NCBI GenBank assembly: GCA_951406725.2
Contig: OX597819.1
Location: forward strand, 25,192,001-25,254,000
DNA from: Octopus vulgaris
Lineage: Eukaryota
Reading direction: 5' to 3'
DNA: 62,000 bases
Positions 1 through 62,000 of this stretch are shown here, piece after piece. Position 1 is the first letter of the stretch, and each line of letters begins with the position of its first letter. The translations under genes and the position numbers were made by a program. Below the pieces are notes generated by a model. The model saw only the letters and a program-made list of their open reading frames with translations. It was not told the DNA's origin and made no database searches.

Positions 1-257
1 TTCCTAACACTAGCTGAATGATAACTAAGTTATTTTACTAAATACTTTGTTATACTTAAAATAATTGAAAGAAACACAGAGCATCTCAAAATAAATACAG
101 TAACGAAAGGGTTAATTTGTTTCCACTATTCTAGTGTGTTTCTTATTCAATTTTCCTTTTTCTCTTTTATTCTATTCTCTTCTATTTCTTATTCTATATT
201 CTCTGCTTCTATTGCATCTCTTCTCACACCAAGTCTCATCGTTTTCCGTACTTACAG

Positions 258-500
258 CCAAAGTAAAAGTGGTACCATGGAGCGACTGGGTGAAGACGAA
301 TACAACAAGAGGTGGATACTTTGAGCAGCGCTTCCGTTTTTCGTGCAGCGCACCAGTCCCGGATCGTCACATGATCCGAGCAAAGCACATGAAAAGCCAA
401 GTGCGTTTCTGCTTAAACAATGGAGTGTGTCACAACTCAGGTGAGCTTCGCAATCCTGTCGACATATACACGCCCGTAGATCGAGTCCTTCGCAAGTACT
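258..500 (+). CDS. Sema5: Semaphorin-5-like internal exon encoding the atypical TSP1 repeat (PWSDWVKTNTTRGGYFEQRFRFSC...RFC); donor either after 440 or after 500
   Basis: Pyrimidine tract plus cttacag acceptor ending at 257. Peptide matches the class-5 semaphorin motif PWxxW..N.T.GG..EQRFRF.C. Two phase-1 donors: CAG|gtgagc (440/441) and ACT|gtaagt (500/501). Confidence 0.85.
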
Positions 501-3500
501 GTAAGTTCAAAAGGAAACTATTCCGTAAATACTGCAACTGCCGGACACTTGGAGTCTTTCTAGTGTGTCAGAAATGTTCATAGTAGAAGTAGTAGTGGTA
601 CACCTAGCGGTATAAGTGGAGGAAATATAAATACAGACACATAACATGCAAACAACAACAAACAAACAAACAAACAAAAAGAAAATAAGTAACAAACAAA
701 TATATATTAATGTGATTGTGAATAACTAAGAAATTTTACATGTATACACCCACCTACATACATGCATACACACCATGCACACACATGCAAGTCCTCCTAT
801 ACACTCACCAAGGCGTATACATTGCATTACATGTGTAAAGTGTATGGCTTGGTTTGTTATATAAATATAATTATATATACCCATGTATATATTTCTAAGA
901 TATAATATGTCTATAAGTAACATATATATATAACATATTTATATATGTATATGTACATACACTTGTATTATCCATATATTCATATGCGTGTGTGGATATT
1001 TTGTACTATCCATATATTCATATGTGTGTGTGGATATTTTGAATTGAAGGAAAGAGAGATATTGTACTGCATGTAATTTTTTGTGTTTGCATTTTCTTCC
1101 CCACCATATACAATTTTCCCCCTTGACCCACTGGCTCTCCAGTTTTATTACATACTTGTTTGTTCACCTTTCACCACCAACACCAACAACCACCACCACC
1201 ATCGATTTTTACTATGGTTTTTAATATTTACTTCTCCTGTCAATCCTTGAAACCACCTTGACCATTTCCATCATCACTATCACCACCACCACCACCATGA
1301 CCACCACTGTATTTGTCTCATTGCTACAACCACAACCACCAACACTGTCACCTCTTATAAATATCAAAATCAAAGTTAGCTACTTTGTGGGTCTTCTATC
1401 ACTGCTTTAACAAGCATGGGAGACAACTCTGGACATGTTTCTCTTTTGTTATAGGCTCATCAGCAAAGTGTAGCCAATACTGTATTTACGAAAACAATGA
1501 AAACAATATTGTTTTATTTTCTCACTGTATAATTATTTCTGGTTAACATATTTAGTGTTCTGTACATTAGATATATTAACACACTATTTTAACTGCTGTT
1601 ATTTTTCATATGGAGGCATACCTGAATTATTTATTCTCTAGACAATTATAGATGCCTTTGACATGTATCTCTACTCTTGCAACCCCAATACCCAATGTAG
1701 ACATCATAATTAAATGAAAAAAGAATAATGTAAAGGACAAAAATAAATCCAAGGATGATCAAATTTGTTTGAAAATGAAGAAAGTTGAAAAGGGGCAAAC
1801 AGTTGCATGATGGGAAGAAGTAGTGAGTAAATAAAGTATAGATGTAAACAGTAAATTCTGGTTGAATGTTTGGTAGATAGAATGATAGTCATGCGAATAG
1901 TTTTTTTTTTTGTTTTTTGTAAACTGCATGAAGTGCATATATAATAATTTATTGTTGCAATTATACTTTCTATTTTCGTTATTATTCTTGTCATTATTAC
2001 CATCCATTATTTTCATTAACACCACCATCATCAATATCATTATCATTATCTGGATTGGCAGAAATAGTTGAGCACCAGACAAAATACCTTGTATTGGGGT
2101 TCATTTTCTTATCTTGACAAGCTCAATTTTTACCCTTCATCCATCTACAACCAATGAATTTAGTGCTGTTTAAATACCGAAGTTAATTTTATTGGTTGTA
2201 TCTTCTTTTAAAATTTATAATCTTGTGTCCACGTTGAAAATTATTATTATTGAGAGAAGAAGCAACATTATCGTTCATCCTTTTAAAGCTGATAAAATAA
2301 AATACGAGCCACACATTGGGATCAATCTAATTACTATAATCTTCATCTGAATTTGTGGCTGAATATGTGCCCATTATAGAAATTAAAGTACCTGATATTT
2401 GATTTTAAGTGTTGTAATCATTATAGTAAATTACTGGGCAACCCTCTTTGCCTTGCCACAATTTTGTTAAGTCTTGTTAAAAAGGCATCCTCATTACTTG
2501 TATCATTATAAGTATTTGTCAACATTATAACGTGCTATTACTGTTGTCATCATCATTATTATCATTATTAATGATAATTTCATGCCATCTATTTCATACT
2601 TTGATATTATGTATGTATTGTATTTTGGTATGTTTATCACCACCACAACCAGTACCACCATCATCAGCATCATTATGATGGTCCCCGTTTTCCTTGTTAG
2701 TCTACTTTTAGCATGTTCTTATATTGTGTATCTTTCTACAACATAGATTATTTATGTATATACTTACTGTTTGCTGACACAGTTGGTTTTCTACTGCTTC
2801 ACTTTACATTTAAAGTACCTGTTTGGTTTAATTTTATTTAACTTTCAGGATCTAATAAAAAAAATCTGCATTTAGCATATGGATTAGTTTTTCCTTTAAC
2901 TACAATGACAACGAGACTATTAATAACTGTTTCCGATTTAGGTGCAAGGCCAGCAATTTTGAGGCAGGTGGTAGTTAGTCAATTATATCAGCCCCAGTTC
3001 TTGGCTGGTACTTCATTTTATCATTCTCAAAAGGATGAAAGACAAAGTTAACTCTGACAGGATTTCAACTCAGAATGTAAAGAACCAGAACAGATATCAC
3101 TAACTTAATGATAATAATAATAATAATAATAATAATGATGATGATGATAATTCATTATTACTACAAGGGCAACAAATGAAGATACATAATAGGATAGAGT
3201 ATATAAAGTGAAAGGGATAGGATTTACATTGAAATGGAATGAAATGAAAAATTGACTGTATGAAGGGTATAAAATCTGATAATGTCCCTGAGGAGAACCA
3301 TCACTTAGGGCCATTCAAGGAAACCCAGAGATCCAGGATTACCTTGACTATTAAGGGTAAGTGTGCTCTCCAATCTGTACTCCCTGGCATACAGATGCAT
3401 GCTGAATGTAGGTTGAGTACAGCTACAACCATAATAATAATATTAATAATATTAATAATAATGGTAATGATATTAATAATTATTCCTAATATAGGTACAA

Positions 3501-3615
3501 AGCCAACAATCTGGGGGAAAGGGTCAGTTGGTTAACTGACCTTGTGTTACTTCACTGACACCTTACTTTTAAGTATTGGAGTTGAGTTAATTGACTTACC
3601 CAGAAATTTTCTCTC

Positions 3616-3647
<32 letters not shown>

Positions 3648-4667
3648 GAAGATGATGTAAAATTATTGTTGTGGTAATTGCTGTGGTGTGCCGATTGTAT
3701 GACTTAGTTCCGATTTTCATTTAGAACTATTTTGTGTTGTTGGTGCTTTTTAGGGAAGCATGAAAGTCAAAACTTATCATTTTAACCTTTCCCATGAATA
3801 TATAAGGCTTGTGAAATTTATATGTAAAAAAAACAAAAAGAACAAAACAAAACAAACAAATGAAACAAAACGATTTACTTTTACTAATATTATTAATAAT
3901 AATAATAATAATAATCCTTATAATAATGATATAATGATGCTGATTTTGTGGAATCAGAAAGTAACTTATAAAATCCTATGGTATATTTAGGTGCCCCTCT
4001 TTATGCTCTGATTTGAAATTCTACCAAAATCAACTATTCCTCTCATCCTTCTTGAAGTTGATAAAATAAAATACAAGTAGTGTACTGAGTTTGGAATCCT
4101 GCCATCCAGTTTAATGCCACCACCTGATTGGATACCTTGAGCAGAATCCACTGTTACAAGCTTTGGACCCTGTCCCTGGTGTTAAGGAAACCCTATAAGC
4201 TGTGATTTGCTTTTCTTCTTTTCTCTCCCAGTCGTCTTGGAGGCTGTGAAAAATGTCATGAGTGCTCTCCTGGTGGCATATTGCTTAAGAGGTGTTTGTC
4301 TCATGATTATGATTAGAGGGTTGTGTGTTCAGTTTATGGACTGGGTATCATGTTGTGTCCTTGAGCAAAACATTTCATTTCAATTAGCTTCAGTCTAATC
4401 ATCTGAGAATGAGTTACCAGCTGAATGAATGTTGACACAACCCTCTCACCTTTCATCTGTCATGTCCTGGGTGTTCCCCTGGACCAAGAATTGAGGTACT
4501 GAGAAGGTGTCCATGTCTGCTTGTGAGTACAAAAGCAACTGTGGTACATGCTGTCTAGTCATGCTTGCTCACAAAAGACAGCTGACTGTACTTGTAATTC
4601 TTGTCTTTTACAAGGATGACTTCGTGCACATAGTCGAACCAGTCTACTTACAGCAGATTTGTAGTTC

Positions 4668-4702
<35 letters not shown>

Positions 4703-4873
4703 CTTGTGAAAATTGTTAAAATCTCATCCTTAATCATTATTTGCTGCTGCTAATGCAATTCTGTTAGGATGAGTCATTAAATTTAAGAGAGACTCTCTTG
4801 AATATGTTTTCCTTTTTAATTGCTGCTATTATAATTTTGATCATCATCATCATCATCATTATTATAATCATCA

Positions 4874-5255
4874 GTGGAGGCGCAATGGCCCAGTGGTTAG
4901 GGCAGCGGACTCGCAGTCATAGGATCGTGGTTTCGATTCCCAGACCGGGCTTTGTGAGTGTTTATTGAGCGAAAACACCTAAAGCTCCACGAGGCTCCGG
5001 CAGGGGATGGTAGTGATCCCTGCTGTACTCTTTCACCACAACTTTCTCTCACTCTTACTTCCTGTTTCTGTTGTACCTGTATTTCAAAGGGCTGGCCTTG
5101 TCACTCTCTGTGTCACGCTGAATATCCCCAAGAACTATGTTAAGGGTACACATGTCTGTAGAGTGCTCAACCACTTACACGTTAATTTCATGAGCAGGCT
5201 GTTCCATTGATTCAGATCAACCGGAACCCTTGTCGTCGTAACCGTTATAACCCAT
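4874..5255 (+). mobile_element. tRNA-derived SINE, head family A, tail type 1
   Basis: tggaggcgcaatggcccagtggttagggcagcg..ggtttcgattccc tRNA-like head; 13-bp TSD attataatcatca. Confidence 0.85.
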
Positions 5256-5984
5256 ATTATAATCATCATCTTGTTATAGATGTCATTGCCATCAACATCT
5301 CTATCATCACCTTTACCATTGTGGTCATCATGTTTATCAAATAGTTGTCATGGATGTGCTTGTAGTGGTAGCACTAATAATTCAAGGATTTGAAATGGAT
5401 TATCTTCATTATGAGTTTTGTATTAATTGTTATTGAGATTAAAACCATTCTTACTATGTCAGGAAATTAACTCGACTATGCCAGTCCATATAAAAATATA
5501 AATCCATTATATCTATGTTACAGTTAGTCATTATTGAAAGGAGTAATAAAATAATAAGTTTATTGTTGACCCTTTTGGAATTGATTAATTAAAATACCAG
5601 CCAAATACTGACATCACATACATGTCCCTCCAAAATTTCAATCTTTGTTGTTGTTGTTGTTGTTTTTATTATTATTTCTCTGTCTTTACGTTCTAAGTTC
5701 AAATTCTGCTGAAGTCGACTTTGCTTTCATCGTTTTAGAGTTGATGTAAAAGTACCAGTTGAGCACTGGAGTTGATATAATCAAATAGTGCCCCACCCCC
5801 ATCCCCAATTCAGGCCTTGTGCCTATAGCATAAAAGATTATTATTATTATTATTATTATTATTTGATGAAAACTCTCAGTTTATTTTGTTGGGTACGGTA
5901 GAAAGTGTAAGCTGTCTACAGCCAACAGACTAAGGTAACACTTGTTTACTGGTCATGCTTCAAGAATCTTGAGAATTATTGCTA

Positions 5985-6051
<67 letters not shown>

Positions 6052-7416
6052 GCTGGTGAGCTGGCTACATAGTTAGCATGTTGGAAAAAATGCTCTACTT
6101 ATACTTCTTCCAGCTCTTTACATTCTGAGTTCAAATCCTGGGAAGGTTAACTTTACCTTTCATCCCTCAAAGGTTGATAGCATAAGTACCAGTCAAGTGC
6201 TGGAGTCACTGTAATCAACTCTCCCCCCCACCTCTCAAAATTGCTGGCCTTGTTTAAAAAACTAGAAAAAATTATTATCTGTCATCATGATCACTATGTG
6301 AATCACCATTATTATTACTACTTCCTCAGTTTAGTCAGTTCTCAAAGTGATAAATACCTGGCCTCCTTTAAAATATCAATGAAATTTGTCTTTAGTCTCA
6401 CTTAAAACTTTTTATTAAGCAGAAGACAAATGTGCTTTACATCCATATAATTCTTCTTTGTTTGCTACAATGAGGACAAATTTAACCTCAGAAATGGTTT
6501 TAAGCTTGAAAAGTTTTTAAGTCATCTTAGTTTTATTAAACAGGCATAAGTGTGGTTGTGTGGTAAAAAGTTTGCTTCACAACCACATGGTTTTGAGCTC
6601 AGTCTCACTGTGTGGCACCTGGGGCAAGTATCTTCTACTATAGCCCTGGATCAACCAAATCCTTGTGAGTAGATTTGGTTGACAGAAACAGAAAGAAGCC
6701 TATTGTATATATAACCCATGCCAGCATGGAAGGCGGACATAAAACAATGATGATGATATGTATACATCTAAATGTGTGTGTTTGTGTTTCTCCTGCACCA
6801 CCACTACAACTGGTGTTTGTTTGTTGACACCCTTCTAATTTAATGTTTCAGAAAAAAAGAAATCAATAGAATAAGTACCAGGCTCAGAAAAAAGAAAAAA
6901 AACAAAGCCTAGGGGCAATTTTTTCAACGAAACCCTTCGAGGTAGTGCCCTAGCATGGCCACAGTCCAGTGACTGAAACTAGTAAAGTATAATAGAGAAA
7001 AAAATGGCAATTTGTGTATGCCATTTGCAAAATGCTACAGCCACCCTCACGCTCATCTCCTATGAGAAACAATGTACATAGTTATTACTGACTAACCCTA
7101 CCCACACATAGGTCATTATAAATAGCATGGCTTGATTACTCTGTATATTTAATGGGTTAAATTGTATTGGTTACTGTGTATTATTGTGTAACTATCTTGT
7201 GAATCCGGATGTAGCTCTATTGCAACAAGTCTTAGTTATTTAATGTGGAAGCTATGATAGGAAAAAAGACTGGAATAGTTACTGTTAGTTACATTTGATA
7301 ACTAGTTAATTACTCGGTGAACTTTACTTTTAAAGCAGTATATTCTTTCATAAGACATTGCCATTGGACTTCAACAATATGACATAACTATAGATAGGTC
7401 TCTTAATTATATGACA

Positions 7417-7823
7417 TACTCTTTACTCTCTTTTACTTGTTTCAGTCATTTTGACTGCGGCCATGCTGGAGCACCGCCTTTTAGTCGAGCAAATCGACCC
7501 CGGGACTTATTCTTTGTAAGCCCAGTGCTTATTCTATCGGTTTCTTTTGCCGAACCGCTAAGTGACGGGGACGTAAACACACCAGCATCGGTTGTCAAAC
7601 ACAGACACACAAACACACACACACATATACACACACATATATATATATATACATATATACGACAGGCTTCTTTCAGTTTCTGTCTACCAAATCCACTCAC
7701 AAGGTATTGGTTGGCCCGGGGCTATAGCAGAAGACACTTGCCCAAGATGCCACGCAGTGGGACTGAATCCGGAACCATGTGGTTGGTTAGCAAGCTACTT
7801 ACCACACAGCCACTCCTGCGCCT
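7417..7823 (-). mobile_element. SINE family B (head ggagtggctgtgtggtaag, internal (TA)n(TG)n, tail aaagagt repeats)
   Basis: Full-length reverse copy. Other copies at ~6541-6990 (+), 25456-25785 (+), 30628-31021 (-), 39414-39735 (+, partial) and 45231-45645 (+). Confidence 0.85.
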
Positions 7824-9095
7824 ATCATTTTTATAAAATATTGTATTGATTGAATAGAGAATCACTGTCTGTTATAAGTCTGTTTATTGTAGCACTAGGA
7901 TGGTTCAAGAAACTTATTTAACCTATCTGTTTAGTTTAGTATATTCTTGTTAATAATGATGGTGATTATAGTAATAGTAGTGATCGTAATTGTAACAAAA
8001 ATGGTAATGGTATGAGCGATATAGTGGTTAGGAAGGTGGTGGTGGTGGTATTCTGTTTGTGGTGGTTATGAGAACACATAATAATAATAATAATAATAAT
8101 AACAATAATAATAATAATAATAATAATAATAGAAGTGGTGGTTTTGGAGGTGTCAGTAGTTATTCATTGCTTTTGTTGTTGGTGTTATTGTTGGTGTGGC
8201 ATATATTTGTAAGTATCAACATGGTGGGTGTTGGGGGTTGAATATGAATCATAAAAAACAATATGGAAATCATGAATTATCTGTAACTGGTTAGCATCAT
8301 GTACTGCAAGGCTTATAATTGTGTAGTATGGAAGGAAGCAATGGATATGTGTGTGTATGTGTTCATTAGTTTGTTGAAGTCATCATGGCTAAGGTCATGT
8401 TGGACTAGCTCTCTCAGTGTATGTGTGTGTATGTATATTTGTCTACAGACACTATTATGTATGAGAGATACATTTTTAAGGTTCAAGAATTAAACTCAGA
8501 CTCTGACTTTCATTCACTCTCACCTATTCACGAGCAAAGTTCTTGAAAGATCTTCTTCAAACGACAAGAGAAATAACACATTTCACGAGGAATCTCAACC
8601 AAATATGAGGGCCACTGGTTTCATTAACAGGTTCAGTTAAGTAAAAGATTCATAATACTGGAAATTGGTGTTGGTGGTGTTGGTGTCGATGTTGGTTGTG
8701 AAGGGGAAGATGCCAGTTATTATTTCTAGTTAAGGGTTCGTGCTTGCTGAGAACTGACCAATGGAGTGGCTCTATTTTATATACTTCTGTTCAGTTTGCA
8801 GGCAACATTATCACTCTGAACATCATATGTTTGTTTGTTTGTTTGTTTATATCTATGTCTGCATGTGTGTGTGTATGTGTGTATATATGCATATATGTAT
8901 AATATAATGTAATTAGTGTATTGGTCCACCTAAATGTAATAATAGCTATTAATGTACAAAAATGTGAAAAAAAATTTAACATATCTATATAAATATTTAT
9001 ATATACATGTATAGATATATTCTCCACACACACACACACACACATACATATGAACATATACATGCTTTCTTGCTGCATATATTATAAAAGTCATG

Positions 9096-9129
<34 letters not shown>

Positions 9130-9399
9130 TACATGCACATGCATATATAAACACATAAATATTCATCCTATTGGATTCATTCATACAATGCATATGCATA
9201 TATTGACACGGACAAAAATCTCGATGCGTCAATGTTAGAAATATACCTGAATTATAGAATATTGATAATGCATAGATATTTGAACTGTTAAAAACACATA
9301 CACGCACACATATGTACATTTACTCATACACACATATATTTATATTTATGTGCTTTTACACAAACACACACATATACTTAGAGATATTCTGATATACAT

Positions 9400-10068
9400 A
9401 TGTACACCTTATATATATACATATATATATCTATATATGAATATATACATATATATATATATCCATAAGTATATTTGTATGTATATATATATATATAGAT
9501 ATATATGTATATATATTTATATATATATATACATATATATGTATATATATACTTATATATATACATATATACGTATATATATTTAAATATATATACATAT
9601 ATATCTATATACTTATATATATATATATCTATATCTATATATATCTATATACATATAGATATATTATACATATATACATATATATATATACATACAAATA
9701 TACTTATGGATATATATATACATACATACAAATATACTTATGGATATATATATATATGTATATATTCATATATAGATATATATATGTATATATACATTAA
9801 TATATATATGTATATATGTATGTGTATACATATGTATGTATATGTATATATTCATATATAGATATATATATGTATATATACATTCATATATATATATGTA
9901 TGTGTATATATATGTATGTATATGTATCTATTCATATATAGATATATATATATGTATGCGTATATATATGTATGTATATGTATATATTTTTATTTATATA
10001 TACATATATATATATACACACATATATATTTATATGTATGCACACTCACATGTGTGTATATATACATG

Positions 10069-10130
<62 letters not shown>
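9400..10130. repeat. Compound (AT)n/(AC)n microsatellite field; similar fields at ~41780-41975, 48600-49300, 53460-54050 and 58560-58830
   Basis: Direct reading. Confidence 0.9.
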
Positions 10131-10131
<1 letters not shown>

Positions 10132-11974
10132 ACACATATACACAAATATTTATATAATAAGGATGTACCACTTACAAATGACTCTATAAATTAACTATGA
10201 TATTATTATATAGATCATCCCTATCGACTTTCTAGTTTTGTTCTATGCTCCTTGCTGTAAACTAAAAACAGCAACAAAATCATGTCATGTACAATTAAAA
10301 TATATAACAACAGCAACAACAACAAAAACAATTGTAAGAATGAAAATGACAAAAATGAACAAATAAATGAATGCAAGAAAGAACAATGAAAAAAATTATC
10401 CAAAAGAGACTTGGTTTGGATTGAACCTCCTTGACTTGCAAAAGTATTTTGGAAAATATCCACTCACTTTTGCATCATACCACAAAATTCTACAAGAATT
10501 TACATGGAATTTACATGGCTTATAGACTTTCCTATTGGATTTACTAAAAAAAAAAAAGAAAAAAAGAAATATTCTACAGACAATAATTGCAAACAGAAAT
10601 GGAAATTATCGATCAATACTCTTCTGTATTTATTATTATTATCATCATCAACATTATTATTATTATTATTATTATGGTGATCATGAATTTGTGTTATTCT
10701 TGAGTAATAAAAATTATGTACAGTCAGTCCTAAGGATGGAAGAATTTCTTTATCCAATTTTAGTTCTTGGAGATGGTCATAATTCTGTTTTTTGTTTTGC
10801 TCTCAATTATGCAATGACAACAGAACAGTTTTCAAATATTTCTTTTTGTAATTTTTTTTCCATTCTGGATGCTGCCTGAGCTTATTTAGCAATCAGGCTC
10901 AGCACATTACTGGTTGGTTCTATACTTAGGTATTGTTACTCTTGATAACTGTCTTTACTTTTAATAACCAATGGGTCATTGTGATTTCTAGTGAATACCT
11001 TTGCTGATAAAACAACAATAAGCTTGTATGTAATTTCAACTTCTTATCAGAATCTCCTGTTGTTAAAAAAATGGAAAACATAAACAAAAAAAAACAAGAA
11101 AAAAAAAAAACCGAAATACTAAAACATGTATGGGACAAAAAATGATGCTAAAGTGGAGAGGAAAAATGAATCACAAAAACAAAACGAGAAAAAAACATGA
11201 GTAATAATAATGATAATTAATAATGATAATTATAAGAGAAATAATGAGAAGACATTCAAGAAATTTTGGGATTTCAAATGAACAAATGTTTGTGAATATT
11301 TTTTTGGTATTTTTTTTACCTTGTCTTTTTTTTTGTCTCCTATTTTTATTGAAAATTTACAGAGAGTATTCGACATACACGCATAAATGAACACAACACA
11401 TATCCCAATAATATAATAATACAGCCAAAATACTCTCTAAGCTTTTAAAAGACAATTATAATATATCTTGAGAGGTAATATATCATGAAAGACTGGATAA
11501 AAAAACATGCATTATACAGTTTTACTTAATGTATAAATTATAATTATGATTATTAATTTTATTATTATTATTAATATGATTTTTATTCTAAAAACTGCTG
11601 CCTTGTTTTGAATCCAAGACTGCTGTTTTGTATATTGTTTTCCTTAATTTGTTTTGTTTTGTTGCATTTTCATTTTTTTTTTTAATGGTAATTCTTCTCT
11701 AGATAAATTGCAATAAACATAAAATTCATTACTTGGTGTTGTGATGGATAAACAACTAAAATCTTAGAAAAAAGAAAAAAAATTGAAATGAAGGAAAAGT
11801 GTGTGTATGTGACAATATAACCACAGGACTGAAAATCTGAAAATGTGAAATCTGTAAAACAATCTTCGTAGTAATAGTATGAATTAAGTTTAGGAACCCT
11901 GGTGGAAGGATACACTTGCTTCTAATATATACATACATACATATATATAATACATAATATATATGTATATACAG

Positions 11975-12014
<40 letters not shown>

Positions 12015-12230
12015 TTTTATTAATATTTAGCAGAAGCAACAGAGTGACTCAGAGGCCAAGGGTTTCGTGTGTTGGCACACAAGAAAATCTTAGACCTTCA
12101 GTCACTATGTTGCTTCGGTTAAATATAAATAAAAATATACACTTACTCATATTTTTCCTGTTTGTACCAACATACCTACATACATATATATATATTTATA
12201 TATATGTACTTGTGTGTGTATGCACATACA

Positions 12231-12269
<39 letters not shown>

Positions 12270-13929
12270 GTGTGTGTGTGTGTATGTTTGTATATATGTA
12301 CACTCAAACTATGTATCTAACAGCAAAAGAAGTAGGCCCCAATAACATGTAGAAAGTGAGTATTGGATATATATATATATATATATATTTGCGTCTGGTT
12401 GAACATGGGACCGTATCATTTCATAGATGTTTCTGGATTGACACTGATATGAATTGTAATGAAAAGTACTCAATACTCTTAAACTAAGTAGAAGAACTTC
12501 TGTTCAGATTCATGTCAGTATGAGTGGCTACTCAGAGTCTCTTGTTTGCATTTCTTTGACAATGAATGGGAGCAAGAACTTTGGGTAGTGACTTATGTAG
12601 ATTCAATTTTGAAAGGGCATCCTTCCCATAAATATGTGAGTACATAGATATACACACAAACATATGCACAGTCTTTGATTAACATCGTTTATAATACTGT
12701 TCAAAGAAAGCGTTATTAAGGATGATATGGAAAAGCTGATATACTTACATCCTAAAATAAATATGCATATATACTAAATATGTATACATACTGTGTGTGT
12801 ATGTGTATGTATACTAGAATAAAATGATATGGAATGAAAGCACTGTACATCACACTGCTGTGTATATTTAAGCAAAGCAGATTAATATTCTACCACTAGA
12901 TTTATTACTTATTTTTCCATGATGCATGAAGAAAGGTATTATTAACTACAGATCACCAAAAAGGCAATCACTGTATTTCTGAAAGCAAGTATATCATTGA
13001 TTTTAGAATTTCTGTTCAATGTTTAAATTGTTTACCAAAATGACATCAGTGAAAGCCACCCCCACCCCAACCACCACACACACATACATTTTCTCTGTGT
13101 GTCTCACACACACTCTTACATTGAGCTTCTAGATAGTTTTATCTATTTCATTGTACTTGCTAAGTATTTTTCAATTTGAGGGTTTTGTAAAGACACTGGC
13201 TCAAATTCTCTGTGGTGGGATCGAACCCAGAGCTAAGTGGTTGTGGAGTAAACTTCTTAACCAAGTCATGCATGCATCTGCAACTTGATTTGTTCATCAT
13301 GCAGTTATAGTCTATAGAAATAGTTTGGACAAATATTTTTTTAAAAATAGAATTAATCAAGGACTTGTAAATGAGTATGTGCTAGTATATACGTAATTCT
13401 ATGTGTGTGCCCATAAGGATTGTTTAAAAAGATGGTTAAAGAATTGGTCTACCAGATCTAGGGTGAAGAATTTGTGTTAACTGTTAATGTTTCATTGTGT
13501 TACAGAGCAAACACACTTTTAAATCTTTTAGCATTTTTTGATAAGTTAATGAAAGGAGGGTGAAGAGCCATGGTCATTATCTATGCAGACCCTTCCAGTT
13601 TTATTAGATTGATATGGCTGATGTCCAGGCTCAGTGTCTGCAGCTCAGTCCCCCTCCCCAAAAACAGAAACAAACAGAAGTGTTGGGAGGAAAGCAGTGA
13701 TAGGAAAGGGCATGTTTCAAATACTTGTAAGAGCATGAAGTCCTCTAAAGATACTGCTCAACTTGCTTAACTCTAGTGAAGAAATAACAGATTTTTTGGT
13801 GGGTGGGGGGAATATTAACTAATACACTGATGTCCTATCTTTTATGTTTGCCTGACATATTTCCTTTTTGCTTTGAAAATATTTAATTGGATGAGAAAAT
13901 TCATTATTGTAAAATGTCAATGTATCTGC

Positions 13930-14390
13930 TTCACAGCTGAGTTGCTAGACAGTGAAATAAGATACTAGTAATGCACACATAGGTTCACAGATGTGTGGCT
14001 AGGCAAAGGAAGAGGTTCATAACAATGTGCACATGGCTTCATAGTTGAGTGGCTAGACATAGGGACAGGAGTCTAGTGGTGTGTACAGGTTCACAGCAGA
14101 GTAACTAGGCATAGCAACAGGACCCTAGCAGTGTATATATAACTTCACAGTTGAGCTGGTTAGACATAGTAATGGGATTCTAGTAGTGTGTACATAGTTT
14201 CACAGCTGACTGATTAGGCATAGGAAGATATAGGCAGTGTATCCACCTGTTCACAATTGAATAACTGGGGAAGAGGGTACTAGTAGTGTATAATAATTTC
14301 ACAGTTGAGTAGCTATTCATAACAACAAGATCTAACTGTATATGCATATATAAGTGTGGCTTCACAGTTGAATGGCTAGACATAGAAAGA
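13930..14390. repeat. Old degenerate ~53-bp minisatellite, ~9 units
   Basis: ttcacag(t/c)tga..ctag(a/g)catag recurs at 13930, 13984, 14038, 14090, 14144, 14199, 14250, 14298 and 14361. Confidence 0.75.
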
Positions 14391-16678
14391 GAAAACATTT
14401 TCAAAACTACTTATTCTCACATGTCATATCAAAATATACAATTTTTTAACAATTAACTTCCATGCTTCAATAGGTGAATTGAAGCAAAACATATAAGGCA
14501 ACATCTGGAATCAGAAGAAACTTGTGTTAGTCAGTGATGGCTATAATTACTCTGTAGGGAAATTCATTGAAGAGTTTGTTAATTTGAATTACTTTGGGAA
14601 ATAAAAGTTCTACATAGCATCATTTGTAGTTTTTTAAGGAAGTGAATTAAAATGTGATGTAGATTCCTCTTTTCTCACAGTAAGTGAACTTACTGAAATC
14701 TTCATTCACTCTTCTATATTAATATAAGTATGGTCATAACTGAATAGTTGAAACCAGTAAAAAATAATGAATGAACAGAAACAACATAGAGTATTAAGTC
14801 CTCTTTAGTTTTGTAGATTACAAGGTAACCCTTCTAGTGCTGGTGCCTTTATGAAATTATAAATTTGTTTTTGGCCATTAAAATCTAATTGGCTTTCTTC
14901 TATTTGCTGCCACCCTGTTTCTGTTTGGTTAATTATTTTAAGGATTAGTTCATGGCACATAAAATATTATTGGAGAAAGAGCATTAGTTGCTTAGAGGTG
15001 TGACATGTGAATAAGCCATCTCACTGGTTATCTTGGTTGTTTTTTTATTTTAATTCCTTCGTGAAATAATGGTGAAAACTATGAAGAAAAAGCAAAGCAT
15101 ATTTAGAACTACCTTGATTTCATGTTTTCAGAATCAGAAATCTTGAATTATTTGATTTTCTTTGAGATTGTGATTAAATTGTGGTTAGATGGAAGTAACA
15201 GAGAAAATCAGAAAATGATGGAATGAGAACATTTGAAGATGAAATATATAAAAAAAAAAAAGACTCCAAAGAATTTCAAGTACAGTGAGAGAAAGAAAGG
15301 GAAGAAAATATGAAGGACTGAGAATGCAAAAAAAAGGCAAAAGCCAAACAAAGCAAGAAATATTGCATTGTAAAAAAAAAAAAATTATATATTGAAAACT
15401 AAGTTAATAGAAAATAAAATATGTACAAAACATGGACATGGAGTCATATGGTTTCTTAGTTGTGTTGGGTCTAAACTATAGCCGGTTTTAATTCATTTTT
15501 GTTTTGTTAATGTCCAGAAAATGGTCTTAAATGACTTTATGGTTGTCTATTTGACTTTTTATCATTATTATATTTTTTTAGTCAAAAGGAAAGGGCAGTG
15601 CCCATGACTGTTTACAGAGCTTTCAAGATTGATGGGAGGGTGGGAGGAAGTTATCTTCAAGCTGGAGATCTGGCCAAATGCTTCCAAAATACATCCGAAA
15701 TACCATGATAATGTGACTAGCACCTCTCAAATGTAAAAGAAATATTGAAATTATTTTCCTATTGATTATTTAAGTGTTTAAAAATGTCCATGGAGTACTC
15801 TTATTTTGAATGCACAAATATATGTTCCAAATATACATGTACGCGTGTGTGTGTGTTAATAAACATATAATTAGAAACAACCTCCTGTATTCAGTGAGTT
15901 TTGTAACATTTAATTATATTGTGTAACCAAATATTATTTAGATAGCTAATCCAAGTCCTTCTGGACTTGACTTAGCTTAACTATACCAGTGTTCACATAG
16001 TATGTATGAATGCAATGAGAAACATAGTTATTATATTTATTGTAAAGGCCATGGGAACTGTGCCTTCTCCAAGACAAAATTATCCAACCATCGTTTTCAA
16101 TGGGAATTTTCTCAGAAATTAGTACTTTGGCAGTATTATATTATAGCATGTCTTGACATAAAATACAGCTGGTTTTCAATTTCTGAGATAACCTGGTGGT
16201 TGAAGTGTTTAGCTCATGATCATAAGGTTATGGGCTCAATTTCTAGTGTGCTTCTTTTTCACATCTGAGTATTTCAGAGGATATTGACTAATATTTCACT
16301 CATCCACCCCCCAACTCCCATTTAACCATACATGTATATAAACTTTGAATTTTTATCATTTTATTTGCATTCTGATATCAAAATTTAAAACAAAAAATAG
16401 GATTAGTCTTGTAAGTGCCACCATTATCTGAATTAACAAATATCTGTCTGTCTGTCTATTGTGTGTGTATGCATACATACATAAAGGAAGAGAAACAACA
16501 TAAGAATAAATGATTATCTTTTGAACTTCATTAGTGTGCAACTGTTTCTGCTGAGATGCAGTGGACTCGGTTGAGTGTCTGAATAGCACCTTATAAGGTG
16601 CTTCATCAGAGCCTCGAATATGAAGTACAATTTATTTGGGAAAGAATTACATTTGTGTCTATACTGGGATTGGCACCA

Positions 16679-16714
<36 letters not shown>

Positions 16715-16716
16715 GT

Positions 16717-17026
16717 GGAGGCGCAATGGCCCAGTGGTTAGGGCAGCGGACTCGCGGTTGTAAGATCACGGTTTTGATTCCCAGACAGGGCCTTGTGAGT
16801 GTTTATTGAGCGAAAACACCTAAAGCTCCACGATGCTCTGGCAGGGGGTGGTGGTGATCCCTGCTGTACTCTCTCGCCACAACCTTCTCTCACTCTTTCT
16901 TCTGTTGGCCTGCCCGCTTAGCCAGTGGGGTGGCATCATTTGAAGGCTAAAACAATGTGAAGCACATTGTGACCAGCGATGTGTAGCAACATCTGATAGC
17001 CTGGTCGGTCACGGTAATCACAGTGA
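16717..17026 (+). mobile_element. tRNA-derived SINE, head A, tail type 2
   Basis: Same head; tail ends gtgaccagcgatgtgtagcaacatctgatagcctggtc; flanked by (at)n-gt direct repeats. Confidence 0.85.
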
Positions 17027-18020
17027 TATATATATATATGTAAATTGGATTTTGTAAAAAAATGCAAAAAATAAAGAAAACGAATGATAGCTATTATACA
17101 TCTATACATGTTGTTATCAACAATCATGTACAAAAAACACATCTGTCTGCTAATATTTACATATTATTTAAAGTAGTACATCTGATCATCATATTGCAGC
17201 ACAGTTGTGTTTGGGGCCTCTACTTTCTATGTTTTAAACTGAACTTCATAATGGCTATAGTAAATATTGCTTCCTTACTCTTGTATTAATGCTAATTAGT
17301 TTAATGCAAGGGGTCAATTTTTAACATAATTTCTATTGAGTTTGTTTTTTCACTTGATTTAGACAAAAATTTGGCATGCTGATTAAAACTAGTTTTCTTC
17401 TACCACTTCAAGTTTTTTCCTGCAGTTTACTATCTGAATAAGGGCTGCTCTGCTGCTTATATTATTTTATTGATAATAGGTATAAAACCATAACCATCAC
17501 TAACAAGCAAGAATAAATTGATAGAAATTGATAGGAATCTATCATGTTTTTAGGTGCCTATATTGTTGAAAACAGACATAAGCATCTCTTCAGCCCTTCT
17601 TCCTGTTGATTCAGGAGAATGTGCATTAAAGATTTTGATTGCTGGAGGAAGAGAGAACTGTCCCAGCACTTGACTGGTACCCATTTTCAGCTGTGTAGGA
17701 ATAAAGTGTCTTACTCAAGGAAGCGATGGAGCCATCCAATCCTGGAATCAAACCTATGACCTCATGATCATAATCCTAACCTTAACTACTGGGCCATATG
17801 CCATCCACATATACTAATTATACTAGTTATATATTAAACCTTCTAACTTTTAAAAAAACTGTTGTCTCCTTAACCCATCCATCTTCATTTCTCAACCTAA
17901 CAATTACATAATATGATATGTACTAACCAACTGACCACCATAATCAAGATACTTATGAAAGAATTTCTTTCACAGTGCCACTCTTTTCTGGTTACTAGTA
18001 TTCTATTATTACTTACTTAA

Positions 18021-18234
18021 CCCTTTTGTTACTGTATTTATTTTGAGAGGCTCTGTGTTTCTTTCAATTACTTTAAATATCACAAAGAATTTAGTAAAAT
18101 AACTTAGTTATCATTAAGCTAGTGTTGGGAACATAAATTGTGACTAAGGTTTGGTGGAAGATTTTAATTCAAAACTTATGAAAACAAGACATTTGTATTC
18201 AGAGCCGGTTTCAGCCGGGTTGGTAACGAAAGGG
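18021..18234 (+). mobile_element. piggyBac-type MITE; same family at 1-111 (minus, partial) and 44096-44315
   Basis: TTAA flanks, CCCTT termini and a shared body (tattttgagatgctctgtgtttctttcaatt..). Confidence 0.8.
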
Positions 18235-18570
18235 TTAAGCCCTTCTTTCTTGATGGAGTAAAGGCCGTTAATGACTTTTCTCTACAGTTACTGACTATCA
18301 GCTGTCTTTTCTGCTTCTTTCTGTCTAGATTCCTGCTTTTTATTTTGCCGCACAGTATCATATGCTTTTCCCGAGAGAAGGCCTTCCTCTCTCCCAGATC
18401 TTGTTGTTTCTGCATTGTCATCAATGCTTCTGTAACTTTACTTCTCTTTTAGGTAGTGGTTGGTGGCTTTGTGCAAACCCCATTTTTACTTCTGGAAGAG
18501 GTAGTCCATTTTAGTTTGGCCACTATCTTTTGACTTGCCAAGAGCTTGCACTCCATTGGTATAGTTCTCA

Positions 18571-18801
18571 GGCGGCGAGCTGGCAGAAACGTTAGCACAT
18601 CGGGCGAAACGCTTAGCAGTATTTCATCTGCTGTTACGTTCTGAGTTCAAATTCCGCCGAGGTCGACTTTGCCTTTTATCCTTTCAGGGTCAATTAAATA
18701 AGTACCAGTTACACACTGGGGTCGATATAATCGACTTAATCCGTTTGTCTGTCCTTGTTTGTCCTCTCTGTGTTTAGCCCCTTGTGGGCAGTAAAGAAAT
18801 A
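18571..18801 (+). mobile_element. tRNA-derived SINE, family C; older relatives at ~2930-3110, ~5660-5850, ~6050-6280, ~33220-33420 and ~60650-60850
   Basis: ggcggcgagctggcagaaacgttag..gagttcaaattccgccgaggtcgac; TSD ggtatagttctcagg at 18558-18572 and 18802-18816. Confidence 0.85.
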
Positions 18802-19280
18802 GGTATAGTTCTCAGGATTATTGAGGCACACAAGCCACCAAGGACTGGACCTTATCATGGGATATTATTATAATTGCTGTATATTCTGTTGAACAACATG
18901 GAAAAAAACTGAAAAAAATCATCTAAGGATTTGCTAATTATAGAATTTAGATCTTCATGATAATCTGTTCTGTCAAATTAAAGATTCAAAGTTTTCGTTT
19001 TTTAATTCTTCAATAGCTTTTAGTCATTGGACTGTGGCTATTCTGAGGAACTGTCTTTAAGGGTTTTAGTCTAGCATATCAGTCCTAGTAACTTACATAG
19101 TACATATTTCACTTTGAAAGATGTAAAGTGTAGCATGTCATAAAGGGAGATAATTTGCTGAATTTAAGTGCTGCTACATATTTCTATTCAAATATACTGG
19201 TTATTTACTTGACAAAGATCTAAACACACACACACACACACACACACAAGCACTCATACTATTCATCTGCGAGTCTCTTT

Positions 19281-19981
19281 GGATCTTTTCCTTTTGAACG
19301 GCAGACAATTTCTAGTTAACTAAACACTTTAAAACTTTGTATACTGGTAGAATGTGTCAAAATAAAACATTTTTTTCTCTTGGCTTTCTTGAGAAAATTG
19401 TAAGTTGTTTGTTTAACGTAGTTTAATTTTTCGAATTTTAACCAATCCTATGCGCTCTTTTGAGCTAAAATCATTTGCTGCATCTAAAACTGAGACAACA
19501 TCCTGTAACTAACCCTAACCCTAAATTTTTTTTTCTTAATTGTTAAATTAATTTAACTGTTACGCGTGTAAAAAAAACTAAAGCAATGGAAAATAATTTA
19601 AACAATTAACAAACAAAATAATTCTATAATTTTATACACACGCTTTCCGTTTATTTTACACGTGTAACAGTTAAATTAATTTAACAATTAAGGAAAAAAA
19701 AATTTATGGTTAGGGTTAGGGGGAGGTTTAGGGTTGGTTACAGGATGTTGTCTCAGTTTTAGACGCAGCAAATGATTTTAGTTCAATGGAGGTAATTGAT
19801 TGGTTAAAATTGCCAAAATGCTCGGATTTTCAGACGAAATGTCTTACAAACTATAGAATTTTCTCAATAAAACCAAGAGAAAATGATGTTTTATAAACAC
19901 ATTCTACCAGTATACGAAGTTTAAAACTTTTTAGTTACCTAGAAATTATGTTACAAACTGCCGTTCAAAAGGAAAAGATCC
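19281..19981. mobile_element. Foldback MITE with long inverted arms, 8-bp TSD (gtctcttt) and internal telomere-like repeats
   Basis: Ends GGATCTTTTCCTTTTGAACGGCAG and CTGCCGTTCAAAAGGAAAAGATCC; TSD at 19273-19280 and 19982-19989. Confidence 0.85.
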
Positions 19982-22900
19982 GTCTCTTTTATTGAGATCC
20001 TTTTGTGCACTACTTTTATAACCCCTCATTATCATGACTGATGATTTTGACTGTACATGTTGGACAACACATTACAAGCTTTCTTATATTATATGTATTG
20101 CATATGCTACTATTGAGATGTTTTCTTTACTAGCAAAAATCACTTTGAGCATGAGTTACTGTAAGTCACTTACCTTATGCACGAGAGAATCTATGTTGCT
20201 CAACATGCAAGAAATGCCAGCACGATCTCTACAGAACACTTGTATTTTGTACAGCCAAAGTTTTTTTCTGTGATTGTTATAATATAAGAATATATCTCTT
20301 TATGGAAGCTCTACATGAGCCAATGAGAATGTCATTATGTGCTCATTCAACCGGCTAGAAATAGCAGCTAAATTACCCTAATTTCACATGTTACCATGTT
20401 TGGAAAAGAAAAATAACATTGATTTGTGTAGTCCTTGATGCATTGTCTGAAGAAAAAAAGACATGTGGTTACTGATGAAAGGCTCTGATCATAAGTCTGT
20501 TTATCTGAAGATCTACTTTCACAATATCGCAGAAACAATCTTCACAGAACATCCTGCATTACCAAATTCTGTTAATAATAACTGTCATGTTAACCTCTAC
20601 ACTAACTTTTTAGACACCCTTATAACTTTAATCCTTTTTGAGTAGTTGTCAGTTAGTCATAGGCTAAAGCAAACAGAATTCCCATTTTCAAAGGCATTCC
20701 AAGTAGTTCAGGTCTGACTATGTGGTGAAGAAACATGCTTTGCAACCACATGGTCCAGTCCCATTGTGCAACATTTTGAACTAGTGTCTTCTACTATAGC
20801 CCCAGGCTGATCAAAGTATTGTAACTAGATTATTTGACAAAATGTGAAAGAAACCCATACATACATACATACACATGCATGCATGTATATATATATATAT
20901 ATATATCATCATCATCATCATCATCATTTAGCGTCCGCTTTCCATGCTAGCATGGGTTGGATGGTTCAACTGGGGTCTGTGAAGCCAGAAGGCTGCATCA
21001 GGCCCAGTCTGATCTGGCAGTGTTTCTACAGCTGGATGCCCTTCCTAACACCAACCACTCCGTGAGTGTAGTGGGTGCTTTTTACGTGCCACCCACACAC
21101 ACACACACGCACACATATTCATATATCTATGTATAAATGTGTGTGTGTTTTTGTGTGTTTTAACTCTTTCTCTTGACATTGCCTGCTAATCATTAATGAA
21201 GGGTCCCTGTCTTTAAGTGTCATTTGGTCTTCTATAACATGTCTGGCCATCAATGCCCTTTAGCATTTAGCTTATTCAGTCAAATGCTAATGCTTATCTG
21301 CTCACATTCTTTTGGATCAATCTACCATTATTTCATTGCTTCAAGATGTCAATGATGTGATTGTTTATTTTGAGAATGATAATGTAGCATAGAGAGGGAA
21401 AATATTTAGGTTGGATATGACCAGTTTAAATCGCTAAAGGGTTAACATTTGCCTCAGTGAATTTTATCTAATCCATACAAGCATGGAAAAGTAAACTTTA
21501 AAAACAAAGATGATAATGATTCTAGATGTGACCTTCCCATCTTATTTTCACACATAATATATCCTAAGACAAAATTATACAAAAGAATTTCAGATTTGAC
21601 CATACCATCTTATTCTAAAACGTTATGTGTCTTGGACTACTTAATCTAATGTTGATGTAACTTTCTTTTCTCAAGACAACATTGTGTGATTTAAGAATGA
21701 TTTTGACTGATATTTTTAACAGGTGAAATGACTTGCAGTAGTTCCTATATTTACTCCTTGATTTTAGTAATACTAATTCTACTAACCACTACAGGACTGC
21801 TGCCTTAAGAATCCCATAACACTACAACTACTAAACACAGCTAATTCAACCATTTCCTTATATCCTTCATTTTGTCCAAAACTTCTCACCTTTTTGCTTC
21901 TATTTAATTTACTCTTTTTACAATATCTCTCTCTCCTCTTTCCCTGTACATCTTTTATTTCAAAACATATTCTCATTCTATACTTTCCATTTACTAAATG
22001 TTATTCACTTCTCTATTTATTTATTTATTCATTTATGTTATTATTTATTTTTCCACTCATTTTTATCTAATTTTTTTTATTTATCTTTTATTTTTATTTT
22101 TTCCTCTCATTTGAAATTCTTTCTTCAATGCAATTACAGTTTAGAAGGTTTCTTTAAATTTAGAATATTTCTTTGAGTTGGGTAAAGAAATGCATTTTAC
22201 AATGGCTAAGTGTGTTTTTTTTCATTTTATTTATTTTTACCTTTAATAATTCAATTGTAAAATCAGTGTAGGAAGATGTTGACTACAAAGTTTGATTTTG
22301 GCAATGGGATATATTTTACTCGAGGTCATATTGCTTGTAATAAATTTTTGAACTCACGAATTTTCACATTTGTACAAACCATTACAAAAATTAATTGCAC
22401 CTCTATATTTGCTATTATATTTACCTATTTTTACCTATGCAATATATATCTCAACATTACAACATATTTTGTATGGGTAAAATGCAATTAAATTTCATAA
22501 CAGTTTGTACAAAAGTAAAATGTACATGATTTCTGGGCAAGTGCATTCTACTACAGTGTTGGCTTGACCAATAAATTATTAGTAGAATATCGAAAACAGA
22601 AACTGTGTGGAATCTTATTATAACGAAGCTCACAACCAGGTGATTGTGAAGTGACCTTCTTAACCACACAACCATGCCATCTATTATTATTATTAGTATC
22701 AATCGAGTATCGAAGTCAATGTAATTGACTAGTCTCCTCCCCCAAAGTTTCAGGCCTTGTGCATATAGTAGAAAGGATCATTATTATTATTATTGAGTGA
22801 GAGAGCAGTCCATGCCATCAAAATGACACTGGGGTAAAATATACAAAGCCCAGTATACCCATCATGACTACCAGTCTGACGAGTGTGTACCAGGCACATG

Positions 22901-23328
22901 CATCACAGCCATATGTACGCGACATGGTGATCTCATATCAAGAAAAACAGCGCATGATCTTGTAGGTGGGGCCCAGTTAGAATTTTCTTCTGGTTGAGTA
23001 ACCCATCCCACTCAAAAGGTCCCTGAATAAGGGTTGTTTAAGGGTGTTGAACGAAACACCCATGTTTCCAGAGGCGAATTTCCCCAACTACTCCTGCTCA
23101 TGATCAGAGATGCACATATCGTCAGCCACTAAGGGACATGCTCAACTGGTTAAGGTCAAACAACTGACAAGCAAATCTGTGGTATTGAGCAGAATATTTG
23201 CTTTAGCCCATCTTTTATACCAAGACAAAACAAGGTACATGATAACACTTCCAATCAGTTAAGATCAGAAGCCATGAGAGCCACTGCTTGGCACTGCCTT
23301 AGCGCATTTATTATTATTATAATTATTA

Positions 23329-23371
<43 letters not shown>

Positions 23372-23559
23372 CGTTATTGTTGTTGTTGTAATGTCACAGT
23401 TAAGTGATAAATGCTTTAATGTTTAGGTAAATGTTTAAGGATTGTTGTTATAATACTTTACAATATCTGTCAAAGAAAGAAGCATGCTAATCCCTTGAAT
23501 AGGCAATCAGGAAGTTGTTATACTCAACTCACATAGTTAAATGACATTTACGAGTGAAG

Positions 23560-23890
23560 GAAATGCACTAGTGAGCAGCAAGTACAGAGGTATCATGTTG
23601 GTAGACAAGGTTATGAAAGTTATGGAAAAAAAATTATTACAAGATCAATCAAGAACAAGATAGACCTAATGAGATGCAGTTTGGCTTTGTGTCAAGAATC
23701 ATCAGTAATACTGGATTTCCAGTGAGACAGCTGCAGGATTGATACTTAAGTTGGATTAAGCCTCTGTACTCTAAATAACCTGGAGAAGGGCTTTGACGGA
23801 ATCCTATGTTCTTTCATCTAATGGTTACACAAGAAATTAGGGGAAGATGAATAGCTTGTGATAGTCGCATGTTATTCATTAAGGTGAGGA
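23560..23890 (+). mobile_element. Degenerate RTE-clade reverse transcriptase fragment
   Basis: Broken frames give RGIMLVDKVMKVME, EMQFGFV, VRQLQ and LEKGFD. Confidence 0.75.
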
Positions 23891-24673
23891 TATAAAAATG
23901 CTTTCGTCTCCAAGTGCTGAGTACCCCTCTTACAGCACTGCACTTATTTTACAATAATCATCAAAGCATTATTAAATATATCTTTTATTTTCTTTCAGTG
24001 ACACCATTAACTTTAATATATATTTTATTTCTTTTCTTTCAGTTTATTTATTTGTTTATGAATTTTTCTATTGATTGATAAATCATATTCTTTTAATTCA
24101 TGCTTAATTAATATGCTTAATGAATGATAAAATTTGTATGAATTTTGTGACAATAATTGTCTCATAAAAGTGGTTTTCTTTTTTTTACATAAAAGCATAT
24201 ATTTCTTTGCCTTCACATACACAATAGATGCACGCATACACACACATATCCATTGGTTAAGTACTCAATGCAAAAGTAGAAAAGTGTAATGTCATAATTA
24301 ATCTGTGCTGATTCAGTCACCTGTTATCCTGGAGTTACTGCAACATATTGCTGAGCAATTGGTAAAGACAGGAAAAAACTGGTTAATCCAAATTTCTCTT
24401 GTCTCAGGAACCTAGTAAACTTGATATCTATGTATCTGTTTGTCTGTCTGTTTGTATATGTGTATGTGTGTCTGTCTGTAGGTCTATCTACATACTATTA
24501 TCATCATCATCATCATCATCATCATCATTCAACGTCTGCTTTCCATGCTAGCATGGGTTGGACGAATGACTGAGGGCTGGCGAACCAGATGGTGGCACCA
24601 GGCTTCAATCTTGATCTGGCAAAGTTTCTATAGCTGGATGCCCTTCCTAATGCCATGCCCTTCCTAACGCCAT

Positions 24674-24718
<45 letters not shown>

Positions 24719-26099
24719 ATATGTATGTGTGTGTGTGTATGTATGTATCATTATCATCATCATTTCATCCCATCTTTCATGTTGGCATGAATTGTTTAAC
24801 CACACAATTCATGTTGGTAGACAAGGTTATCAGAAGATTCAATTTTGTGCACCAAGGACTGCATCAAGCTCCATTATCTGTTTCATCATAATTTCTCTGG
24901 CTGGATGCCTTTCCTAACACCAACCACTTTATAGAGTGTTGTGGGTGGGTTTTTTTACATAATTCCAGCACTACTGATGTTGCCAAATAACAAGCAAGTC
25001 TAAGGAAAGAAAAAAAAACCCCTCTCAAATGAATGGGATTAAAATTAAAAAGTTGGTGACTTTGTATTGAGTGTTGAGAGACTAATGCATGAGAGAGACA
25101 GGTGTGGGTGTCTTGCTTCAGTGGAGATATGTGTCTACATTGCATTATATAAGGGTGGAAAAAATTATATAGCAGGAAAAAAATACAATGGTAGTGATGA
25201 CTATATGTCAAAGCATACTTTCAAGATACAGGAAGATGAGTATAAGAGAGAATACTGACAAAGAATCAGTAAGGATTTATCAGTAGATAAATCCAGTAGA
25301 GTGTGAGAGGAGAGTGACAGATGGTTAGTGATAGGTGTAGAGATGAATGTAGTGAATGGAATTTGGGTGGAGATGTGGTTGTTGGTAAATATCAATTTTA
25401 GAAAGAGGTGAAAGAATAAGAGTGACTGATGAAGGTGGAGGTGATAAGGAGGGCTAGGAGTGGCTGTGTGGTAAGTAGCTTGCTTACCAACCACATGGTT
25501 CTGGGTTCAGTCCTACTGCATGGCACCTTGAGCAAATGTCTTCTACTATAGCCTCGGGCTGACCAAAATCTTGTGAGTGGATTTGGTAGATGGAAACTGA
25601 AAGAAGCCCGTCATATATATGTATGTGTGTGTGTATATGTTTGTGTGTCTGTGATTGTCCTCCCCAACATTGCTTGAGAACCGATGCTTACAAAGAATAA
25701 GTCCTGGGGGTGATTTGCTCAACTAAAGGTGGTGCTCCAGCATGGCCACAGTCACATGACTGAAACAAGTAAAGAGTAAAAAGAGAGTAAGTGGGGAGAT
25801 AAACTGTATAATAGACCTGGTGGTAGATGAGAAAATATGAGGATGATTTGCAAGGTAAGTGAGAGAGAGAATAAGAAGAAAATAGATGCACAATAACAGA
25901 GATGGTTGCATAGGGGCAGTACATAGGGGTGGCTATAGTGACTGGAAGCCAAAGGAGTAGGGGACATGAATGGATGATGAGTAGGAGTGGCTGTGTGGTA
26001 AATAGCTTGCTTACCAACCACATGGTTCGGGGTTCAGTCCCACTGCTTGGCACCTTGGAGACTTCACAGCTTGATATGTATGCGTGTACGTATGTACAT

Positions 26100-26385
26100 C
26101 ATGTGACCGACCAGTCCATCAGATGTAGTTACACATCGCTGGTCACAATGCGTTCGCATTGTTTTAGCCTTCGAATGACGCCACCCTGCTGGCTAAGCGA
26201 GCAGGCCAACAGAAGAAAGAGTGGTGAAAGAGTACAGCAGGGATCACCCCCCCCCTGTCGGAGCCTCGTGGAGCTTTTAGGTGTTTTCACTCAATAAACA
26301 CTTACAACGCTCGGTCTGGGAATCGAAACCGCGATCCTACGACCGCGAGTCCACTGCCCTAACCTCTAGGCCATTGCACCTCCAC
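26100..26385 (-). mobile_element. tRNA-derived SINE, head A, tail type 2
   Basis: Reverse complement of the 16.7 kb copy; 12-bp TSD acgtatgtacat. Confidence 0.85.
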
Positions 26386-26646
26386 ACGTATGTACATACA
26401 TTGCAAATATAGGTTTGTGTGTGTGTATATGTTAATACACAACTACACATGAACATACTGCGCATAAACACACGTCTGGGTTTGTTTGAAGTTGAATCAG
26501 GTCCCCTTGCATTCTAAGTGCACACACACACACACACACACACCATCATCATTAATCATTCAACCCATGCTACCATGGCCATTAAATGATGATGATGATG
26601 ATGATTGTTGATGATATATAAAATATTTGTATATTTGTTTATATGT

Positions 26647-26694
<48 letters not shown>

Positions 26695-27250
26695 CATGTG
26701 TATGTATGTATCTGTAATTGTGGTTTTAGTTCCTTTAACTTTGGCACCACAAGAGTGATAATTGTTTGATGTTCAGGGTTTGTTGTGGCTTACCATCTTT
26801 GTGTTATTTAACTTGTGTCTCTTAATAAATGTTACTAACTGCTTACACTTTGCACTAGCCTCATTTTTTTTTTCCACATGTACTGGCTGTCATTCTTCCC
26901 ACACCATGCACACATACACACGCACACACACACACAAGATCTGCAATTATGATGCTCTTTAATATCTCCTTACTACTGAATATATGTTTTTACATATAAT
27001 GAGATTGATGGTGGTGGTAGGAGAGGCTCTGTGTGGTCATACTCCACCTGCTAGAAATAACAGTCAAGTCTTTTAAAATTTATATGCAACTATCTTTAAA
27101 AAAAATGGACAAATTGGATGATGTGGTTTAAGGTGTTTTGTGCCTGGAAAAGTATGGGATGTTCATGTCTGGAATGCTTTTGAGCGTACATCTGCTAGAT
27201 CAGGACTGACCTATGGCTGAATAACAACAGCATCAGCAGCAGCTACAGCA

Positions 27251-27611
27251 GTGGAGGCACAATGGCCCAGTGGTTAGGGCAGCGAACTCGCGGTCAGAAG
27301 ATCGTGGTTTCGATTCTCAGACCGGGCATTGTGTGTGTTTATTGAGCAAAAACACCTAAAGCTCTACGAGGCTCCAGCAGGAGGTGGTGGCAACCCCTGT
27401 TGTACTCTTTTGCCCCAACTTTCTCTCACTCTTTCTTCCTATTTCTTGTCCCCAACTTCCTACGCAGTCGCTGAGCCTGGATGCGCATTCATCCATCCGT
27501 CGGTGTTGGGGGTTGCCCTGCTTTCTCTTCTACAGGTCTTACAAATAGCAAAGGACCACATTTCGGACTTCTCCCATCTCGCGAGCTCTGGGACGAAGAC
27601 CGTTCACTCAA
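27251..27611 (+). mobile_element. tRNA-derived SINE, head A, tail type 3
   Basis: Same head with a different 3' half; inserted in a CAG-rich tract. Confidence 0.75.
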
Positions 27612-28900
27612 CAGCCACAGCAGCAACAGCAGCAACAATAATTCAAAGATCTATTATAGTGAGAGATTAAGAAGATTTTGTGATGTTCATGTCAACACTA
27701 GATATGTCAGGAAACTGAGTCAAAGAGAAATACAAGAAAGAAAATAGCAAATACTTGGCTGCAGTGCATAAGTGAGTGTTCCACATAAGTTATTTTGAAA
27801 TTTGTTTATTAGGAAACCATTATACAATGACTAAACCTGCTAGAAATAACAGCCAAGTCTATCTCAAATCACATTCAACTACTTAAAAAAAAAAATCGGA
27901 AGGATATGATATACACTGCATCAAAATATATACACTATATTAAAATATAAGTGGAATGATCATGTTGAAATAAAGTAAAGATGGGATGGTTGTTGCTAAT
28001 GGATTTTTGAACATACACCTGCTTCATCAGACCTGGGGCTAAACAACAAGAACTAATTTTGAATTTACAAAGTAATAAATCATTTTTACTGGTTAGGTAA
28101 TTTTTTTTTTTTTCTTTTCTGTTGTAAGACAAAATTCGATATTTCACTGTGATTTGTTTTGTATATGAAAATTAAGTCTAAAACAAGCTTACCAAAATTT
28201 TGTCTTGTGGTTTATATAATGAATCAATATTAGATTTTTCTTTGGAATAGATAATTTAACAATCATCTATTCAATCTTTATTAGCATTTTATGTCTGCTT
28301 TTCCATGCCAATATGGATTGAGTGTTTTTTTCTGAGATAGTGTTTTATGTTCAGAAGCCCTTGCTTTTGGCCATTTCTTTCAATATGCTGAAATGCAGTG
28401 TACCTGTCCAAAAAACCAGGACACACACACACAGTAAGCAATCATCTATTCCAATACTGATCAAATTTAAAATCTGTATTTAAAATTAGTATTTGAAGAT
28501 TATTGAGTTTGCAAATTCAGAAAAGAAAATGAAAATTTAAAACTGCAGATACTGAAAATGGCTACATAAAAGTTGTCCTGTTATATACATCAAGCCACAG
28601 ACCTCTAAGATTTAAAAAAATGATCTTAAAGGATCTGCAAACTTCATAATATATGTTAAATAGCAATGTTACAGAATCTCATAAGGAAAATGTCAAATGC
28701 TGACTTCCAGTTCACTGTGTACATGACCCAGGCATTGCATTCACAGAAACTGACAACACATAACTCATTGTACTGTGTAAATTTGTTGTATAGTCTAAAT
28801 TTGTATGGTGGACTGGAATATATCCCTTAAGATCATTGTATCATGCATATGACTAAACAAATCTTTTAAGACTGCTGTTCGACATACACTGATTTACTAA

Positions 28901-29900
28901 ATCATCATCAAGATCAAGATCCCTTAACTGATGCAGCCAATCATTGGGGTGCAACTCCAGAGACCTTTGCAATTAGCTGTTGCCACTGGTCTCTGTTCTC
29001 TGACATGCATTGCAGGATCACAGTGCTGTGACCTGTTCAGTCCTTCTGACATGCATTGCAGGATCACAGTGCTGTGACCTGTTCAGCCCTTCTGACATGC
29101 ATTGCAGGATCACAGTGCTGTGACCTGTTCAGTCCTTCTGACATGCATTGCAGGATCACAGTGCTGTGACCTGTTCAGTCCTTCTGACATGCATTGCAGG
29201 ATCACAGTGCTGTGACCTGTTCAGTCCTTCTGACATGCATTGCAGGATCACAGTGCTGTGACCTGTTCAGTCCTTCTGACATGCATTGCAGGATCACAGT
29301 GCTGTGACCTGTTCAGTTCCTTCTGACATGCATTGCAGGATCACAGTGCTGTGACCTGTTCAGTCCTTCTGACATGCATTGCAGGATCACAGTGCTGTGA
29401 CCTGTTCAGTCCTTCTGACATGCATTGCAGGATCACAGTGCTGTGACCTGTTCAGTCCTTCTGACATGCATTGCAGGATCACAGTGCTGTGACCTGTTCA
29501 GTCCTTCTGACATGCATTGCAGGATCACAGTGCTGTGACCTGTTCAGTCCTTCTGACATGCATTGCAGGATCACAGTGCTGTGACCTGTTCAGTCCTTCT
29601 GACATGCATTGCAGGATCACAGTGCTGTGACCTGTTCAGTCCTTAGTGTTGTTAGATCAGGATTTTCTCTGTCTGCTTCCCTTTTGCTCTCCCTCAATTG
29701 TGCCCCAAAGAATGGCTTTGCTCAGGGAGTTGTTGCAGGATATGTGACTGTACTGGGCAAGCTTTTGTCTTTTTACCTGTGAAAAGAGTGGTTCTTGTCT
29801 ACCTGCATATTTGTTGACTTAGTGTCTCACAATGCTATTCATTTCTTGTTGTGTGTGGCTGTGAGAGCCAGACTCTTGCAGCTGGCATTGTGCAAAGAAT
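28901..29900 (-). mobile_element. RTE/BovB-type LINE 3' end with (GAT)n tail, containing the 46-bp array
   Basis: Minus strand gives VKRQKLAQYSHI..SLSKAILWGTIEG..RQRKS, then the array, then ENRDQWQQLIAKVSGVAPQ*, then gatgatgat. Confidence 0.7.
28999..29644. repeat. 46-bp minisatellite, 14 near-identical units
   Basis: Unit tctgacatgcattgcaggatcacagtgctgtgacctgttcagtcct; only one substitution and one extra T seen across the array. Confidence 0.97.
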
Positions 29901-32589
29901 CCAGGTATTTGAGCACAAGTGCCCTTCAAGGCTGCTACATAACCCGCACACAGAGCACAAACCGAACAGCTAATTTACTACACAAATCCTTTAAAATTAT
30001 AGTTGCATATAATTAATTACTACACGAAGGGCATTGCACTACTTCTTGTAATATGCTATTTTAATTTTTCTTTAATGACTTAATCAGGGGAGGAAGATGG
30101 ATGCCCTTGACTCTTTGCAGGGGCCCCAAAGCTGATGGTTGGAGTGAAGAGAGAAAGTCATCTCCAGATTTGAGACCGTGACCAAATACATGTAAGAGTA
30201 AACTCTGCTAAGAGTACCTAATAACAAACCCTGGCAATGATTTAAGTCTACCAGTAAAAAGCAAATATAGACCAATTGAATTTCAAGCAGCTTCTATCTC
30301 ATAAATTCCACTCACAACTTACGGCTTTGGTAGAAGACCCTTGACCAAGTTGCTACAGAGTGGGATAGAACCTGAAACCATGACGTCTCAAAACAGACTT
30401 CACAAACACCTGACCATACCTATTTCTTTATTACCCACAAGGGGCTAAACACAGAGGGGAACAAACACCTGACCATACCTTTGCACGTGCACACACATAC
30501 ATGCATGCATGCACACATACATGCGTCCCCCCACACACACACACATACAGAGAAGATCCTCTTGTCTTAGATGACAGATGAGAGATCCCTAATTTCTTGA
30601 TGACCAACCTGCTCAGGTGATTTTTTTTTTCTTTTTACTTGTTTCAGTCATTTGACTGTGGCCATGCTGGAGCACCGCCTTTAGTCGAGCAAATCGACCC
30701 CGGGACTTATTCTTTGTAAGCCCAGTACTTATTCTATCGGCCTCTTTTGCCAAACCGCTAAGTGACGGGGACCTAAACACACCAGCATCGGTTGTCAAGC
30801 AATGCTAGAGGGACAAACACAGACACACAAACACATACACACACATATATATATACATATATACGATAGGCTTCTTTCAGTTTCCGTCTACCAAATCCAC
30901 TCACAAGGCTTTGGTCGGCCCAGGGTTATAGCAGAAGACACTTGCCCAAGATGCCATGCAGTGGGACTGAACCCAAAACCATGTGGTTGGTTAGCAAGCT
31001 ACTTACCACACAGCCACTCTTGCGATTTGTTAATAGTGATCAAATGTTTGTGCTGTTCATTAGCTCAATCGCTCTCTCATATTGACATTGTCTGTACAGT
31101 TAAACAGTGTGCTTCATGTCAGATGTTGAAGTGATTGCAGAGTAGCATGAAATGAGCCATTTTGCTCAAGGACACCACCTAATAGCCTTAAACAGGGAAT
31201 CTAATGAGCATCAAAGACAGTTGGTGCACTCCTGGCAGTCAGCTATCATAGGGTAGACAAACCCTTCTCAATTCAGTTCAGGCGAGACGAATTTGGATGT
31301 GTGAAATTTAAACAAAGAGTAAAGATGATGGTGTATAGAATATACACATTTAATACTTCTTATTCCAACACATTATAAAGATCTTATAATTTCTAGTCCA
31401 GCCCTAGACTGCTCTCATGCAAGAAATAGCAGCCAGATTTTCCCCAAAGCATACATTATCATCTTAAAGAAGAACGGACACCACCTGGTCTGAGAATTGA
31501 AACCACAATCTTGTGATGATCATGAGTGTGACATCCTAATCACTGAGACCATGGACCTTCACTATATGTGTGTGTGTGTATTCAATAGGATAAGGTTCAG
31601 CTACATTGGTGTTTAGATTATTGGCTGTGAAATAACAGATGATATAGCATGGACTAAATATTTAGCAATACATTCCAAATCAAAATCTTGTATACTGGAT
31701 GGGCAACTTTGCCTTTTATCCATATTTTAACACTAAAATCAATACCAGTTACATACTGCTGTTAATTCAGATAGCTATAGCCCCAGAAAATGTGCTTACA
31801 GAAGACAGGATCATGGAAAATTGAAGTAAGAGTGAATGTGAAATCTGGTTTTGTTGAATATATTTCTACAGAGAAGTGGCTTTTGAGTTATAGAAATAAA
31901 ACTGGTGTATACTAAAATCAATGCAGACAGCCTCTTAAAAGAAACAAGCATGAATATCTACCAAATCCCTTAAGACTGCATGAATTGAAAGTCTTTGATT
32001 TACTATGTGTGATGTGGTGTGACTTTATAACAGTTTGAATCCACTATGTGTTTATAAGTATAAATATACTTATATATGAATATACCAACACACAAACACA
32101 CACACACACACACATACACACACACACACATGCATGCATGCATACACATACTGACTTATACATATGTAGATTCATAATATAGCAATAAATATGTTTTGTG
32201 AATTACAGAGAAGAAATTCAATATCTGTTGTTGGAATAAGTGTTTTGTCAGGACTGCCATAACAGTGACACAAATAGTATATAAATGCCACAAAATACAT
32301 GAATAATTTATTTCTCATTAATTTCCATCCACCCCAGCCTACTTTTAACCGGACATATCACAGACCTCCCCCCCCCCCGCAAAAAAAAAACAATGAGCAT
32401 TATTTGAATGATTTGTGTTATCCAATATCTTTTCTAAACAAAGCATTGTTGCGTAGAGAAGTTAAAGGAGGAAAACACGTGCATCCAAATCTTATGGGTT
32501 TTTTTTAAAGATGGGTTAGACTTCTTTAAATAAATAGGAAGCACATTTAACAATAGATAATAATGGTTTTTCACATAAACCCAAGGATC

Positions 32590-33140
32590 TGAAATTTATT
32601 GCCGGTGGCACGTAAAAACCACCATCCGATCATGGCCGTTTGCCAGCCTCGCCTGGCCTCCGTGCCGGTGGCACGTAAAAAGCACCATCCGACCACGGCC
32701 GTTTGCCAGCCTCGCCTGGCCTCCATGCCGGTGGCACATAAAAAGCACCATCCGATCGTGGCCGTTTGCCAGCCTCGCCTGGCCTCCGTGCCGGTGGCAC
32801 GTAAAAAGCACCATCCGACCGTGGCCGTTTGCCAGCCTCGCCTGGCCTCTGTGCTGGTGGCACGTAAAAAGCACCATCCGACCGTAGCCATTTGCCAGCC
32901 TCGCCTGGCCTCCCTGCCGGTGGCACGTAAAAAGCACTATCCGACCACGGCCGTTTGCCAGCCTCGCCTGGCCTCTGTGCTGGTGGCACGTAAAAAGCAC
33001 CCGCTACACTCATGGTGTGGTTGGCATTAGGAAGAGCATCCAACCGTAGAAACATTGCCAGATCAGACTGGAGCCTGGTGCAGCCTTCTGGCTTCCCAGA
33101 CCCCAGTTGAAACGATGATGATGATGATGATGATGTATGA
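32590..33140 (+). mobile_element. 3' end of an abundant retroelement with (GAT)n tail; minus-strand relatives at ~20905-21095, ~24498-24670 and ~41500-41775
   Basis: Shared ggcattaggaagagcatcc..gccagatcagactgg..ccccagttgaa followed by gatgatgat; the other copies start with (CAT)n. Confidence 0.7.
32601..33000. repeat. 63-bp tandem repeat, ~6.3 units
   Basis: gccggtggcacgtaaaaagcaccatccgacc.. recurs at 32601, 32664, 32727 and so on; the period of 63 explains the repetitive ORFs in the track. Confidence 0.95.
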
Positions 33141-33602
33141 TGAGGTTATGGGATATTTATGCCTCAACCAAGAACATTGTAGGTATGTTTTATTGACATA
33201 ACTAAAAAATAGCAGTGAGCTGAAAGAATTGTTGCCATGTTGGACAAGATGCTTAATAGCAGTTCTTCCAGCTTTACACTCTGAGTTCAAATTCTACCAA
33301 AGTTGATTTGCTTTTCATCTTTTCTGGGTTGATAAAATAAGTACCAGTTAAACATTGGGGTTGATGTAATAAACTATTCCCCTCCTCCAAAATTCCAGCT
33401 TTTGTGCCTGTAGTAACTAATTTATAATCAAAGTCAGTTCTTAGATTAAGCAACCAATAAATAATCGCTGCTCCATAGGACTTGAAGAATTAACCTTGCT
33501 TAATGTTTGTAGCTTGAATTTGTTACAAAATTTGAATGGTCTGGTCTATATTTTAGGGATAGAAATCCAATGTTGTGGAGTTCATGTTATGTATGCATGT
33601 TC

Positions 33603-34062
33603 ATTATTTAGTTCAAACGTAAAATCTGTGCTTTTGTATGGCTCTGAAACATGGAGAGCCACTTGCAGCAACTACAAGAAGATCCAGACCTTCATCAACA
33701 AATGTCTCCAGCAGATCTTCCATCTGAAGTGGTTCGACAGAGTGCCAAACACCGACCTGTGGGAAAGGGCCAGCCAGGAGCCCATACATGTTCAGATTAG
33801 ACAAAGGAAATGGAGATGGATCGGGGACACACTACGGAAAGAACCCTCAAATGTGACCCGACAAGCACTTGACTGGAACCCGCAGAGGAAAAGGAAGCGA
33901 GAATGCCCGAAGCAGACATGGAAGCGGAGCATTTTGGATGAGCTCAGGACCACCGGCCTGACATGGGAAGCAGCCAAGAAACATGACAATGGTCGCAAAA
34001 AGTGGAAAACAACTGTTGAGGCCCTATGTTCCAGAAGGGGCAAAAAGGATTAAGAAGAAGAT
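33603..34062 (+). mobile_element. 5'-truncated RTE-clade LINE, ORF2 C-terminus
   Basis: SNVKSVLLYGSETW..IQTFINKCL..RKWRWIG.TLRK...ALDWNPQ..RKR..PKQTW; stop at 34053 followed by a gaagaag tail. Confidence 0.85.
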
Positions 34063-37000
34063 GTATGTTCATTGAGTCTTGAACTGAAAGATGTTTATAG
34101 TTAACTAGGGGCAACTTGGAGCAAAATAACAGCCTTTTACCTGGTTTTAATTTTATTTAGTATCAGATCATCTCTGATCAAAATGAGATATGGAGTAAGA
34201 ACTTTCTAGCTATGACCATCTCGCGTTCCCTTCTAACGTAGCATATCTAGGACTATACTATCTACGTATGTTCTTCTTTAAGATGATAAGGTATGCTTTG
34301 GGGGAAAATCTGGCTGCTATTTCTTGCATGAGAGCAGTCTAGGGCTGGACTAGAAATTATAAAATCTTTATAATGTGTTGGAATAAGAAGTATGAAATGT
34401 GTATATTCTATACACCATCATCTTTACTCTTTGTTTAGATTTCACACATCCAAATTCGCCTCACCTGAACTGAATTGAGAAGGGTTTGTCTACCCTATGA
34501 TAGCTGACTGCCAGTGGGGCACCAACTGTCTTTGATGCTCATTAGATTCCCCGTTTAAGGCTATTAGGTGGTGTTGAAGTGTATTAGCTGATACTAGAGC
34601 ATTGAAAGAGAAATGGCTTTATTGGTTATCTGATAATTTTGGAGACACCTGACAACGGAAGGTATTCATAGTAGATCAAGACCAAAGGAATACATGGCAA
34701 GAAATGGTCATGTCATTTCATTAGAATGATGATCTTCATAGAAGTGATGATACAGAATTGAGAACAATGGTAATCTGTTGTTATATTGAGCATGTAGCTT
34801 CTAATATTGCCTTGGGTTGATCAATGCTTTGTGAGGGAAACTGGTGTGTGTGTGTAGTCATTTCCTCTACTCATATGAGATTACCTGAGCAAATAAATAA
34901 ATAAATGAAATGATGTCAATTTGTTTTCATTCCTGGCGAACATTATGATCTCTAGCTCTGTCCTCTCAAAAATAGTGGTATAAAATACAAATACCTTACT
35001 TGTAAAACAAACACGAGTTGGCTGTAGGAACCATGTCTGGTTATAGAAATAATGATTAAAATTAATATCCATCTAACCTATGCCAGCATAGGAAAACAGA
35101 TGTAAAGCAAATGAACGTATGAAAGAATATTGTAAGTGCAGAGTTTACAATTACTTGGGGAACATTAAATAGATACTAGACTTGTGAGATGTTCTGAAAC
35201 ATGTTATTGATGACATCCATGCTGGATCTAACCAAGATCAACCCAATCAGATTTGTTCTACAACAATAACAACTAAATCTACTACGAAAGGACTGAACCA
35301 GCACTAAGCTACTATTCACTACTACAACACTAATGGGATAGTGCACAGTTTTACCATCAATCTATTATTACCTTAATGAGAAACTTCAGTTTATTTGAGG
35401 TGTGATAAATTACATTAACTAGAAATCCATTAAATTCTATCATTAAACTAAGCTCTAATTGCTGATACGACTTCAGATGAGAGTAAGTTTGTGTGTAGAC
35501 GTTATTAACCTCTTTCCACATTAACCTACAAAATATTAAACACACCAGCAGCTATTTAATGTCATCAATTAGTACATTAGATGACAGTATGAAGTATCAT
35601 GAAAGTGACCAACTGGCCAATAAAAACATTAAATATCCGTCTCACCATTTGAGAACTCTCTTGATTTATTGGTTTAGATAAAGAACACAGACTTTAGGAA
35701 TTGATTTTTTTTTTTTTTTACTTTTCTCTCATTAAATTATGACATTTACTTATTGTATATTTGTTTGATATCTGTTTATCTGTTATAATAAATCTGTGAA
35801 TGAGAGTATTGCTTGTATACACTACACTTTTTCAAGATCAGTGACGAAAAGTCACTGGAAAAAGTGATATAAATATTTGCATTGGGACCCTTCCATCGAA
35901 AACCGGTGATTGTCGTGTGCTGATGACGGGTCAATATCCAGAAACTGCAGTCCGTGCGTATCACTTAGGTTGACGAAGGAAGGATGACCTCCCTTTGCAA
36001 ATACCGATAGGGCACAGAAAGTGTGCCTCTAGCCAGCTGGAGAAGATGTTCTCCTGGGGCTACAAGCTACAGTAACATCCACCCTTAGTGGTTAGCCATA
36101 TTGAGATGGCAAATATACTTCACATTGTTTGTCTGTTATTTTGATTATATGAAGTCTTAACTGTAGAAAGTGTATTAAGGGGCAGGAGTAGCTTAGCTTA
36201 GTGTAGCCATCACTTGCAAGCAAGATTGATTTGGTAACACATACCATGCTTTCACTAACTATTATAGGTGCTTATATAGTTACAAGGAGACTCAGGCACC
36301 CACTCAGCAGTCCCAACCTTTACCCAGCATTAAAACCAGGATGTGAATGCCAAAGGAAGAAAGGACTGAACCAGCACTAAGCTACTATTCAGCTTCAGCT
36401 AAGTAATCTAGGGCAGTGCTCTGCAAGCTTTTTTCACTTGCAGTATGCTTGTATTCTTTTCAAAATGTAGTGGCACACCTGAGCTAAAAATATAACTAAA
36501 AGTATAGGAAAAATAATTATATTCAGGTTACACTGCGGCACACCTGGCATCATCTCGTAACACACCAATGTGCTGTGGTATGCTGGTTGCAGAGCACTAG
36601 TCTAACACAAAGCGAAGTAAAGTTCTTTGCTCAAAGATACAACACATTATCTGATTGTGAAATTGAACCCAAGACTTTATGATTGTGGTCCCAGCACCCT
36701 AACCACTAAGCCTGTTAGCTTTTAGTACACAGAGTATCTAACATAATAAGAGATACTGCTATGCATTTATTCATATTTCTATACTAGCATGAGTTAAATG
36801 AATACATATTATTAAGACATTGTTTTACAGCCAGATGTCCTTCCTGTGACTAACTCTTACCTGTTTATCAAGTGAATGAGAGTTCATTCCACTTGAATTT
36901 GGAAGTTCTTGAGCTACTGGATGATTTGTTGACAGGGAAAGGTCAACAAAGGTTATCAGCCATGGCTAGGTGATTTTCATACAAAACACAAAATCTAAAG

Positions 37001-37419
37001 ATTCACACATGCACACATGTATATAAATATATGCCCTCTGCCATTAAAGCCTGACGAATCATCTATAGAGCTTAAGTGCATTATGGATGTGAAACCATTG
37101 GTCACTCTGTGACTGGACATATATTTAACTGTATGTAAATACATTACTGCTCTACACTTTAGAGCGTGCTTTTTTTTCGGATATATGATCCACTGATGAT
37201 ATATATATATATGGGCATGGCTGTGTGGTTAGGGAGCTTGCTTCCTAGTTACATGGTTTCGGGTTCAGTCCCACTGCGTGGCACTCTGGGTAGGTGTCTT
37301 CCACTATAGCCTCGAGCCGACTGGAGCTTTGTGATTGAATTCGGTAGGTGGGAGTTGCTGCCGTGTGTGTATATGTGCGGGTAGGTGCTTGTGCCTCTCC
37401 GAAAGAGAGAGAGGGATAT

Positions 37420-37732
37420 CACGTGATCTTGTGACTGACCAGGCTATCAGATGTTGCTACACATCGCTGGTCACAATGCACTTCGCATTGTTTTAGCCTT
37501 CAAATGACACCACCGCGCTGGCTAAGTGAGCAAGCCAACAGAAGAAAGAGTGAGAGAAAGTTGCGGCGAAAGAGTATAGCAGGGATCGCCAATACCCCAC
37601 CCCACTGGTGGAGCCTCGTGGAGCTTTTAGGTGTTTTTGCTCAATAAGCACTCACAACGCCTGGTCTGGGAATCGAAGCCGCGATCCTATGACCGCGAGT
37701 CCGCTGCCCTAACCACTGGGCCATTGCGCCTC

Positions 37733-37733
<1 letters not shown>
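37420..37733 (-). mobile_element. tRNA-derived SINE, head A, tail type 2
   Basis: Reverse-complement match to the 16.7 kb copy. Confidence 0.8.
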
Positions 37734-37765
<32 letters not shown>

Positions 37766-38140
37766 CAGTCTGTCTGTTCAACATGTTTCATTCAATTTCC
37801 ATCTATAAAATTCACTCACAAGCATTGGTTGATCTGGAGCTATAGTAGATAATACTTACCTAAGGTGCTGTGCAGTGAGATTGGGTTTGAAAATAATCGT
37901 CAGTGAAATAAACTTTTTAACTACAGCCATGACCACACCTTGCTAGGTTGCTTCATTTCCATGTTTATAACATTTCAGAAAATTCTTGACATCATGCCCT
38001 CAACTTCACTTGCCTAAAAATGATTTACTTTTGTATCTCATTCTACTAAAGACCTAGTTGGTTTACTAAAGGCTTACTTCTGCTCTATGATACACTTTCT
38101 GCTGTTGAGATTTCATATAATGAAAATAATAACTAAGATG

Positions 38141-38462
38141 GTGGAGGTGCAATGGTCCAGTGGTTAGGGCAGCGGGCTTGCGGTTGGAGGATCACGGTTT
38201 CGATTTCCTGACCGGGCGTTGTTTGTGTTTATTGAGCGAAAACACCTAAAAGCTCCACGAGGCTCTGGCAGGGGGTGGTGGCGACCCCTGTTGTACTCTT
38301 TCACCACAACTTGCTCTCACTCTTTCTTCCTGTTTCTTGAGTAATGCTGCCATGGACTGGCGTCCCGTCCAGCTGGCAGGGGGAACACATATGCCACAGA
38401 GACTGGGAAACCGGGCCCATGAGCCTAGCTAGGCTTGAAAAGGGCACATAAAATAAAAATGT
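38141..38462 (+). mobile_element. tRNA-derived SINE, head A, tail type 4
   Basis: Same head; tail contains gactggcgtcccgtccag; 11-bp TSD taactaagatg. Confidence 0.8.
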
Positions 38463-38764
38463 TAACTAAGATGTCATAATAGAATAAGCATTAAGGAAAA
38501 ACTACAACAATGGTTATTGAGTTGGAAGGAAACAATACCAATCAACTGTGGTAACTTAGGTTTGTCATGAGACCTAGGACTCATAAGGCCTGAGCTAAAC
38601 TTAGTTTGCATGGTGTATAAGTGACTGGGATTACAAAACTTCCCACTGGATGGGCTACCAGTCCTTTAGAGAATTAACTCTAAAGGATTGGTTAGAGTCC
38701 TTTAGAGATTTAAAACTGAGAGGACTGAACCAATGTGAAATGAAATCATCGTCATCATTCAACA

Positions 38765-38965
38765 TCCGGTGTCCTCTTATGCCTGACTTCACTCTCAGAA
38801 CAATACCAATGTGTCAAACATGTACACTTACATTACACATATAGCAGAACATACTAGCCCCTTTGCATGTCCTCTGCGTTCAGGGCCCACGTCTCACTAT
38901 CATGTAGAATTGCTGTCCATATACATGCATCATACACTCTTCCTTTCACTCGGAGAGAGCACCAC
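38765..38965 (-). mobile_element. Degenerate RTE LINE ORF2 C-terminal fragment
   Basis: Minus strand gives RVKGRVYDACIWTAILHDSETWALNAEDMQR. Confidence 0.7.
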
Positions 38966-41022
38966 CCAGTCTAATAATCTGAAACATGATTGTAAGTTCC
39001 TGAGTGCAACACCCTTATCTCTAGGCCATGCACCTTAACTCTTTGACAGCACCCCAGAAAAAAAGAAAAAATCTTTTTCAGCACCTGAGCACTGTATATA
39101 ATAATTTTATTATTATAGTATTAAGATAAGCTATTTTTAAGTCTCAGTCAGAGAGAGGGTTACACTGTTGACCCCTACTGCAAGGTGTCTGAGGTTAATG
39201 GGAGCAAAATGGCAGATAAACCACAATTAATGGCTTATTCTCAAACTAGAGACCTGCTCTGAATGCTTATAGCAGAGTAGTCTCTGCTAAAGTCACACAT
39301 GGTCAGATGGTGGTGTTCAGCTAGGTGTTTGCTGATGATTTCAAAACAGAATGAAATGATATACATAACTACCTATTACTAATAGAAAAAAGAAAACTAT
39401 TCAGAAAAACTGCTATAGCCCTGGGCCAACCAATGCCTTGTGAGTGGATTTGGTAGACTGAAACTGAAAGAAGCCTGTCGTATATATGTATATATATATA
39501 AGTGTGTGTGTATATGTTTGTGTGTCTGTATTTGTCCCCCTAGCATTGCTTGACAACCGATGCTGGTGTGTTTACGTCCCCGTCACTTAGCAGTTCGGCA
39601 AAAGAGGCCGATAGAATAAGTACTGGGCTTACAAAGAATAAGTCCCAGGGTCGATTTGCTCAACTAAAGGCGGTGCTCCAGCATGGCCGCAGTCAAATGA
39701 CTGAAACAAGTAAAAGAGTAAAAGAGTAAAGAGAGTAGATATGTATATTCTGTGCATCTTCCTTGTTCCATTTAGATTTAGGATTTGAACTCCTCACTCT
39801 GTCATGATTTATCATTCATCAACAAGTGATTATCTCCCTTAAAGTAACTGCCACCCAGGTACCACATGTTCAAAAGACTCAAGTGTTTTCAGAATAATGA
39901 AATGCATTTCAGAAACATTTTTGAATTCATTATAAAAAAAATCAAATAGACAATGATAATAATTCAAGATATATAATATGTAAATATACTTTTAGCTTAT
40001 ATTATATCATTTTGCGATAGACCTGAGTAAGTCTTTTCCAGTTTTGGATAAATTCTTAGCAAGGTTAATCCCTTGCAGATGGATTTAGTACTGACAGTTT
40101 GTGCTGTGTACTGGTATTAGATGTACAGTAACTACATAATTTTTCATATAAAGAACTTTACAGTGTTTTCACAAATACTTCTCAGTGTGGTATATTTGAA
40201 AAACCACAGTGCCACACAGAACAGGACATCACACTGCTCTCACACAGTGTCTTGATGTGGTCGATACCACTCCCCGTCTGCAAAGAGCCTACAAGAAAAT
40301 GAGTTAGTTTTATGTTATGAATTTTTAAAGCAGCGGTGAGGGGCACCCCTCATCCAATTCAAACTTGAAACCTTTGATACTCTTTGCTAATGGTGTCTTT
40401 AATAAATGATAAAAACAAACAAACAAATGATTTGTATCTTAATACCAAAACAGTTATTTAATACACATCACATATTTATGAATTTGTAACATTAAAAATA
40501 CATTATTTCTTTTAGTGCAGATGTCCTCTCCATGGTTTCTTAACTTACATTTCACTCTTGGTTCTACAAACGTTCCCTACCCTTGATTTAATGAAAGTGA
40601 GAGCAGTGAAGTATCACAAGCAGTTGAGCTCTGATCACATATATGTGACTAGTGATATTTAGTTACGTTCCTCAATGTACTGAGTTCAAATTATGTCAGG
40701 GTCAGTTATGTTGTTTATCCCATATATCAAGATGATTTCAAATGACTTATCCTTTGAAAGGCTGTGACCCAAAATCCATAAACTAGATGATAGTGTATAG
40801 ATCCAATGATTTTATAAGCTGTTGATGGAAAACTAAATGAAAGGGAACTATAACTGAACTAATATATACATACATATATATATAAATCTTTAGGTAAATA
40901 TATTCAATAAGAATATTATATACTGAGTGCTCCATTGTATAAAAATATTAATACTATTAAAGTATTTATATATTTAATACCAGCGATATATACATATATT
41001 TTTTTATAATATATTATCATTA

Positions 41023-41458
41023 ATAAAGAAAACCAATATCCAAACACATCATAACGATATACCCCCGTGAAAGAAATTCTTGTATTAAAAATATAAATAT
41101 AATGTATAAAATAAATTTGATAATTTAAAAATTTTGAATCAATTATTTAAGCATCTTACGATCGTTTCGCAGAAGAGTTGTCCCTATAATGAAATCCTAT
41201 ATTGATAAGCATTTATAGACAACCCGTCTGCTCTTCAGAGATATAAAATATGAATATTGTATAATACATCGAATAATAATCTTAAAAAAAAATTGAAGTA
41301 AAATTGTAAAATGGTGTTTGTTTGAAATGTAAAATCTTATTTATTTTATACATTATATTTATATTTTTATATTTATTTATTTATATATATTTTTAATAGA
41401 ATAATTTCTTTCACACGGGTATATCGTTATAATGAGTTTGGATATTGATTTTCTTTAT
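41023..41458. mobile_element. ~57-bp inverted repeats (41023-41078 and 41403-41458) enclosing the hammerhead motif; probable Penelope-like relic
   Basis: aaagaaaaccaatatccaaac..ataacgatataccc..gtgaaagaaatt is reverse-complemented at 41403-41458. Confidence 0.6.
41152..41243 (-). ncRNA. Type I hammerhead ribozyme motif (Penelope-like element type), structurally intact
   Basis: Minus strand reads TATCT-CTGAAGA-GCAGA..long hairpin..TCTGC-GAAA-CGATCG-TA-AGATG. Full core, G10.1-C11.1 pair, palindromic helix III ACGAUCGU, GUA cleavage triplet, 5-bp helix I. Confidence 0.8.
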
Positions 41459-41839
41459 CATTAATAATAATAATAATATATTATTAAAATATATATCATT
41501 ATCATCATCATCATCATCGTTTAGCGTCCGCTTTCCATGCTAGCATGGGTTGGACGGTTCAACTGGGGTCTGGGAAGCCAGGAGGCTGCACCAGGCCAGT
41601 CAGATCTGGCAATGTTTCTACGGCTGGATGCCCTTCCTAACGCCAACCACTCCGTGAGTGTAGTGAGTGCATTTTACGTGCCACCGGCACAGGTGCCAGG
41701 CGAGGCTGGCAACGGCCACGAACGGATGGTGCTTTTTATGTGCCACCGGCATGAGGCCAGTTGGGGCGGCGCTGGGTATGTATATGTATCTGTATATATG
41801 TATATATATACATATATATATATAGATATATATATATAC

Positions 41840-41870
<31 letters not shown>

Positions 41871-41894
41871 CATACATATATATATATACATACA

Positions 41895-41980
<86 letters not shown>

Positions 41981-42162
41981 ATTGTTAAAGAGGACAACAA
42001 ATACTAAAGCAGGACAAACACTTCAAATCATATACAATATTGTTATTGGAAAAAATTCAAAGGCTAACAGCTGTTTCTGGGATATCCCTGAAGATGGGAT
42101 ATTCCCTCATCACAGACAAATAAGGAAAATGAGTATGGCCAAAACCTATCAAAGTATATATA

Positions 42163-43020
42163 CAGGGTGCCATGGGTAAATTCTCGCCATTTTATACTTT
42201 TAATTTTGTGCATGCGCATTGTTTGTTTTTTGATTTTGTCGACTACACAGTATAGTAGGGTCAATTGGGCACTGTCTGTGAGAAAAAACAGCACAATGAT
42301 GCAATTCACTCTGCCAGAAATTTGGAAACAACATGCTTGGTATTCACACTGGAAGCTCCAATACGGACATTTCAGTGCAATCTGAAGACATGTACTGGGA
42401 GTGATATAAATCAAATATCCAGGCAACATCATGGTTTTTGGAGTGATCACTAGTGATGGCGATGTTATGTCTCCATCCATCTTCCCACATGGCCCCAGAC
42501 TCAACATGGAGAGGCCTACATCAAATGCCTAAAGGAGGTAGTGCTGCTCTGGGTCAAGAGGGTGCTTGCTGGAAGACTCTATGTCTGGTAACAGGACTCT
42601 CCACCATGCCGCACAAAAAAGAGAACCCAGTCATGGCTGTCAGACAATTTCTGTGACTACATCACCCCTAATGTCTGGCCACCTAACTCGACAAATTGCA
42701 ACCCCTTTGATTATTAGGTGAGAGCACAGTTGAACAAGAGACCAATAATACCTCTTGTTATACCAAAGATGAACTGAAAGCAAGGATTATGGAAGCATTC
42801 ACCAACTTAAATAAGGAAGCTGCCCAGAAGAGTTGCAGAGATTCAAAAGTCATCTGGCGGTCGTGGTTGAAGCCAATGGCGATTTTATTGAGTGAATTTA
42901 CTCTTTAGTATTTCAAGATATTTTTATGTAATTTTGGTAAATATATCTGTTAAAATGAGATGTCAGTGTTATTTTCATTTTTGCATAGTTTAGAGATGAC
43001 AGCTTATTCACCACACCCTC
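42163..43020 (+). mobile_element. Tc1/mariner DD37D (maT-type) transposon relic, internally deleted, with stops and frameshifts
   Basis: TA|CAGGGTG left end. Peptide IMVFGVITSDG..W*QDS(37 aa)DY with WPPNS..CNPFDY, ending VVEANGDFIE*. Right end caccctc abuts (TA)n. Confidence 0.85.
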
Positions 43021-43036
43021 ACTATATATATGCATA

Positions 43037-43385
<349 letters not shown>

Positions 43386-43473
43386 ATAGCAATGGTAAGA
43401 CAACAAAAGAATGAAAATGTCCTTGATATTATATAAATAGAGGAATTTATTTGTAATATTGTGACAATTATTT

Positions 43474-43645
43474 GGTTACCATAATAAAACTCCAAGTTTC
43501 GGATGTTGGGGCGGAAACCTGCACCAGCATCTCTTCAGTTATCGTGGCAATTAAAATATATTATTTTAATTGCCTTGATAACTGAAGAGATGCCGGTACA
43601 GGTTTCCGCCCTGATATCCGAACTTGGAATTTTATCATGGCAACC
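43474..43645. repeat. 172-bp foldback element with degenerate CTGAAGA..GAAAC motif in each arm
   Basis: ggttaccataataaaactccaag...gcaattaaaata is inverted as ttattttaattgc...cttggaattttatcatggcaacc. Confidence 0.75.
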
Positions 43646-43654
43646 GAATAGTTG

Positions 43655-43695
<41 letters not shown>

Positions 43696-45390
43696 GTTAA
43701 ACCAAACATGAAAACACAAAGAGAACACACAACAACGTGAGGACATGTTGAAACGTCTATATATATATATATATATATATATATGTAATAAAATATTTTT
43801 ATTTGTCTGAAGTTGAAGCTTCACTACATTCACTACTCTAAGCTTTTTACTTCTGGGTATTAATACTATTTCCTTGAATTCTCTCAAAAATCAGAAACTA
43901 CAAGAAACAACAGTTTTGAAATAATATAACTGTTTATGCATCGTTATTTCTACATCACAAATGATAGAAAAGCCTTCAGTATAAGTCAAGGCGTATAATT
44001 ACTGTATTTATTTGAGTATAAGTTGCACTATTCTATACTTGATTTTAATGGAAAAAACTAGGATGTGACTTATACGTGAGGTAAAGCGAAGACAGCCCTT
44101 TCATTACTGTATTTATTTTGAGATGCTCTGTGTTTCTTTTAATTATTTTAGATGTAACAAAGAATTTAGTAAAGTAACTTAGTTATTATCAAGCTAGTGT
44201 TAGGAACGTAAATTGTGACTAAGGCTTGGTGGAATATTTTAATTCAAAACTTATGAAAACAAGATATTTTACCACAGAGCCAGAGCCGGTTTTGGCCAGG
44301 TTAGTAACAAAAGGGTTAAAAGGAAAATTATTTTTTTTTACCAAGATTTAGCACTGAAATAGGGGTGCAACTTATACAGGAATACAAGTTATATATGAGT
44401 GCATCTGGTACATGAGTAAATACAATATATATATTGTATTCAGCTGATATTTCACTTTGTCACTACTTGGAGTTTATAATACATACTTTCAAAGATAAGT
44501 GTGAAAAATCCAGTAATATTGAATTGAATCTGTTATGTTTTTGTTGCCATTTAAATGCTTTTCCACCTGATCATGTAGCACCATTGACCTCGGTTACACC
44601 CCAACACATCTTTGCTTATACTAAACTTCACTGAGCACTGTGTGTGTGTGTGTGTGTTTGCAATGAAGTAAGTACCTGTTTAATTTTTTGTTTCTCTGTT
44701 AGATGTAAGTATTGTTGATTTTTATTTTATATTTCTGTCCTAAATTTCCTCTTTTAATATTTCCTCTCTTGTTTGTGCCATCTTTTGGCTTTCTCTTTCT
44801 TACTCACACTTTTTCTAATTTTTTTTTCTATTTTTTCCAACTTGTCTTGAATTGATCTCTGCCTTTCTAATACACGTTATTGCTTTTGACTTCTTAAAGT
44901 CAGTTTTGGTGATGGCCACATTTTTATTTATTTATTTATTATTTTTGTATTTTTTTTTTTTGCAAACTGCTTTGTTACATAAAGATATTTATAAAGCAAA
45001 CTAATTTATAATATTCAGATTTGTGTGTATAATTACTTTCAGAATAAATTGATATCCAACGCCTTATTTATACGGTTATTTTGTGCACGCATGTGTGTGT
45101 GTGTGTATGCATGTGGGAGATAATCTTAAGCCAGTTTCTTTATATAATTTAAAGTAATGTATAGATTAGTTCTCACTAATTTAATAGCAATTAATACTTA
45201 CTGACAGAAAATCCACATTGCCACTCCATAGGCGCAGGAGTGGCTGTGTGGTAAGTAGCTTGCTTACCAGCCACATGGTTCCGGGTTCAGTCCCACTGCG
45301 TGGCACCTAGGGCAAGTGTCTTCTACTATAGCCTTGGGCCAACCAAAGCCTTGTGAATGGATTTGGTAGACGGAAACTGAAAGAAGCCCG

Positions 45391-45431
<41 letters not shown>

Positions 45432-46499
45432 TATGTTTGTGTGTCTGTGTTTGTCCCCCCCAACATCGCTTAACAACCGATGTTGGTGTGTTTACGTCCC
45501 CATCACTTAGTGGTTCGGCAAAAAGGACCGATAGAATAAGTACTAGGCTTACAAAGAATAAGTCCTGGGGTTGATTTGCTTGACTAAAGGCAGTGCTCCA
45601 GCATGGCCGCAGTTAAATGACTGAAACAAATAAAGGAATAAAAGAATTGCCCTTTAAAATATTTCTTCTCCTTTTCTTTCATTTTTCTCTGCTCTCCTGC
45701 ATTTTCTCTGTACATAGAGCCTCTACATGGTTGTCAAAGTTGCTAGAAATGACAGTCAAATCTTTAATCACATCATACCACAAATGAAGATACACTGATT
45801 AATTAAGTCCTATATATACTCTATACTTACATTAATCAAATTTAGCATTAGCCAATGCGGAAGCTTCTACATGAGTGGTTCTTAACCTGGGTCAACATGA
45901 CCATTGGGAGTTCATGTAAGATTTAGGTGTTAAAATATGTGCCATAAATTAGTTATACTTTACAATACACAAAATATTTTAGCAATTTCTTAAATACAAT
46001 TCTGGCTTGATATAATTTTGACTGGGGACTGTAAGCTGGACTCAGCCCAGAGTTAATAAGATGCCAACCCTGGCTCTATATGTACTATGTGTGTGTGTGT
46101 GCGCGTGAATGCGTGGGTGTATATATTCCCAAAATATATTTATTATCTAATTATTGTTATTTGTTTCCAAATAAACTGACAGCATGCCATTGTTAATAAT
46201 GATAAGAAGAACATTTCTTTATAATCTTTGAAGCTTCATACTCAAAACTGTGCTGAATAAAAAAGCCTTTCACTCACATTTGTGTCATTTTTATAAAGAC
46301 ATTTCTTATTTGTTACATATTTTCTTCATCAAATGTCTGACTTATGCAGCTTATTTCAGTCATTACGATTAACACAATATAACTGGTATTAATATAAGTG
46401 TGCGAGCGTGCGCATATATATATATATATATATATACCAAAAGACCTATCTATAAATGCTCTAATATCTACACAGCCTTGATTTTTTATCTTATTACAT

Positions 46500-46997
<498 letters not shown>

Positions 46998-47674
46998 TCG
47001 AAACTGCACCTTCACAAACATCATTTTATACAGCTTTGCTTCATAAATTCGCACGACATTTAATAAATGTATTTTCGTGTTTACAAATATTTAAACATGT
47101 GTTGCATGTATGTACTTATTTAAAAATCTATGTGTATCTATCTATCTATATATATATGAGTATGTGTTCCTAATTGTGTGTTATTGTTTGTATGTATCAC
47201 AGTTTATATGTACATATACATATATATATACATTCGCTTGGAGTACTTACGTAAAAATTTGTTTTCAAGGGAGATAACACTCATCAATACACTTGAGAGT
47301 TACTTCCCTTATACTAATCGCGCTTTCTCGCATTTATTTCTCCTATTTTCTTTCGTTTCCTTAAATTTTTACCGCTTTTTTTTTGCTGGTTCTGGATCAA
47401 CTTTACAATCTATGGAAACTATAATAGAATTACTAGAATTTTCTCTGATACTCACTCTCTCTTTCTCTTTCTCTCGCTTGCATACATGCTCTTACATGCA
47501 ATACACAAGAAACACGCTAATGCGACTATTTCTACTTGGTTGAGAGACATGCTTGAAATAGCAGCTAAATCTCCTTCAAACAACATCCTATCTTATAAAA
47601 AAAAAAAAAAAATGAAAAAAATCCCCAAACCCAGAAACAAAAGAAAAAAGATGAGATACTCATAACCAGAATTG

Positions 47675-48344
47675 GCATCTTTTCGGTTTGAACGGCAGTT
47701 TTTTCTAGCGGTGTCATATGAAATTGTCACCCATAATTATAACCCTAGAATCGATCTATTGCATTTCGATCTGTTTTAGGGTTAGGATTAGTTAGGGTTA
47801 GGGTTAGGGTTAGGTGTGGAGGGAAGGGTATCTTTTTTTTTCTTCACAAATGTAAATAAACCCAATCTGTTTCTTAAACGAGGGACATATTCATACGGCA
47901 CAGAATGTTTTTTTTTTACCTCAATAGACGTCACTGATTGGTTGAAAATGCAGAAATTGAAGAAAATCAACAACAAATATCTTACAAACTATAGAATTTT
48001 CTCAATAAAGCCAAGAGAAAAATATGTTTTATAAACACATTCTACCAGTATATGAAGTTTAACTCTTTCGTTACCATATTTATTTTGAGATGCTCTGTGT
48101 TTCTTTCAATTATTTTAGATGTAACAAAGAATTTAGTAAAATAACTTAGTTATCATTAAGCTAGTGTTAGGAACATAAATTGTGATTAAGGTTTGGTGGA
48201 AGATTTTAATCCAAAATTTATGAAAACAAGACATTTGTCCTACAGAGCCAGAGCCAGTTTCAGTCGGGTTGGTAACGAAAGGGTTAAAATGTTTTAGTTA
48301 CCTAGAAATTATGTTAAAAACTGCCGTTCAAACTGAAAAGATCC
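47675..48344. mobile_element. Related MITE with 8-bp TSD (cagaattg), a (TTAGGG)n tract and a nested piggyBac-type MITE
   Basis: Same terminal motif (ATCTTTTC..TTTGAACGGCAG); TSD at 47667-47674 and 48345-48352. Confidence 0.8.
48063..48283 (+). mobile_element. piggyBac-type MITE nested at TTAA
   Basis: TTAA|C(C/T)CTTTCGTTACC...GGTAACGAAAGGG|TTAA; the TTAA site is uninterrupted in the 19.9 kb relative. Confidence 0.8.
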
Positions 48345-48623
48345 CAGAATTGTTTCGAACAGAGCTCTACTCTATCTGGGCGAAACTAAAACGTTAACAA
48401 ATAACGAATTGTATGATAATGCATTCTGTTAGCACAATAACATTTTGGAACAATTTTAATATCTAAAACATTAATGATGATCAGATTTGATAGTAACACA
48501 TACATACATAAATAGAGTAAATTAATGCATAACAAATCAAATGACTTCTCTGATTGATAACATTAATTGATCATTAGTTATAACCATTAAATAATTGTGC
48601 GTGTATGTGTGTATGTATGTATG

Positions 48624-48670
<47 letters not shown>

Positions 48671-49019
48671 TCGATTAACGTCCATTAACCGTGTAGGTAT
48701 GGGTTAGACTATGTAATATATGTATATATGTATCTAAATATATATGTATACATATATATATTTAAATATATATGGACACAAATGTATATATACATATGAA
48801 TATATAAAATGCATACCTGCATACAAACATATATATATATAATGTATGTGTGTCATTTCAAACATGTATAGAAATGTATATATATATATATACATACAAA
48901 TACACACATACACATATATATATAATGTAGGTGTGTCAATTCACACACATATAGAAATGTATGTACACAAATATATTTATATATATATATATATGAATAT
49001 ATAAATACATACATACATG

Positions 49020-49051
<32 letters not shown>

Positions 49052-50587
49052 TACACACACACACACACACACATACACACAATATACATATCATCATAAT
49101 CATCAATTAACATTAATTTTTCCATGATGGTATGAGTTGGACTATATAATATATTTGTATTTATGTGTATAAATATATATGTATGTCAATCCACACACAT
49201 ATAGAAATGTATGTATGATTTTATATATAAATATATATATATATGTGTGTGTGTGTATATATATGCATTATTTAACACACATACATGCACACACATACAT
49301 ATGGATGCACACCTTATATCCATGAAATTAGGGAAAATCTATTTTTTATTATAAAATGTGAATGTAGAAAAATTCATAAACAATCTTATTTCTGAATCTA
49401 TTTGATACTTTTATCTCTTTTTTCTCATTAATTGCTTTGCCTGCTTCGTTAATTTCTTTGCTTTCTGTCTGTTTCTTTTGAGCTTTAAATTAGCATTATT
49501 CAACTATTTCATCTCCTTATCCAACTGAAAATCTCTTGAAACATTGACAATCAAATGTATTTAAATGAATCAATTTATAAGATTCTGTATTTTTCTTCAT
49601 ATTAACTAAGTATTACTTGAGTAAAAATGGAAGACCTACTAATTATTATATACATAATACAAAATATATTCTAAGATAATGTAATGTTAATAAATTTTTT
49701 TTTAATATAGTATATTAGTATAATATCATAATTATCATAATAATTTAAATACATAATTACTAATTTAAACATAATTACTAATTATCTTATATTGAGCTAA
49801 ATTCAATTTTTCTGACTAAAAAGAAAAACAATAAATAAATGATTGAGAGCCAAAGAAACATATTTTTACTTACATCTCTGAAGCATGATGAAGAAAATTT
49901 CAGAATAAATTATGTTTGTAATTGAAATGTTTTCATTTTATGTAATTTAACTTAATACTTGTCGTTTATAAATCCTCAAGAATATTTTTCTAAATTTTCA
50001 ATGCTTTTTTAAATCAAAGGCGCTAACTGCCTATTGTTTTTCCTACATTTAAATGCTTAGATATTTTATTATTTTAGAAGTTTTAAAATATAAAAATTAA
50101 AAAGTACTTTTTTTACAATGGTTTTTAAGTAATCCATGTAACTAAATTGATTTGGACATCAATTGAAGAGAGGACACATCATTTTATTATATTCTTAATA
50201 ATCCTAATCTTAATAAAAAAAAATCATCCAAATATGATATTAGGCTTGCAGGCAATATTTCTATGTTAACAATGAACTTGCTTTTAAATGTTAAAAAAGA
50301 GAGAAAGGGAGCTGTGGTTGAAGTACCTGTTGAATTGTTGTGTGTGTGTGTGTGTAATATTTTATTTTATTATTTTATGTTATGTAGCATAGCCTGAAAC
50401 ATAATACAAAATACCAAGTTTGCTGGAAATCTTTGAGAAAACCACAACATGACATATCTTTCGTCTGTCTTATTGCTGAATCTCTTGTCTCTCATAAGGC
50501 TTTACTTTCTGTATTTCTTTTTTTATTATTATTATTATTATTATTTTACAAAGTTTATATTTATATTCTTTTCCTTCATTCCACTAG

Positions 50588-50752
50588 ATAACAAATGGTC
50601 TAAATGGAGTAGCTGGACAAACTGCAGCTCTAAATGTGGCGGAGGTCTTCGGTACCGCAAACGTAACTGTCTTTCTTCTCACCCAGAGGTGTTGGCTTAT
50701 TGTAAAGGACCCCAAATGGAAGTGATGCATTGCAATATGCAACCGTGTCATG
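50588..50752 (+). CDS. Sema5: Semaphorin-5-like exon, canonical TSP1 repeat (DNKWSKWSSWTNCSSKCGGGLRYRKRNC...CNMQPCH)
   Basis: WxxWxxW-C-xxC-GGG-RxRxRxC pattern. Acceptor ccactag ends at 50587, donor G|gtaatt; 165 bp, phase 1-1. Confidence 0.92.
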
Positions 50753-50786
50753 GTAATTTAACCTTCTATGACAGCTTGACAATTTT

Positions 50787-50824
<38 letters not shown>

Positions 50825-51023
50825 ACTTTTCAATGATTTAATGAGATTTATAACTTTGGATAATTTCTTACAAATTCATCACTTTCTCCTCTTTACAAGA
50901 GAATCATTAAATATAACATAACGTAATATATTATAATACAATATAATACACTATAATGTAATATAATATAATAGAATATAACAACACAATAGAATACTGA
51001 ATATAAAATGGCACTAATATTAA

Positions 51024-51243
51024 CCTTTTGATTCCAACCCACCTGAGACTGTCTTTGGTTCTATGATATATAAAATTTCTCTTTTAAAGTGATCCAAATT
51101 AAAGCCTGTTAAAATCTCACGTTAATCATGTTCCAAACACCTGCTTGATTATGACATTAGTCATTTTACTAAATTCTTCATTATTTTCAAAATCATTTGA
51201 GGTAAAGGCAGTGGATTTCTGGAGAGACATGGAAATGAAAAGG
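51024..51243 (+). mobile_element. Second piggyBac-type MITE family; a third family lies at ~21256-21441
   Basis: TTAA|CCTTTTGATTCC...GGAAATGAAAAGG|TTAA. Confidence 0.6.
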
Positions 51244-51496
51244 TTAAAGCATACAAGCAACTATTTTATTTTATGAATAAATTTGTCTTTTGGTGAAGGA
51301 ACATATTATAGAATAAATTGTATTTGATAAGATGAGATTCATTGAAACCTGTAATATTTTCTTTATATAATTTTCTAATTAATTTTTTATTAAATTCCCT
51401 CTTAAACTGAAATGTCTTAGACTTGCTTCTGTGCTATTTCCACCTCCATCTTTTATATATAAAAATTTGATTTGTATAGATCTCTAAGCTTTTTTC

Positions 51497-51545
<49 letters not shown>

Positions 51546-51546
<1 letters not shown>

Positions 51547-52690
51547 TAGCTGGTGTACCTGGTAATTCCTGGGGGTAAAGATGTTCTATTGAAATGCTTT
51601 ATAACTCTAAGAAAGCAATTTCATTATAACTTCCACAAAAGGTGTATTTTCCATCATGAAAAAAATATTAAAAAAACTGTCAGCTGGAGGAGGGAGAGAT
51701 TGCTGGAGGTTGGCAACTCTCATGCCATTGCATAATTTTAGGGGATCGAGGTTTCTTAAAAGCATAACTGGGGCTCCAACCTTTAGATGCAATTCATGCA
51801 GTGGTAGACCTGAAGGTGCAAGGCTATTGAAGAATTCAACGGGGTAATGAACAGCATCATTGGTGTGGAGTACAATATCAATTGACATGTATGTGCGACG
51901 ATTGTCAAGCAGTTGTTCCAGAAGGTGATTGTTTATGCCATCGACTGCAACATTTTTTGGCACCAAAATTGCAGTTTTCTCAGTTTTCTCAGCCAACAGT
52001 GGTCTGTGAATTGTGTGTTCAGATTGGGGAAAACTCTCACCAATAGTTCGTGTATATTTGACACCAAATTGCCAAAGGGTAAACTAATCTTCCCCTTCTG
52101 CTCAATAATTACAGAACCAGTTCCAATATCCATTAATTGCCTGCAGAAGTTCTGCATGTGTGCATCACCACCTAACTGCACTCTCATGTTTGTTGTGAGT
52201 TTCAACTTTCTAACCTTGCCCCAAAGGTATGAAGATTTGAGGCTCACACTTACCTCATCTGCTCTCGTCCCCTTTCGAATGACTGTGAGTGTTTGTCGAA
52301 AGTCTCCTGCAAGGAGTACTGTTAGGCCACCAATTAGTCTTGAGTTGCACCTCGGATCTTGAAGTAATCTGTCAAAAGCCCCCTTATGACTCATTGTTGC
52401 TTCATCCCAAATGATCAATTTGCACTCAGTGGATGACTTTGAGATCAGGCAGCTCATCCATCCTCCCCTGAGCGCATTTCAAGCTATTCACATAGGTATG
52501 AGTTGAATGAAGCATTGTCTGTAATTTTTGCAATCAGACGTTTGTCAACACCTTCATTCAGCCTGCACCATTGGTCAACTTCCTCATCGTCACCTCCCAT
52601 AAAATACACCTGGACAAATTTCAGCTCAGCATCTGGTAAAGCTCTTAGGCTTCCCACTTAATTATAGCATTGACACCTGATTTTGATATC
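51546..52690 (-). mobile_element. Internally deleted Helitron with pseudogenised Rep N-region and PIF1 helicase fragments
   Basis: Minus-strand peptides VGSLRALPDAELKFVQVYFMG, LIIWDEATM, VLLAGDFRQ, LTTNMRV and LHLKVGAPVMLLRNLDP..LCNG. The 3' end is a hairpin-like CCCAGG..CCAGG followed by CTAG|T at 51546. Confidence 0.9.
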
Positions 52691-53498
52691 AGAAAAAAAA
52701 TAAAAGAAAGAAAATGGAGAAATTGATTTATAAATACTGATTTATTGAAACAAATCTAGTTTTGAACAATATCAAACTCATAGAAGCTGCAATTGTTCCC
52801 ATGTACAATTAATTAATTCAAATAATTAATAATCCTCTGAATAACCCTAAACTTTAACTTTATACAACATAGCAATATTGTTTACAATATTTAACTATAG
52901 TACTACATGATAAGATTTCCCCTATTTCATTATCAATGGCCTGCTAGTGGCCAACCCCTTTAATTGTCAGTTAACATCTTGATTTAGGTTTTTCCTTTAC
53001 CAAATCTCATGATATTTCTTCTAATAAATCTTGATTTTTTTATGACTATACCCACTATGATTTCTGTCTACTCCCACAGCCCTACCCCAAACAGACACTG
53101 TCCCTTGTTCTCTCGGCTTTAGATATACAAGGATTTGATAAAACTAGTCTATAAATTAAAACTGACCCCATAAAAAACAGTGACAAGCAAAATCTGTAAC
53201 AAGTCTCTCTTCCTGATACCTTAGTAGCTTCTAAGCTGAAGTGAAGGCAGCATGTTCTTTGTCTATCTCCATAACTTCTTGGAGATTTTAAGTAAAATTA
53301 TACTAATGTGTCCATCTGTTTTAATTTAATTAAATTCTGTGTCTTTGTGCAACTGAGGATTGCTCTGTATTTAAATTGATGAAATGGTTGCATTGTTCAA
53401 TTAAATGAAGTTGCGTGAAATGATTGTACTGCATTACCTCTGGATATTCTTGTTGCTTATTTAGATTTATGTGTATATATATGTATATATATATAAGC

Positions 53499-53536
<38 letters not shown>

Positions 53537-53609
53537 TTGGAAATGGATGTATGCCATTCATTCATACAGTAATATAAATAAAATATATATATAGGCATAT
53601 ATACATACA

Positions 53610-53664
<55 letters not shown>

Positions 53665-54547
53665 GTATGTATGTATATACATATATCGGTACAGGACAAC
53701 ACATGTGCATTTATATATGCATATACATATATATGCATATGTATATATATGTATATGCATATACATATATATCCATATGTATATATGCATATAGATATAT
53801 ATGAATATATATGAATATATATGCATATATATGTATATGCATATATATATATATGCATATAAATATATATGCATATATATATATGCATATATATGTTTAT
53901 GCATACATATGTATGTGCATATATAAATGCATATATATATGTGTATTCGCATATATATATGCAAATATATATATATGCACATATATATATACATACACAT
54001 ATATATATGTATATATACATACACACATATACGCATACACCGCAAAAGCATATATTTCCATTTTTTTTTGAGTAGGTTTCATGTCTTTGTGCACATGTGT
54101 GTGCACATGCCTGTACATGTGTTGGTGTCTGAGGTAATAGCTTTCTTTTTTTTGACGACGAGGCAGCATTTCCGAATAGGTATGTAGCCTCAAGTGATTC
54201 GAATAATCACAAAAGCATCCGCACCTGCACCATCAAGTAATTCCTAATAGATATCAGTGCTATACAGGTTTAATTAAAACTTTGGCTTGCAACAGCTTAC
54301 AACTGTCAAGGAGATTTAAAGTATGAGACACAAAATAATAAGAAGAAATACGAATTCTAATGAAACTCGTAAAGAGATCTCAGGCTAAGACGTTGGCATC
54401 AAAGTGAAGTTGAGTCTTGTTAGGTTATAAAGTAATTTGATATTTTGATATGAATACATATGCATATGTATACATATGTGTGTTTTAGTATGTATATATG
54501 CAAATATATATATATATAAACGCACGCACATTTTATATATAATATAT

Positions 54548-54711
54548 AGTCGCAGGAGTGGCTGTGTGGTAAGTAGCTTGCTAATCAACCACATGGTTCC
54601 GGGTTCAGTCCCACTGTGTGGCATCTTGGGCAAGTGTCTTCTGCTATAGCCCTGTGCCGACAAATGCCTTGTGAGTGGATTTGGTTGACGGAAACTGAAA
54701 GAAGCCTGTCG

Positions 54712-54752
<41 letters not shown>

Positions 54753-55613
54753 CTGTGTTTGTCCCCCTAGTATTGCTTGACAACCGATGCTGGTGTGTTT
54801 ACGTCCCCGTTACTTAGCGGTTTGGCAAAAAAAGAGACCAATAGAATAAGTACTGGGCTTTCAAAGAATAAACCCCGGGGTTGATTTGCTCGACTAAAGG
54901 CTGTGCTCCAGCATGGCCGCAGTCAAATGACTGAAACAAGTAAAAGAGTAAAGAGTATATATATATATATATATATATATTACTCTTTTACTCTTTTACT
55001 TGTTTCAGTCATTTGACTGCAGCCATGCTGGAGCACAGCCTTTAGTCGAGCGAATCGACCCCTGGACTTATTCTTTGTAAGCCTAGTACTTATTCTATTT
55101 GTCTCTTTTGCCAAACCGCTAAGTTATAGGAACGCAAACACATCAGCATCAGTTGTCAAGCGATGTTGGGAGGACAAACACAGACACACAAACACATACA
55201 CATACATAAGTGTAGGAGTGGCTGTGTGGTAAGTTGCTTGCTTACCAACCACATGGTTCCAGGTTCTGTCCCACTGCGTGGCACCTTGGGTAAGTGTCTT
55301 CTACTATAGCCTCGGGCCGACCAAAGTCTTGTGAGTGGATTTGGTAGATGGAAACTGAAAGAAGCCCATCGTATATATGTATATATATATGTGTGTATGT
55401 GTTTGTGTGTCTGTGTTTGTCCCTCCCCAACATCATTTGACAACCGATGCTGGTGTGTTTACATCTCCGTAACTTAGCGGTTCGGCAAAAGAGGCCGATA
55501 GAATAACTACTAGGCTTACAAAGAATAAGTCCTGGGGTCGATTTGCTCGACTAAAGGCGGTGCTCCAGCATGGCCACAGTCAAATGACTGAAACAAGTAA
55601 AAGAGTAAAAGCG

Positions 55614-55645
<32 letters not shown>

Positions 55646-56610
55646 TAATCCTACAGCAGGCTAGAACCTTCTCCAGGAGGAAATGTATACACCACAGAAT
55701 GGCTAAGGAAATACCTTTGGCATTTTTTGTGTATGTGCGTGTATGTATGTGTGCATGCATGTTTCTCCTAATGGCAAATCAATGAATGCATACTTAAAAG
55801 TGCATATTTGTTAGTATGTGTATGCATGTACTTACACATCACTTTTGTGTTTAGACACAAAACACACATCTACATATATGAATGTAAATGATACATATGT
55901 ATCCATCTACATATGCTAGTAAGTATGTATGCACATATACATCTGTAAGTGCAAATTTGTGCATCTGCACATAATATATATAAGGTATATATAGGCGCAG
56001 GAGTGGCTGTGTGGTAAGTAGCTTGTTTACCAACCACATGTTTTCGGGTTCAGTCCCACTGAGTGGCACCTTGGACAAGTGTCTTCTACTATAGCCTCGG
56101 GCCGACCAAAGCCTTGTGAGTGGATTTGGTAGACGGAAACTGAAAGAAGCCCGTCCTATATATGTATGTATATGTATGTGCGTGTATGTTTGTGTGTCTG
56201 TGTTTGTTCCCCTAGCATTGCTTGACAACCGATGGTGGTGTGTTTATGTCGCCGTCACTTAGCGGTTCGGCAAAAGAGACTGATAGAATAAGTACTGGGC
56301 GTACAAAAGAATAAGTCCCAGGGTCGAGTTGCTCGACTAAAGGCGGTGCCCCAGCATGGCCGCAGTCAAATGACTGAAACAAGTAAAAGAGTAAAAGAGT
56401 AAAGAGTATATGTTACCTATTTCTGCCTACCCATATTTCCAACTCTCATTCTACCATGAAATAAGTTGGGTTTCTGGCTGTGTGGTAAGCAGCTTGCTTA
56501 CCAACCACATGGTTCGGGGTTCATTCCCACTGTGTGGCACCTTGGGCAAGTGTCTTCTACTATAGCCTCAGGCCAACCAAAGTCTTGTGAGTGAATTTGG
56601 TAGAGGGAAC
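54548..56610. mobile_element. Cluster of five SINE family B copies: 54548-54956 (+), 54982-55208 (-, 3' half), 55211-55611 (+), 55993-56405 (+), 56478-56610 (+, 5' part)
   Basis: Repeated family B head, body and tail sequences. Confidence 0.85.
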
Positions 56611-57010
56611 AAGAACAGGACAGTGGAGACAGACAAGGAAACCGAACGAAAACAAACATGGAGGGTTATGCGACTCAATACTGTTTTCTCTCTTATCCTT
56701 TTCTCTAATTCTCTTTTCTCCACTTCACCGTTTTCTATCTGTCCCTCTCTTTTTCCCCTCTTTCTCCTTTTCTCTCTCGTTGCTCACACATAGCCATTGT
56801 CCATTTTTCTTTTCCTCCCGTGATCATCTGTCTTTTCTTTCAAGACTGTTCTAAGGACTAGACATATACTATCTCTTTTCTACCTTTTCCCTTGTCAAAG
56901 AAGATATTTCTCCAGCGTTCGCTATTTTACGCTCGTTCTTGTCTAACAGTCCACCATGTTTGTTTTCGTTTGGTTTCCTATATATATATGTGTATACACA
57001 TATATATGTA

Positions 57011-57051
<41 letters not shown>

Positions 57052-57609
57052 ATACATACATACATAGATACATACATGAATGTATGTATGTATATATGGA
57101 TATGCCTTGGTTTTGTCATATGGAAGAACAATATATTAAAACTTATAGAAATTCCTATTTCTGTGTGATACAGGATAATGGCGATGACAATATAACTGCG
57201 CTACTGCTGACACCTAAAACTGCCCAACTTAGAACGAAAATGAGAACTACCTGGACTCTAGTAAAAGAATTTCTGTGAGACAATTTTGTTAGACCCTTAT
57301 GGAACCAGTCTTCATTTCTTGACAAACACCATACAGTAATCAAGTTGTCTCTCGAATGTAATTCTATGAAGCTTTCACGAAACTCAGAGTCATGTGTCTT
57401 CATTTTATTAGTGTGATCATCCATAAATGATATTACACACCTATCCTTTTCCTTGTGGTTGAGTAGTCTATTTTTGGAATATGAATCACATCTGATCATG
57501 TATACACACACACACACATATGTATTTATGAATTTATCTGTGTGTATATCTAGATTTATATTTAGATATACATACGAGTGCGTGAGTTTATATATACATA
57601 CACACACAC

Positions 57610-57651
<42 letters not shown>

Positions 57652-57855
57652 GTGTATATATATATATGCATATATATATATATACATATATATATAACAC
57701 ACACACACACACACACAAATATATATACACACACACACACACACACATATGTATACAACCCTCCTTCTTTCCTTCTTTCCCGAGCGTCCAATAATACTAT
57801 ATTTGTTCTACGTCCTCGTGTTGTGTTTTTTTTTTGTGCTTTCTTGTTTGTATTA

Positions 57856-57891
<36 letters not shown>

Positions 57892-58201
57892 AAGCGACAA
57901 GTTCGCCAAGAGGTAAAGTTCCTTCTTTTTAGTGTTTCCAAGTCCAAATTGAGAAATTTTGAGCTGACGAAAGAAATGCTGATTTTATTTGGCTAATCTT
58001 GAAACGTTGACGTACTCAAACGATCTATGTACTTGTGATATTTTTCTGTATTTACCTCCAAACCTTCGTGAGCTGTCTGGAGTAAACATTATCTGAGAGA
58101 AATTTTCTTTAAGTAGTAGAAATGGCTAAAAAAATTTTTTTGGCTGCTATTTCTACTACGTCCAGTATGTGGCAAAGTAATTTATTTTACTAAGCCCTAA
58201 T

Positions 58202-58246
<45 letters not shown>

Positions 58247-58607
58247 CATACATGCATGTATACATACATACATATATATATATAAGTATATTGTGCTCAC
58301 ACACATTTTCTCTTTGTCATTCTGTAATTCTGTGTGTCTATCCTGCTTTCTCTTTCTCACTCACTTACTCACCCACTCACTCACTCTCTCACTCACTCAC
58401 ACACCCTATCTCTATGTATATGTATAGGGTGGGAGAGAGACAGAGAGAGGAAGAGATATTATAAAACTAAGATTAATTAAGTAATGCTGGTTTCAGAATA
58501 AGCAACACATACATTAACTATATTAAATATGAACTATCCCGCATCTGTCTAGCTATCTATTTGCATGTGTGTACGCATGTGCATATATGTATATGTATAT
58601 ATATCTA

Positions 58608-58638
<31 letters not shown>

Positions 58639-58658
58639 ATATATATATATATATATAT

Positions 58659-58735
<77 letters not shown>

Positions 58736-58857
58736 GTACACACACATATGTACATACATACACATACATAGATATATGTTTATTCATCTGTTTAAACACA
58801 CACACACACGTACACATGTTTGCATATGTAACTATATGAAACATATTTTCATTATAG

Positions 58858-59004
58858 ATTCTACAGGGAAAGTTCCGTGGTCCCTTTGGTCAGCTTGCCA
58901 AGCAGAAGGAATTCGTTATCGCTACAAAATCTGTGGGAAGAAGGCGAAACATTATGGACATTGTAATGGACATAATGTTGAAATTGTCCAGTGTTTTACA
59001 CCTG
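58858..59004 (+). CDS. Sema5: Semaphorin-5-like exon, last truncated-type TSP1 repeat (DSTGKVPWSLWSACQAEGIRYRYKIC...HCNGHNVEIVQCFTP)
   Basis: WSxWSAC..G.R.R...C..C.G...E...C fits the final Sema5 TSP1 repeat. Acceptor attatag ends at 58857, donor G|gttagt; 147 bp, phase 1-1. Confidence 0.88.
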
Positions 59005-59022
59005 GTTAGTATAAGTATATAT

Positions 59023-59069
<47 letters not shown>

Positions 59070-59164
59070 TATATATGAGAGATAATGGTGTCATTGAGAC
59101 TCAAAGGTGTCAATGCTCTAATATCTACACAGCCTTGGTTTTTTATCTTATTACTCAAAAAATT

Positions 59165-59201
<37 letters not shown>

Positions 59202-59580
59202 GAGAAAGAAGCAACAAGAATGGATTAGTTTTTAGTACAATTGTTTCATTCAAAGACAGGCTTTATTACAAGTTGCAAAAATTGCAGCAGATAAAAGTGT
59301 CCCGTACTCATCAGCTAAAATACATATGAGTTCTCCAAACATCTTAGTGAGTGAGGCTATACTCATGAAGTATTGGAGATAATTTCATTTAAGGCAGATT
59401 TAGGTTGCAAGCAGATTTCCAAAGTTCCTTAATGATGATGCACAGACTTATCACAGGTTCTTAAAAGCTTATTAGCTTCACAGAGAAGATGAAGATGAAT
59501 TAATCCGTAGTGTAGATTTAAATTTCCAGAGATATGAGGAGGATGATGCACAGACTTATCACAGGTTTATATATATATAT

Positions 59581-59826
59581 CAGGCACGAGTTAGTTGATA
59601 AGAAGACACACGTTGGACGAAGCGCGGGCAAACGGTGGGCGTAACTCGGACTCTCTCTATTGCATTGAGCAGTCGTAGTAGATCGGAGTTATCGAAAAGC
59701 CGTCGTCTCAGCGGCGGCGAGTTCGTCGAGTTTCTACAACTTCTACAAAGAACTACACAGATGATTTGCTTAGAGTGATTAAATGTTTGTGCTGTACATA
59801 AGCTAAATTCCTTCATTAAATTTACA
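59581..59826 (+). mobile_element. Possible partial solo LTR (CpG-rich, ends ..attaaatttaCA)
   Basis: Abruptly CpG-rich block with ATTAAA signals and a TTACA end; the 5' TG end is not seen. Confidence 0.35.
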
Positions 59827-59874
59827 TTGCCTGCATAAATGCACAGCGTGGTATGGTAAGAACATTAGACTAAT

Positions 59875-60010
59875 ACCGAAAAATACTTTGGGAATGAGAA
59901 CCCAGGTTCGAAATTCCTTAAGACACCCGATGAAGTATGGAGAGTATATCTGCCCGAAACGTGTTAACAACAAACAAGATGAGGACAAATATCTGTCAAT
60001 TGTAAATAAA
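59875..60010 (+). mobile_element. Single-arm copy of the same Penelope-like pLTR family
   Basis: cccaggttcgaaatt..agacacccgatgaag..cgaaacgtgttaacaacaaacaagatgaggacaaatat matches the right arm of 60935-61153. Confidence 0.7.
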
Positions 60011-60934
60011 AGGTTCTGAGTTAGGTGAAGAATAAATAATATAATATAATATATATATCAAGGGTTGAACTGATAGAATACAACGAGAAAATTTTAGACG
60101 AAAGCAGAGCAAACGGAAAGCTAGACAAAAACTTAACGGACGGGGAAAATAAGCAAAGGCACGAAACATGGAATATTCGCAGCTGAGTTTTCCTCGTCAG
60201 TCAATGAGCCAAAATATCATCGTAGTTTCGCCCCACTATCATTGAGACCACTCAATCTTGAAGGCGCCAGTGCCGTTAATAAGCTACTGGTAAAAAGCTA
60301 GCGAATGTATACTGAGACAGAAACAAACAAAACATTATATAAATGCAAAAGTTATATAAATACAATAGTTATGTTATATTATTCTGTTAAGAACTTAGTA
60401 GAGTACAGCATAAAGCTCGTCCACCTTCATATTTCACCCTGTGCTATCCAGCAGTAGTATTATACGTACTTCCAGATTTCCGTTTGAGCTTCTGTAGGTG
60501 TGAACAGATAACTGAAAAAAATTGAAGTCAAATTATTTCTACACAACATAGTTCTCCAGGCGTGTAGGTACATGTATGTGTATGTATTTGTATGTGTATT
60601 AGCGCACAGATTTATTTACATTTTCTGTAAATCTGTCTAATATATTTAAAAACGTAAGGCAGCGATCTGGACAAAATGCTTAGTAGCATCTCGTCCCGTT
60701 TTACATTCTGTGTTCAAATTCTGCCAAGGTAGACTCTATCCCTCATTCTTTCGGGTTCGACAAAGTAAGTACCTGTTAAGCACTGGGGTCAATGAAATCG
60801 GCTTACCCCTCCCCGAACTTGCTGGCCTTGTGCCCAAATTTAAAACCAATATATTAAAAACGTACACACAAACATATATTTATATAAATATCTATATTTA
60901 AGAGATAAGGAATTATTACATTATATGCTTTATT

Positions 60935-61153
60935 TACATTATTTACATTCGACGGATATTTGTCCTCATCTTGTTTTGTTGTTAACACAACGTTTCGGCT
61001 GATATATCCTCCAGCCTTCTTCAGGTGTCTTGGGAAACCCAGGTTCGAAATTTCCCCAAGACACCCGTTGAAGGCTGGAGGGTATATCAGCCGAAACGTT
61101 GTGTTAACAACAAACAAGATGAGGACAAATATCCGTCGAATGTAAATAATGTA
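60935..61153. mobile_element. Foldback (palindromic) element derived from a Penelope-like pLTR
   Basis: ~100-bp near-perfect inverted arms around a short loop (aacccaggttcgaaa); each arm carries a hammerhead-type motif. Confidence 0.75.
60984..61029 (-). ncRNA. Minimal type I hammerhead ribozyme motif (Penelope-like element type), intact core
   Basis: Minus strand reads GACAC-CTGAAGA-A-GGCTG-gaggatatat-CAGCC-GAAA-CGT-T-GTGTT. Palindromic ACGU helix III, GUU triplet, one extra A after A9. Confidence 0.75.
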
Positions 61154-61377
61154 TATATTTATATATTTACATACATCAGGCTTCCGTCTCCTAAATCCAC
61201 TCACATGGCCTTGGTTGGCCTAAGCTGTAATAAAAGATTCTAGCCGATGGTGTCACGCAGTAGGATTGAACTGTGAACCATGTGGTTTGGGAGGCAAACA
61301 TTTTACCACACAACCACGCCTGTGCCTCAGTTTGGTTAATTATTTTTCATCCTGTCTTATTTTTATCTTTTTACCAG

Positions 61378-61775
61378 AATATGACACCAGTTATGTAACG
61401 AGCAGCCACTACCCATCCTTCGCACTGATCCACCTAATTGCCGTGGCTGTAATAGGTTTCACTATAGGAGCTCTATTGACCGGCACCATACTGCATCATA
61501 TCCACAAGTGCCAGACCAGTCGAAAAGTGCGCATTACCAAACAAAAGAACGAAAAAGCCCAATGTAATATCAATCACGCGCCTTTCACATTATCATCATC
61601 ATCGTTGTCACAAGCCAGTCTCGTCTATCTGAACAATGCCCCATCATGTCAACCCATAATGCTCCCGCCGCCGCCACCAATCTCCAATAATATCAATGAG
61701 CTGAACATCAATGAGTTTTCAACGCTGAAGAGAAACTGTGACCTGAGGACTAATTTGGCACTGAATGACCTTTGA
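61378..61775 (+). CDS. Sema5: Semaphorin-5-like terminal coding exon: transmembrane helix (FALIHLIAVAVIGFTIGALLTG) and cytoplasmic tail with a polyproline stretch, ending in TGA
   Basis: Acceptor ttttaccag ends at 61377, in phase with the previous exon. HLIAV..GALLT resembles the Sema5 TM segment and STLKRN resembles the invertebrate Sema5 tail. Stop at 61773-61775. Confidence 0.88.
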
Positions 61776-61879
61776 TCACATGACTAAGTTGTGGTTATGG
61801 GGACAGTGGTAGCGATGGTAATGCTGTGTGTGTGTGTGTGTGATAGTGCCGTTGGTGTCGCGAATACAAAGATAATTGA

Positions 61880-61925
61880 TATAACACAGGGAGAGTGAGT
61901 GAGCGATAGAGTGAGAGAAAGAGAA

Positions 61926-61995
<70 letters not shown>

Positions 61996-61996
61996 T
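61880..61996. repeat. (GA)n/(GAAA)n microsatellite downstream of the stop codon
   Basis: Direct reading. Confidence 0.9.
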
Positions 61997-62000
61997 AAAA

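What the first reader, a model, noticed from the sequence alone, without database searches (positions are those of the whole stretch)
41023..41458. Intact type I hammerhead ribozyme, antisense to Sema5, boxed in by inverted repeats
Seen on the minus strand at 41243->41152: helix I TATCT/AGATG, core CUGAAGA, helix II GCAGA/UCUGC extended by GGGUUGUC/GACAACUC into a long hairpin, GAAA, self-complementary helix III ACGAUCGU, and cleavage triplet GUA (cut between 41157 and 41156). Known: Penelope-like elements and metazoan retrozymes carry type I hammerheads with palindromic helix III that cleave as dimers. Here the motif lies inside ~57-bp inverted repeats with no RT ORF. Inference: a small non-autonomous ribozyme-bearing element, possibly an undescribed cephalopod retrozyme or PLE derivative.
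Basis: partly seen in the sequence, partly recalled or inferred. Interest (0 to 1): 0.85.

Follow-up and report, generated by a model that had tools for sequence, protein, structure and literature searches.

The report
Hammerhead ribozyme in truncated Penelope retroelement
The sequence is a genuine, complete hammerhead-ribozyme motif, but it sits in the tail of a dead, front-truncated copy of a Penelope-like retrotransposon (Hydra clade) present in hundreds of copies in this octopus-like genome, so it is an ordinary relic and not a new kind of element.

Summary
The type I hammerhead motif is on the minus strand at 41243->41152, exactly as described. All core nucleotides are present and the predicted cut lies between 41157 and 41156. 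A descriptor scan finds only this site in the window and none in 20 Mb of composition-matched random sequence. It is not a private element. The same 120 nt recur at 95-100% identity in at least 41 places (690 first-look candidates). Copies share a 3' end, are truncated at variable 5' points, and often lie beside (TA)n. Longer copies run upstream into a GIY-YIG endonuclease and a telomerase-like reverse transcriptase carrying the marks of Hydra-clade Penelope-like elements (DKT, CxCX5C linker, no CCHH). One locus has the classic repeat(HHR)-ORF-repeat(HHR) partial tandem. The "boxing" inverted repeat is a second, inverted, 5'-truncated fragment of the same element joined head-to-head. That is a Penelope-like insertion signature seen in 6 of 29 sampled loci, each with different breakpoints, and it is not a transposon terminal repeat. 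It is not a retrozyme, because there are no tandem units. Copies decay neutrally. Rfam's hammerhead model misses this motif, probably because helix II is 14 bp with a 35-nt cap. Cleavage, probably as a dimer, is untested. Verdict: a new member of a known kind.

The parts
41152..41243 (-). Type I hammerhead motif. Helix I is 41243-41239 / 41156-41152. CUGAAGA is 41238-41232. Helix II is 41231-41218 / 41182-41169 with a 35-nt cap at 41217-41183. GAAA is 41168-41165. Palindromic helix III ACGAUCGU is 41165-41158. H17 is A at 41157. The predicted cut is 41157|41156.
   Evidence: window copy: core intact, helix II 13/14 pairs, helix I 5/5. In cofolding, the dimer adopts the double-hammerhead fold.
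40865..41335 (-). Copy A: a 5'-truncated 3'-UTR fragment of a Hydra-clade Penelope-like element. It matches family consensus positions 202-711, includes the hammerhead and the long (~130 nt) 3' tail variant, and ends in (TA)n-like sequence.
   Evidence: blastn to the family 3' consensus; JC distance 0.067 to consensus.
41339..41496 (+). Copy B: an inverted fragment holding only the 3'-terminal 158 nt of the same element (consensus 421-573). It is joined head-to-head to copy A with 3 nt between them.
   Evidence: 91% to consensus. The repeat finder arm 41353-41469.
41012..41128 (.). The part of copy A that is the inverted-repeat partner of 41353-41469 (117 nt, 79% complementary).

Best explanation
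The locus is a dead insertion of a Penelope-like retrotransposon (PLE) of the Hydra clade. [quoted passage not shown] The UTR carries a type I hammerhead about 750 nt after the stop codon and about 290 nt (or ~420 nt in the long-tail variant) before the 3' end. Insertion by target-primed reverse transcription produced a copy truncated at the 5' end (copy A: only the last ~470 nt, hammerhead included). As is often seen for PLEs, it also produced a second, inverted, truncated fragment abutting its 5' end (copy B). That explains the 'boxing' inverted repeat and the absence of an RT ORF. The following is inferred, not shown. In active units arranged as partial tandems, the hammerhead in each flanking repeat would cut multimeric transcripts. 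Helix III is only a self-complementary ACGAUCGU, so it would act as a dimer in which two copies form an 8-bp intermolecular helix III and trans helices I. In the window the motif is still intact but has no partner hammerhead, promoter or ORF. It is most likely a functionless relic in a Sema5-like intron.
For: Repeat family: 41 scored matches at 95-100% identity and 690 first-look candidates. The copies have a common 3' end and a continuum of 5' truncation points. First-look candidate counts fall going 5': 690 for the HHR, 234 for 300-550 nt upstream, 44 for the ORF end. A (TA)>=4 run lies within 50 nt of the 3' end in 15 of 29 loci. An inverted fragment of the same family abuts the 5' end in 6 of 29 loci, with different breakpoints each time. 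Coding link: longer copies continue into an ORF reading NCTCKNIKLCPL..NVIYKC..(E)YIGSS..FKQR..H..CRLCxKE..CRH. This is 37% identical (E 4e-26) to the C-terminus of an intact 806-aa ORF, P0001. At C2:153.04 Mb, RT pieces are colinear with P0001 aa 90-444, including FDITMGSSDSAQ and YRDDAL (46-52% identity, E 4e-21 to 3e-38). There they lie between two direct ~1.4-1.85-kb repeats, each with the hammerhead, 4850 nt apart. P0001 and 22 homologues show RWK, DKT, CxCX5C, no Cys pair between GIY and YIG, CxxC-E and CxH. These are exactly the Hydra-clade marks in PMC8557442 section 11. An AlphaFold model of the Argonauta homologue (pLDDT 86) matches telomerase RTs best (3du5, E 2.9e-9). Ribozyme: the core is complete and chance is excluded. 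The dimer MFE is the double hammerhead (-65.8 versus 2 x -27.9 kcal/mol for the consensus; -57.4 versus 2 x -25.7 for the window copy). Across 27 distinct hammerheads from three or more families in this genome, 89% of cells pair (20-42% when slid), and 8 of 13 pairs change on both sides. A second family with the same ACGAUCGU helix III and a long helix II insert passes Rfam's threshold (35.6 bits).
Against: Rfam's Hammerhead_1 model gives no hit on the window copy, even at E<=10. The monomer MFE is not the hammerhead fold. The continuous 14-bp helix II leaves no loop at the usual position for the loop-loop contact of fast natural hammerheads, so activity may be low. Within the family there is no covariation, and no lower substitution rate in the core (0.014) than in the loop (0.013). 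That is as expected for neutral copies, but it gives no support either. Pfam GIY-YIG reaches only 15.2 bits on this family's EN. Pfam and PDB sequence searches do not recognise the RT. No intact ORF of this exact family was seen: the closest copies have frames of 284 aa or less. The youngest subfamily was followed only into the last ~50 nt of the ORF. Self-cleavage was not tested.
Confidence: 0.85

Rival explanations
1. The recently amplified subfamily to which the window copy belongs is a non-autonomous, ORF-less derivative (a 3'-UTR-only, SINE-like parasite) carrying the hammerhead, mobilised in trans by Hydra-clade PLE proteins. It would not be made of truncated copies of an autonomous master.
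For: Sampled 3'-UTR copies are young (JC 0.02-0.076, median 0.041). ORF-bearing copies of the family are all broken, with frames of 284 aa or less, and belong to more diverged subfamilies; L037 is 73-76% identical to the window copy. Intact Hydra-type ORFs of other families exist and could supply protein (806 aa).
Against: 5' ends form a continuum rather than a fixed start. A young-subfamily copy (L033) runs into the last ~50 nt of the ORF. The sample is biased towards copies most like the window.
Confidence: 0.15
2. A metazoan non-LTR retrozyme: short tandem units, each with a hammerhead, transcribed, self-cleaved and circularised into 170-400-nt circRNAs.
For: It has a type I hammerhead with a weak palindromic helix III and is AT-rich, and PLEs and retrozymes coexist in animals (PMC7229834).
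Against: No head-to-tail tandem of hammerhead units appears among the 41 mapped copies. The only close pair is inverted. In 29 loci the motif is single. The only direct pair is 4850 nt apart and flanks an RT-EN ORF. The family is contiguous with a PLE ORF.
Confidence: 0.03
3. A MITE or other DNA transposon whose terminal inverted repeats box in a captured ribozyme.
For: There is a 117-158-nt inverted repeat around the motif in the window.
Against: 23 of 29 loci have no inverted partner. Where one is present, the arms and breakpoints differ. The left arm is a copy of the element's own 3' end. No family-wide TIR or TSD exists.
Confidence: 0.01
4. The motif has been co-opted by the host, for example to process an antisense transcript or regulate the Sema5-like gene, like the conserved intronic hammerheads of amniotes.
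For: The motif is intact, lies in an intron, and the inverted repeat could form a long dsRNA hairpin.
Against: It is one of hundreds of near-identical copies evolving neutrally. It lies antisense to the gene. It has a helix II mismatch that the consensus lacks. It has no partner hammerhead for dimer formation.
Confidence: 0.02

Closest known systems
Hydra-clade Penelope-like elements (Craig et al. 2021, PMC8557442)
   Same: C-terminal GIY-YIG EN with a CxCX5C linker, no CCHH pair, and CxxC/CxH around the conserved E and N. DKT in place of DKG, and an RWK motif. Hammerheads present. Insertions next to (TA)n. 5' truncation, partial tandems and inverted 5'-truncated partners. Reported from Mollusca among other aquatic phyla.
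   Different: The unit here is longer than the '<3 kb' quoted (4.85 kb between hammerheads at C2:153.04 Mb, inflated by a ~0.7-kb microsatellite, with a ~1 kb 3' UTR). The hammerhead is not 'canonical': helix II is 14 bp plus a 35-nt cap, and Rfam does not detect it. No intact ORF of this exact family was found.
Minimal/atypical hammerheads of metazoan PLEs (Cervera & de la Pena 2014, PMC4209133)
   Same: Type I topology, G10.1-C11.1, a longer-than-usual helix II, a short helix I (5 bp), a small palindromic helix III implying dimeric action, mostly single motifs from truncated PLEs, and occasional opposite-strand pairs 100-700 bp apart (here L019/L028).
   Different: Helix II is far longer (14 bp versus 6-8 bp) with a structured cap. 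There is no unpaired nucleotide between A9 and G10.1. Helix III is a full 8-nt palindrome.
Metazoan non-LTR retrozymes (Cervera & de la Pena 2020, PMC7229834)
   Same: Type I hammerhead, AT-rich non-coding carrier, and weak helix III in some (amphibian) examples.
   Different: Retrozymes are 150-450-bp head-to-tail tandem units giving circRNAs. This family is dispersed, single-motif and contiguous with an RT-EN ORF.
Rfam Hammerhead_1 (RF00163)
   Same: The same conserved core and three-helix junction. Two other hammerhead families in this genome reach or approach its threshold (45.5 and 35.6 bits).
   Different: The window motif does not score at all, even at E<=10.
Poseidon PAc of Anolis (Frangieh et al. 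2024, PMC11167929)
   Same: A PLE with a hammerhead in the flanking repeat. Two alternative 3' ends ('tail'), explained there by two internal RT start sites. The family here also has two 3' ends, about 130 nt apart.
   Different: It belongs to a different clade. PAc's hammerhead overlaps the ORF start and its tail is 30-40 bp. In PAc, hammerhead catalysis was dispensable for insertion in vitro.

Membership tests
Hammerhead ribozyme, type I | Conserved core C3 U4 G5 A6 N7 G8 A9 / G12 A13 A14 / A15.1-U16.1 / H17 not G, with the G10.1-C11.1 pair | tested here: met
   every position is present in the window copy (H17 = A).
Hammerhead ribozyme, type I | Three helices around the core with helix I open and helices II and III closed | tested here: met
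   Helix I is 5 bp, helix II 13/14 bp, helix III a palindrome. The dimer MFE is the double hammerhead. The monomer MFE is a different fold.
Hammerhead ribozyme, type I | Compensatory changes that keep the helices | tested here: met
   Between families in this genome: 89% of cells paired versus 20-42% when slid, and 8 of 13 pairs changed on both sides. Within the family the copies are too alike to tell.
Hammerhead ribozyme, type I | Score at or above Rfam RF00163 gathering threshold (34 bits) | tested here: not met
   No hit at gathering or at E<=10. A likely cause is the 63-nt helix II.
Hammerhead ribozyme, type I | Loop-loop tertiary contact between helices I and II | tested here: inconclusive
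   The continuous 14-bp helix II leaves no loop at the canonical distance. Helix I can extend past a bulged C (sequence reading only).
Hammerhead ribozyme, type I | Site-specific self-cleavage | not testable with these tools
   Needs in vitro transcription or mapping of RNA ends.
Penelope-like element, Hydra clade | Telomerase-like reverse transcriptase with DKT and RWK motifs | tested here: met
   RT pieces upstream of the hammerhead in L061 and L085 are 41-57% identical to P0001. P0001 and its homologues carry DKT and RWK. The model matches TERT best. The N-terminal motifs were not recovered in this family's own copies. The RT is absent from the window copy because of truncation.
Penelope-like element, Hydra clade | C-terminal GIY-YIG EN with CxCX5C linker, no CCHH, and CxxC/CxH around E and N | tested here: met
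   The motifs were read in L084, L085 and L086, and the region aligns to P0001. Pfam GIY-YIG is below its cut-off (15.2 bits).
Penelope-like element, Hydra clade | Partial tandem giving direct flanking repeats (pLTRs) that carry the hammerhead | tested here: met
   L061: direct repeats 1302-2682 / 5639-7492, with hammerheads at 1585-1607 and 6435-6457, flanking the RT-EN remnants.
Penelope-like element, Hydra clade | Frequent 5' truncation and an inverted 5'-truncated copy at the 5' end | tested here: met
   (6 of 29 loci, including the window); L085.
Penelope-like element, Hydra clade | Insertion into (TA)n | tested here: inconclusive
   15 of 29 loci have (TA)>=4 within 50 nt of the 3' end. 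However, the genome is AT-rich, the element's own end is TA-like, and no control was run.
Metazoan non-LTR retrozyme | Head-to-tail tandem units of 150-450 bp, each with a hammerhead | tested here: not met
   single dispersed motifs.
MITE / TIR DNA transposon | The same terminal inverted repeats and target-site duplication in all copies | tested here: not met
   the inverted arm is absent from 23 of 29 loci and variable in the rest.

The most novel reading that the evidence does not exclude
The long, conserved helix II extension would define a distinct structural subclass of PLE hammerheads. On this reading the extension is a functional module, for example an RT/EN-binding or dimerisation platform. 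The motif would then serve RNP assembly or template recognition as well as, or instead of, cleavage. The young 3'-UTR-only copies would be a ribozyme-bearing non-autonomous parasite of Hydra PLEs.
Probability: 0.12. Interest if true: 0.55.

Novelty: new member of a known kind. Interest (0 to 1): 0.3.

Why it matters
It adds a cephalopod family to the Hydra clade of Penelope-like elements. It also shows that this clade's hammerheads can carry a very long helix II that curated covariance models miss, so Rfam-based counts of hammerheads in invertebrate genomes are underestimates. For annotating this genome, it explains a recurrent intronic inverted-repeat structure as a retroelement insertion signature rather than a new mobile-element type. 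It does not open a new question. Whether PLE hammerheads cleave in vivo, and why they are kept, remains unresolved in the literature (PMC4209133, PMC11167929), and this family is one more substrate for that test.

Tried and rejected
- Rfam cmscan of the window at gathering threshold, and at E<=10 on 901 nt and on 131 nt, gave no hammerhead hit.
- Pfam on ORFs near long copies gave only LINE zf-RVT fragments, which are nested unrelated insertions in L084, and nothing for the PLE ORFs. The precomputed families on homologues (PF26215, PF28514) are not in the local Pfam copy.
- PDB sequence searches, single-sequence and profile, gave only I-TevI at E 0.58, and nothing, respectively.
- The very abundant 781-aa PLE family found with PF01541 does not carry this hammerhead in its 3' region (L083).
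- The intact 806-aa Hydra-type element (L087) shows no recognisable hammerhead in 1.1 kb after its stop codon, either by Rfam or by eye.
- The flanks of the two other hammerhead families (L064, L073) hold no EN/RT ORF within 1.5 kb.
- An apparent 5' end at 'AAGAACTGCTCG' proved to be one copy's truncation point; about 20 copies continue upstream.
- No supplementary files of PMC8557442 are held, so I could not check whether an octopus Hydra family is already listed there.

Full report
OBSERVATION. On the minus strand the window reads UAUCU | CUGAAGA | GCAGACGGGUUGUC - 35-nt cap - GACAACUCUUCUGC | GAAA | CGAUCG | U A | AGAUG, from 41243 to 41152. My descriptor requires the core, G10.1-C11.1, helix II of at least 4 bp, a palindromic helix III and helix I of at least 4 bp. 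It found this site and no other in either strand of the window. It found no site in 20 Mb of Markov-1 sequence with the window's composition, so chance is excluded. The inverted repeat is real but longer than stated: 41012-41128 versus 41353-41469, 117 nt at 79%. The gene context is as stated: window 116-580 (+) encodes a SEMA5B-like TSP1 domain (E 1e-22). One part of the proposed check fails. Rfam's covariance models report no hammerhead here at gathering threshold or at E<=10, even when only 131 nt are searched.

IT IS A HIGH-COPY REPEAT. The window is G000:C6:25192001-25254000 in a 2.8-Gb assembly. The 121 nt around the motif recur at 95-100% identity in 41 scored places, from 690 first-look candidates. 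In 29 independent loci the copies share a 3' end about 290 nt after the start of the motif. Eight of them, including the window copy, instead end about 130 nt further on. The copies start at a continuum of 5' positions. About half lie next to a (TA)n run. First-look candidate counts fall towards the 5' side: 690 for the motif, 234 for 300-550 nt upstream, and 44 for the ORF end. This pattern indicates target-primed reverse transcription with 5' truncation, not cut-and-paste transposition.

WHAT THE INVERTED REPEAT IS. Against a consensus of the family's last 712 nt, the window holds two pieces. Copy A runs 41335->40865 on the minus strand (consensus 202-711, with the hammerhead). Copy B runs 41339->41496 on the plus strand (consensus 421-573, only the terminal 158 nt). 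They are joined head-to-head with 3 nt between them. Six of the 29 loci have such an inverted fragment abutting the 5' end of the sense copy, each with different extents. In L019/L028 both arms carry a hammerhead. The other 23 loci have none. So the repeat is a by-product of individual insertions, not a terminal repeat of the element.

THE ELEMENT IS A PENELOPE-LIKE ELEMENT OF THE HYDRA CLADE. Walking upstream through longer copies leads into an ORF that stops about 750 nt before the hammerhead. L084:3088-3873 and L086:1883-2719(-) read ...NC(T/S)CKN(I/K)(K/E)LCPLK.NCRRFNVIYKC.V...(V/E)YI(S/G)SS..FKQR.LAHIHS...SCRLC.KESLY...ST(C/Y)R(H/Y)RF. This is a GIY-YIG nuclease preceded by a CxCX5C motif. 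It has no cysteine pair between GIY and YIG. A CxxC sits before the conserved E and a CxH lies downstream. Searching the genome with this peptide gave 17,307 first-look candidates. Same-family copies (60-88% identity) all have short frames. There are also many 35-45% relatives with long open frames. One relative, L087:687-3107, is an uninterrupted 806-aa ORF (P0001). It contains SDKTGNIY, FIQFDISNYYRSI, FDITMGSSDSAQ, YRDDALFAV, CNCRKPKLC, NVIYKC...FYIGST, CRLCIRE and FCVHKF.

Pieces of this family align colinearly with P0001. In L085 the thumb region aligns at 41% (E 3e-24), the EN aligns, and an inverted N-terminal RT piece aligns at 57% (E 1e-30). In L061 (C2:153041000-153050999, minus strand), aa 90-166, 215-328 (with the motif B and YRDD boxes) and 335-444 align at 46-52% (E 4e-21 to 3e-38). 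These are followed by a microsatellite, the EN, the 3' UTR and the hammerhead. In L061 the whole unit lies between two direct repeats (1302-2682 and 5639-7492). Each repeat carries the hammerhead (1585-1607 and 6435-6457), and the two hammerheads are 4850 nt apart. This is the classic PLE partial tandem: repeat(HHR)-ORF-repeat(HHR).

An alignment of P0001 with 22 database homologues gives the consensus RMRWKA, ADKT, FDIxxFYPSI, FDVTMGSxDGAE, GLYRDDGL, CNCRxKxxCPLxGxC, IVY...YIGxT...R...H, KRCxLCxxEK and SKCRH. The best named homologue is a hypothetical protein of Argonauta hians. These features match the definition of the Hydra clade point by point: an RWK motif, DKG changed to DKT, a CxCX5C linker, CCHH absent, CxxC and CxH on either side of E and N, hammerheads present, (TA)n targets, and occurrence in Mollusca (PMC8557442, section 11). 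An AlphaFold model of the Argonauta homologue (pLDDT 86.4) matches telomerase catalytic subunits best (3du5 E 2.9e-9, then Candida, Tetrahymena and human TERT) ahead of other reverse transcriptases. PLE RTs are the sister group of TERTs, so this is as expected. Sequence libraries were of little help. Pfam GIY-YIG reaches 15-16 bits, and Pfam and PDB do not recognise the RT.

THE RIBOZYME. The family consensus has A where the window has C at 41226, giving 14 uninterrupted helix II pairs. Twelve of the 29 sampled copies keep a fully intact motif, the window copy among them. Substitutions per site per copy are 0.014 in the core, 0.030 in the stems and 0.013 in the cap. Sixteen of the 55 substitutions fall at three CpGs. 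Inserted copies therefore decay neutrally and give no covariation signal of their own. Support for the fold comes from comparison between families. A genome search with RF00163 found two other hammerhead families. One is about 42 nt and canonical (up to 45.5 bits). The other is about 108 nt and reads GUAC|CUGACGA|GACCC...GGGUC|GAAA|CGAUCG|UU|GUAC (35.6 bits, above threshold). That family has the same ACGAUCGU helix III and a long helix II insert, but different helix I and II sequences.

I built a trimmed, core-anchored alignment of 27 distinct motifs. On it, 89% of cells pair (20-42% when the partners are slid), and 8 of 13 pairs change on both sides. Two caveats apply: this reflects only a handful of lineages, and I did the trimming. 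Helix III alone (2 bp plus a GAUC loop) cannot hold a monomer. RNAfold puts the monomer in another fold. RNAcofold puts two copies into the double hammerhead, with an 8-bp intermolecular helix III and trans helices I (-65.8 versus 2 x -27.9 kcal/mol for the consensus; -57.4 versus 2 x -25.7 for the window copy). This matches the dimeric mode proposed for PLE and amphibian hammerheads (PMC4209133, PMC7229834). The continuous 14-bp helix II leaves no loop at the usual place for the loop-loop contact, so low intrinsic activity is likely, as reported for PLE hammerheads in vitro.

MECHANISM: SHOWN AND INFERRED. Shown: the family structure, the link to an RT-EN ORF, the partial tandem, the inverted partners, the intact motif, and the thermodynamic preference for the dimer. 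Inferred from the literature: in active tandem units the hammerheads in successive repeats would trim multimeric transcripts. Reverse transcription would start at internal sites near the genomic 3' end. The two 3' ends seen here resemble the 'tail' dimorphism explained by two RT start sites in Poseidon PAc, where hammerhead catalysis was dispensable for insertion in vitro (PMC11167929). The window copy lacks a promoter, an ORF and a partner hammerhead, and is most likely inert. Its JC distance to the consensus is 0.067. On the calibration published for Octopus vulgaris repeats (JC 0.065 ~ 18 My, PMC13282606) it would be roughly that old, if this genome evolves at a similar rate. The species is not known to me. 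The genome size, roughly 30 large contigs and the Argonauta hit suggest an octopod.

RIVALS. A retrozyme is excluded by the lack of tandem units. A MITE is excluded. Chance is excluded. Host co-option has nothing in its favour beyond intactness. The one open alternative is a sub-variant: the young 3'-UTR copies may come from an ORF-less derivative mobilised in trans. I could not settle this because further genome sequence could not be fetched.

VERDICT. It is a new (cephalopod) member of a described clade, with a hammerhead variant that current covariance models miss.

Noticed in passing
window 116-580 (+) and 61224-61772 (+): The first is an exon-like ORF with a SEMA5B-like TSP1 domain (PF23260, E 1e-22). 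The second is an ORF that reads like a transmembrane segment plus cytoplasmic tail but has no Pfam hit. Together they suggest that most of the window is one large intron of a Sema5-like gene on the plus strand.
   Followed up: partly
window 40985-41142 with 41339-41496: The two inverted arms would form a ~117-158-bp imperfect dsRNA hairpin in the Sema5-like pre-mRNA, whichever strand is transcribed. This is a plausible substrate for the heavy A-to-I editing known in cephalopods. Not tested.
   Followed up: no
window 41497-41775 (element on minus strand): A GC-richer SINE-like repeat ending in (GAT)n abuts copy B. It contains an internal 62-nt duplication (GTGC.TTTTA.GTGCCACCGGCA). Related sequence recurs in many of the fetched loci (L014, L016, L026 and others). 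ARAGORN finds no tRNA-like head in the window.
   Followed up: partly
window 32574-33145: A GC-rich (about 60%) tandem array whose unit of about 60 bp keeps several reading frames open on both strands. It looks related to the 62-nt internal repeat of the SINE-like element.
   Followed up: no
window 51610-52478 (-): Two overlapping ORFs with PIF1 helicase and Pif1 2B domains (E 7.6e-25 and 3.5e-16), most likely a Helitron remnant.
   Followed up: partly
L064, L065, L068, L077 (e.g. G000:C7:15930010-15930117): A second hammerhead family of about 108 nt with the same ACGAUCGU helix III and a branched ~75-nt helix II insert. It scores above Rfam's threshold. It is the ~42-nt canonical family (L067-L081) with an insertion in loop II.
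   Followed up: partly
L087:687-3107 (G000:C5:50456486-50458906): An uninterrupted 806-aa Hydra-type RT-EN ORF ending next to (TA)n. No hammerhead is recognisable in the 1.1 kb after its stop codon, although the clade is reported to carry them universally.
   Followed up: partly
G000, many loci (e.g. C16:20838796-20839059; L083): A different PLE family with many identical 781-aa open frames and at least 5955 GIY-YIG first-look candidates. Its 3' region carries repeated GATTGGTCAAAA..TGATGACGTC units and also ends at (TA)n.
   Followed up: no
family consensus 573-711; window 40865-~40996: About a quarter of copies, and three of the inverted partner fragments, carry a ~130-nt extension beyond the usual 3' end, separated from it by a short (TA)n. 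This is much longer than the 30-40-bp PLE 'tail'. Its origin (a second RT start site, or the element's other end in a tandem) is unresolved.
   Followed up: partly
L084 1-2803 and 6861-7355: LINE fragments with zf-RVT domains sit upstream of, and nested inside, a long copy of the PLE. They briefly suggested a LINE parent for the hammerhead before the insertions were mapped.
   Followed up: yes
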